A DNA stretch of 63,963 nt, counting the filler, from Octopus bimaculoides (lineage: Eukaryota): the NCBI RefSeq assembly GCF_001194135.2. It is 7 parts of 6 records of this genome, joined end to end, with 100 filler letters (N's around TTAATTAATTAA, not from the genome) between each part and the next. Parts side by side here need not be neighbours in the genome. Positions count along the whole stretch, not along the records: positions 55,108 to 59,956 come from NW_026409336.1; 6 more parts are not named here. One strand, written 5' to 3'. A program made the translations under genes and the position numbers. Positions 1-63,963 of this stretch are shown in pieces (position 1 is the stretch's first letter; each line of letters opens with the position of its first letter). The notes under the pieces were generated by a model that saw only the letters and a list, made by a program, of their open reading frames with translations, had not been told where the DNA came from and ran no database searches.

Positions 1-308
1 CGTGCAAGTGGCTGAGAACTCCACACACACGTGTACCCTTAATGTAGTTCTCGGGGATATTCAGCGTGACACAGAGTGTGACAAGGCTGGCCCCTTTGAA
101 TCACAGGCACAACAGAAACAGGAAGTAAGAGTGAGAGAAAGTTGTGGTGAAAGAGTACAGCAGGGTTCACCACCATCCCCTGCCGGAGCCTCGTGGAGCT
201 TTAGGTGTTTTCGCTCAATAAACACTCACGACGCCCGGTCTGGGAATCGAAACCGCGATCCTATGACCGCGAGTTCGCTATCCTAACCACTGGGCCATTG
301 CGCCTCCA
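1..308 (-). mobile_element. tRNA-derived SINE, family A (runs off the window edge)
   Basis: Minus strand reads ggaggcgcaatggcccagtggttagg...ggtttcgattcccagacc (Pol III A- and B-box-like), then a body containing ttgtcacactctgtgtcacgctgaat. Near-identical copies at 1757-1912 and 26695-26975. Confidence 0.85.
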
Positions 309-790
309 CTCGTTCATACATATACATATCTAAAGAGTAGATGTATGTATGGGTCATTTGTGTCTGACAACACTCTTCTCTTTCCAAGCATGGAATGATT
401 TGAACTGTGAACTGCAAACTGAAGAACCACTCTTTCATTATCGTGTTCCCGTTAACGCTCCACTCAGGTATTTTCCTTCAATTATGTAGCTGATATAGAT
501 ACATATACATACGTGCATACACACACACACGTACACACACACATACGCACACACACACCTAGATACACTCGCAGTTGTAATGACGCTGGTTATAAATATT
601 ACAACTGCAAGTGTATCTAGGTGTGTGTGTGCGTGTGTGTGTGTGTGCGTGTGTGTGTGTGTTTGTGTCTGTGTGCGTATGTGTGTGTGCGTGTGTGTGT
701 GTGTACGTGTGTGTGTATGCACGTATGTATATGTATCTATAACACACAAACGCACTCACATACACATATGCATCTATATGTAATGTATAT

Positions 791-951
791 AGGCGCAGCA
801 GTGGCTGTGGTAAGAAGCTTGCTTACCAACCACATGGTTCTGAATTCAGTCTCACTGCGTAGCACCTTGGATGAGTGTCTTCTGCTATAGCCTCGGGCCG
901 ACCAAAGCCTTTTGAGTGAATTTGGTAGACGGAAAATGAAATAAGCCCGTC
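791..951 (+). mobile_element. SINE family B head, followed by (TG)n and a gap
   Basis: gtggctgtggtaagaagcttgcttaccaaccacatggtt...gaccaaagcc...gacggaaa; the same module recurs at 30458, 34475, 40873, 50618 and 52085. Confidence 0.85.
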
Positions 952-962
952 ATATATATACA

Positions 963-1028
<66 letters not shown>

Positions 1029-1756
1029 NNNNNNNNNNNNNNNNNNNNNNNNNNNNNNNNNNNNNNNNNNNNNNNNNNNNNNNNNNNNNNNNNNNNNNNN
1101 NNNNNNNNNNNNNNNNNNNNNNNNNNNNNNNNNNNNNNNNNNNNNNNNNNNNNNNNNNNNNNNNNNNNNNNNNNNNNNNNNNNNNNNNNNNNNNNNNNNN
1201 NNNNNNNNNNNNNNNNNNNNNNNNNNNNNNNNNNNNNNNNNNNNNNNNNNNNNNNNNNNNNNNNNNNNNNNNNNNNNNNNNNNNNNNNNNNNNNNNNNNN
1301 NNNNNNNNNNNNNNNNNNNNNNNNNNNNNNNNNNNNNNNNNNNNNNNNNNNNNNNNNNNNNNNNNNNNNNNNNNNNNNNNNNNNNNNNNNNNNNNNNNNN
1401 NNNNNNNNNNNNNNNNNNNNNNNNNNNNNNNNNNNNNNNNNNNNNNNNNNNNNNNNNNNNNNNNNNNNNNNNNNNNNNNNNNNNNNNNNNNNNNNNNNNN
1501 NNNNNNNNNNNNNNNNNNNNNNNNNNNNNNNNNNNNNNNNNNNNNNNNNNNNNNNNNNNNNNNNNNNNNNNNNNNNNNNNNNNNNNNNNNNNNNNNNNNN
1601 NNNNNNNNNNNNNNNNNNNNNNNNNNNNNNNNNNNNNNNNNNNNNNNNNNNNNNNNNNNNNNNNNNNNNNNNNNNNNNNNNNNNNNNNNNNNNNNNNNNN
1701 NNNNNNNNNNNTATATATGTTTGTATGTATGTATGTATGTATGTATGTATGTATGT

Positions 1757-1912
1757 ATGTACAGCAGGGTTCACCACCATCCCCTGCCGGAGCCTCGTGG
1801 AGCTTTAGGTGTTTTCGCTCAATAAACACTCACGACGCCCGGTCTGGGAATCGAAACCGCGATCCTATGACCGCGAGTCCGCTGCCCTAACCACTGGGCC
1901 ATTGCGCCTCCA
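1757..1912 (-). mobile_element. SINE family A, 5' half
   Basis: Matches 158-308 with about 3 substitutions. Confidence 0.85.
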
Positions 1913-2011
1913 CACACAACCATCCCTATAGATGCATTGTAGTTACTCTCTTGACAGAGGTTTGGTAATCCTAACCGTTAATCTTCTAGGATTCCTCCGT
2001 TTAGCATCAAT

Positions 2012-2181
2012 TTAAGAAGCACCGTTGACTCTGTTGAGCTCTTCCGCAACCTCATCACAATCTGCCATGCTGCAGTCCCATGACTTCGCCATATCCCAGG
2101 CAGGGTGGCTGAACGGGTGTGATACCTTGCCAAAGCATACCCGCATACCCATTGGTAACTGGCTACTGTTTGTAATCCTGT
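2012..2181 (-). CDS. Putative terminal coding exon of an unidentified protein: (Y)RITNSSQLPMGMRVCFGKVSHPFSHPAWDMAKSWDCSMADCDEVAEELNRVNGAS*
   Basis: Acceptor ccttaattttag|ac; phase 1, compatible with the 4379-4561 exon; open non-repetitive frame ending at TAA 2012-2014. An in-frame upstream acceptor (gatag|attttc, near 2217) is also possible. Confidence 0.55.
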
Positions 2182-2792
2182 CTAAAATTAAGGTCTTCAT
2201 CATAACCGAGTGAAAATCTATCAGTTGACACACTGCTCATGAAAGCCTTAATATAATTTCTGATATAGTGACAAATTCATATATCGTGTGTTAGGGAACT
2301 ATTACATCAATCTGTGTAGTTGACTGGTACTCACTTCGTTAACTTCGAGGAAGATGAAAAGCTTAATTGTTCACCGTGGGATATGAAGTCAGAACGATAA
2401 GGAGCATTTTGTCCAGCTTTCTCTCGATTACCGGCATGGAAGCCTATTGTGTATATGTATGTATAGTCCAAAAATAAAGGAAACACGAAGACGAGGTGAA
2501 AGAACAACATGCAGAGTGTTCTAAGTTGACGTTCAGGAAAAACTGAAGAAATCTGTAACGTCTTGAGCGTACGCTTTTCTACAGAAAGGATAGATGAAGA
2601 GAGAAAAAAGATGGAGAGATTTTTAAAAAAAACGTATGCGAGTTAAACGTACAAGACATGCTGAAATGACCGGAAGGGGAAGAATTTGGGTTGAGGTGTG
2701 GATGGCAAGAGAAACAGCAGAGACCTGGCATATGTATTTGTGTGCACGCAAGCACGTGTGTGTGTCTGTCTATTTCTTCTGTATATACACGC

Positions 2793-2845
<53 letters not shown>

Positions 2846-3779
2846 CACACACACACACATGCATATATGTATATACTGTTAATGGAAGAGAAATAAAATA
2901 TGTTAAATATATATATATATATATTACATTGCGCAAACATTATCCGATATAAAACTCAGTTTGCTGAGTAGCGTCGACAGATCGGTTTTTAAATTAAAAA
3001 AATGAATCAACTCTTTCTAACAATATAAATTAAGTTTTGTCTTTCCAGTTAGTCCAAAGGTCACCACCAATAAGTTAACCTTCCTCTAATTATTTCAATT
3101 AACTCCATTTATAATGCAGAGTAGTGTTAAGTATTGTCCCTACACATTCCTGCTTACTCCTCAACAATAACTTTCTATCGCAATCGCCACATCTTTAAAT
3201 TACTTTTCAAAGACACGTATCACTTCTCCCTCACACGCTTCGCAGGTTAACACACCCTTGTATAAATTTATTCTCTCCCGTAGTCGTAAACAGCCTAGCC
3301 GGAGGCGAAACTTAGAGCTGAATATCAACGTTTGATGTGTGTGTCTCACCCACCAAACACTGGACTAAACAATGCTCAATTATACTTCTAAAAATGCATC
3401 TCTCTAGAATTTCCCCTAAAATACGTTTTCCATTCAAGCATCAACCTACGAAACTTCAAGTTGAACTTCAAGATCATCAACAGTGTGTTCCTGCAGATGT
3501 CAAGCCTGCTGCCCTTCTCAGCCGATCCATATCAAACAAAAAAAAGTAATAAGAGAAGTGAATGGGCGATGAAATCCGCTAATATAGCATAATGAACTTG
3601 AAAATTGATTCACTTATCATATCATCTTAATGAAATTAATGAGTTAAGAGACTTTTTGAATATGGAACTAATCCAACACAGTTATCTGCTAGAGAACAGG
3701 AGATATACTGAATTTTTGTAATGTATATGTTGAGGGAACCGAAGTGCTGATAGCACTTCGTGGAGTTAATAGGTCAGTA

Positions 3780-4060
3780 GAATCAGCAAGTTATTTTGTA
3801 ATTAGAATGGAGTGCTTCTCAGACAGAGTAGACGACGTATTTGGTTGTAAGGTTGAAGCGACACGGACGTGAACCAGAAAATAGGTTTTATAAATAAACA
3901 GATACCTCGTAAGAGGAAGTTGGTTTGCATCAAGAGTATAACCGATTGATATTAGTGAATGAGTGAGAATAGCTGGAAGAAGTTTTGCTTGGTAGGCTAG
4001 GGTTAGTGTTTAAAGATAGTTGGGAACTAAAGTGCGAGATTCCCTTAGGAACGGAAACAA
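3780..4060 (-). mobile_element. Highly decayed Penelope-like GIY-YIG remnant
   Basis: Minus frame gives GSRPCRFNLTTKYVVYSV, resembling the C..T..NVVY motif before GIY; stops and frameshifts present. Confidence 0.35.
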
Positions 4061-4378
4061 CGAACGTTTATAAAGCGAATGAGAATTTATTGGATATCTT
4101 TGTGTTTATTTTGATAACAGCTTTCACCATTTAGATTTGTTTTGTTTAACTGTCATGGTTTGGCTTGAGAGAAAACGGGAGCATCAAATTTGTTTTGTTA
4201 CGATATTATGTACTGTACATCTATCGAATAAAAGTCTCGTGATCATATTTTATTTCTATTGGTAGAAGAGGACTTGCAGAGAACGGGAAAGAAAAAAAGA
4301 TTCAAAATCACGCTCTGACTTTTGAAACTGCTTCCTAGACCGTTAGGCTTATACTAGTAAATATTATCTTTAACTTAC

Positions 4379-4561
4379 ATCGGATAATAAAATATGGATG
4401 TGCAACGCTGTTCTCCAATAGTTCAAAACCTACAGATATCCAAGAGTCAACACTAAATTGCTGAACAGTGGCCAGAGAATACTTTTGACTATCTTTACAG
4501 ATTTTTACTCGTCCTGAAGCAGTTACAAGGTAGTATGATTGGGCTTGTAACAAAAGAACAA
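4379..4561 (-). CDS. Putative internal coding exon: [61 protein letters not shown]
   Basis: Acceptor tattttgacag|tt, consensus donor t|gtaagt, 183 nt (61 codons, phase 1-1); only this frame is open. Confidence 0.65.
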
Positions 4562-5139
4562 CTGTCAAAATATACTTAATAAATATGTATGTATATGCGT
4601 GTAACTTTGCGTGTCTTACGCCCGTATGGATGAATGGATGGATGAATGGATGGATGGATGGATGGATGGATGGATGGATGGATGGATGGATGGATGGATT
4701 GTATTTTTAATCACAATAATGATGTACTTTTTGTTTTCTAACAACTTAGTGAAAGGAGGAAGACAACACCCATCTCCACTTTCAAAGACTCCATGACTGG
4801 CGGAGTGAGAAGAAAGAAGTTATCCTCGAATCGGAGACAATATTAACCTGAATGCTTGCAACAAAATGGACGACTCTAAAGACACCCAAGGGGCCAGGAG
4901 GCGGATTTGAAGTGGGTGACAGATGTGTTTATATATCACTAAGTTGTACTTGATGTTGCAGCTTTATGAGTATAAGTCGTAGTATGATGAGTATAAGTCG
5001 TAGATCGTATGTGTATATGTATACAGGTGCGTATTTGTATATACACGTGCACGTGTTTCTATATATGTATAATATTAAATAGACATAATGCATACAAACA
5101 TATATAAACAAATACATGTGTGTGTGCATATATATATAC

Positions 5140-5187
<48 letters not shown>

Positions 5188-5216
5188 NNNNNNNNNNNNN
5201 NNNNNNNNNNNNNNNN

Positions 5217-5306
<90 letters not shown>

Positions 5307-6819
5307 ATTTATATATTCACACACATACATACACACTCACACACACACATAGACACACACATATGTGTGTTTGTGTGAAAGCAAACATCAAAGACGCCTT
5401 GCCAAGCAAAGAGTGCAGGACCTACTTAAAGATGTTACAAGCTCTTTTCCTGGTGGTGACTAAAGCTATTACACTTTTTGGAACACTTCTGTATTTTCAC
5501 CAGCTGTCTCAGCGTCACAATCGTTTCACCTCTTTGCTTGAGTGGGCAACTAAGACTGAATTAGCTTTCTCCTACAGAAAGGTTTCATCTGCGGTCTCTT
5601 GTCAGCCACATTCGGTTTGAACGGGTCTCAGATGCTATGGCTATCCCCCTAGCAGTTTATTTTAAAGTTGCCTGGGTTCTAAACGATCATCTGTAAGAAA
5701 TAGTGCACTGATCTTGCTAGAAACCCGCAGCGGTTGTCTTCAATGGCGAATAAGTTTTTGACAAGAGCTTTATCAACCGCGACCTGGTGCTTGAATTTCT
5801 TCAGTTGATATCATCTATGATCTGCTTTTGACAAATTCCGTCCTCTGTGGAATATTTGTGGTTTTGTATTCTTATACTCTAAAAACAAAACAAATACTTT
5901 CCATGAGATTTTACACTGACCCTGGTGAAATTGGTTGAAACTTTAGCGCACCAGATTAAAACTGTATTATAGCTTCATCGTTATACATTTTGTATTCAAA
6001 TACCACAAGTTTTGACTTCAGTGTTCATATATCTGAGATCGATAAAATGTCCCATTGATATATTCAAGTACCTTTGCTGGGTACGTTCTTCCAAGACATA
6101 AGTGCTTCTTACAAAACTGTCTGTTTTGAGGTTTAAGTATAACATAATATTATTATATATTTTACCCACATACTGATAAGATTAAATAGAATATGTGTGA
6201 CTAAAAGTATGTATTAATGTTTAGCCTACATCAGTGGCCTTATCGGAGGAAGAAAACTGTATCCTTTCATCAATAGCGATAAATTGACTTGGGGAAATAT
6301 AGGCCATAAAGTTCTTTTCGGAAACTATAAAACAACTGTAGTAGTTTGAACACACTACTAATGTAATGTATAATATGGCTTGTAATCACTTGATGGACTG
6401 TAGATATTCCACAGAGAACCGTGGTCGGTATTCATCTGCACTTACCATCAGCGATGTGCATTCCAGCACAGTGTTGGATGAGTGGTGGTGGTGTAAGGAG
6501 GTTATTAGTGCGGCTATTTTTTATGCGTGCGTTATTTCTGTCCGTCTGGGTCGTATGGGAGGGTTATGCTGTTGTTGTTCTTTAGTGCCAGGTTGGTATT
6601 GATCGAGTACATCAAAGACCCTTCCAGCATGCATACATACATATATATATATATATATAAGCAATGTTAATTCTCTAAATGAAGTATTAACAGTAACTGC
6701 ACGATAAAGTGTAGTATATTGCCACTTAAGTGTGGCTGACCCCTAGGGGTGGATGTTACTGTTGCTTTTAGCCCCAGGAGGACATCTCCTCCAGCTGGCT
6801 TATCGACACACTACAGTTG

Positions 6820-7100
6820 TGAGTTCGAATCCCAGACTGGGCTGCGTGTTGTGTTCTTGAGCAAGAACTTTATTTCACATTGCTCCAGTTCACTCAGCTG
6901 TAGAAATGAGTTGCGACGTCACTGGTGCCAATCTATATCGGCCTTTGCCTTTCCTTTGGATAACACAGGTGGGGTGGAGAGGGGAGGTCGGTATGCATGG
7001 GCGACTGCTGGTCTTCCATAAACAACTTTGCTCGGACTTGTGCCTTGGAGAGTAACTTTCTAGGTGCAATCCCATGGTCATTCGTGACCGAAGGGGTCTC
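6820..7100 (+). mobile_element. tRNA-derived SINE with CORE-like centre
   Basis: gagttcgaatccc B box, then gtgttcttgagcaagaacttt...ctcagctgtagaaatgag; ends in (TA)n. Related minus copy near 33960-34120. Confidence 0.6.
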
Positions 7101-7949
7101 CGACATATATATATATATATATATATATATANNNNNNNNNNNNNNNNNNNNNNNNNNNNNNNNNNNNNNNNNNNNNNNNNNNNNNNNNNNNNNNNNNNNN
7201 NNNNNNNNNNNNNNNNNNNNNNNNNNNNNNNNNNNNNNNNNNNNNNNNNNNNNNNNNNNNNNNNNNNNNNNNNNNNNNNNNNNNNNNNNNNNNNNNNNNN
7301 NNNNNNNNNNNNNNNNNNNNNNNNNNNNNNNNNNNNNNNNNNNNNNNNNNNNNNNNNNNNNNNNNNNNNNNNNNNNNNNNNNNNNNNNNNNNNNNNNNNN
7401 NNNNNNNNNNNNNNNNNNNNNNNNNNNNNNNNNNNNNNNNNNNNNNNNNNNNNNNNNNNNNNNNNNNNNNNNNNNNNNNNNNNNNNNNNNNNNNNNNNNN
7501 NNNNNNNNNNNNNNNNNNNNNNNNNNNNNNNNNNNNNNNNNNNNNNNNNNNNNNNNNNNNNNNNNNNNNNNNNNNNNNNNTATATATATATATATATATA
7601 TATATATTAGTTTGTTTTTATGTCAAGTTATAATAAAAACAATTATATTCTATATTGGTGTGGATGTTGAGTTCATTTTTTTCTGTTTGTTTTCATTTTT
7701 TCTTTTTTTTTTTTGTAGGTTTTCTGGTAGAAGAAAGAATTTGAAGTTGTAGCATAAAGGAAAATTTCGTTTTTTGCATTCTGAGTATCTGTCTTCTTTG
7801 TAATATTCTTAGTGGTCGATTATGGTAGAAGCGTTTGTTAAAGGAATTTACTTGCTGTTTGGGAGTGGCTATGTTATTTGAGGTTACGATATGAAGTATG
7901 CTGTGGCTGTTCTAGGGGGTTACTGATGTTGGCGATTATTTTGTGGAAC

Positions 7950-8860
7950 GGTTTGCTACTTGGTCTGCCATCTTTTGGATAGATCCATTATTTCCTGCTC
8001 GAATAATTTCTTATCTTTACTGGCGAAAAACTCTTCCACCTGAATTTTTACATTCTCTTCAGAGTTGAAGGTCTGTCCATTTAAGGAACTTTGAAAAGGC
8101 AGAAACAGGTAGAAATCTGAATGGGGCAAGATCAGGGGAATATGAAAGATGCGGCAAAACCTCTCAGGCAAGCCCCAGTAACTTCTACTGAGTCTGAAAA
8201 GAATTGTACAGTATGGCATTGTCGGGAAGAAAGACAATGCCCTTGTGATTAGTGACTGCTAGACACTTCTGGTGTATCGCAACGTTTAATTTGTCCAGCT
8301 AGTCTCATTACACATCCGAATTAATGGTCCTGACCGTGGCAAGAAGCTCGTTAAAGACAACACCCTTCCAATCTTACAAAATTGAAAGCATGACCTTCTT
8401 CGGGTAAAATCCTGCTTTGGAGATTATATGTGGTGGCTCATCGCACTTCTCTCATTATCGTTTGCGCTTCACATTGTTATAGACGATCCATTTTTCGTCC
8501 TCTGTCATCATTCTCTTTTTTTTTAAAAAAAAGGATAATCTTCTGCAACGAATCGCAGATGGAAATCCGTTAAGCAAGGTTAGTCTGCTTTGCCTGATGT
8601 GACACTCAAGAATCGAGCCTGATGACGCAACCAAGTTGATGCAGATGGTTATCAACACCCGATGTTGATATTTGGAGAATATCTGTGATCATTCCGGTCG
8701 TATAACGAGGGTTAATGTTGCTGTTAATCTCTTTTAGCCATCAGAGCGAGGGGCATCTTAAACCGAAAAATTTCCCGATTGCAATTTTGAAAGGCACATC
8801 TGGCACACACATTTATGCAGGTTTCCACTGCTTTCCAGCCATATTTTAAATAAAACGCAT
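7950..8860 (-). mobile_element. Decayed mariner transposase
   Basis: Fragments GNFSV*DAPRS, MTEDEKWIVYNNVKRKR and PHSDFYLF...NGQTFNSEENVK...FFASKDKK...RWQ match mariner motifs; frameshifted. Confidence 0.85.
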
Positions 8861-9049
8861 GATGTGTCAATAATGTTCATTGTTGGCACTTCATTTCCAG
8901 GGTGATCCCAAGCACACCAAATACAACCTGCCTCGTAAGTTCGCGTAGAATTACGTTGAACTAAGGGTGGTCATGCGCAAGAGATAGGCTGAACTTAGCT
9001 ACTTATTAGAGTGCTTCAAGCTTAATGACGAACATATACATATATACAT

Positions 9050-9082
<33 letters not shown>

Positions 9083-9304
9083 NNNNNNNNNNNNNNNNNN
9101 NNNNNNNNNNNNNNNNNNNNNNNNNNNNNNNNNNNNNNNNNNNNNNNNNNNNNNNNNNNNNNNNNNNNNNNNNNNNNNNNNNNNNNNNNNNNNNNNATGC
9201 ATACATACATGCTTACATACTACATGCATGCATGTATGCATGCAGGCATATATAAATACCTACATACATACATACATACATGCATACATACATACATACA
9301 TACA

Positions 9305-9336
<32 letters not shown>

Positions 9337-10374
9337 CCATTTACGAATATGACAGAAAACAAGGTGATATCATGACAGCTGGAATGCAGGTTAACGATGA
9401 AAAGATCCGATCACCCGTTCTGCCAACTTCGTTTCCTAAATGTTAACGCGCATTCATATTTCCGTAAATTTTATATTTTCATCAATGCCATTGATAAATA
9501 AAATTAATTCACCAACGTTCTTACCCACTGGTGCGCTGTATTGTCTCTCTGTTGCACTACAACAATCTTTGCTTTTTTAATTCAATAAGGTCAATACCAC
9601 TCTGGCCTAAACCCACTTTATGTACATCTTTTATCCTCTAACCACATCGTAGTCTGGGACAATCATTCTATTGAACATTTTTCCACACCTTCTCGTGAAT
9701 TGCAGTTCTTTTTCATCCTCACCGTATACACATTTTTCCCTATAAAACCTCGACCTACAGAAGTTCAAACTATACGTCAGTCTACAAGAACGTCTCTTCC
9801 TTAGACGAGCCAATCACTTTAGCCACAACCCACCCGATCAACCTACTAGAACTAGTAAGATAATACCACCCAAATCAAACCCTGCTGTCTTCAAAAACAG
9901 GAGGAGTAGTCACAGCTGGAGTGTCTTTCATGGCGGGTCTGCTCGATCAGAAGTTTCACCTGGGTTTAAAATAACAACTCTCTTCCACTAATTAATAATA
10001 AATTATATGTCCTGTAAAAATGTGATTAACAAATTCAAACGAAGTCAGTAAAATCAGACAAACGTATGGATGGCATTTGCTATGCGTTGGTGGACAAAGA
10101 AAACATTGAAGGTTTCAGCTAGGATTCTTCATCCCTTCATCGAACACGAATTCACGAACAAGACTAATACATTTTCCATAGGAAATAGTTGTGTTTTCCT
10201 TACAGACACTCTAGAAACATCGAAATTGATAGCTTATCATTCAAAGAACTGATTGACTCAAATCACATGTTTATGCACGTCTCCACCACACACACACAAA
10301 CACACATGCACGCAACACACTCTCACATACACACAAATACATACCGTTACATACTTATGCGCGCGCGCACACAC

Positions 10375-10407
<33 letters not shown>

Positions 10408-10809
10408 CATACACGCGCACACTTTCCTTTCTCCTCACAAAAGTTTTAATTTGAATGATTCTTTAAACGGAAACTTATACATTTTATTCTGTTCCTCTTT
10501 CATTGTCTTTCTTCTTCGTTCCTTTTTTCCGACTGAACTAAATTTCTTTCATTCTCATAACTTTCGCAAACTGTTTTTGTTTTGTTTTGTTTTGTTTTGT
10601 TTCTCTTTTTCGTCTTCTCACCACCACCACCATCACTTCTTACCTTCTCATATTTTTTCTTTTCGTTTTTTTTTTTTTTTTTNNNNNNNNNNTTTTTTTT
10701 TTTTTTGTTTCCTCCTTCAGCTTGTCTGTTCCCTTTCGTTTCAAGATTGTCAGGGTGTAATAACTATCTCTACATTTTCAAAGGGCTTCCTTAACATCAT
10801 CACCTTTAC

Positions 10810-10869
10810 CATCTGCCGTCTCCGCTGCTACACCATCACCGTTGCTGCCATTGCGTTCTGCTGCTGTTT
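10810..10869 (-). CDS. Possible 60-nt symmetric exon: (E)TAAERNGSNGDGVAAETAD
   Basis: Pyrimidine-rich acceptor ctctgtctcccaccccttag|aa, donor g|gtaaag, phase 1-1 fits the 4561 exon. The sequence is low-complexity and could be intronic. Confidence 0.25.
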
Positions 10870-11393
10870 CTAAGGGGTGGGAGACAGAGGGTGAACGACG
10901 GTGGGGTGGGGCTAAAAGGCCGGTGAGGGTTCCTCAAACAGCTTCAGGTGGAAGGAAGTAAAGTGGAGACAGAGAATAGAGAGAAAAGGGGCAGAGGGGG
11001 TAATAATGCAATTGGATGATGCGTTGCATCACATTCTGATGTCGTCACAGAAGTCACACCATTACTAAAAAACACATCGAAATACCTAAAAACCTATCTT
11101 CCTCTTTCCAACATCCTTCAGCCTTCATTATTCTTCCCTTTATATTCCCCCACCACCAATTATCTCATTCTCACTCCCTATCTATCTATCTAGCTATCTA
11201 TCTATCTATCTGTCTGTCTGTCTTTCTATCTTTCTATCTATCTCTCGATCTATCTATCTGTATGTCTATCTGTCTATCCATCTAGTCTTCTCTCAGTCTA
11301 TCGACCAATCTATCTAAATCTCCTTTTGTCGACTTCATTAACTTCTATCTATTTACCTACATACCATCTTACATCTCTGCATACATATTTACA

Positions 11394-11448
<55 letters not shown>

Positions 11449-11660
11449 CCCCCTCCACACATACATACATACATACATACATACATACATACATACATAC
11501 ATGTGTCTGTGTATGTGCACCACAAACACATACCCTCCATCCAACCAACAAAATCTTATACAAAACAACCAGCAATCCCACACATACTTTTGATGCCCCC
11601 CGACACCCTTCCACATCCTTCTTCCCTTCCCATAATTACTTCTATATTTCATTCATTCTC

Positions 11661-11692
<32 letters not shown>

Positions 11693-12311
11693 TTTTTCTC
11701 ACTTTTCTTTTATTCTTCATTTCTTTTCACCACCATTCCCCTTGTTATGCCGACAAGCTTGTTGTTTTGTGAGACTAATCAGTAAGCAGTCAGGTCTCGA
11801 ACTTCTGCGAACATTATTCTATCTATCATAGAAAAATATACAACATATTTTATATATACGTGTTTACATTTCATCATCACCTTTATGCACTCACGCTCAT
11901 GCACATATTTGAACAGTTTCATACTTTGAGATAAGCGAAATCGAAGGCATATCAAATCACACGTGACACGCAAAAATACTAACGTTGACCGAAGAGATAA
12001 AAAAAAAAAATGACCAAGGGTAAAACGCAGATCGATAACCAATTACGCGGCACGGCCCCAAGCACACAGCAAAAGCTTACAGTAAGTGAACGTTATATTA
12101 ATTTTATACCTGTGCGTGTGTGTGTGAGTGAGTGTATGTGTTTGTGTGTGTATGTGTGTGTGTGTGTGTGTGTTACATATGCATACCTATACATAATGGC
12201 AAGTACTCTCAGATATAAAGCATTTACCAATGTGCTATAAAAATAATTGCATCAGTGCAACGTCATATACATGCACGCATACATCATATAAACATATGTA
12301 TATATATATAT

Positions 12312-12377
<66 letters not shown>

Positions 12378-12389
12378 GCATACACGCAT

Positions 12390-12423
<34 letters not shown>

Positions 12424-12702
12424 TCGTGCATGCACACGCGTACACGCACACGCACATACACGCGTTTTAAACGTTCTTTTGCGGTCACAACGGTTGTTGA
12501 TACATACCCACAAACAAACAATACAAAATATGTAAAACATTCCAGAAGTTTGATCTGGAGTATGTTCACATATGCAAGTAGTATATGCACATATACAAAT
12601 ATGCACACATGCAAATAGTCACAGACAATGACAGGCATACTCACACACATACCTATATACATTCACACATATATACACACTCATACACGCATACATACAT
12701 AC

Positions 12703-12733
<31 letters not shown>

Positions 12734-13067
12734 CATACAGCCTAGTTTATGTTGTCTAAATTTCGTTGAAAGAGTTTTGTTACTAGTTCAGAGACCGGCT
12801 CATTCTCTATTGGTGAGATATTTTTAAAAGAAAACCAACACAAACATACATTCAGAGATGGGTGTATACACACGCATTTTCACATGCATATGTATATGGG
12901 ACAAGAAATATATGAGTGTGTGCGCGCTCGTATAAAGCAGTGGGTGGGGATTGTGTTGTCATCATTTCTATGTTCTACCCTTCCCTCATTTATCCTAATT
13001 TTATATTTGTTTTGAATTTAAAACTTAATTCTTTAAAGGTTTCATTCTTATTGTCTTCTACTTAGCT

Positions 13068-13258
13068 AAGGCGGTGAGCTGGTAGGACTGTACAAAATGC
13101 TTAGCGGCATTTCGTCTGTCTTTACATTCTGAGCCGTGATCGACTTTGCCTTTTATCCGTCGAGGTTGATAAAATAAGAACCAGCCGGGTACTGGAGTCG
13201 ACGTAATAGACTTGCTCCTTCCTCCAAAAACTGCTGACCTGGAGTCAAAATTTGAAAC
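13068..13258 (+). mobile_element. SINE family C
   Basis: ggcggtgagctgg...aaatgcttagcggcatttcgtc...cgactttgccttt...gataaaataag; copies at 33498, 38742, 43005, 49700, 52996 and 57530. Confidence 0.8.
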
Positions 13259-14020
13259 CTTTATCTTATATTTTAGTCATGAACAAGTCCAACGTGGTTA
13301 CTATCAATTGATAGTGTCCACTTTCTCCCTCTGGTCTCTGGCTGTTAAGATGTTTCACTTAAGCTTCTCCTCGTAATTGTGATCTTCAACTATTGTTTAT
13401 AGCTTCAGGAGGAATATTTCTTGTCCCACAGACTTGTTCTTGACTCGCTATGTTGACGTGAAGCAATCACCGATGATCCACTGATTCAAGCACGGTTATG
13501 AGACTGTCCTTTCACGTTCAGTACAATGTACCGTTGACCTACAGTATTCGAGACACTCTGTATTCTACACACACAAACACTGTAAATCTATCTTCCCTTC
13601 TCACCTCTGAAATCATCTTGGTTGGTCAACTATGAAACGGCTAGATAGACGCTCTATTTGACAGTAATAACAACCAAATACTCGTACCTATCGCATCCTA
13701 CTGTTTGAAGGAATACAGAATGATCCAGGCTGGAACGCCTTTGCTCATTTCTCCGTAGTCTGAGCAAAACTGAAGTCAGACATCACCGCCGCGACCACCA
13801 ACAGCAACAACTAGAATGATCACACATTGGTGGATGTCTCCGATCCTGACGGGATCAAGCATTTAATCTGTCTCATGTATGCACAGAATTACTATATATT
13901 TATTTGTACTTAAATTCATTTATTTATAAACATTCCAATTATTTACAAACTTTCGTGTATGTAATGAGTATATTAAATATCTGCATGCTTTTGGTTATAG
14001 ATATGCATGTGTGTGTATAC

Positions 14021-14093
<73 letters not shown>

Positions 14094-14721
14094 TTAACCG
14101 CATGTAAATACATTACTGCTCTATTATTTAGAGTGCTCTAGCTCGGGAACGAAATTTGCTTAGGGGGTGCAAACCCAGACCCAAAATGTTTTATAAATAA
14201 GGTCATATATTTTGTTTTATTTATTTATGTTCTTTGTTCTTTGAGAAGAAACCTAATTCAAAGTACGTTTTACAGATCACTTTTTACTCACTGTTTTCTA
14301 AATCTCAGAAAAGTAAGTAGAGGTGCAAATTTTGATTTTACACACCACAAACATTTTAGGGGGTGCAAGCGCACCCTCTGTTCCCGGGCCCATAGCTTTT
14401 CGGATATATGATCCACGGACGATACACGCGCGCGCGCGCGTGTGTATGTGTGTGTCCCCGTATATGTATGTAATGTATATGTGCATGTGTAATACTAATA
14501 TATGTATGCATACATGTGTGACGAAACGTAAATGGTATTTATGCAACAATGAATAATATCTATGTAGTTATTTATTTGTGAATAAATATGTTTGTAACAA
14601 GCACTTGGACCGACAGAAATTTGTACGTAAATTGTGTGTGGGAGTAAGGAAGTGAGACGTCTGTGTGTGCATGTCTGTTTGTGTGTGCACAGGTGTGTGG
14701 TGGTTGTGGTGGTGCTGTTAT

Positions 14722-14807
<86 letters not shown>

Positions 14808-15330
14808 AGCCTCGGATCAGTTCTGATCGAGCAGGTCTATGATCAAAGTTATTCCGTTATGTTCTTTTCTAAGACAGAAATAGGGTGTCGCTTAAGGTTT
14901 AGATCAGCCGGAGCTTTGAGAAAGATTTGCCAACTATTTCTAGCGTGTCGAACGACTGACGGCATGAAGTCTTCTTTGCTGGTTCGTGTATGAAGAAGAG
15001 AGCATGCGTGTGTGTATGTATATGTTTTTGCAAGTGCATTTACATGTAAAGATTCAACAAACAGCATGTGAAATATGTAAAATATTTGTAAAGAATGCTG
15101 GCATTCTGCAGTAAAATAATTAAATTTAAAAAAACAACTTTCAAAATTAAAAGCAAAAGTTAAAGCCTAAGGATTTAAATGATTTTACGCTGTCTACTTG
15201 TAGTTACGAGTGGATATGAACGGTTGTCGAAGTGTAAGACAATGAAACAATCAGGGAACCAAAATTTGAGTAGCATTGTAGAATACAGTCAACTTATGTC
15301 TGAGCTTGAAATTCTAGCATCTTTCGATGG

Positions 15331-15375
<45 letters not shown>

Positions 15376-15404
15376 CATGCGTTCGGGCGTATTTGCATGC
15401 AATT

Positions 15405-15610
15405 CTACTTGTTTCAGTCAATGGACTGCAGCCATGCTGGAGAATCGACTTACAGTGTTGGTCGAATAAGTCGACCCCAGTACCATCTTTAAAATCTAGT
15501 GTTTATTCTATCGGTCTCTTTTGCCAAATCGCTTGGTTACTGAGACGTAAAACAAACAACACCAGTTGTCAAGTGTTCGTCGGGACAAACACAACCACAA
15601 AGACACATGC
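15405..15610 (-). mobile_element. SINE 3' module D, diverged
   Basis: Reverse complement of the gtcgatt...ccagcatggc.gcagtc...gactgaaacaagt module. Confidence 0.75.
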
Positions 15611-15638
15611 TTACACTCTTAAAGAGACACACATCCAT

Positions 15639-15670
<32 letters not shown>

Positions 15671-15721
15671 GTGCATGCATACATACATACACATATACAT
15701 GCATACAAACACACATATATA

Positions 15722-15778
<57 letters not shown>

Positions 15779-15814
15779 ATATATGTATATTATATATACA
15801 TATATACATATACG

Positions 15815-16020
15815 TGTGTGTGTCTTTGTGTCTGTGTTTGCTCTCCTCACACCGCTCGATAACCGGTGTTGCTTTGTTTACGTCCCCGTATTCTAGCGGT
15901 TGGGCAAAATTAGAAACCGATGTAATATGTACCAAATTTTAAAATAAACTACTGGGTCGATTTATTCGACTAAACTCGTCAAGGCTTTACTCCAGCATGG
16001 CCACAGTCCGATGACTACAC
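15815..16020 (+). mobile_element. SINE 3' module D, diverged
   Basis: tgtttacgtccccgta...gggtcgatttattcgact...ccagcatggccacagtc. Confidence 0.75.
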
Positions 16021-16816
16021 CAAGGAGCCTATAATATATATGCTATTATCACCATCCTTTCGGGGTCGACAAAAGAAAAAAAATATCATACCAATCCAAG
16101 GATGTAGAATGGTGGTATTTGTTCCAGCTCTTTGTGTTTGAATACAAATCTCGAAATGGCCCACTTGGTAGTGGGGGCCGTCATCCGTCGCCTGCTAAAG
16201 ATTCTTTAGCGGAAGATTCCACTTTGTTGCACGCTTTGGGGCCAGCTCTTCGGTTTGCGGATATTTTCTTCCCTCCCACCAATCTCAGAAGCCTTATGAA
16301 GAATCATGGGTACTGCTTTCTCTCTTGACTAAAGAAGAAAGTTTTTATATTTATGTGAGAAAACGGCAGACATATTTGTTACTAGTGAATTATTGTCACT
16401 TTTCGAACCGAAACATATTTGAAATTTAATAGTATTTGATAATTTATAACGAAAGATGATAAGTATAGTAAGTATGTATATCTATGTTGTTAATATGTTA
16501 TTATTATTAAGCCCTGGTTTAGAAATGATCACTCATCTAGGATCAAAGGCACTCCCGCCAGGTTTCTTTTCTTTTCAGGAAGTGTATCTACGAATACATT
16601 ATCCAATATGTTCTACATGATTTTAAAGACAGTAGGATGAGCTTTGGGGGAGATGGGTTACTGTTTCTAGCAGTTCAAACGGTCCTGTCAAGACTCCCTT
16701 CCACTCATTGCTAGAACCATGGCTTTATCTTCAAAGCAGTTATCAATAGTGAGCGTTCTTCTCAAACTACTGCTGGGATTCATAAATATTTGTATATTAT
16801 TTTGTATGATGTGTGA

Positions 16817-16862
<46 letters not shown>

Positions 16863-17286
16863 ATACATAAATACATACATACACACACAAACACAAACAC
16901 ACACATACATATTAATAGTATCTTTTAAAAGAACGTATATCTAAAAGATATCAAAGAGGATGAGATTGAGAAACTTCAGTATTTTCAAACATCCAATCTT
17001 CAATCTTACTCAAGTATTTCATTTTATTTTTTTTTAATTATTTTATTTTACGTTTCAACTAAGACCAAGAGAAATATAAAAAGTAAATGTTCAGTACTTA
17101 AGATTTGCTGTGATCGTTTCATTCTTGCGATGATATTAAAATATTTTGCTAGTACTCCCACATTCCATTTTTAGGCTACAAATAAAGTCTTATAGTGAAT
17201 TAATAAATAATTTAATTTAACTTCTTTTCAAAACATGGCAAAGTTAATTATATAATGTAGTTAGTTTCAGTTTTGAGAATACAACA

Positions 17287-17338
17287 TCAGTAAAGCTGAC
17301 TAAAGTGAACGGCAAGCGCCTCGTTTTGAATTAGCAAA
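17287..17338 (-). CDS. Putative terminal exon of a second unidentified gene: (S)LLIQNEALAVHFSQLY*
   Basis: Acceptor ttctgactattcttgcag| with a CTGAC branch site; phase 2 matches the upstream exon; TGA at 17287-17289; AT-rich downstream region with AATAAA-like sites near 17020-17045. Confidence 0.5.
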
Positions 17339-17507
17339 CTGCAAGAATAGTCAGAACAATAGCTGTAGGAAGAATACACCTTTTGTCTCATATGTCTTCG
17401 GTACATTAACCAAAAGGGGAAAAAATGCATTGTTAGCAGTAGATTAAAAATACATTCATTCTTAACAGATGCAACATCAAACAGATTAGGAGGCTAATTT
17501 TTATGAC

Positions 17508-17603
17508 CTGTACAATGATGAGTTCCTCATGTCAGTGTAGCATGAAGAGGAGATGGGCTCCACTAGGTTTATTTGCTCCATGCATTCTACATGTAGACAG
17601 AGC
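17508..17603 (-). CDS. Putative internal exon: LCLHVECMEQINLVEPISSSCYTDMRNSSLY
   Basis: Strong acceptor atcatctttctctttag|g, donor cag|gtcata, 96 nt phase 2-2, only one open frame, 169-nt intron to the next exon. Confidence 0.55.
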
Positions 17604-18299
17604 CTAAAGAGAAAGATGATATGAAGCAAACTAGACAAGTTTATGTTACTAAATTGCTACGGAAGTCATGGGTTGGATCGTATTTTTCATAATCACAACA
17701 TTTTGCACTAGAGTTTTTATATGATTGTATACATAGTATACAATCATATCTTCTAAGTATGTAAAGTTAATTGATATATATATATATTTTTTTCAATGTT
17801 AAGTGATATTATAGGCAACAATATCAAACCGAAAAGAGAAACTTTCCCAAATGCTGCTAATGATCTTTATTATGCATTCTATTTAAATTATTAGAAGTTT
17901 GTTCATTCATAAATATGTTATTTATGACATCTAAAAACATTCTACTTTAAGTGATATTTAAAAAAATTACCGTATCTGTTCGTTCAATAATCTGTTATTT
18001 TGTTTAAATTGCTAACATAATCTATTTTTCTCAAGTACACCGTACATATTTTTTTGTTTATTTAATTTCTTTCATATCATTTTATTAACCTTAGCTTTTA
18101 TAATTCATTCTATATTAACTTGGTTGGGTTGTAAGGAAATCCTGGGAGACTTCATCTCTGTATACAATATCTAAGACAAGTCCGGCTGATGTCATCAATC
18201 CATTCTTCAAGCTATATTCAACGGAGGAACTCGTTACTGCACATTAGTAAACGCTTCGTCAATTTTACAGCGCAGCTCTACCACAGCCTACATTGATGA

Positions 18300-18560
18300 A
18301 TTATTCCTGTTTTAAAAGGAGTCTATTGTTGGGTGGCCTGTACCTTGTTATGTGAAGGTCTAGCATTGTCACATTTGTGTCACGCTGATTCTACCTAAGA
18401 AATATATTAAGTGTACACATGTCTGTAGAATACTCAGTCACTTCGCACACAAATTCAACGAGCAGGCTGTCCATTTCAACAAGCAATTGAACGCTCAAAC
18501 GTCGAAATCGATGAGAGAGGCCATTAATATTCCCATCCAGCTGAATATATTTGCATCTTT
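18300..18560 (+). mobile_element. Old SINE family A-related copy
   Basis: ttgtcacatttgtgtcacgctgatt...aagtgtacacatgtctgtag...ctcagtcactt matches the family A body. Confidence 0.7.
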
Positions 18561-19146
18561 ATAGGAGGAGATATTGGAGAATTATAATTTCTTAACTACA
18601 TAGCTAAGCCTTCAGTATTTTATTTCTTTGATGAGTGATCAGGATCTTTTGCAACTGCTTCACTTGTCTCTGAAGTGTGTTAGAATGTTAGAAATAATTC
18701 TCTTCCACACAAAATAACGTCAGTTGCTTATGTTTAGTTGAAGTTCAGCATTGCAAGGTAATGAAGCACAGCAATGCAATTTGGTGGTGGTGGCGGCGGC
18801 GGCGGCGGCGGTGGTGGTGGTGGTGACGATGACGACGATGATGGCACCAAACACCGGCATGCAGAAACATATACGCATTCAACTTTTACACTATTACAAT
18901 GTGTATAATAGTGTAAAGTTTGAATATTATAAAACGAATTAACTGTGTATATCTGTGAGCATGGTGTTAGAAATTGTAAATACCAATTTCATATAGAAAA
19001 AGGAGAAACAGACCCACTAATGGGTTAGAACCACTTATCTATCGCTTGCTAGGTGACCAACCAATCTCTCTCTCTCTCTCTCTCTATATATACATATATA
19101 TANNNNNNNNNNNNNNNNNNNNNNNNNNNNNNNNNNNNNNNNNNNN

Positions 19147-19158
19147 TTAATTAATTAA
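19147..19158. other. Artificial TTAATTAATTAA gap spacer (also at 26639, 38161, 48821, 55052, 60001)
   Basis: Always centred in a 100-nt gap (44 N + 12 + 44 N); places stop codons in all six frames. Confidence 0.95.
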
Positions 19159-22100
19159 NNNNNNNNNNNNNNNNNNNNNNNNNNNNNNNNNNNNNNNNNN
19201 NNTACATGTAGCAAGAATGGCACGTATAAATGACGAATAAATGACCATGATTCTATAAAACGTTTTAAAATTTTGTAAACAGAGAGTTACTTACGTTTCT
19301 TGCTTAAATAAAAGAAATTTTATTTAACAAACTGTGACGCTAAAGACCGAGGTTACCGTGGTCTTTTCGTAGGTTTTTCTTTCCACGGATAACCTCCCCA
19401 TTTATTGGGAATTTTTTGTATTATTTCGTATTTTTTGTAAATACCCCAAACGTTTTGCGATGTTTTTTTTTCATCGTTGTCCCCACTTTTGTTTGTTTTC
19501 TGCTTTGTTTTCGACCCCCTCGAAAAGAAAAACTCTACATTTGTATTTTGTCCCCTCTGTGTTGAGCCCTGTGAGGCTAATAAAGAAACCTATCTATTTA
19601 TCTATCTATCCATCTATCTCTCTATATATGTATATATATGCTCACACATACATTTGTAACCATTCACATACTTAATATATATGCACAAATGTCTATCATG
19701 TGGTATATGTATGTATATATATGCATGTATATGTATATACACGTATATGTATATACATGTCTTCGTGTGTATATATGCGTGAATGTAAATTTCAAGCATG
19801 TTCCATCATCCACAGACACCTCTCCGTGCATGTATAACTATACTACATATTTTGCTATAGCAAGTACAGCTTCATTCCCGGTAACGTGTTTTTATCACTT
19901 TATACGTTAATGGTATTTCACTTGCATTCATTTTCTTTTTATTATATTTCATAACTGAGTCTGATATATTAGATGTTTATATATGCGCCCCACTCTCTCT
20001 GTCTCTGTTTCAATGTCTCTCTCTAATACTCTGGTATTCATTATGAATCCGCTTATTCATAAATATACTGTGAATACTACTACTCGACAGTCTTCCGATT
20101 CAGGCAGCTTAACTTAGCTGCTGTCAGATACTATTAACTAATACTGACATCTTGATCAACAACAGCCCCTATTACCTATAATGGTTCACTCCCAAAAGCA
20201 ATATCCATCATGAATGTTAAGATTTATTCAATATTAAGTATTTTCGTGCTGAATATCTGTCGCTTTTATTTCTTGTTTCTAAATTTAAAAATCATTAAAT
20301 CTTCATGATGAGAATTATCATCAATAAAATCATCATGGTCATTGTCACCGTCGTCGTCGTCGTCATCATCATCATCATTATAATCATCACCATCATCGAC
20401 ATAGTCGGCAACATAACCCACTGTACCATTACTAACACCAACACCAACAACCACGACAAAACAGCAATAGTATTATCAATATAATCAAATAATAATAATA
20501 ATAATAATAATAATAATCACTATATCATCAGATTCAGATCATAATTGCCACCACCACCACCACTACTATCACCATCATCATTACAAACAGCAATACCATG
20601 ATAATCATTATCATTATCATCAGGACCAGTAAAACAGTTATTCTCATGACCATCTCCATTGTAATCATGAATAGCCTCACCGCTATCATAAACAACTAGA
20701 TTGTAATCCTTAATATCTTTAAAAAATTACCATTAACATCATCGTCGTAGACGCCGTGAACTTCGGCATGTACTGGTCAAATATCCTCCATACTTCAGTT
20801 CCCTTATGACATTATTTCCGTCACATAATATATGTTAGAGAAACTCGCATAACGCACAGTTTTCGAAATACTTCCTTGTATAGTTGAGAAGGTATGTAGG
20901 ATGTCGCTCTACCGAGTAGAATTACCCATAGTATATCTCCCTCACGAGAGGCTGTTATCTTAGGAATACGAGCCATCTATCAAGGAAAGTATACATTATA
21001 CTACAAAAAAGCATGTTGGTCACGATTGAAACATATTTAAGCATAGATCTGATGAGTAAAATCTGATTTGGTGGGGCAAAACATATTTACTGTCTTTCCT
21101 ATATACTAGGAAAAGAGAGTCCATTGTTCATTCATTCGCTGTGCTTTCTTCCTTAAAGCTACAACTTCTGTAATTGCTTGAAGCAAAATCTGCAAACAAG
21201 TTCTAGTCCCAATGAACAAATATTGTGCATAACTCAAACTGACAAGTAATATAATGTTGAATGATATTTTCTACATAGAAACTGCATTAAAGTCTCCCTC
21301 TCTGTTCCCTCTCTGCCTGTCTGTCTGTCTCTTTCTCTCTCTGTTACTGTCTGTCTCTCTCTCTCTCTCACACACACACACGCACACACACACACACAAA
21401 CACACACACAAACACACACATACAAACACATACACAACCAAACATATACATAAAGGCGCACATTCCAACACAAAAATACAGTTACACACACATGCTATCT
21501 GAACAGCTTTCTCTCTTACACACACATTCATACACACATTCGCCCACTAGTCTCACTCTTTGTCTCTCTGTTTCTCTCTTTCTATCCACATATGTCCACA
21601 TATAGTGTTCACAATCGTAGTCTCGTTCCAACAATTGTCTTAACCATATGATAACGTCTGCAATAGAAATGTGGGCCGAATGGGATGGCGATTTAAACTC
21701 AGGAACAAAGACTTGCAAAAAAGACCCATTGAATTTACGTTGTTCTTATAGCAGGGCGTGTTAGCTACAGTAGTTTTTGCAGAGCACTCAAGGCGTGCAA
21801 GTCAGAGATAGATGGAAGATTGGGAAAGGAAAGGACGGATGGAGGTGGGAAAAAAGAGAATTTGTGAATTAGTTTCAGAATTTGCTGATTAGTACCAGAT
21901 CACCTCATGGATCGAATATATCAGTCATCAAATGCACTCCAATTGTGGCCATCCTAATTTTTTTTTCACTATGATAGGTTACCGAATGAGACCGTTTTTT
22001 TTAGGGTAAGTGTAATTTCATAACTTGCTACTATTACTAACAACTACGAAGAGTCTTCCCTGAATGGTTCATAAGTTATCTACAGCATCTAACATATTCA

Positions 22101-23666
22101 TTCATCACTGTTACAGAATCATGTGAATGACCTTCACCGCAGCATCACCTAGGTATGTTTCTTCAAGTGAAAAGTTAAAATGTTTCCTAGTATTTTTCTA
22201 TATATTGTTCAGGTATGCATCGCAATCACTTAGATAAAGTTTTGTTTCTGTATGCTGTTAGCACTTTAACTACTTAAGTATTATGGATATATATATAAGC
22301 ATGTCGTATATGAACCTTGATCAGGCTCGAAATAACGTTCACCAGAGCTAAAACATATCCCGAAGCTAGATTCAATATGAACTGGAACCATTTTACACTC
22401 TTTTATTACTTCGATGATTTAAGACATTAAATCACGGTCATTTCTGACAAATCTCCAGTAATATTAATTACATTCAAACTCAAATGGCTAGTAAGATACT
22501 TTCTCAGTCTAGTAATCGAATACACGAATGCATATTTTCAGGTACGCCCGTTCTTTAGAGTTATCTCTCGTGTAGCAACGCGAATATCTTTTGCCGTTTA
22601 AGTGATTTTCATTGGTGTACAACAAAACATACATTCAAACATGACTTCATACATACATTCGTATATACATACACACTCGCGCACTCGCGCACGCACACAC
22701 ACACACATACACACACCCACTCCACATGCACTCACACACATACAGGGATGTATGCTGTATGCAAATATGTGTATGTGTCAGTGTGTCCTGGGTTTTCCGC
22801 AGTGTCTACCGATAAAGTTTCACAAATCAGTTTATGTCAAAAATTATGTTGTGCGCAATTCTTCCTAGTCCGGTCACGTGAATTAGTTACCTTTTTTTTT
22901 TTCGTCAAGAAATTTTACATCTCTAGCCTGGGTTTTGTGAAATATGTGGGGGTGATCGCTCAACATCTTTTTACCGGTCGAGATGTTTGTCATTTAGTNN
23001 NNNNNNNNTTATATTGACATTATGTGACTGGTATCTATTCCTGATAAAAATTAATTAACAAGTTGTCCCAGTCACTGCCCGTCATCCCCCCCACCCCGCT
23101 AACTGTGCATCCTCGACCATGTGATATAATGTTCCCCATCCTTTGAAAGCAGTGATGTGCTATTTGTAGGAGATTTGACTGCTGTTTCCATTATTATTAT
23201 TCATGATTATAGCTGTAGTAAGGGTAAACATCGTAAAATATAATTAGTTAGAAGAAACTTTGTCTAAATAGTGTCTGTGACACTATTTAAATTTCTGTTA
23301 TATCAATATCGTATCATTAATGTTGCACATTAATGATGCAACATTGAGAATGGCTTACGTTTCATGAGTCCTGTAACAATGAATGTCACTTATATTCCTT
23401 GCATTCGTTATATATCTTCCTCTATGGAGAATCAATAACAAATGAGATTAAATATTTGTAACATTCGTCTGTGAAATTCATGAACGAGTTTCAAATATTC
23501 ATGGACTCTGGATTTTGATAGTTTATCCTTAAACTCATTTCGTAAGTGGTCGTTGTTATAGATGTAGAGATAAGCCATTTGTTTTGTAACTATACTGCAA
23601 CTTGCTCAAATATTTTTTTCAGCGATTTGAGTGTAAAATGTGACAGACGGAAATGCTACCACACAG

Positions 23667-23699
<33 letters not shown>

Positions 23700-24239
23700 C
23701 TATATATATATATATCTATCTATCTATCTATCTATCTATCTGCCTACCTACCTACCTATCTATCTCTGTACATATACGTTCACACATAAACACACGCACG
23801 CGAACACACACACACACACACACACATATGTATATATATAGTCTCGTGTTCCATTAAGGTAAGTTCAAACATAGTTACTCCATCCAGTTACAGATAAATA
23901 TGATTTAATATACACAATGTTAAAATAAGAAACAATAATAGTTTCTTGACATTGAGATACGTGTTAGGTTGCTTTTGTATAACATGTCATGTGTCTCCAA
24001 GTAAACTTAGGCCCTGGACACATGGTCCTATTTGAAACACAGAACGCTGGTACATGAGAAATTACGAGTAAAGAAAAGAAAAATGAGAAGATTGATGCAG
24101 AAAGTGAAATAAGACAAAAAGGTGAATGAAATCGGAAAAAGGAAGGAAATAAAAAATGTTAATTAGAGTTACGTTGCCTTTGACCGTAGAAATCTCAATT
24201 AAATCAAAATAGCTGGTGATACACTTGCTCAATCTGGAG

Positions 24240-24620
24240 ATAACTTAATAAAAATATCATACAGTTGCTGCCCCAGTATGAAGAAAATCATCACTTGCAA
24301 GTCTCATGGAGAAGCCACTCCCAGTATTAACTGTCTCGAACCTGAAACTTTCCCCCTTCACCAGGCGTGTATAATAAACTCTCTCGTCTAAGAGGCAGAA
24401 GTTCACGGCAACGTTTCAAGATAACGTAATTGAAAAGAAATATTACACAGGTTTCTGACAATGCAATTTTAAAAGACGTTATTGAAACCACCAGTCTTCT
24501 TTCTGGCACATCGTCAAATGTAAAGGCTCTAAGTTGTATACCCACGTATGATGTTTGAAGGGCAACAGCACACCATATACAATCAAATGGAGAATTTATG
24601 TTATATGTGAATGGATATGA
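24240..24620 (+). mobile_element. Decayed Penelope-like (Naiad-type) GIY-YIG remnant
   Basis: KISYSCCPSMKKIIT, INCLEPETFPLHQACIINSLV*EAEV, KKYYTG and RRY*NHQSSF are recognisable across frameshifts. Confidence 0.7.
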
Positions 24621-25539
24621 GATGCAACTAATCCGTAGCTGAAAGATAGCACACTCTTTTTACATGAAAGAATTCTATCATGGTACTAAATTCGAGATCA
24701 GAAATTTTTAGCAAATGCTAGCTTACGGACAAAATTTCTTTTTAGGAAGCGGTAGACACCACCCTCTCCAATTTGAGCAGCTGTACACGAGCTAGTTTAG
24801 TTTAATAATGATTTCTACAGTCAAAGGGACGTAAAACAAACTTTCTTTCTTTTCTATCCTTTCTTTTTCCAGTTTTATCCGGCCATTGTCTTCTCAATGC
24901 ATCATCCTACTTCTCGTTGGAAACAATATTGACAACAGCAACGGAACCTCCTAACCCCAACACACACTATAAGACATGCATCTCCTTCCATAAATCAAAT
25001 CACTCAGGCATGTCATGTAGTGTGGGAAGCCAAGTGTAAAAATGGAAAAAGTGTCAAACTAAGTAAGGAAAATAAAAAAAAGAAACAAAAGGAGCACAAA
25101 AGAAATCAGAAACCATAAATGTGGCAGGTTTGGTGAGAGGAGGTTTGAAGAAAGTTCATAGCAAGTAACGATAATATATGACAAAACCACAGTCCAGTCT
25201 CTTCCGAAAATTAACGAAAAATGCCCAAAACGAAGCATCATGAACTACACGTTGATAGACAAACAATTAACAAATTGCAAACATTAACACAAAAGCATCG
25301 TACATTCGAATACTTTAGCAACAGACTTGAAAATCATCAGAACAAAACAACATACGTAAAATAGAAAAAAAAAACATTAGAAAAGTCTCTCGGTGGAACA
25401 GGAAATTTCAGCAGGAGTATCGACAGAAGAGAGTACAACGACTTACTGCTGGAAACATTGACAAACAGCCGGGAGAAATGAACACATCTACTTAAACATG
25501 TTCAAAATAGATTAGTTAGTGCTCTGTCTAACAAGCAGG

Positions 25540-26420
25540 GAATTTGATGCATTCCAAATCGTAGCCCTATTCGGCCCAATAGGGGTAGGAACAGCCGATA
25601 TTTTTTTTGTGCTATTGGGATATTTTTGTATCATCTTGGAAAGACGATGGGGCAGGGAGGAGTTACACTGACATGGTGAGAACCTACACACAAGCCTGTT
25701 CAAACGTTTGCAACTCACTCGTACATAACGGTTTGATTTCTCGAATAGAGACACAGATAAAACAAATGTGGTCATCAAGATTGAATCTAGATAGAGGAGG
25801 ATCTTCTCATCACTTACTTTACTTCTACTTCTCTCACCCTTCTAATTATTCACACATGCATTCATCCTATGACTAGAACATGAATTACCACTCCTGACTA
25901 CTTGATGCACCTACGCCTTATAAATATTTTTTTATTCTCATAACCAACTGACGAAACAGTTCAACTATTGTGCAATGATGTTTCTAACATGCAATCACAC
26001 ATCCGCACTAACTTAAAATAAGACATTCACTAATATCTATCTCATAGATTTCACAATCCCTCACTAAATCATTATAGAATATTCTATCACACCTAAAAGT
26101 TTCATACTATATACTCTCCTCTTGGGAAGTAGAAGCAAAGAAACTCAAAATCCCATACGGACTAAATATACATTGACGTTCAGCAGTTTTGCACTAAATT
26201 ATGAACTGCTATAAAGAGAGCAATCCTTCAATATCTTTTGCCACATCACCTCAATATGTCCTACGAGTAACAATCTCCTATCCAAACGTTTGGATTATTT
26301 GCTGCCATTTATTTGACAGAGGTATCTTTCCTGAAATAATATAGAAGCACACAATGTAAGGTAATACAGTACATATTCTCTTTATATTAATCCACATCTG
26401 AAATATTTTAACCAACTTTT
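25540..26420 (+). mobile_element. Very decayed Penelope-like RT remnant
   Basis: QIVALFGPIGVGTADIF resembles the Q..G.AMGSPLGP.LANIF motif, followed by WKDDG; many stops. Confidence 0.4.
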
Positions 26421-26446
26421 CTCTAGGTTTGCTCAAAGATTTCCAA

Positions 26447-26525
<79 letters not shown>

Positions 26526-26694
26526 GTTTGGGACGAGTGGCGAGCGAGAACGCAGGGTGGACTTCAGTGCCTACCTGCACAGTCTGCCACGACTNNNNNN
26601 NNNNNNNNNNNNNNNNNNNNNNNNNNNNNNNNNNNNNNTTAATTAATTAANNNNNNNNNNNNNNNNNNNNNNNNNNNNNNNNNNNNNNNNNNNN

Positions 26695-26975
26695 ACGTGT
26701 ACCCTTAACGTAGTTCTCGGGGGGGATATTCAGCGTGACACAGAGTGTGACAAGGCTGACCCTTTGAATTACAGGCACAACAGAAACAGGAAGTAAGAGT
26801 GAGAGAAAGTTGTGGTGGAAGAGTACAGCAGGGTCCGCCACCATCCCCTGCCGGAGCCTCGTGGAGCTTTAGGTGTTTTCACTCAGTAAACACTCACAAC
26901 GCCCGGTCTGGGAATCGAAACCGCGATCCTATGACCGCGAGTCCGCTGCCCTAACCACTGGGCCATTGCGCCTCC
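26695..26975 (-). mobile_element. SINE family A
   Basis: High identity to 27-308; the left end is cut by a gap. Confidence 0.85.
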
Positions 26976-27189
26976 GCTTTTATAGTAATAATACTTTATT
27001 TACCACAAGGGTATAGATGAGCATGTCCCCTAGTGGCTAACGATATATGCTATGGACATTTTGATATACATACATTTACTGGTATATATATCTTGACAGC
27101 ATCAGCAGACACACACACACACACATTGACAATGTACATTCAGATATATATATATATACACACACACACATATATATATATATATATTG

Positions 27190-27241
<52 letters not shown>

Positions 27242-27338
27242 TATATATTCACATAGACACATGTTAACAAAGAGGCTCAATCAATCGCTGCAGATTAACT
27301 ACTCAGATATGAGCTAATGCTGACGACAAGATGATGTA

Positions 27339-27370
<32 letters not shown>

Positions 27371-27560
27371 CACATAAAAAAAAATATATATATACACCCA
27401 TATGTATAATGTAATATATACATATATATTACATACATATGTGTAAATACATACTACATTATAAAAATTTATATATACCCCCCACCCAAACAGACATGCA
27501 TATAAGTAATATATATATATACCACATTATAAAAATGTATAATCTACAGACACACACACA

Positions 27561-27604
<44 letters not shown>

Positions 27605-27605
<1 letters not shown>

Positions 27606-27810
27606 TCTTTTACTCTTTCACTTGTTTCAGTCATTTGACTGTGACCATGCTGGAGCACCGCCTTTAGTCGAGCAAATCGACCCTGGGACTTATTCTTTGT
27701 AAGCCTAGTACTTATTCTATCAGTAACTTTTGCTGAACCGCTAAGCTACGGGGATGCAAATGCACCAGCATCGGTTGTCAAGCAATGTTGGGGAGGACAA
27801 ACACAGACGC
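27605..27810 (-). mobile_element. SINE 3' module D
   Basis: cttgtttcagtcatttgactgtgaccatgctggagcaccgcctttagtcgagcaaatcgacc. Confidence 0.85.
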
Positions 27811-28619
27811 ACTAACATACACACACATACATACATACATACATACATACATACNNNNNNNNNNNNNNNNNNNNNNNNNNNNNNNNNNNNNNNNNNNNNN
27901 NNNNNNNNNNNNNNNNNNNNNNNNNNNNNNNNNNNNNNNNNNNNNNNNNNNNNNNNNNNNNNNNNNNNNNNNNNNNNNNNNNNNNNNNNNNNNNNNNNNN
28001 NNNNNNNNNNNNNNNNNNNNNNNNNNNNNNNNNNNNNNNNNNNNNNNNNNNNNNNNNNNNNNNNNNNNNNNNNNNNNNNNNNNNNNNNNNNNNNNNNNNN
28101 NNNNNNNNNNNNNNNNNNNNNNNNNNNNNNNNNNNTATATATATATATATCGACAATGGTTATGCAGATATATTTATTCACATTAACGCACACACAATAC
28201 ACTAATCAATCTGTAGAAATACACACACACATGCCTTCACGCGCATCGATCCATAGCAACAGGAAATAAGCCAAATATCGATGGCTGCAACAGTTAACAA
28301 TGCAGAATGTGTGTGTGTGTGTGTGTGTGTGTGAGTGAGTGTGTAGTTTGTCCGTGTCTGTTAGTCTTGCGAGGGGAACCTTGCTGCATTCAGGAAACCG
28401 AGCTTAGCTTCAGCTAAAGTGCACATGAAATATCGACTGCATAAATGGATCTTCCCACCCTGTCTCTCTCTCTCCCTCCCTCCCACCTTCTTTCTGCTGC
28501 TGCTGGGGTGGTCTAGAATCTTCTCTACAGTAAGACAACTATCTCTGCTCCTCCATCACACTCTGACCTCTCACTTGGCACACAGCCATTCCTGGCAGTT
28601 TCCGCTCCCTTTTCTAAAC

Positions 28620-29330
28620 TAAGAGGTCTTTGTCTTGCATGCTACTTTTGTGACTTCTTTGGTGATGGTGCCACGTAAGACGCACTGCTGATGGTGCCAC
28701 ATACAAAGCACCAGTGATGGTGCCGCATAAAAAGCAGTGGTGATGGTGCCACATACAAAGCACCAGTGATGGTGCCGCGTAAAAAGCAGTGGTGATCGTG
28801 CCACACAGAAAGCACTGGTGATGGTGCCACATAAAAAGCACTGGTGATGGTGCCACATAAAAAGCACTGGTGATGGTGCCACATAAAAAGCGCTGGTGAT
28901 GGTGCCACATAAAAAGTGCTGGTGATGGTGCCACGTAAAAAGCAGTGGTGATGGTGCCATGTAAAATGCACTGGTGCTGGTGCCACGTAAAAAGCACCGG
29001 TGATGGTGCCATGTAAAAAGCACTGGCGATGGTGTCACGTAAAATGCACTGGTGATGGTGTCACGTAAAAAGGACAGATGATGGTGTCACATAAAGAGCA
29101 CTGGTGATGCTGTGACATAAAAAAAAACAGCCGTGGTGTTACCATGTAAAAGGCAGTGGTGCTGATTCCACATACAAAAGCACCCGAAACACCCTGTAAG
29201 TAACCGGCATCCCTGTAAGTAGGAAGGGCATCCAACTGTAGAAACTAAGCCAAAAACATTGGACTAAAATTCTTCAGTGCAGTGCCCCAGCATGGCCGCA
29301 GTCTAACAACCGAAACAAAAGGTAAAAAGA
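28620..29330 (+). mobile_element. SINE module E copy hosting the minisatellite, with a D-like end
   Basis: Flanks match 34290-34400 and 52875-52970 (gtcttt.tcttgca... upstream; taggaagggcatcca.ctgtagaaac downstream). Confidence 0.7.
28661..29184 (+). repeat. Minisatellite, 20 x ~26 bp, consensus GGTGATGGTGCCACRTAAAAAGCACT
   Basis: Units counted directly; no spacers between units. Confidence 0.95.
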
Positions 29331-30457
29331 AATGTGAGTGTGTGTTTGTGTGTTAGACAGATACATATATACACACACACACACACATATAAAATGACAT
29401 ACACAAACTCTTCTGTATAATGAGGTGAGAACACAACCTATTATTACAGTATATATATACAGACAAAAGAAAAAGCATTTATATACAATCTAGTACACAC
29501 ACACACACACACACATATATATACATACATATATATATATAGACAAAACAGGGAGACAAAAGTATTGGATAGAAACCTATAATTACCATGTATTCATCCA
29601 GTTGTGTGTATAAATATATATGTATGTATATATATATATATACTCAATTATTATATAAAGCATATTATTATTATTATCTATTATCTATACACAAACATAT
29701 ACACACACTTAAATGCACATACATATATATGTGAGAATATATATATATATTATATATTATATATATATNNNNNNNNNNNNNNNNNNNNNNNNNNNNNNNN
29801 NNNNNNNNNNNNNNNNNNNNNNNNNNNNNNNNNNNNNNNNNNNNNNNNNNNNNNNNNNNNNNNNNNNNNNNNNNNNNNNNNNNNNNNNNNNNNNNNNNNN
29901 NNNNNNNNNNNNNNNNNNNNNNNNNNNNNNNNNNNNNNNNNNNNNNNNNNNNNNNNNNNNNNNNNNNNNNNNNNNNNNNNNNNNNNNNNNNNNNNNNNNN
30001 NNNNNNNNNNNNNNNNNNNNNNNNNNNNNNNNNNNNNNNNNNNNNNNNNNNNNNNNNNNNNNNNNNNNNNNNNNNNNNNNNNNNNNNNNNNNNNNNNNNN
30101 NNNNNNNNNNNNNNNNNNNNNNNNNNNNNNNNNNNNNNNNNNNNNNNNNNNNNNNNNNNNNNNNNNNNNNNNNNNNNNNNNNNNNNNNNNNNNNNNNNNN
30201 NNNNNNNNNNNNNNNNNNNNNNNNNNNNNNNNNNNNNNNNNNNNNNNNNNNNNNNNNNNNNNNNNNNNNNNNNNNNNNNNNNNNNNNNNNNNNNNNNNNN
30301 NNNNNNNNNNNNNNNNNNNNNNNNNNNNNNNNNNNNNNNNNNNNNNNNNNNNNNNNNNNNNNNNNNNNNNNNNNNNNNNNNNNNNNNNNNNNNNNNNNNN
30401 NNNNNNNNNNNNNNNNNNNNNNNNNNNNNNNNNNNNNAACACATATATACATATATA

Positions 30458-30622
30458 CGACAGGCTTCTTTCAGTTTCCATCTACCAAATCCACTCACAA
30501 GGCTTTGGTCGGCCCGAGGCTATAGTAGAAGACACTTGCCCAAGGTGCCACGCAGTGGGACTGAACCCAGGACCATGTGGTTGGTAAGCAAGCTACTTAC
30601 CACACAGCCACTCCTACGCCTA
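30458..30622 (-). mobile_element. SINE family B head
   Basis: Near-consensus reverse copy adjacent to a (TA)n-flanked gap. Confidence 0.85.
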
Positions 30623-31039
30623 TGCTCTATGCAATTTTTTTTTTTTTAAACAGCCATCAATTCCATTGCTGGCCTCTAGGTGCTAGAAGTAGCAGCTAAA
30701 TCTTACTGTTATGTTTTATAGATTTGAAGGAACAAAGAAAGGAGACAATCAAAGATGTAGATCTGGATGTGCCATGGCTGAACGCAGGATGGGGTGGCCA
30801 AAGGTGGAATGTCTTCCATTATAAGACTGCTGGATTAGAGGCTGATTTTGAGTTATAGTATATCTTATTTCCGTCATTTGACAGTGGCCATGCTGGGGCA
30901 CAGCTTTGGAGTGGTGGTGGTGGTGATGGTGGAACAAACACACACACACGTTTGTGATAGGCAATGGCATCAAAGGTTGACCCATTGATGCCAACCTGTT
31001 CCCTGAACAGCTAGAGCAGATGTATGCTATTGTGTGGTG

Positions 31040-32071
31040 AAAATACCTAGCATTGGTTAACAGAAAGCAAGCTCTCACTACTCAAAGAACCTGGAATAAA
31101 CTCCAGGAACTTGAGGAAATCAAACTGGTGCCACACCCAGCAGATAATCCAGACCTGGCTCCCTTGGATTATTACTTGTTCCGATCCATGGCTCACTTCT
31201 TGCATTTGCAAGACTTCAACTAAGGAAAGGCAGAAGCTTTGATGAAAGACAAGAACTGATATCTTCATGAGATCAAAGAACCAGCAGAAAAAGATGGCTT
31301 CAAACAGTGTAACACGATGAACTCTACTTTGAACGCTGGGCTGCTTTTTTTTTTTTTTTTTTTTTTGTAAATTGACCAATAAAGCAAAGAAGTTACCAAA
31401 ATATTGCAAACCTTTTGACTCAACACAATGGAACACAGCATCAGACTGATGCCCCATCCAGCAGATAATCCAGACCTGGCTCCCTTGGATTATTACTTGC
31501 TCCGATCCATGGTTCACTTCTTGCATTTGCAAGACTTCAACTAAGGAAAGGCAGAAGCTTCAATGAAAGAGTTCTTCTCCTCAAAGGACAGGAACTGATA
31601 TCTTCATGGGATCAAAGAACCAGCAGAGAAAGATGGCTTCAAACAGTTTAACACGATGGACTCTACTTTGAATGCTGGGCTGTTTTTGTTTGTATAAAGC
31701 ATAGAAGTTACCAAAATATTGCAAACCTTTTGACTCAACACAATGGAACACAGCATCAGACTGATGCCCCATCCAGCAGATAATCCAGACCTGGCTCCCT
31801 TGGATCATTACTTCTTCCGATCCATGGTTCACTTCCTGCTCTCACAATGCTTCCTCAAGCAAGAGGAGACGGAAGCTTCAGTGAAAGAGTTCTTCCCCTC
31901 AAACGACAAGAACTAGTATCACCATGAGATCAAAGAACTGACAGAGAAGTGGCTTCAGACGGTGCAACACAATGGCCGCTATTTTGAATGCTGGGCTGCT
32001 CTTGTTTGTAACTTGATGAATAATACAGTTAAATTAACAAAATATTGACAAACTTTTGACTGAACACAATA
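31040..32071 (+). mobile_element. Three tandem copies of a mariner 3' end (transposase C-terminus plus TIR)
   Basis: HPADNPDLAPLD.Y...RSM.HFL motif near 31138, 31459 and 31774; TIR-like aaac(c)ttttgact(c/g)aacacaat near 31408, 31723 and 32050. Confidence 0.85.
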
Positions 32072-32476
32072 GAAAATGCTTTAGATTGAGCTGTTACAAT
32101 AGAGCCATAAATGAACCACTTAAAAATAAAATACTTGGGGCAGTGAGCTTTTGCACTGTGTGTACACATCCATGCTTTTAACTACACTTAAAAACCATAG
32201 TTTCAACCACTTGTATTGTTGTTTCCGTTGAGTCAAAGATTAAGCATGAAAGCTTCCTGCAATATCTCTTTTACTTGTTTCAGTCATTTGACCGCGGCCA
32301 TGCTGGAGCACCGCCTTTTAGTCGAGCAAATCGACCCCATGTTGCGACGTTTCCACACACACACACAAATGGTTGTTTAGCGTTTTTATATCTATTATAA
32401 AATGGAACACGTAGACTACGGTGTCTCGTAAAGCAGCTCTTTGTAAAGTAAGGTATTGCTGTATATATATATATAT

Positions 32477-32733
32477 TCTTTTACTCTTTTACTCTTTTAC
32501 TCTTTTACTTGTTTCAGTCATTTGACTGCGGCCATGCCGGAGCACCGCCTTTAGTTGAGCAAATCGATGGTGGTGTGTTTACGTCCCCGTAACTTAGCAG
32601 TTCAGCAAAAGAGACTGATAGAATAAGTACTAGGCTTCCAAAGAATAAGTCCTGGGGTCGATTTGCTCGACTAAAGGCGGTGCTCCAGCATGGCCGCAGT
32701 CAAATGACTGAAACAAGTAAAAGAGTAAAAGAG
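32477..32733. mobile_element. Fold-back SINE module D (inverted 3' end fused to a forward copy)
   Basis: 32492-32567 is the reverse complement of 32658-32733 apart from 2 positions. Confidence 0.9.
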
Positions 32734-32999
32734 AGAGAGAGATGCATGTATTTGAACAGAACTTTTAATAGGGAGTGAGACGTGGACCCTGAATTCAAAG
32801 GCTAGAGAGGAATAGGGGTTAATATACTCCAATAAATGTGCAATGTAAGTGTACATGTGCATTGGAGTGCTGGTGCGTTGAGAGAAAAGTTAGACGTATG
32901 AGGAATTAGTTGCAGTGTGCAGTTTGTTTTTAGCTAAATACTTCTCTCGCAGTTACCCGACTATGAAAATAGCACCAGTAGTGCTTCTCCCTGTGGCAA

Positions 33000-33380
33000 A
33001 GCTAAACTGCATGTCATCTAGCCTTAATTAACTTCCTAATTAATTAGGAACATAATTTTCATCACCTGGTCCAGTAATTTGATGCCTTTAAAACTGCTTC
33101 TATCTCAGGCATCTCCGTTACCTTTGAAACAGCTGACTCTAATGTAGGCACACCAGTCACTGACTAACCTGATTAACTATGGGGGAGACCAGCCCATATC
33201 TTATCCTACCAGATATTTTGAGCATCTTAGCAGTGATTCCTGACGGACTGGAGGCTTTCCCTGTTTTCATACTTTTAATTGCCTTATCTACCATACTGCT
33301 GTCTACTGGGATGACTGATCCCTCTGTTGGGGTTCACATGAAGGAGACTCCCTTTATCCCATTCAGTGTCCACATTTAAT
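33000..33380 (-). mobile_element. RTE-clade LINE reverse transcriptase fragment
   Basis: VDKAIKSMKTGKASSPSGITAKMLK and FKGNGDA*DRSSFKGIKLLDQVMKI...DDMQFSF. Confidence 0.85.
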
Positions 33381-33446
33381 AACCCTGCACATTAGTTCTT
33401 CCACACCTCTTTGTGTTTCAGATAGATAGGTGTGTGTGTATGTGTA

Positions 33447-33485
<39 letters not shown>

Positions 33486-33497
33486 GTGTTATTTCGT

Positions 33498-33722
33498 TAC
33501 TACCCACAAGGGGCTACACACAGAGGGGACAAACAAGGACAGACAAACGGATTAAGTCGATTATACCGACCCCAGTGCGTAACTGGTACTTATTTAATCG
33601 ACCCCGAAAGGATGAAAGGCAAAGTCGACCTCGGCAGAATTTGAACTCAGAACGTAAAGACAGACGAAATACCGCTAAGCATTTCGCCCGGCGTGCTAAC
33701 GTTTCTGCCAGCTCGCCACCTT
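33498..33722 (-). mobile_element. SINE family C with extended tail
   Basis: Matches 52996-53171 and 57530-57835. Confidence 0.85.
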
Positions 33723-34289
33723 TTGTGTGTGTGTATGTGTATGTGTGTGTGTGTGTGTGTGTATATAGACCTGTATATATGTGTGTGTGTGTGTGTATAC
33801 ATATATGCGATGGACTCTCATGTCATTAGACGACGTATGAGGGTTCGACAATTTCTCACCAAACAACACCACACAGATTATTCGTTTGTAGTGATCAAAT
33901 GTTTTGTGTAGACATAAGCTCACTTTCTCTCTCTCCATCAGATCGACCATTACCTGTACAGGTGCAACTGGGTGCCACATGCCAGATGTTGAAATGACTG
34001 CAGAGCAGTGTGGAAATGAAGTGCTTTGCTCAAGAACACAACACAACACAACACAACACCTAGTCTGGGAATTGAACCCACGATCTCGCAATCATGAGTA
34101 CAACACCTTAACCACTAAGTATATATATATATATATACTAGCTAGCTCCTGTGGAGGGCTAATTGGACCTGTGGTCCAAAACTATAGACATCTATATGCC
34201 CTGGTAGTGTTTGATCAGAGGTTAAGGACAGATGAGAATTGATTCTGTAATGTAATCATTCTATTGTTCCAGTTCCGAGTTGAGAAGTC

Positions 34290-34627
34290 TTTATCTTGCA
34301 AGATAACTTGGCAACTTCACTGGTGCCACGTAAAAAGCATCCAGTACACAGGTGGTTGGCGTTATAGGAAGGGTACCTAGCTGCAGCAAAGAAGACAGCA
34401 GAGCTTGGTGCAGTTTTCTGGCTCATCGGATCCTCTTAAACCATTCCACCCATGCCAGTATGGAAGACGGACAATGGTGTGTGGTAAGAAGCTTGCTGCC
34501 CAACCAAACGGTTCTGGATTTAGTCTCACCGCATGGCACCTTGGGCAAGAGTCTTCCACTAGAACCTCAGGCCGACCAAAGCCTTGTGAGTGGATTTGGT
34601 AGACAGAAACTGAAAGAAGATCGTCGT

Positions 34628-34692
<65 letters not shown>

Positions 34693-34755
34693 CCAAAGCC
34701 TTGTGAGTGGATTTGGTAGACGGAAACTGAAAGAAGACCGTCGTATATATGTATG

Positions 34756-34786
<31 letters not shown>

Positions 34787-34980
34787 GTTTGTGTGTCTGT
34801 GTTTGTCCACCCAACATCGCTTGACAACCGATGGTGGTGTCGGTTCGGCAGAAAGAGAACCGATAGAATAAGTACTAGGCTTCCAAAGAATAAGTCCTGG
34901 GGTCGATTTGCTCGACTAAAGGCGGTGCTCCAGCATGGCCACAGTCAAAAGACTGAAACAAGTAAAAGAGTAAAAGAGTG
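34290..34980 (+). mobile_element. Composite SINE: module E + B head + (TA)n + duplicated B end + module D
   Basis: Modules identified by identity to other copies in the window. Confidence 0.8.
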
Positions 34981-35194
34981 TGTGTATTTGTCCCCACCAA
35001 CAACCACTTGACAATCACTGTTGGTAACTTAGCGACTTGGCAAGAGATATCGATAGAATAAGTACCAGGTTTTAACCCCAAAATGTAATATGAATCAACT
35101 CATTCGACGAAAAATTCTTCAAGGTGGTGCCCCAGCATAGCCGCAGTCTAATGATTGTAACCAGTAAAAAAATGCTAATATACGTACACACACG

Positions 35195-35415
35195 TATATT
35201 TACTTAAATACATATATAATATAATATAAGGATAAAATCTTTATAAGAATTTATCAAGTAGTCAGCGTGAAAAAACCTCATAAGGAAAAAAAAACCCATC
35301 ATTTTTTTCCATAAATATATATAATATAATTTATATAAGGGCATTACTATATAATAATGCTTCACGCTTAGAGGGACTTTATAAGTCAAAACTACCAAAA
35401 TAAGCACATATTTAT
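35195..35415 (+). repeat. Unclassified AT-rich interspersed repeat (second copy at 58270-58465)
   Basis: Shared tttataagaatttatcaagtagtcagcgtgaaaaaacctca...agggcatta...cacgctt.gagggact. Confidence 0.8.
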
Positions 35416-35497
35416 CGATCCCTCCCGATCGGTGTATATATATATGTGTGTGTGTGTGTGTGCTTGTGCTTGTGTGTGTGTGTGTGGAACAGGCGCA

Positions 35498-36340
35498 GTG
35501 GTCACAGTTGCACAGCCTCTGATCATAGATGGGTGTGCTTGTTCAAGTTAAAGACAGCCTGTTCCGACCTGGGGTTAAACGATCAGGATGGGTAACGTGA
35601 GATAATGTGGTCGAGGATATACAATGCCTGAATGAAAGACAGGTTGGCTATGGCTCGCAGATAACTGTTCATGAGTTTGCTGAATCATGATTGATTCAGA
35701 CCTGGGGCTAAACAACGAAAGCAACAACGAAGTCCACATTAGATGATGTAGTCCTAGATACACTATGCATGAATAAAAAAAACATGATGGTCACAGTTGG
35801 AATATCTTCGGTCATAGGTGTGCGGGACCGAGACTGGAGCTAAACAAGGAAAGACACTTCACGCAATGTAGTCCAAGATACACTATGTCTGAACAAAGGA
35901 CGGGATGGCCATAGCTGGAAGATCTTTAATGGGCGAAACACATCAGATGATGTAGTCTTAGATACACTATGTCTGAATGAAAGACGGGATTGTCACAAGT
36001 AGAACATCTTTGATCATAGGTCTGTCTGGATCAGGACTGACCCGGGGTTAAACAACAACAAGGCAGGACACGTAAGATAACGTAGTCCTAGATACACCAT
36101 GCCTGAATGAAAGACGGGATGGTCACAACTGGAACGTCTTTGCTTATAGATCTGTTGGATACAGACTGGCCCAAGGCTAAACAACAACAATAAAGAAGGA
36201 CACACTATACAATGTAGTCCTAGATACACTATGTGTGACTAATAGCAAAAAAACAGGATGGTCACGTCAGGAAAACGTTTAGTCATGTATAAGGCCTGTA
36301 CGTCTGATCAGGGCTGGGCTAGCCTGGCCTGCCCCAGGGT
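35498..36340 (+). repeat. Diverged head-to-tail array of about 6-7 units of 84-141 bp
   Basis: Block tgtagtcctagatacactatgcctgaatgaaagacgggatggtcaca starts at 35606, 35747, 35867, 35951, 36081 and 36213. Confidence 0.85.
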
Positions 36341-36639
36341 GAGGCAGGAACGAGGTTAGGCAACAACATTAGTAATAATAATAATAATAACAATAATATT
36401 AATTATTAATTAATAACATCAATTTGGTTTAATTACAATCGTTAAATGTGCCTTACCTATTTTGGTTGTTTATAATAAATTATTTGGCAGTAAAATCTCC
36501 GTCCAGCAATGATACCAAAATCATACCACATGTATATAGATAGATATATATATATATATATATAATTGTATATATATATATATATGTGTGTATGTGTGTC
36601 GGGTAATGCGTGTATATATATATATATATTTATAAAGAG

Positions 36640-37320
36640 AGATGGGTAGATAGAGTAAAGGGTAAGGAAGAGAGAGTGAGAGGATGATAGATAAAGAGTA
36701 AAGAAAGGAGGGGGGAGGAAAGAGGAAGATAAATAAGGAGGAGAGTAGAATTAGTAGCAGATAAATAGAGGAAAGTGAGAAAGATAGATGAAGAATAAAG
36801 AGAGAGGAAAGAAAAGTAATGATATTGATGTTAAAGGGGGAATAGAGAGAGTGAGCTACGATTGAGAGAGAGAGAGAGGGGCGATAAATAGATATGAAGT
36901 GTGAGAGGGAAAAGTAGATAGAGACAAGGAATGATAGAGAGGAAGAGAAAGAGTAAGGTGAAGAATATAGAGATTTGAAGAAAGTGAAAGACGAGAAAAT
37001 AAATAGTGAGTGGGTTGAGAATGAGAGAAATTGTGACGAAGAGGGTAAGAGGGAGAAAAGATAATGAGAGAGGGATAATGAGGAGTAGACAGAGGTTTAA
37101 ACAAGTGAAAGCTAAATAGATGCAATGCACTCTAGGCAGAGGGGAGAGAGAAAGAGAAAAATAGATAGAGATAAAGGGAAGAGGGAGGAGAAAGACTAGT
37201 ACATAGAGAGAGAGAAAATAATTTAGAAAGTAAGATAAACAGAGAGGAAACGAACATAATAAGAGAGACAGTTAAAGAGAAAGAGAGAGAGAGGAAGGAG
37301 AAGAAAGAGGGATCGTCAGA
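36640..37320 (+). repeat. About 680-bp GA-rich low-complexity tract
   Basis: Strongly purine-biased, interrupted GAGA/GAAA repeats. Confidence 0.85.
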
Positions 37321-38367
37321 CGGTAGCACGCCATGATGTCGGAAAAAAACGTCAAATATGTTGTTAGTCTCGATGCAAAGCGCTTTTTTTTTTTACGTTT
37401 ATAATATTTTGTTGTGGCCTCTTGACTTATGTCTTTTAATAAATAGGGAAAAAAATTTAATATTTCATTCAGTTATAAATATATTTCAATAAAGAATTTA
37501 TATCCTTGAAACACTAAAAAAAAAAAGAAATCGTGTATGTGTGTGTTTGTATGAATGTATTTGCGTGTATATGCGTATGCTTGAATTTTTCTTAAATTGA
37601 GGTATATTTATATTTCAATAAAGAATTTATATCATTGAAATTGCTAACATATATATATATATGAATATACAGACAGATGCACAAACACACACACACAATC
37701 AATATGCATGTATGTATGTGTTTTGTAGTTTTATTGCGTTCGAAGTTTATGTCTATATAATACATATATATATATATATGTAAGGGTGCATGCATATATA
37801 ATTACATATTCGCGAACATTTATACATATTACATGTAAAGTTCAACGTCCAGGGCCTTGGTTTCATGGCTATATACACATATGCAAACGAGGTATGTCGA
37901 GTCAAAGGTCAACTTGTATTACGTCGCGCTAAACAGCTGAGTATTGTTTATAAAAGGGCAGAAGTCAGGCATTAAATATAGCAGTGTGTATGTGTTTGTG
38001 TGTGAGTGCCTGCGTGTGTATGTGTGTCTGAGTATATGTATATGTACATATATATATATATATATATATATGTACACGTGTACACATACATACATAGACA
38101 GGTGTCATAGGTCAACNNNNNNNNNNNNNNNNNNNNNNNNNNNNNNNNNNNNNNNNNNNNTTAATTAATTAANNNNNNNNNNNNNNNNNNNNNNNNNNNN
38201 NNNNNNNNNNNNNNNNGTTATAGATAGATATAGCTATAGATATAGACACACACACACACACACACACACAGATATACACACACATATAGGGATAGAGAGG
38301 ATAGATAGATAGTCAGACAGAGAGACAGACAGACAGAAAGACATACAGGCAGACAGATAGATAGAAT

Positions 38368-38419
<52 letters not shown>

Positions 38420-38741
38420 TGCATTCGGCCAGGTAATGCTCGTTTGCGTTAGCAACACGACTGACGGAGGATAACCCTTGAATCCTCGCTGCATTGCGAC
38501 CATACCTAGTCACAGGAAACGTTTCGGGAGTCATTCATAAAATCCGCCATATCACACTACTCAGGCTTCGATCTTATCGAACACGCTATAACTGGAGAGA
38601 TAGAAACGACCAGTACAATACAAAGAGCATCGGCGCAGCTTACAAATATATCAGGTGAGGTAGAGACTGCCATTTGGGGATTGGCATGCTCAGACTAAAA
38701 GTTTCTCCAGTGGAAAGGACGAGTTGAACACTCTTTTCTCC

Positions 38742-38905
38742 TGTAGACACAAGCCGAAACATTTTGAGGGAGGGAGCCAGTTGATTAGATCTACCTCAGT
38801 GCGCAACTGGTACTTTATTTATCGACCCTAAAAGGATGAAAGTCAAAGTCGACTTCGGAGGAATTTGAACTCAGAACGTAAAGACAGACGAAATACGGCT
38901 AAGCC
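38742..38905 (-). mobile_element. SINE family C
   Basis: atcgaccctaaaaggatgaaagtcaaagtcgacttcggaggaatttgaactcagaacg. Confidence 0.8.
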
Positions 38906-40588
38906 CGGCATGGTATACATATACATAATATAGTGATCAGATGTTCGTGCCGCAAATTAACTCACTCTACATGAAATAGGTATTGCCCAAACGGGTGCAT
39001 GGTGTACCACACGTCAAGTGTCGACGTGATCGCGAAGTGGTCAAGAAAACAGCGCACGATTGCCAGATCGTGAGTGCAACACGCTAACCACTAAGCCATA
39101 AGGCCTCACATACACACACATACACATTCACCTCCCCCCATATATATGCATATATATTCATATAATTATATATATGTATCTATCTAGCTATCTATTTATC
39201 TAATACATGTATTTGGCCTGCCCGCTAAACAATCAAGGTTCTTTCGAATAGTCACTCAATAATCTTGTATCACAAGAAATGAACGAATCGTTGTGAGCCA
39301 ATGTAGATGGCTTTAAACGGTCATTTGATATGGTGTAAATATCAAGCTCTTATCATTTAGCAACAAACTGTCTGAATAATAAAAAAACACAAAATGAAAA
39401 ACAAAACTTCCTAGAAAATAAGTTTATATCAGAAGGGATGACCTAGGGAAAGATTACAGCTAGAACAAGTAATGTAAAATTATTGATAATCTAATGGAAT
39501 TTTAAATGTTATGCATTATGAAAACTAAAGCTTTGGTAGCAGAATATAATTATATTAATACCCTTCGGATACTCTCCCCACCCAGCGAGTTGCGAATCTT
39601 GCAGTCTCAAAATTAATTCAATAACTATTCCCATATCGGATAGGAAAATGTCAAATATCATATATCTAAAGTTAATTAAACTTCCATTTTTAAGTCACTA
39701 TCAGTAAAATATGTATATTTATTGAAAGCTTAATTAAGTATATATAGTTAGTCATTTAAAACCACGATCTATTGATTTCAATTGTTTCGCAGTAAATCTA
39801 ATTAATATATTTTAATATGTAACNNNNNNNNNNNNNNNNNNNNNNNNNNNNNNNNNNNNNNNNNNNNNNNNNNNNNNNNNNNNNNNNNNNNNNNNATATA
39901 TATATGTATGTTTGTATGTATGTATATATGTTTCCTCGTGTGTATGCATGTGTGTTTATGCTTCTGTGTGTGCGTTTGTACGTGTCGTCTGTGTGTATAC
40001 ACACAGAGGTGACAAATATATATGAATATAGTTATATGTATATATTCGCATGTATATTCATATATATGCACACACACATACACATATATATAAATGCTTA
40101 CACACACACACGCACAATCGTATACACACACAGACACATGCACATGCACACATATATAAACATACACGCCATTCACAAGCGAATAAAACTTGGCAGCACG
40201 TACCGTGCTTTAGCGAAGTGTTCTACATGCCTATATAATCACAGGAAGGTATAGGCACTCCCCAAGGCAAACAGCGAAAACGTGACAGCTGGAGTACCAT
40301 TGCTGCGATGACAGACGGTTCCAAGAGAGTAGTGGCCTGCTTAAGGAAACATGGCGTTACACTTTCAGGGCAACGAAACAACGGAGTAAGGATCGCGAAC
40401 CTACTTCAACATTTCTGACCATTACCTCATGTACGTGCGTTTACATATATCTGTGTGTCTAGAGGCAAAGAGAGAGAGAGAGAGAGAGAGAGTGGGAAAG
40501 AGATGCATATATGCATACGTATATAAATATATATACATGTGTATATATATGTATATATGCATGTATCTATATATATATATATGAATGC

Positions 40589-40636
<48 letters not shown>

Positions 40637-40872
40637 NNNNNNNNNNNNNNNNNNNNNNNNNNNNNNNNNNNNNNNNNNNNNNNNNNNNNNNNNNNNNNNN
40701 NNNNNNNNNNNNNNNNNNNNNNNNNNNNNNNNNNNNNNNNNNNNNNNNNNNNNNNNNNNNNNNNNNNNNNNNNNNNNNNNNNNNNNNNNNNNNNNNNNNN
40801 NNNNNNNNNNNNNNNNNNNNNNNNNNNNNNNNNNNNNNNNNNNNNNNNNNNNNNNNNNNNNNNNNNNGTATA

Positions 40873-41038
40873 TAGGCGTAGGAGTGGTTGTGTGGTAAGT
40901 AGCTTGCTTACCAACCAGATGGTTCTGGGTTCAACACACTGCGTGGCACCTTGGCCAAGTGTCTTCTACTATAGCCTCGGGCGGACCAAGACCTTGTGAG
41001 TGGATTTGGTAGACGGAAACTGACAGAAACTTGTCGTA

Positions 41039-41087
<49 letters not shown>

Positions 41088-41338
41088 GTATGTATGTATG
41101 TGTGTGTGTGTGTGTGTGTGTGTTGTTTGTGTCTGTGTTTGTCCCTCCAACATCGTTTAACAACTGATGCTGGTGTGTTTACGTCCCCGTAACTTAGCGG
41201 TTCGGCAAAAGAGACCGATAGAATAAGTACTAGGCTTACAAAGAATAAATCCTGGGGTCGATTTGCTCGACTAAAATCGGTGCTCCAGCATGACCACAGT
41301 CAAATGACTGAAACAAGTAAAAGAGTAAAAGAGTAAAG
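40873..41338 (+). mobile_element. Full composite SINE: B head - internal (TA/TG)n - module D - (AGTAAAAG)n tail
   Basis: Complete architecture, also seen at 52085-52510 (+) and 50430-50780 (-). Confidence 0.9.
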
Positions 41339-42449
41339 AGTATTCCAAAGCAATAGAAGAACCATCCATGAACGCACTGGGAACGGGTCTATACAGAGAA
41401 GGTTTTTATATAAACACATAGTTTTATGCGTGCGTACAGACATATACGTTTTTGTATTTGTTATGTATGTGCATGTATGCTTGTAAAACATATGCATATG
41501 TGTGTGTGTAGATGATTTATTAGGATTTTAAAGTCCTTGTACTTACAGAATCAGTCGCATTTCAAGTTGCACTGACGTCAATTCTGAATTCCAACTTTGC
41601 GAATCAATAAATTAGAACTTCAGTCAAGTACTCAGCTTATTATTATGCAAAATTCTCCTCAAACAAAGCTTTCAGCTTTTCATTTTGTTAATAATTATTG
41701 TTTATTTTGAAATATTTGCATCAACGTTTTCGATCTACTTGGTGAAAATCAAATTGATGTATGGAAGAAGAATCTAGCGAAATTTAACCAATTATTGCAG
41801 CCAAGTTTATCCCGTTAATGGCAACCAATATGACGATTTGAAGAGGGTGAAAGGAAATGTTAAGCCCTAAATATTAGTTTCAGTTCCGTCGACAATGTTC
41901 CGCTCAGTTTCTGTCTACGATAAATTACCTGTTCCTGTAGTTCTCTGCAAAAGAATAACTCGGTAATCACATGATTCTAAAGGGAATCGTATTCAAGTAA
42001 TTCTACGTAAGTTTTCCTTCTAATTTTTTTTACTTGCTGAGTATGAAGGGATATTTGTTATCATATTTTGCTTTGTAACAATGCTCCTAATTTAGTATAC
42101 AAACTGGGTTAAATTTCAAGGTTTATCTCTAACCAAGCCTTAATTTTACACCTGATAAGGTATTGTATTAAAACCTATCCTTCCTTTCCTAGAAATAAAA
42201 ATGACTAAGACAAAATTATCCTGTCGATGGATTTCTGCATTTAAACGTTGAAGTATGCGATAGAGGCTGTCTGTGTTATTCTTAATTTATTTTTCTTTTT
42301 TGGTGTGTGTAGCTTGCGATGTAGAACCAATACTATCAATAGTGTAGCTAAGATGTGTGTTAAAAAATTATGCATTCGAATCATTCTGTCGAACAAGGAG
42401 GCTATGTTAGTTACATATAGATTGAAAAGGGGTTTGAACCAGGTTACTT

Positions 42450-42481
<32 letters not shown>

Positions 42482-42735
42482 NNNNNNNNNNNNNNNNNNN
42501 NNNNNNNNNNNNNNNNNNNNNNNNNNNNNNNNNNNNNNNNNNNNNNNNNNNNNNNNNNNNNNNNNNNNNNNNNNNNNNNNNNNNNNNNNNNNNNNNNNNN
42601 NNNNNNNNNNNNNNNNNNNNNNNNNNNNNNNNNNNNNNNNNNNNNNNNNNNNNNNNNNNNNNNNNNNNNNNNNNNNNNNNNNNNNNNNNNNNNNNNNNNN
42701 NNNNNNNNNNNNNNNNNNNNNNNNNNNNNNNNNNN

Positions 42736-42802
<67 letters not shown>

Positions 42803-43004
42803 TGGAATATTATGTAACATATAAAAATACTGCGTCTAATGAGCATCGTTCCAACGTTACTGGCAAATATCGACTCTCCTCAGGTATGTGTATCAATCGA
42901 AACGCTGGATGTTAGTATCGCTTAGCGGGTATCCGTGGACAGAGTTCATAAAATAAACTGCAAGGTTATTCCCTAAATTGAATCAATATAATATATACAC
43001 ACAA

Positions 43005-43175
43005 AGTGGTGAGCTGGCAGAATCGGTAGCATGCCTGGAAAAAATGCTTAGCGGCATTTCATTCGTCTTCGGGTCTTCAGTTCAAATCCGCCAGAATCGA
43101 CCTTGCCTTTCATCAATCGTAATCGATAAAATAAATACCATTTGAGCACTGGGGTCCATGTAATCAGACAACGCT
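43005..43175 (+). mobile_element. SINE family C, diverged
   Basis: ggtgagctggcagaatcggtagc...aaatgcttagcggcattt...cgaccttgcctttcatc. Confidence 0.8.
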
Positions 43176-44988
43176 CTCCTTTACAGTGCTTTGTAAAGAA
43201 GGCGAGAAAGGAGACAGGCAATCATAGACGCGTATGTTTGAAATTTGTATATATATGACTAAATGTGAATCTGCGAACGAACAAGATAGATTAATGACTG
43301 CCAACTAATATCAAAATATGTAATCTCCAGTTATCACAATACCTTCTCTCTACAACAGGCGTTTATTATTAAGTTTATGTTTATCTTCAATACCAGTAAA
43401 AATATTTGCCTCAAATTAAGTCACGGAACTTGACCAGGTATGCCTATGCTACCACATAATTAACATGTTGTTATGCAGAAGTGGAAAGTCACAGACATGG
43501 TGTTGTATTTGAGCTAGGAATACGAATACACATCTTTATAACGGCTGGCATGTATTACACAACAACAACGACAACAGAAGAAACAGACCCAGTAATTCGA
43601 GTTGTAAATCGTTTGCATTAACGCTCCTACTTTTTTTTCTGTGCTCCTCTCATGATAATCATACCATTTGCTTTTTTTGTACAACAAAACATCTTCAAAT
43701 CATTGAGCGATGTAAATATACCGCGTCAAGTAAAACACATACAAGTAACACGCTCGCTCAAAAACAAACACACACACACCACAGTCATACACACACGCAC
43801 ACACAGAATACACACAAGTACATAGAGCTGAAACACCCTATTCTGTAGCTATGAAGCTAAACAATAATTCAAAGAGAATCAATTGATATATTTGCATATT
43901 TATTTGCATGGAAATTCATGAAAGCTCTCATTCAACAGTTTTTTTTTCCTTCAGTCGATCGGTTCAGTAATATCGATCAGACATCTCAGTAAACTTACTC
44001 AGCTTATACATAAACGTTTAACTTCTATAGACGTCATTTACTAACTATATTCATCATTTAGTGCTGTTTCTATCAGCCAGATCGACCTGTTTGATATGGG
44101 GTCCAAATCTCACTCAGATCCAATCCCACAATTTATACAACACAGTTATATTACTTGATATGGTCCGATATACACCAAAGACGACGGACTTTACATAGAT
44201 GCAATGCCATTTATCACAGCAAGATTACCTTTGACATTATATCTATCTATCTATCTATCTATTTATGTGTATGTCTGTATTTCTGTATTTATCGCTCTAT
44301 CTAATACATACATACATACATACATGTGGCTGTGTGGTATTGAAAGACTTCATTTAGAATTCATTTCAGAATTTTTTATTATAAACACTCATTTCTTCAT
44401 CCAACATACCAATTCTCTATTTAATTATGAATTTGAAAAATTAAGTGTCCACCAAAATATAATTCTGCTCGTACAGATTCACTTCACACCCTATGACTGA
44501 CAAAGATAATTATAATTCTTATCACTCAAAGTGCATGTTTACATATTTTAGATGATTCCTCGTGATAAGAATTGAAGTTTGTAGGTTAATTACAATTCCA
44601 TATTTATTTATCAGCATAAAATTTACAGCGTGTAAAACTGTTCAATCAACATTTACAATGATAAAGCTTACATCAACAGTTACCCTTCTTATAAAGTCTT
44701 CTGAAATGTAAATTATATCTTTACTAATCCACGTTTAAATTTACAATTATTATTATTATGCATTTACATGAGAAGCACAATTCATAATTTAAACGCATTG
44801 TACATCTAAAGAAATGATTTTATCTGTTGAACTCAATTCAGATTTTGTTTGTCTAGTAAATCCGATAGCATCGCATATAATGGCCCACTGACCTCCTTAG
44901 GCACATCAGTCTCTCTCGCTCTCCATCTCTTTCTCTCACTATGCCCCCCTCTCTCTCTCAGCATCCCTCTCAATCTCTCGTTATCTCC

Positions 44989-45019
<31 letters not shown>

Positions 45020-45770
45020 AGTTGCGATCTCTCGATCTATATATATATAGTATATATGTGTGTATGTGCATACATGTATAGACATGCCCTGTATGACGAT
45101 GTCCCACTAGACGCAATCTCTCTTCTGTCGAAGCTCTCCAACAACCCATCTTTTCAACACACCTCCCCTACGTATGATCAAGACTCGCTGCAGGCCCCTC
45201 CCACGCTCCGTGTCCTTACATATCAACACTAGCGCCGCCGCCGCAACCACCATATGTATATATATATAGTTTTAGGGAAAAGAACCAAGGTTCATGAATT
45301 CATCGATTAATTGAGATTTTACCTGTAAATTTGGACTTTTATCCCTAATACTATATATATATATATATATATATGAATNNNNNNNNNNNNNNNNNNNNNN
45401 NNNNNNNNNNNNNNNNNNNNNNNNNNNNNNNNNNNNNNNNNNNNNNNNNNNNNNNNNNNNNNNNNNNNNNNNNNNNNNNNNNNNNNNNNNNNNNNNNNNN
45501 NNNNNNNNNNNNNNNNNNNNNNNNNNNNNNNNNNNNNNNNNNNNNNNNNNNNNNNNNNNNNNNNNNNNNNNNNNNNNNNNNNNNNNNNNNNNNNNNNNNN
45601 NNNNNNNNNNNNNNNNNNNNNNNNNNNNNNNNNNNNNNNNNNNNNNNNNNNNNNNNNNNNNNNNNNNNNNNNNNNNNNNNNNNNNNNNNNNNNNNNNNNN
45701 NNNNNNNNNNNNNNNNNNNNNNNNNNNNNNNNNNNNNNNNNNNNNNNNNNNNNNNNNNNNNNNNNNNNNN

Positions 45771-45925
45771 TAATAATAATAATAACAACAGCATCGAAAA
45801 ATACCTTAGGAATGAGAACTCAGGTTCGAAATTTCCCCAAGACACCTAATGAAGACTCGAGAGTATATCAACCGAATCGTTGTGTTAACAACAAACAAGA
45901 TGAGGAAAAATATCCGTCTAATGTA
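45771..45925 (+). mobile_element. Penelope-type terminal repeat fragment with a decayed hammerhead-like motif
   Basis: gacac-ctaatga-agactc...caacc-gaat-cgtt-gtgtt has minimal type I hammerhead order, but two core substitutions. Confidence 0.45.
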
Positions 45926-46569
45926 AATGTACGGATATATATATATATATATATAGATATATACATATATATATATACAGTGAGTGAGGCAACTGCATAA
46001 TTTTTGCTATATCCAACTCCTTCAAAAGGATTTTCATTAATCCATGGTTATATTAGTACTCAACTACAAAAGATTACATTCAGTGGAGTCGAAGTCTAAA
46101 TTACCTTTTTGTGTACCGTATTTCTTATCCCATGCAAACATGGTTAACGTATTTCCCTCTAAACATATCACACAACCCAACCTTTTGACAGAAAATTTAT
46201 GTATATTTTATGTCCCCTTTCCGTTTTCCCCTTAGTTTTGATGTGTATGTTTCAAATTTTTCCATTGACTCTGTTTCCTTATTTCTCCCCACTCTCTCTC
46301 ACTCTGTCTTAATATTTGATCTCTTATTTCTTTTTCTGGGACTTATTTTAACTTATTATCTACTTACTCTGTTTTGTGTTTTGTTCATTTTTTTTTTTAC
46401 TATGTATTTTAAAATTCGGAAATATTATGTTCTTGATATTATCAAAAAGGAACGCTCATAAACCTTAAGGAACTTTAGACACAGAATATCGTACAAGAAA
46501 TAGTTGCAGAACTATTACTACTACTACTACTGTCACCATCACAACTACCACCAGGATGAACACTGCTAC

Positions 46570-47097
46570 TACTTGACAGAGCAAAATATTCTTACGACCA
46601 TAAACCCGAAGGCATCATAGAATATGATAATGCAAAGATCCCGGGGGATTTGAAGATTTGGTGCGACTATGTGATTGAGGATAGGAATCCAGACATAGTC
46701 TTAATAAAGAAAGAAAGCAAACTATGCTGGATCATAGATACAGCATGCCCAGCTGGCAACAAGCTATCCGATAAGGAAGAAAGAAAAGTCGATATAGATG
46801 ACAGGTTAGCTTGGGAGGTTAAGCAGCTGTGGTCGAATAAAAAAGGTGGTAGTAGTACCAATAATTGTCGGAGCCCTGGGAACAGTAAATAAAAATGTTG
46901 ATATGTACATGGAATAAATAGGGGCTGCAATAAAGGTGGTGCACTTGCACAAAACAGCACTGCTTGGAACCGCTAGAATACTCCGGAAGCTGCTCGAAAA
47001 ATAAAGGGTGTTACGTTAGTTCACTGGTAGGGAACAGCTGAGATCGCAGTACATCTCTAGCGTTAGAAGTTGTGCAAAGGCAATAATAATAATAATG
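46570..47097 (+). mobile_element. R4/Dong-like non-LTR element 3' end (REL endonuclease)
   Basis: HKPEGIIE..NAKI...RNPDIVLI...IIDTACP...KEERK...EVKQLW / VVVPIIVGALGTV...KTALLGTARILRKLL, then a short UTR and (AAT)n. Confidence 0.85.
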
Positions 47098-47504
47098 AAT
47101 GTTATAATTACGTTTTCTTTCACTTAATATACACTGATTTTTCACGAAATGATTGGTGTCTGTACGGGTCGACACAATGTGTATGTAGATAAAATGGCAT
47201 TGGAAAAGAAGTGCCAGTAACAAAGAAAGAATATGAAATATTTCTTTTTTAGCTTCGATTCATTAATAAAATTAATTGATCGAAGATTTCAGTTCAATAC
47301 TTTGTATATGTACACAATTTTAACTTTGTGCACTGCCATGATTTAAACTATACGCAAAACGTATTATACTAATATATATATCTATGTGTGTGTATGTGTG
47401 TGTGTTTGTGCGCATGTGTGTGACTGCGTCTCTGTGAGTGCGCGCGCGTGTTTGCTTATGTATGTTCGTGTGTGATAGAGACATAGAGTGCGCATATGTA
47501 TGTA

Positions 47505-47551
<47 letters not shown>

Positions 47552-48713
47552 NNNNNNNNNNNNNNNNNNNNNNNNNNNNNNNNNNNNNNNNNNNNNNNNN
47601 NNNNNNNNNNNNNNNNNNNNNNNNNNNNNNNNNNNNNNNNNNNNNNNNNNNNNNNNNNNNNNNNNNNNNNNNNNNNNNNNNNNNNNNNNNNNNNNNNNNN
47701 NNNNNNNNNNNNNNNNNNNNNNNNNNNNNNNNNNNNNNNNNNNNNNNNNNNNNNNNNNNNNNNNNNNNNNNNNNNNNNNNNNNNNNNNNNNNNNNNNNNN
47801 NNNNNNNNNNNNNNNNNNNNNNNNNNNNNNNNNNNNNNNNNNNNNNNNNNNNNNNNNNNNNNNNNNNNNNNNNNNNNNNNNNNNNNNNNNNNNNNNNNNN
47901 NNNNNNNNNNNNNNNNNNNNNNNNNNNNNNNNNNNNNNNNNNNNNNNNNNNNNNNNNNNNNNNNNNNNNNNNNNNNNNNNNNNNNNNNNNNNNNNNNNNN
48001 NNNNNNNNNNNNNNNNNNNNNNATATATATATATATATATATAATACAAATAGTAAAAAAAATGTGTACATATATTTACACATACACACACTCACGCATA
48101 TGTGTGTATATACATGTATATGCATATAATATGTTTGTATATTTATATACATACACTCATACATATATACATGTGTCGATGTGTCTGTGTGTCTGTGCGT
48201 CCGTTTGTGCGCGTGTAAATATATGTACACAGTTTGTACTATCTGGCCTTATAATGTTATCAGAGATAATACACAAAAGGCATCATAAAACTTAGGTTTG
48301 TATAATTTCTTAAGAATATTATTTATAGGTGGCAGGACTGATATGTGTTGCTCTTTGTTCTATATTGTTGCGTTTTTTTTTTTGTAATTTTATATATCCA
48401 TGGATGCGTGTGTGTGTATTGATATCTAAATATCTAAATATTTTAGAACCTAAATACAATCTACCAACGACAACTGCGTCATCACTAAGAACAACTACAA
48501 CCACGACGACAACAATAACAACATCGCAAACATCCTGTATGCAAACGTTTTTCTTTCCGATTTTATTTCATTTGATATTATTTTTAATTGTTATTTTTTC
48601 TTTTTATAATTGTTGTTGTTATTATCATTACTTTTATCATTATTACTACTACTGCCATCATCAATATTATCATCATCATCACCATCATCATGATCGTTAT
48701 TTTTGTTGTTGTG

Positions 48714-48775
<62 letters not shown>

Positions 48776-48876
48776 CNNNNNNNNNNNNNNNNNNNNNNNN
48801 NNNNNNNNNNNNNNNNNNNNTTAATTAATTAANNNNNNNNNNNNNNNNNNNNNNNNNNNNNNNNNNNNNNNNNNNN

Positions 48877-49100
48877 ACACAAGTGGGTTCTAAAAATTTC
48901 CTGGTTTTGGATAAAAGAAAATACACACAGGAAGATCAGTTAATTATGATTTTTTTTCACCATATTCTCCTCTCAGATTCACACACTTATTGCAGTAGTC
49001 CTTTAGTTTTTCTAACCCCTATAAAAGAACATGGAAGGTTAGGTCTCTAACCAGGCCTTTCACAACACCATTAAAGCCAAGAACTTTTCAGCATATCTCA
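48877..49100. mobile_element. Probable mariner-derived MITE fragment
   Basis: Composition and terminal text resemble non-autonomous mariner ends; cut by a gap. Confidence 0.35.
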
Positions 49101-49379
49101 TATGTGTATACACACACACACATATCATTTGTATGATGTGGAAAATATTCCAACAGCACTGCACAAATTATGTTGGCATCCACTGTAAAAATTCACCAGG
49201 GGCTTGATCCCTGTGCTTTCTATTCATCAGCATTATCATCATTGTGATCGTTTAACATCCGTTTTCCATGTTGGCATGGGTTGGATGGTTTGACTGAGGT
49301 CTGGAGAGCCAGCGGCTGCACCAGGCTCCAATCTGATCTGGCAATATTTCTATTATAGAACATTTATGGTGCATTTTAG

Positions 49380-49595
49380 AAAAAACAAGTAAGGAGTCAA
49401 TATCTTCCACCATCATCACTACAAGAACTGGAGACTGTTTTAGCTGAAGAATGGACAAAAATTCTTTTGGAAATAATTCAAAACTTTGTACGAGTCCATA
49501 TCTTGTAGAATTCAAGCTGTAATTACTGCCAAATATTAAAATAAATTTGTTTGAAATTCTAAGGTGTTTCCATTATTTTGTCCAATCCCTCTATA
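49380..49595 (+). mobile_element. Tc1 3' end remnant
   Basis: EEWTKILLEIIQN...RIQAVITAK, plus a TIR-like ggtgtttccattattttgtccaatccc. Confidence 0.7.
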
Positions 49596-49984
49596 TACTC
49601 TTTTACTCTTTTACTTGTTTCAGTTATTTGACTGCGACCATACTGGAGCACCACCTTTAGTCGAACAAATCGATCCCCCCCCCCCAACTGTCTTTATGAA
49701 TGGTGAGTAATCTTTTCTACTCGAGGTACAAGGGACCTGAAATTTTATGGGAGGGGGTTAGTTGATTAGATCAACCTCAGTATGCAACTGGTACTTAATT
49801 TATTGACCCCAAAAAGATGAAAGGCAAAGCTGGCCTCAGCGGAATTTGAACTCAGAATGTAAAGACAGACAAAATACCGCTAAGCATTTTGTCCAACTTG
49901 CTAAAGTTTCTGCCATCACACCACCTTAATAATACAACACATCAGACCAGGGAACTTTGTACTAAAACAGATAATAAATTATCA

Positions 49985-50030
<46 letters not shown>

Positions 50031-50429
50031 CATTATTATTATCATTGATGGTGAAATATAGGCAGCAAGGAATTGTTAGGCTAACAAGGACACAAGTGGC
50101 TTTAATCTGGTCAGCTGTTACTATATATTGAACTGTGCTACAACAGGCCATAGAATGGAACTATCAGCTGATCTGTTTGAGAAAGAAATTTGGCTCAGCT
50201 TCAACAAAGGCTTCAACCTTTGACCTCTTTTATTTATTTATGTATTTATTTATGTACTTATTCACTTCTTTATCTTTTACTTATTTCACTCGGTAGACTT
50301 GGCCATGCTGGGGCACTGCCTTGAAGAGTTCTTAGTCAAATGAACTGACCCCAGTACTTATTCCTATGAAGCCTGATGCTTACTCTATCGAATTCTTTTG
50401 ATGAACTGCTAAGTCACAGGAATGTAAAC

Positions 50430-50885
50430 TGTGGCTATGCTGGAGCACCACCTTTAGTCAAACAAATCAACCCCAGGACTTATTCGTTGTAAGCCTAGTA
50501 CTTATTCTATTGGTCTCTTTTGCTGAACTGCTAAGTTACAGGGACGTAAAACACACCAACATTGGTTGGGGAGACAAACACAGAGACACACACACACATA
50601 CACACACACACATATATACGACAGGTTTCCTTCAGTTTCCATCTACCAAATCCACTCAAAGGCTTTGGTTGGCCCAAGGCTACAGTCGAAGACACTTGCC
50701 CAAGGTACCATGCTGTGGGACTGAACCTGGAACCATGTGGTTGGGAAGCAAGTTTCTTACCTCACAGCCATGCCTGTTGTCATGTAGTGGGACTTTATAT
50801 ATATACCTTTCAGATGCCATGCAGTGGGACCGAACCTGAAACCATGTAACTGGGAAGCAAGCTTCTCAACCACACAGCCATGCTT
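50430..50885 (-). mobile_element. Composite SINE (D - (CA)n - B) with an extra partial head
   Basis: Reverse of the 40873-41338 architecture; head duplicated at about 50812-50885. Confidence 0.85.
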
Positions 50886-51714
50886 TTAAGAGCCAAAAAT
50901 CCATTCATTAAATCCAAATTTATTAGAATGTGCATTATATCGGATAGTAATGTCAAATCTAATAGATGAAGGCTAAAAATCACCAATCACAATTGAATAT
51001 GAAAGAATTAAAAAATGAATAAAGTGTTGCATTAGAATTAGACAATGAGCTTTTGTCAATCGTGAGAAATTTTCAGATGGAAAAGCTTGATGCTATTGCT
51101 AGTCCTATTGCTACATTAGGCATGATTCTTCCTTTTATGAGATTCCTATCTGACTGCCTTGTACCATTGAGCTGATTTATTTGTGTGCAACAATCGACTG
51201 CAAGCTGTCTTTTGTGATACACCAGATCGGTATTATAACAGGAGCTGTAGTGAATTAGTATAACTGTTTTAGAGATATAAGAGATGTAAGTGGTGCAGTT
51301 GTGGCTGTATGGTTGAGAAGCTTGCTTTCCAATTCTCTCAGAGTCAATAAATTAAGTACCAGTTGCGTATTGGCGTCGATCTAATCCACTGCCCCCCCCC
51401 CACTCCTCAAGAATTTCAGGCCTTGTACCTAGAGTACAAAAGAATATATTTTGAAATGTTTTAACTGAAGAAGGTCTTATGTGATGAATACATTTCCAGT
51501 CATATTTTATGCAGATGTGAAATGTGTATTAAATGATTTTAAAATATCATTATTTGGCTTCACTTCATTGTTACAATGTAAATCACTCAATATGAGTACA
51601 AGCTTGTTGGTTTAGATACCACTTATGCAGATACTCTAACATTTTGGAGTAGTTTGTTATGTTTAACTTAAGTTGAAAATTCTGCTATCTTGCATTGCTT
51701 CTTAACGTAATACA

Positions 51715-51749
<35 letters not shown>

Positions 51750-52084
51750 TAAAAATGAATAGAAATGATGATTTTTCTGATAATTTTTCTACTTTATAAA
51801 CATTTAATCATTAAAGTGGAAAAATTATCAGAAAAGCCATTTCTATTCATTTTTTCAAATATATAATACTGTACCAAGGATTTTCTGTTTCTTATTTTAC
51901 TATATATGCATCATCATCATCATCATCATCATCATCGCCAACATCCTATGAACCAGTCGTAACTATCATTATCTACTGGGTTGGTGCATAATCGTCGTGG
52001 CTTTATTTCAACAAATTTTATTCATCATCATCATCATCACCACCATCACCACCACTGATACATTCTTGTTACTTATTTGCTAGG

Positions 52085-52510
52085 GGGAGTGGCTGTGTGG
52101 TAAGTAGCTTGCTTACCAACCACATGGTTCTGGGTTCAGTCCCACTGCGTGGCACCTTGGGCAAGTGTCTTCTACTACAGCCTCGGGCCGACCAAAACCT
52201 TGTGAGTGAATTTAGTAGACGGAAACTGAAAGAAGCCCGTCATATATACATGTGTATGTGTGTGTGTGTGTATACGTGTGTGTGTGTGTGTATGCGTGTG
52301 TGTGTGTGTGTATGTGTGTGTATGTTTCTGTGTCTGTGTTTGTCCCCCACCATCGCTTGACAACCAATGCTGGTGCCCGTAACCTAGTAGTTTGGCAAAA
52401 AAGTCTGATAGAATTAGTACTAGGTTTACAAAGAATAAGTCCTGGGGTCGATTTGTTCAACTAAAGGCAGTGCTCCAGCATGGCCGCAGTCAAATGACTG
52501 AAACAAATTA
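52085..52510 (+). mobile_element. Full composite SINE: B - (TG)n - D
   Basis: Same architecture as 40873-41338. Confidence 0.9.
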
Positions 52511-52869
52511 AAGAATATACGATAAGTTTCTTTCAGCTTCTGTCCACCAAAACCAAACCCGTTCACAAGGCTTTGGACAGCTTGGTGCTGTGGTAGAAGA
52601 CACTTACCCTCAGTGCCATGCAGTCCGATTGAACCCAAAACTATCTGGTTGAGACAGAAATCTCTTAACCACACAGCTACACATGTGGCTGATCACACCA
52701 ATCCACTGCCTGATGCTATAGTTCTTTACTTATCCACTGTACAGGGATGAAAGGTATAGCTGAGCTACAGCAGGATTTGAATTGAGAATGCAAAACATTG
52801 AAATAAATACAACAAGGTATTTTAGTCTAATGTTTTAATGGTTTTGCTTTCTCACCAATTGCCAGTACC

Positions 52870-53171
52870 ACCAGACTGGCTCTCGTGCCGGTGGCACGTA
52901 AAAAGCACCCACTACATTCTCGGAGTGGTTGGCGTTAGGAAGGGCATCCAGCTGTAGAAACTCTGCCAGATCAGATTGGAGTCTGGTGTAGCCATCTTAT
53001 TTCTTATTTCTTTATTGCCCACAAGGGGCTAAACATAGATGGGACAAACAAGGACAGACAAACGGATTAAGTCGATTACATCAACCCCGGTGTGTAACTG
53101 GTACTTAATTTATCGACCCCGAAAGGATGAAAGGTAAAGTCGACCTTGGCGGAGTTTGAACTCAGAACGTA
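52870..53171. mobile_element. Module E (+) abutting SINE C (-), tail to tail
   Basis: gtgccggtggcacgtaaaaagcacc...agggcatccagctgtagaaac, then cttatttctttattgcccacaagggg...tcgaccccgaaaggatg. Confidence 0.8.
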
Positions 53172-53716
53172 NNNNNNNNNNNNNNNNNNNNNNNNNNNNN
53201 NNNNNNNNNNNNNNNNNNNNNNNNNNNNNNNNNNNNNNNNNNNNNNNNNNNNNNNNNNNNNNNNNNNNNNNNNNNNNNNNNNNNNNNNNNNNNNNNNNNN
53301 NNNNNNNNNNNNNNNNNNNNNNNNNNNNNNNNNNNNNNNNNNNNNNNNNNNNNNNNNNNNNNNNNNNNNNNNNNNNNNNNNNNNNNNNNNNNNNNNNNNN
53401 NNNNNNNNNNNNNNNNNNNNNNNNNNNNNNNNNNNNNNNNNNNNNNNNNNNNNNNNNNNNNNNNNNNNNNNNNNNNNNNNNNNNNNNNNNNNNNNNNNNN
53501 NNNNNNNNNNNNNNNNNNNNNNNNNNNNNNNNNNNNNNNNNNNNNNNNNNNNNNNNNNNNNNNNNNNNNNNNNNNNNNNNNNNNNNNNNNNNNNNNNNNN
53601 NNNNNNNNNNNNNNNNNNNNNNNNNNNNNNNNNNNNNNNNNNNNNNNNNNNNNNNNNNNNNNNNNNNNNNNNNNNNNNNNNNNNNNNNNNNAACATTTCA
53701 GTGGGAAAAAACCACA

Positions 53717-53725
53717 TGATGTTGC

Positions 53726-53807
<82 letters not shown>

Positions 53808-54060
53808 AACAACAATGATGAGGTTGAGGAGGATGAAGATGAGGAGGAAAATGGCAAGGATGATGATGATGATGTTGATGATGAGAAGGAGGATGACGAT
53901 GATGATGGCGATGATGACAATGATGATGTTGATGTTTGTGATGACGATAAAGCTGATGATGATGTTGATGATGACAATGATGATGTTTGTGATGATGATG
54001 ATGATGATGATGATGATGTTGACAACGGCAATAATGATGCTGATTGGTGATGAAGTAGAG
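53717..54060 (+). repeat. (GCT)n/(GAT)n degenerate trinucleotide tract
   Basis: Seen directly; a similar tract lies at 14700-14805. Confidence 0.95.
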
Positions 54061-55299
54061 AAAAAAGGAAGAAGGTGATGATTACAAAGTAAACAAAAAC
54101 AAACAAAAAAACAAAAGTGAACACCATTTTAAAATATGTTTAAATGACTGAAAATTATGCAAATAAACAGGGCAATGGCTGGCAAAGTCACAAGAATATT
54201 GGGCAAAATGTTTTGTAGTATTTAGTTACATTAGTTAAAGCACTCCATGGCTTGGGTTCAAATCACACTGCAGTCAACATTTGGTGGTGGTGGGGTTAAT
54301 AAAATAAATATTATTGCAGAACTGGGTTGATCTAATCAACTATAATTTCCACCCCATCCTATCTACCCAAATTTGTGGCATTGTGTTTAGGTTAGAAATC
54401 AATGGCTAGAAATATGAGCATCACAACTCGATTCTCTGACCCTGGCTATATTTCCTCATTGATTTTTATTTTTATGAACAACAAATATGTATTAAACTAG
54501 ATTGGTTATATAATTTATGGATAATAACCACAAATGTAGATATTCACATGAAATATTCAACAGACAGACATAACATCAGAATTGGCTTAAAACTGCAAAA
54601 AAAAAAAAAAAATCAAAAATAAACCCAAAATAAAATGTAAAATTTAGAACCAAAAAACAGGTTAGTAAAAAATATAAATAAAACCAATGCAAAATTACTG
54701 GAACATGCAAAAATCCTAGAAAAGAGCGAAAAAATAAATTAGTGATTATATATTTAAAAAACAAAAATCACATTTGTTTACACTTTTAGATATTTTTTTA
54801 GAACTATGGCCAAGAACTGGAATTTAAAGGTCAAAGCGTGTAGTAGAATATAATAATAAATCAATGATTTTTTTTTCATTATCTATTTATTTATTTGTTT
54901 ATTTTGTGATAATAGGGAATTTATTAACGTGTTTTTTTTTTGCTTGTTACTGCTGTTGTACAGAGCAAGGAGGACTGATTGAGGAAAACAAATCTGGTCG
55001 GTGGTCTNNNNNNNNNNNNNNNNNNNNNNNNNNNNNNNNNNNNNNNNNNNNTTAATTAATTAANNNNNNNNNNNNNNNNNNNNNNNNNNNNNNNNNNNNN
55101 NNNNNNNTGTGTGTGTGTATTTGCGTGTGCGTGTGTGTGCTTCTGTGTGTATGTATTTACTTGCGTATACAGAATTTCACTTTCACATACACATCTAGAT
55201 GTGTATTTACGTACACACGCACACAAACACAAACACACACATACAGACAAATACAGAAAAACACAGGCGCACAAACACAAACACACACGCACATGTATG

Positions 55300-55392
<93 letters not shown>

Positions 55393-55426
55393 ACGTACGC
55401 ATAAATGTATATTGAAAGATAGATAA

Positions 55427-55466
<40 letters not shown>

Positions 55467-55839
55467 AGCGTATTTTTTAGTGCGTGTAAGCGGGCGCTGT
55501 GCGTGTGTGTATGTGTAAATCTCTAGGGTATGTTTTTGTGAGTGTGTCTCTAGTAATTATCTCCATATTCACTTAATGATTTGGAAAGCTGTAGAAGAAA
55601 TTCATATTCTTTTAATTGTATGGTTGGCCCCTTATGATAGTCTGTAAGTTCCATGCCTGGAACTTTCGGATTTTGATTCAGTTTTCTAAATTTTCAGAAG
55701 CAAATAAAGAAAACTGTACCCTCTGCCTTGCTTACCGAGTTCTTCTTCCCTTGATTTCTTTTTTTTTCTTTTTTTTGTCTTTTACTAAACCTTTCTACAA
55801 TATATCATCTACCAACCTGAATATGTGTGTTTATGGCAA

Positions 55840-55883
<44 letters not shown>

Positions 55884-56672
55884 CAACTATATATATATAT
55901 ATATANNNNNNNNNNNNNNNNNNNNNNNNNNNNNNNNNNNNNNNNNNNNNNNNNNNNNNNNNNNNNNNNNNNNNNNNNNNNNNNNNNNNNNNNNNNNNNN
56001 NNNNNNNNNNNNNNNNNNNNNNNNNNNNNNNNNNNNNNNNNNNNNNNNNNNNNNNNNNNNNNNNNNNNNNNNNNNNNNNNNNNNNNNNNNNNNNNNNNNN
56101 NNNNNNNNNNNNNNNNNNNNNNNNNNNNNNNNNNNNNNNNNNNNNNNNNNNNNNNNNNNNNNNNNNNNNNNNNNNNNNNNNNNNNNNNNNNNNNNNNNNN
56201 NNNNNNNNNNNNNNNNNNNNNNNNNNNNNNNNNNNNNNNNNNNNNNNNNNNNNNNNNNNNNNNNNNNNNNNNNNNNNNNNNNNNNNNNNNNNNNNNNNNN
56301 NNNNNNNNNNNNNNNNNNNNNNNNNNNNNNNNNNNNNNNNNNNNNNNNNNNNNNNNNNNNNNNNNNNNNNNNNNNNNNNNNNNNNNNNNNNNNNNNNNNN
56401 NNNNNNNNNNNNNNNNNNNNNNNNNNNNNTATATACATAAACAATATATGAGTATATGCATATATATGTACATGTATGTATATACGTGCATCTACATGTA
56501 CATATAGATACATAACTGGGTACATGACGTGGCAAAAGAACAAGGACAAAATGGTAAACAAGGTGCAACAAACAATCAGGCCACATAGAAACATCCCCTT
56601 CATCAGCTGCCACCATTAAAACTCCGGCGTTTATGAAACACATATACAATTATATACATACATGTATATGTA

Positions 56673-56707
<35 letters not shown>

Positions 56708-56950
56708 GTGTGTGTCATCACAACTTGATTATCGGTGTCGGTTTATTTACGTTTCCGTGACATAACGGGTTCGACTGAAACAGGTTCATTGAAGAAGTAC
56801 GAGGCTGAGGAAAACGAAATAAAATACTAGGGTCGATTTTTTTTTTCTTTTTTTCTTCGATAAAACATTCCAAGGCTGTACCTAGCTTGGTCGCAATCTA
56901 ATGTCAGAAACATGCAAAAGCATGTACAAACACACACACATTCACATTCA

Positions 56951-56994
<44 letters not shown>

Positions 56995-57529
56995 GACTAG
57001 CGCACAGGCACAAACATATTTTCTTACATACATGCATATATATTACATACACGCATAGATACGTTTGTGCAGCGATACATATAATTCAAATTTACTGTTA
57101 CAAGTCATTCAGCGAGTTGAGCAATGTCGTTTTCCGTAGCTAACCATGTCACACATAGCTTTGAGTGAAGCCTGGACAAAACCCCACTAGAACAGTTCTA
57201 GCGGCGGTGGGGGTCACCCTACACTCGATTTGAATACGATCTGACTCGTGCATGGGCTCAACTGTAACTGTCTATCTGCTCAGGCCGTGAAATTTCATTG
57301 TTCGCAAAAGCAATTTTTAGTCTTTGTTTATGAATGTACATGAGTATTTCCGAATAATGAGTATCTGAAATCAGAGATGCGATATTTATTTTAAAAAGGT
57401 ATTAAAGTCTATCTGTACAGACCAAACAAAATGGATTCAAAGTTACACGATCAGGCGAAACGTCTGAATGTGTTACCTCGGCCTGGATATCTTATAATGA
57501 CTGAAGAAGAGAAATATTCTTTTTTAATT

Positions 57530-57835
57530 TTTACTCTAGGCACAAGGTCTGAATTTTTGGGGGAAGGGCCAAACGATTAGACCGACCGCGGTATGCAACT
57601 GGTACTTAATTTATCGACCCCGAAAGGACGAAAGGCAAAGTCGACCTCGGCGGAATTTGAACTCAGAACATAAAGACAGACGAAATACCGCTAAGCATTT
57701 TGCCCGGCGTGCTAACGTTTCTTATTTCTTTATTGCCCACAAGGGGCTAAACATAGAGGTGGGAAAACAAGGACAGACAAAGGGATTAAGTCGAGTACAT
57801 CGCCCGGCGTGCTAACGTTTCTGCCAGCTCACTGC
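57530..57835 (-). mobile_element. SINE C with a nested 79-bp tail insertion
   Basis: 21-bp direct repeat gcccggcgtgctaacgtttct at 57702 and 57802. Confidence 0.85.
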
Positions 57836-58404
57836 TTTAGAACCACGGAAATATTCTTTTCTNNNNNNNNNNNNNNNNNNNNNNNNNNNNNNNNNNNNNN
57901 NNNNNNNNNNNNNNNNNNNNNNNNNNNNNNNNNNNNNNNNNNNNNNNNNNNNNNNNNNNNNNNNNNNNNNNNNNNNNNNNNNNNNNNNNNNNNNNNNNNN
58001 NNNNNNNNNNNNNNNNNNNNNNNNNNNNNNNNNNNNNNNNNNNNNNNNNNNNNNNNNNNNNNNNNNNNNNNNNNNNNNNNNNNNNNNNNNNNNNNNNNNN
58101 NNNNNNNNNNNNNNNNNNNNNNNNNNNNNNNNNNNNNNNNNNNNNNNNNNNNNNNNNNNNNNNNNNNNNNNNNNNNNNNNNNNNNNNNNNNNGTAACAAA
58201 TAAGAATATACGCAAACACTAACACAGATATACCAGTACACAAACACACAACTATATATATTTCTACACATATATTTCTACATAATATAATATAGGATAA
58301 TTTCTTTATAAGAATTTATCAAGTAGTCAGCGTGAAAAAACCTCAAAATGAAAAAATAACGAAAAATGTTCGTAATGAAAAAAATTCATCATTTCATCAT
58401 CAAT

Positions 58405-58516
58405 ATATATACTTATATATAAAGGGCATTAACTGTGTATTAATGCCTCACGCTTCGAGGGACTAAAGCGTGAGGCATTAATACACAGTTAATGCCCTTT
58501 ATATATAAGTATATAT
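58405..58516. repeat. Perfect 51-bp inverted repeat with a 10-nt loop
   Basis: 58405-58455 is the exact reverse complement of 58466-58516. Confidence 0.95.
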
Positions 58517-59011
58517 TTCTACATGTATTTATAGACATTCAGTATATACGCAAGTTTATGTCGCTTCACGCATGCACAGATAGACTGACACGCAAACATA
58601 TGTATATGCGTTTGTATAATACAAAACTTTACACATACATACGTAGTTATGTATGCATATGTGTGTGTGTGTATGTGTGTGTGTGAGTGTGTGTGTGTGT
58701 TTATACACATAATATGCACGTAGATATATGTGTTTATATAAACGCCTGAGAGTTATATACTGTGTTCCTTATAATATGCGTGGATGAATGTATATATGTG
58801 TATATGTATGTATGTGTGTACGTATGTATGTTTGTATGTGTGTATGTATCTATATATCTATTTAACAATATATAAATATATTATATATATGTATGTATGT
58901 AAGCTTGTATATATATTCGTGTATATATCTATACATATATATATATACACATATATACATATATCTGTCTTCTATGTATTTNNNNNNNNNNTATATATAT
59001 ATGATAGATAA

Positions 59012-59078
<67 letters not shown>

Positions 59079-59264
59079 CGAGGAAAAGAGGTTGGAGTTC
59101 CCTTGCCTTCAACTTTACGCATTATTGGACGCTTTTGAGAAGGCATAATCGATTATCTTCCCAGTCAGGTATGGAGTTCAATGTAATCGACTAACACCCA
59201 CCTCGTGCCAAGGATTCGAAACTACATGTTTGATATTAGCCCTTGTGGCCAATAAAACGAATTA

Positions 59265-59332
<68 letters not shown>

Positions 59333-59352
59333 CATCAACATCATTATTATTA

Positions 59353-59640
59353 TTATTTATGGGCTGTACCCATCAAGGTTATCTTTTGTAGTTCAGGGAG
59401 ATTGGAGTTACCAGGGAGTTGCTTAATATAATTATTAACTCCATTCTTTATCATTCCCAACCCACCTATTATTATTGGTATTATCGTAGTATTAAGCTTC
59501 CGCATTTTTTGTGATTTCAATTTGCACATCTTTATAGTGATATAGTTTTCCGTATTCCTTTCTTGAGACATTTTGATCTTTATTGTAGTCCTCGATCACA
59601 ATGTCTGGTCGAATTTTTCTGTCTCGCACATTCGGGCTCG
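59353..59640 (-). mobile_element. R4/Dong-like 3' fragment ending in (TAA)n
   Basis: RPDIVI, then TTIIPIIIGGLGMIK...LQKITLMGTAHK*; the stop codon is continuous with the (TAA)n tract at 59264-59352. Confidence 0.8.
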
Positions 59641-59730
59641 ACAAATTAAGTTCCTTAGTGGAGTCGATGTAATTCAGCTAGTCCCTGCCCCATTTCAGGC
59701 CTTGTGCCTATAGTAGAAAGGATTATTATT

Positions 59731-59774
<44 letters not shown>

Positions 59775-60539
59775 TATTTAACTCTGATTTCAAATTCCGC
59801 CAAGGCTTGTTTCGGGGTCGATGAATTAACCCCCTGTAAAACACTGGTATTGACGTGATGGACTAGTCCCCTCCAAACAAATTTCAGGGCTTATGCGTAT
59901 TTATTTTTCATAGATATAATCCAATTTGCGTACTTATTCTATCAATTTCTATCGTTNNNNNNNNNNNNNNNNNNNNNNNNNNNNNNNNNNNNNNNNNNNN
60001 TTAATTAATTAANNNNNNNNNNNNNNNNNNNNNNNNNNNNNNNNNNNNNNNNNNNNTATATATATATATATATATATATGTACACGAGTGAGTGGAGAAA
60101 CGAAGGAGGGGCACTCCGCCAAATTATTGGGACTTACATGTATAGATCAAAGCAGTTTGATTCATATTCGTTGGTACTCTCGAGTTTGATACCTATATAT
60201 ATATATACCACGGGCTTCTTTTAGTTTCCACTTACAAAATACACTCACAAGGCTTTGGTCGGCCCGAGGTTATAATAGAAGACACTTGCCCAAAGTGCCA
60301 CGCAATGAGACTGAACTTATGTATATACACAGACACACACACGTACACGCACACACTTTCGCACGTGCGTGCACACACACGAAGTAGCTGGGGCATGTCG
60401 CAGCTCTTGAGGGATATCTTATATCATTATTACACTCCAATATGTAGTCTCAGTTGTCGCTGTATATTAGTTCAAAATATATATTAATATTGAGAATTAA
60501 GGAAATGTGATTTGCAGAGATAGTGTATAATAAAAGAGA

Positions 60540-61154
60540 AAATTGATAATTTTCCCATTAGAAATTCCTTACATGTCAATCTCACAGACCGTGGGTAGGG
60601 AAAGGAGAAACACCGGCATCCCAGGCTAAAGAAGTTCTTTATCTACGTAAGGTGTTGTTATCTGTTTGGTGGGATATGAAAGGTTTAGTCCACTCTGAAC
60701 TTTTAATCCTGAACGAAACGATAACAAAGGCGATCTACTGCGAGCAGCTTAAGTAGCTTAATTCAGTGCTAGAAGAAAAATGACCTTATTTGGCCACATA
60801 CAGCAAGGATGACATTCCAAAGGCTGGAGAAGTTTGAATGGAAAACGATGCTCCACCCACCATATTCGCCGGACATTGTCCCATCTGATTATCATTTATT
60901 CTGCAGTCTTCAAAATCATTTGAACTGAAAAAAAAATGAATTCTGTAGACGTGATCAGAACAGTACTGGAGAAGTATTTCTCGTCACGGACAAGTGAATT
61001 TTGGAAGAGGGGCCTTGCAAGTCTACCAAATAGATGGAAGAGAGTTGTAGAACTTGAAGGAGTGTATATTTTAGATTAAAAAAGAACTTTGTTTATTTTA
61101 ATTTTGAAAAATAAAAGAAGTACAAAAAACCGCATTTTTTATGGGATGACCCCA
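60540..61154 (+). mobile_element. Internally deleted mariner 3' half with TIR
   Basis: KVLLSVWWDMKG...YCEQL and LHPPYSPDIVPSDYHLF...LPNRWKRVVELEG; ends ttttatgggatgacccca|ta. Confidence 0.9.
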
Positions 61155-61254
61155 TATATATATGAAAGTTCCTATTCTATTATGATGCTTACAGCTTGAT
61201 GATGCCAACTGGCGATACTAGTTTTTGGTGTCGTACTGAGCCGTACCGATAAAT

Positions 61255-62700
61255 ATAGCAATAACAATGATAATCCTCGGATGGAATTTATAAATATTTT
61301 ATTGCGTCGCTACACGCGTTTCCACAAATCACATGTTTCTTAAGATCCTAGTCTGTATTCTTAGGATGTTTACAATGTAGTCCGTTGTATCCATGGACAT
61401 CGAATAGGTCATGTTCATGCATACATTTCTTTTGGTGACATAGCATCAATGAATGTTTGACTGACGATTGTTTACCAATTTTGAGCAATCAGAACCATGA
61501 TTGGAGTATGTGGGCATTTCTGTGTGTATTTGGTGGGGAGGGGTAGAAGGTGATGGAAAGAGAGGAAGAAATCGTAGTTATGAGGAGGTGGAGGTGTGCG
61601 TGTGGTTATGTTAGACCTATTTTGGTATTTGAGTATGCAGATGTCAGTATGGGTAGTATGGCTCTTTTGTTTGATCTTATTCACAGCAGGCGCCTCCTCG
61701 ATGAATTCAGAAGTAGTCGGTTCAGCAGGTACAACCACTACAACCATCCAGTTGTTGAAGTTCATTGTCTGAGTTGATCTTTTAATTACTTTTCATGGTA
61801 TAATGATATAGCATATAACATATGAAATGATCTTTTAATTACTTTTCGTGGTATAATGGTATAGCGTATAGCATATGAAAATAGGGGTTATTTTGTTTAG
61901 CTGTTCATGTTTGTCCCTTGTTCTATTACATGCTAAAGGCGGTTAGTGTTTTTCTGTTTCAAAATGTTTTTTTTTCGAATTCTAGGAATAATGCCTTGCC
62001 TTTATGCTTACAAAAGATAATAACTTCAGCGTATATTAGTTATGTTTTCTCTGGATGTGATGATCTCCAGCGTTCCTCTAAGCATAAGATGCGCACCCAC
62101 GATGTTCTGTTGTATGGTGCAGCATCTTTTATTATAGACTACTTCATTTTGTTTGAGCCTAGGGATGAGGTTAGATAGTGATGTGGAGTACCTTTTGTTT
62201 ACACTGGAAAATGACGAAAGATGGTTGTGCAGAAAATTTTTCATGGTGTCTCCAGTATCACCAAGGTACACAAATTTCTGTGTATCCGCCTTGACCTCAC
62301 ATTTGTAAATCACATTCTTTATCATGCAGTTGTTACTAAACCTGCATTCCTCTTTTCGTCTGCAGTTACACGTTCTGTTGTTTTTTTTTCGGTTCTCTAA
62401 GCGGAGTTATTACACACACCTTCATCTCCTTATAACTACCATTCCTGCCTCTTTTCCCACTCCTCCCCACCAAATACACACAGAAATGTCCACATGCCCC
62501 AATCAACATCGGTTAATATCATTTCGCGCGAAGAAAAGAATGCAGATCTACCCGATGGTCATCATGGATACTACGGACTGCACTGGAATCTCAGCAATAC
62601 GCATAATGATTTTAAGAAACATGATTTGTGGAAAAGCGTGCGGCGATGCATTAAAAGATGTATAAATTCCGTCCGAGGACTATCATTATTATTACTATAT
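61255..62700 (-). mobile_element. 5'-truncated Penelope-like (Naiad-type) element with inverted terminal segments
   Basis: CNCRRKEECRFSNNCMIKNVIYKCEV...VYLGDTG...NHLSSF...STSLSN at about 62026-62380; 61255-61600 and 62420-62700 are diverged inverted copies. Confidence 0.8.
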
Positions 62701-63364
62701 ATANNNNNNNNNNNNNNNNNNNNNNNNNNNNNNNNNNNNNNNNNNNNNNNNNNNNNNNNNNNNNNNNNNNNNNNNNNNNNNNNNNNNNNNNNNNNNNNNN
62801 NNNNNNNNNNNNNNNNNNNNNNNNNNNNNNNNNNNNNNNNNNNNNNNNNNNNNNNNNNNNNNNNNNNNNNNNNNNNNNNNNNNNNNNNNNNNNNNNNNNN
62901 NNNNNNNNNNNNNNNNNNNNNNNNNNNNNNNNNNNNNNNNNNNNNNNNNNNNNNNNNNNNNNNNNNNNNNNNNNNNNNNNNNNNNNNNNNNNNNNNNNNN
63001 NNNNNNNNNNNNNNNNNNNNNNNNNNNNNNNNNNNNNNNNNNNNNNNNNNNNNNNNNNNNNNNNNNNNNNNNNNNNNNNNNNNNNNNNNNNNNNNNNNNN
63101 NNNNNNNNNNNNNNNNNNNNNNNNNNNNNNNNNNNNNNNNNNNNNNNNNNNNNNNNNNNNNNNNNNNNNNNNNNNNNNNNNNNNNNNNNNNNNNNNNNNN
63201 NNNNNNNNNNNNNNNNNNNNNNNNNNNNNNNNNNNNNNNNNNNNNNNNNNNNNNNNNNNNNNNNNNNNNNNNNNNNNNNNNNNNNNNNNNNNNNNNNNNN
63301 NNNNNNNNNNNNNNNNNNNNNNNNNNNNNNNNNNNNNNNNNNNNNNNNNNNNNNNNNNNNNNNN

Positions 63365-63403
<39 letters not shown>

Positions 63404-63963
63404 GTATATCTGTTCGTAATAGTCATGTTAGTAAATGTGGAAGAAGCTGCCCAGGTGTCGAAACCATAGTGATATCTGTGGGGCAGCTGATGATGGAGGT
63501 ATGTTGGATTGCTGTTTTTTGTATATGTGGAATAGTATCAATGGATTGTTTGTATTGCTGTAGAATAGTATTATAACACATCCTTTTGATATATATATAT
63601 ATATATATATGTATACACACATACACGCACGCACACACATACACACACACATATATATGTCTCTGTAACTTAGCAGTTCGGCCAAAGTGACGATAGAATA
63701 ATTCTTAAAACGCTTCCAGGCTGCATTATCCATATGATTGGGACGAGATTTCGCTGCTCTTTATAGCAGGTCAGGTAACCACAATGTAACATTTTAACAG
63801 CGGTTCTTTGTCGCCGTCGTAATAGTAGTAGAAGCAAGAATGGTAAAATTGTAGTAGTAATAGTAGTCGTGGTATTTGTGGTAATACGTGTAGCAGAAAT
63901 AGTAGTAGCAGTGGTAGTAGTAGAAGTAGTAGTAATAGTAGTAGTAGTAGTAGTAGTAGTAGT

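What the first reader, a model, noticed from the sequence alone, without database searches (positions are those of the whole stretch)
58405..58516. De novo perfect 51-bp hairpin formed inside a repeat copy
Seen: atatatacttatatataaagggcattaactgtgtattaatgcctcacgctt - cgagggacta - exact reverse complement. The sister copy at 35195-35415 has only the left arm and loop (agggcatta...cacgcttagagggact) and then continues differently. Zero mismatches imply a very recent fold-back (template-switch) event. Established: template switching can create miRNA-like hairpins in one step, and coleoids have a large expansion of novel miRNAs. Inference: a snapshot of hairpin-RNA/miRNA birth, or a cruciform fragile site.
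Basis: partly seen in the sequence, partly recalled or inferred. Interest (0 to 1): 0.7.

Follow-up and report, generated by a model that had tools for sequence, protein, structure and literature searches.

The report
Perfect fold-back hairpin in octopus repeat DNA
A 112-base stretch of non-coding, repeat-rich octopus DNA is a flawless hairpin that looks like a one-step "copy yourself backwards" polymerase slip at the end of an inserted segment; nothing shows it makes a microRNA, and it still needs confirming in raw reads.

Summary
Arms 58405-58455 and 58466-58516 are 51/51 complementary around a 10-nt unpaired loop (58456-58465). Shuffles of the contig never exceed 16. Pairing falls to chance level (16/40) just outside the arms, so this is one copy event, not a decayed palindrome.

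New here: an exact 14-mer, ATATATTTCTACAT, at 58270 and 58511 brackets a 227-bp segment. The hairpin's right arm is the last part of that segment. The arm's final ATATAT is also the start of the second 14-mer. The net change is therefore a 45-nt inverted copy (58466-58510), rejoined through 6 nt of microhomology.

That geometry fits snap-back or template-switch synthesis. It could have happened during replication, break repair or retroposition; I cannot say which.

I could not test it against other genome copies, other species or reads, because every external route came back empty. An assembly or library artefact (~0.25) and a short MADE1-like palindromic MITE (~0.15) therefore stay open.

The microRNA-birth reading has no support. 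The stem is longer and more perfect than canonical precursors, no Rfam family reaches threshold, and the arm is absent from the published octopus miRNA supplements.

It is an ordinary kind of structural mutation and of modest interest.

The parts
58405..58455 (+). Left arm of the palindrome, the presumed template (source) of the copy. 51 nt, 29% G+C.
58425..58447 (+). Small hairpin inside the arm: GGCATTAA / loop CTGTGTA / TTAATGCC (8-bp stem). It is mirrored in the right arm at 58474-58496.
   Evidence: DNA fold of arm plus loop, z = -3.5; coordinates.
58456..58465 (+). Unpaired 10-nt loop CGAGGGACTA, the turn-around point of the fold-back. No internal pairing (0/5).
58466..58510 (+). Net inserted inverted copy, 45 nt: the part of the right arm that is not shared with the flanking 14-mer.
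   Evidence: inference from overlap of the arm with the 14-mer.
58511..58516 (+). ATATAT. These are the last 6 nt of the right arm and also the first 6 nt of the second 14-mer copy. The sequence is self-complementary, so it is the microhomology at the rejoining point.
58270..58283 (+). Left copy of the exact 14-mer ATATATTTCTACAT (like a target-site duplication). It is preceded by a near-copy at 58256-58269.
58511..58524 (+). Right copy of the exact 14-mer ATATATTTCTACAT, followed by a degenerate copy, GTATTTATAGACAT.
58284..58510 (+). The 227-bp segment bracketed by the 14-mers. It consists of 182 bp of unique A-rich sequence ending at the loop, plus the 45-nt inverted copy. No second copy exists in the piece.
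58193..58981 (.). The 789-bp contig that carries the hairpin. It is bounded by N runs at 57863-58192 (330 N) and 58982-58991 (10 N), so this is a gapped scaffold assembly (the short-read origin is my inference).

Best explanation
The hairpin is the scar of one polymerase fold-back (snap-back or template-switch) event in non-coding, repeat-rich octopod DNA. A strand growing 5'->3' on the + strand reached about 58465. It folded back on itself and copied its own last stretch backwards, from 58455 out to about 58411. It then re-annealed through the self-complementary ATATAT to the sequence that originally followed. The net result is 45 inserted bases (58466-58510), which together with 6 pre-existing bases give perfect 51-bp arms around a 10-nt loop. 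The turn-around point sits at the right end of a 227-bp segment bracketed by an exact 14-bp direct repeat. I therefore think the fold-back most likely happened when that segment was inserted or its break was repaired. [quoted passage not shown] A later replication slip is less likely. Shown: the geometry, the sharp edges, the microhomology and the bracketing repeat. Inferred: the direction, the timing, the enzyme, and that the structure exists in the animal. I see no evidence of any function. The locus is most likely neutral. If transcribed it would be a long perfect dsRNA (a Dicer/ADAR substrate) rather than a canonical miRNA precursor.
For: The arms are perfect at 51/51, the loop is 0/5 and the flanks are 16/40, so this was a single copy event. 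Chance is excluded: shuffles reach at most 16 nt, and the fold z-scores are -19.6 and -21.4. The exact 14-mer lies at 58270 and 58511, and the second copy starts inside the last 6 nt of the right arm. A direct repeat of >=14 nt anywhere in 58193-58640 occurs in only 4/1000 shuffles. The 14-mer ties the right flank to the left flank, which argues that the two junctions belong to one real locus. The geometry matches the published template-switch model, whose miRNA-like hairpin class is defined as stems of 30-55 with a central loop (PMC10710096). It also matches the snap-back SD-MMEJ model: hairpin priming, limited synthesis, then annealing of the nascent end to a microhomology on the other side, so that the insert becomes part of a longer inverted repeat (PMC5728401). 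The piece is octopod: a retroelement-tail ORF hits two Octopus bimaculoides proteins at 72% and 64% identity.
Against: There is no independent evidence that the structure exists. No reads, no second assembly, no orthologous empty site and no other family copy could be obtained. The hairpin lies in a 789-bp contig between N gaps in microsatellite-rich DNA, where misassembly is commonest. The 14-mer is part of a local two- to four-copy motif, so it may be a tandem motif split by an insertion rather than a true target-site duplication. The bracketed segment has no recognisable poly(A) or simple-repeat tail and no identifiable transposon features. By my own recollection, 45 nt is long for Pol-theta/SD-MMEJ inserts. 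The arm core resembles a hairpin family derived from DNA repeats (mir-1641), which points towards a MITE instead.
Confidence: 0.5

Rival explanations
1. Assembly or library artefact. The right arm does not exist in the animal. Fold-back chimeric molecules made during library preparation, or a faulty gap closure, put an inverted copy into a low-confidence contig.
For: The hairpin sits in a 789-bp contig between a 330-N and a 10-N gap, in a piece full of microsatellites. Chimeric reads that join a strand to its own reverse complement are a documented product of sonication and enzymatic fragmentation (PMC10908179). Zero mismatches is what an artefact would give. No independent data could be reached.
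Against: A fold-back chimera has one junction and then keeps running back along the same locus. Here the copy stops after 45-51 nt and continues into a different flank. The overlap there is only 6 nt, too short for a k-mer or overlap join (inference). That flank is tied to the left flank by an exact 14-mer. The documented artefacts are described there as low variant-allele-frequency calls; that they would therefore rarely win a consensus is my inference.
Confidence: 0.25
2. A short palindromic MITE (MADE1- or Stowaway-like). Two terminal inverted repeats flank about 10 bp of internal sequence, the element inserted at a TA-rich site, and it is young enough to be unmutated.
For: The architecture resembles known palindromic MITE-derived hairpins (the MADE1/mir-548 comparison is from my own knowledge). 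The best Rfam match, mir-1641, covers 58420-58501 end to end at 55.9 bits. Arm positions 58423-58448 match its consensus at 21/26 without gaps; the score is 16, against a shuffle mean of 5.9 and a maximum of 13 in 20,000. mir-1641 is reported to derive from DNA repeats (PMC4233971). A TA, TATA or TATATA duplication is compatible with the TA runs in the arms (sequence).
Against: After allowing for about 4,000 families, the 21/26 match is only borderline (my estimate, E about 0.03-0.05). The bit score is far below the gathering score of 104, and microsatellite palindromes nearby score higher. If the element ends where the mir-1641 similarity ends, the outer 17-19 nt of each arm, including CTT/AAG, would have to be a target site that was already perfectly palindromic over 28-32 nt. 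No direct duplication exists outside the 51-bp arms. No other copy is present in the piece. The 14-mer bracket suggests a larger, asymmetric inserted unit.
Confidence: 0.15
3. A working small-RNA locus: a newborn miRNA or a hairpin-RNA/endo-siRNA gene, whatever its mutational origin.
For: The RNA hairpin is very stable with a 10-nt loop. Template switching is documented to have created miRNA hairpins (PMC10710096). Octopuses gained 90 novel miRNA families whose source is unknown (PMC9699675).
Against: The stem is a perfect 51 bp, against a strong preference for about 35 bp. No family reaches Rfam's threshold. The arm strings are absent from the supplements of the octopus miRNA survey, which also required presence in a second species. 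There are no expression data, and the context is intergenic or intronic repeat debris with no visible gene.
Confidence: 0.04

Closest known systems
Template-switch mutations (TSMs) that create hairpins in one step (Loytynoja and co-workers; PMC10710096, PMC8794818)
   Same: There is a contiguous reverse-complement copy of adjacent sequence, perfect base pairing and a central loop. The stem length falls within their 30-55 class. The return to the original template is at a microhomology.
   Different: Their calls rest on a reconstructed ancestral sequence from related genomes, and none is available here. The turn-around coincides with the end of a bracketed inserted segment, which a random replication slip would not predict.
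Snap-back synthesis in SD-MMEJ / polymerase-theta end joining (PMC5728401, PMC4912351)
   Same: A 3' end folds back, primes limited synthesis on its own strand, unwinds and anneals to a microhomology across the break. The insert becomes part of a longer inverted repeat.
   Different: By my recollection the reported inserts are mostly a few to a few tens of nt, and 45 nt is at the long end. No break or repair context can be shown here.
5' end rearrangements of target-primed retroposition (L1 twin priming / 5' inversions, microhomology-mediated 5' attachment; inverted partial copies of Penelope-like elements). From my own knowledge, not tested.
   Same: The direct repeat bracketing the insert is of a typical variable length (14 bp). 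An inverted piece lies at one end of the insert. There is microhomology at that junction.
   Different: Twin priming inverts a neighbouring part of the RNA rather than duplicating the same 45-51 nt. No poly(A) or repeat tail, reverse-transcriptase remnant or family consensus could be identified for this segment.
Palindromic MITEs that give miRNA hairpins (MADE1/mir-548, from my own knowledge; mir-1641, derived from DNA repeats, PMC4233971)
   Same: The overall shape is two about 35-50-nt inverted arms around about 10 nt. There is a 21/26 match of the arm core to the mir-1641 consensus.
   Different: The score is well below the family threshold (55.9 against 104 bits). No clear target-site duplication was found. 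The palindrome extends 17-19 nt beyond the similar part. No other copies are known.
Fold-back chimeric reads from library preparation (PMC10908179)
   Same: A strand is joined to its own reverse complement with perfect identity.
   Different: Those have a single junction, are reported there at natural inverted repeats or palindromic sequences, and were described as low variant-allele-frequency calls. Here there are two junctions, and the sequence returns to a flank linked to the left flank.

Membership tests
Canonical animal miRNA gene | Precursor hairpin with a stem of about 35 bp, usually with bulges, and an apical loop of >=10 nt | tested here: not met
   The stem is 51 bp with no mismatch or bulge. 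Only the 10-nt loop fits (criterion from PMC10710096).
Canonical animal miRNA gene | Membership of a described family (Rfam gathering score) | tested here: not met
   The best match is mir-1641 at 55.9 bits against a gathering score of 104. Other miRNA models give 38-40 bits on the same hairpin, and microsatellite palindromes in the piece give up to 58.9.
Canonical animal miRNA gene | Small-RNA reads from both arms with 2-nt 3' offsets and a homogeneous 5' end | not testable with these tools
   No read data are available. The arm strings are absent from the 10 supplementary files of PMC9699675, which is only weak negative evidence.
Canonical animal miRNA gene | Presence in a second species (the criterion used for octopus novel families) | not testable with these tools
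   No cephalopod genome is reachable. Criterion from PMC9699675.
Template-switch mutation hairpin | A contiguous reverse-complement copy of nearby sequence, explained by one switch-and-return path | tested here: met
   The copy is 51/51 with sharp edges. The path is: leave at about 58465, copy 58455 back to about 58411, return at ATATAT 58511-58516.
Template-switch mutation hairpin | An ancestral or outgroup sequence that lacks the inverted copy | not testable with these tools
   The sister copy is outside the piece, and no related genomes or family copies were retrievable.
Template-switch mutation hairpin | Not mainly simple repeat (<50%), stem of 30-55, loop in the central third | tested here: met
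   About 17 of the 51 arm bases are TA-rich (my count by eye; I did not run dustmasker, the tool the cited criterion uses). The stem is 51 and the loop is exactly central (criteria).
Snap-back SD-MMEJ / TMEJ templated insertion | An inverted templated insert next to the junction, plus microhomology where the nascent end rejoins | tested here: met
   The insert is 45 nt and the shared ATATAT is 6 nt (model).
Snap-back SD-MMEJ / TMEJ templated insertion | A primer repeat (short inverted microhomology) at the fold-back point | tested here: inconclusive
   Any primer repeat is now buried in the inner end of the arms (CTT/AAG) and cannot be told apart from copied sequence.
Retroposed insert (target-primed reverse transcription) | A target-site duplication of variable length flanking the insert | tested here: met
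   The exact 14-mer lies at 58270 and 58511; p is about 0.004 for such a repeat anywhere in the region. Caveat: the motif is locally repeated.
Retroposed insert (target-primed reverse transcription) | A 3' poly(A) or simple-repeat tail and a recognisable LINE/SINE body | tested here: not met
   Neither end of 58284-58465 has a tail. There is no tRNA-like head, no Rfam hit and no protein homologue.
Palindromic MITE (MADE1/Stowaway-like) | Terminal inverted repeats | tested here: met
   This is trivially met by the palindrome.
Palindromic MITE (MADE1/Stowaway-like) | A target-site duplication directly outside the inverted repeats | tested here: inconclusive
   There is none outside the 51-bp arms (flanks ...CATCAAT and TTCTACA...). 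Only self-complementary TA, TATA or TATATA inside the arms could serve.
Palindromic MITE (MADE1/Stowaway-like) | Many dispersed copies that carry both arms | not testable with these tools
   The piece holds only this copy. The metagenome and viral scans were empty.
Library/assembly fold-back artefact | Supported only by chimeric or soft-clipped reads, with abnormal depth | not testable with these tools
   No reads are available.
Library/assembly fold-back artefact | A single inversion junction, after which the sequence retraces the same locus | tested here: not met
   After 51 nt the sequence leaves the retraced path, with only 16/40 complementarity beyond, and enters a flank linked to the left side by the 14-mer.

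The most novel reading that the evidence does not exclude
The hairpin is real, arose by snap-back of a nascent strand at the end of a retroposed or repaired insert, is still polymorphic in the population, and is transcribed and diced. It would then be a caught-in-the-act example of how insertion-coupled fold-back supplies the raw hairpins behind the large, unexplained gain of small-RNA genes in coleoid cephalopods.
Probability: 0.04. Interest if true: 0.65.

Novelty: new member of a known kind. Interest (0 to 1): 0.25.

Why it matters
If real, it is a clean single-locus example of a one-step inverted duplication in which all four switch points can be read. It occurs in a lineage whose source of many new miRNA families is unknown (PMC9699675). 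It would show that such hairpins can arise at the ends of inserted segments, not only at replication slips. On its own, without reads, outgroups or small-RNA data, it is a neutral-looking structural mutation of a well-described type, or an assembly error. Its main practical value is as a test locus for read-level validation of perfect palindromes in this draft assembly.

Tried and rejected
1. Exact-product look-ups of five ORFs in and around the hairpin, and of the two O. bimaculoides homologues, were meant to fetch the same locus or other octopus contigs. None is on record.

2. A protein search with the 56-aa open frame across the left flank, arm and loop, meant to catch translated family copies, found no candidate.

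3. Exact DNA scans found nothing: the arm core in metagenome contigs, arm plus loop with one wildcard in metagenome contigs, and the arm core in viral contigs. I did not scan the bacterial/archaeal genome collection or the phage, plasmid and E. coli collections, because they cannot contain cephalopod repeats.

4. A sensitive blastn of 58240-58470 against the whole piece found no second copy of the unique part, only low-complexity hits.

5. Rfam at E<=10 gave only sub-threshold miRNA-model hits. These are driven by perfect pairing; microsatellite palindromes score as high. The mir-1641 similarity was examined separately and is borderline after multiple testing.

6. ARAGORN found no tRNA-like head in the piece. 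Pfam found nothing on the retroelement-tail ORFs.

7. The octopus genome paper, wanted for the assembler's k-mer size so I could ask whether 51 equals k, is not held in the library. That check could not be made.

8. Considered and set aside:
- A Helitron 3' end: the sub-terminal hairpin is present, but its spacing and the flanking bases do not fit.
- A hAT-type 8-bp duplication: the flanks are inverted, not direct.
- A hammerhead ribozyme or Penelope-like signature: no Rfam hit.
- An excision footprint with P nucleotides: by my recollection these are far shorter than 45 nt.

Full report
**What is there**

The piece (55108-59956) is non-coding and very rich in microsatellites. It is interrupted by three N runs: 55906-56429, 57863-58192 and 58982-58991. 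The hairpin lies in the 789-bp contig 58193-58981.

- Left arm 58405-58455.
- Loop 58456-58465, CGAGGGACTA.
- Right arm 58466-58516, the perfect reverse complement, 51/51.

**Is it more than chance?**

- In 300 dinucleotide-preserving shuffles of the contig, the longest perfect inverted repeat with a spacer of up to 30 nt was 7-16 nt. With the right arm removed, the next best in the real sequence is 11 nt.
- As RNA it folds at -81.1 kcal/mol (z = -19.6). As DNA it folds at -55 kcal/mol (z = -21.4).
- Complementarity is 51/51 in the arms, 0/5 in the loop and 16/40 outward of the arms.

The sharp edges mean a single copying event, not an old palindrome in decay.

Each arm carries its own small hairpin: GGCATTAA-CTGTGTA-TTAATGCC at 58425-58447.

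More important is the 13-mer ATATATTTCTACA, which occurs three times: at 58256, 58270 and 58511. The exact 14-mer ATATATTTCTACAT occurs at 58270-58283 and 58511-58524. The second 14-mer begins inside the last six bases of the right arm.

A direct repeat of 14 nt or more anywhere in 58193-58640 appears in only 4 of 1000 shuffles. Its position exactly at the palindrome's outer edge is a further coincidence.

Three things follow:
- A 227-bp segment (58284-58510) is bracketed by an exact 14-bp direct repeat.
- The segment consists of 182 bp of unique A-rich sequence ending at the loop, plus a 45-nt inverted copy (58466-58510).
- The final ATATAT of the 51-bp arm is self-complementary and belongs equally to the flank. 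It is therefore a 6-nt microhomology at the rejoining point.

Joining the flanks in a script gives a plausible empty site: three diverged copies of the motif in tandem.

**Mechanism**

Read 5'->3' on the + strand, the structure is what a polymerase makes in four steps:
1. It reaches about 58465.
2. It folds back.
3. It copies its own product from 58455 out to about 58411.
4. It re-anneals through ATATAT to the sequence that originally followed.

This is the geometry of template-switch mutations. That literature defines a miRNA-like class with stems of 30-55 and a central loop (PMC10710096). It is equally the geometry of snap-back synthesis in SD-MMEJ: hairpin priming, limited synthesis, unwinding, annealing of the nascent end to a microhomology across the break, with the insert ending up as part of a longer inverted repeat (PMC5728401).

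The turn-around coincides with the end of the bracketed segment. I therefore favour formation at the time that segment was inserted or its break was sealed. Candidates are snap-back of a cDNA 3' end on reaching the end of its template in target-primed reverse transcription, or end-joining synthesis. This step is inference. The segment has no tail, no tRNA-like head, no Rfam match and no protein homologue, so its class and orientation are unknown.

**Source organism**

The 72-aa ORF at 59353-59571 (-) hits two Octopus bimaculoides uncharacterised proteins at 72% and 64% identity. The piece therefore comes from an octopod. Neither ORF has a Pfam domain.

**Could it be an artefact?**

The setting is the kind where assemblies err: a short contig between gaps, surrounded by microsatellites. 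Fold-back chimeric molecules are a documented product of library preparation (PMC10908179).

Against this, such chimeras have one junction and then retrace the locus. Here the copy stops after 45-51 nt and continues into a different flank. The overlap is only 6 nt, too short for a k-mer or overlap join. That flank is tied to the left flank by the 14-mer.

I could not learn the assembler's k-mer size, because the genome paper is not held. Without reads the question stays open. I put the artefact at about 0.25.

**Could it be a MITE?**

The best Rfam match is mir-1641, over 58420-58501, at 55.9 bits against a gathering score of 104. The arm core 58423-58448 matches its consensus at 21/26 without gaps. 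The score is 16, against a shuffle mean of 5.9 and a maximum of 13 in 20,000. mir-1641 is said to derive from DNA repeats (PMC4233971).

Allowing for about 4,000 families, this is borderline (my estimate, E about 0.03-0.05). Microsatellite palindromes in the same piece score 58.9 bits on other miRNA models.

A MITE ending where the similarity ends would need a target site that was already a perfect 28-32-nt palindrome. No direct duplication lies outside the 51-bp arms. I keep this rival at about 0.15. It is decided by a genome-wide copy census, which I could not run.

**The miRNA reading**

Octopuses did gain 90 novel miRNA families of unknown source (PMC9699675), and template switching has produced miRNA hairpins in primates. 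So the idea is legitimate in general.

For this locus nothing supports it:
- The stem is a perfect 51 bp, against a strong preference for about 35 bp.
- No family threshold is met.
- The arm strings are absent from the survey's 10 supplementary files.
- That survey required presence in a second species.
- No gene or transcript evidence is available.

If transcribed, a 51-bp perfect duplex is a better substrate for Dicer-type siRNA production or ADAR editing than for Drosha. That last point is from my own knowledge.

**What could not be done**

Every route to other copies, other assemblies or reads was empty:
- Seven exact-product look-ups.
- One protein search with the arm-spanning frame.
- Two metagenome scans and one viral scan.

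**Verdict**

The best explanation is a single fold-back copy of 45 nt at the end of a bracketed 227-bp segment, real in the genome with a probability of about one half. No function is indicated. It is a new example of a known kind of mutation. It is of modest interest unless reads, population data and small-RNA data show that it is real, young and processed.

Noticed in passing
window 59353-59644 (-): Two adjacent ORFs (59492-59644 and 59353-59571) in different frames look like the C-terminal tail of a retroelement protein (RPDIVI......IIGGLG......LMGTAHK). The 72-aa one hits two Octopus bimaculoides uncharacterised proteins at 72% and 64% identity. There is no Pfam domain. It is probably a frameshifted retroelement remnant.
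   Followed up: partly
window 57530-57830 (+) and about 59690-59900 (-): These are SINE-like repeat copies in opposite orientation (GGCACAAGG.CTGAA.TT...GGGG head...CGACCCCGAAA...GGCGGAATTTGAA... body). In the first copy the 21-mer GCCCGGCGTGCTAACGTTTCT occurs twice, exactly 100 nt apart (57702 and 57802), which suggests a partial internal duplication or two abutting copies.
   Followed up: no
window 55239-55396: A large microsatellite quasi-palindrome, CA-rich / (TA)n / TG-rich: 79-nt arms, 78% complementary, no spacer. It gives the highest sub-threshold Rfam scores in the piece (mir-5014 at 58.9 bits, mir-1277 at 56.7), which shows how easily palindromic low-complexity DNA mimics miRNA models.
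   Followed up: partly
window 56676-56715 and 56926-56994: (GT)20 and (AC)34 arrays face each other as an imperfect inverted pair about 210-250 nt apart, flanking a unique segment. I have no explanation for this arrangement.
   Followed up: no
window 59003-59078, 59265-59357, 59731-59774: Long clean microsatellites: (GATA)19, (ATT)31 and (ATC)15. The last two abut the SINE-like and retroelement remnants.
   Followed up: no
window 58423-58448: The arm core AGGGCATTAACTGTGTATTAATGCCT matches the Rfam mir-1641 consensus at 21 of 26 positions without gaps. mir-1641 is a chicken/reptile hairpin (taxa from my own recollection) reported to derive from DNA repeats. This may be chance, or a trace of a widespread DNA-transposon terminal repeat.
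   Followed up: partly
window 58334-58383: A 23-nt imperfect direct repeat lies inside the bracketed segment: GAAAAAACCTCAAAATGAAAAAA and GAAAAATGTTCGTAATGAAAAAA, 27 nt apart. Its meaning is unknown.
   Followed up: no
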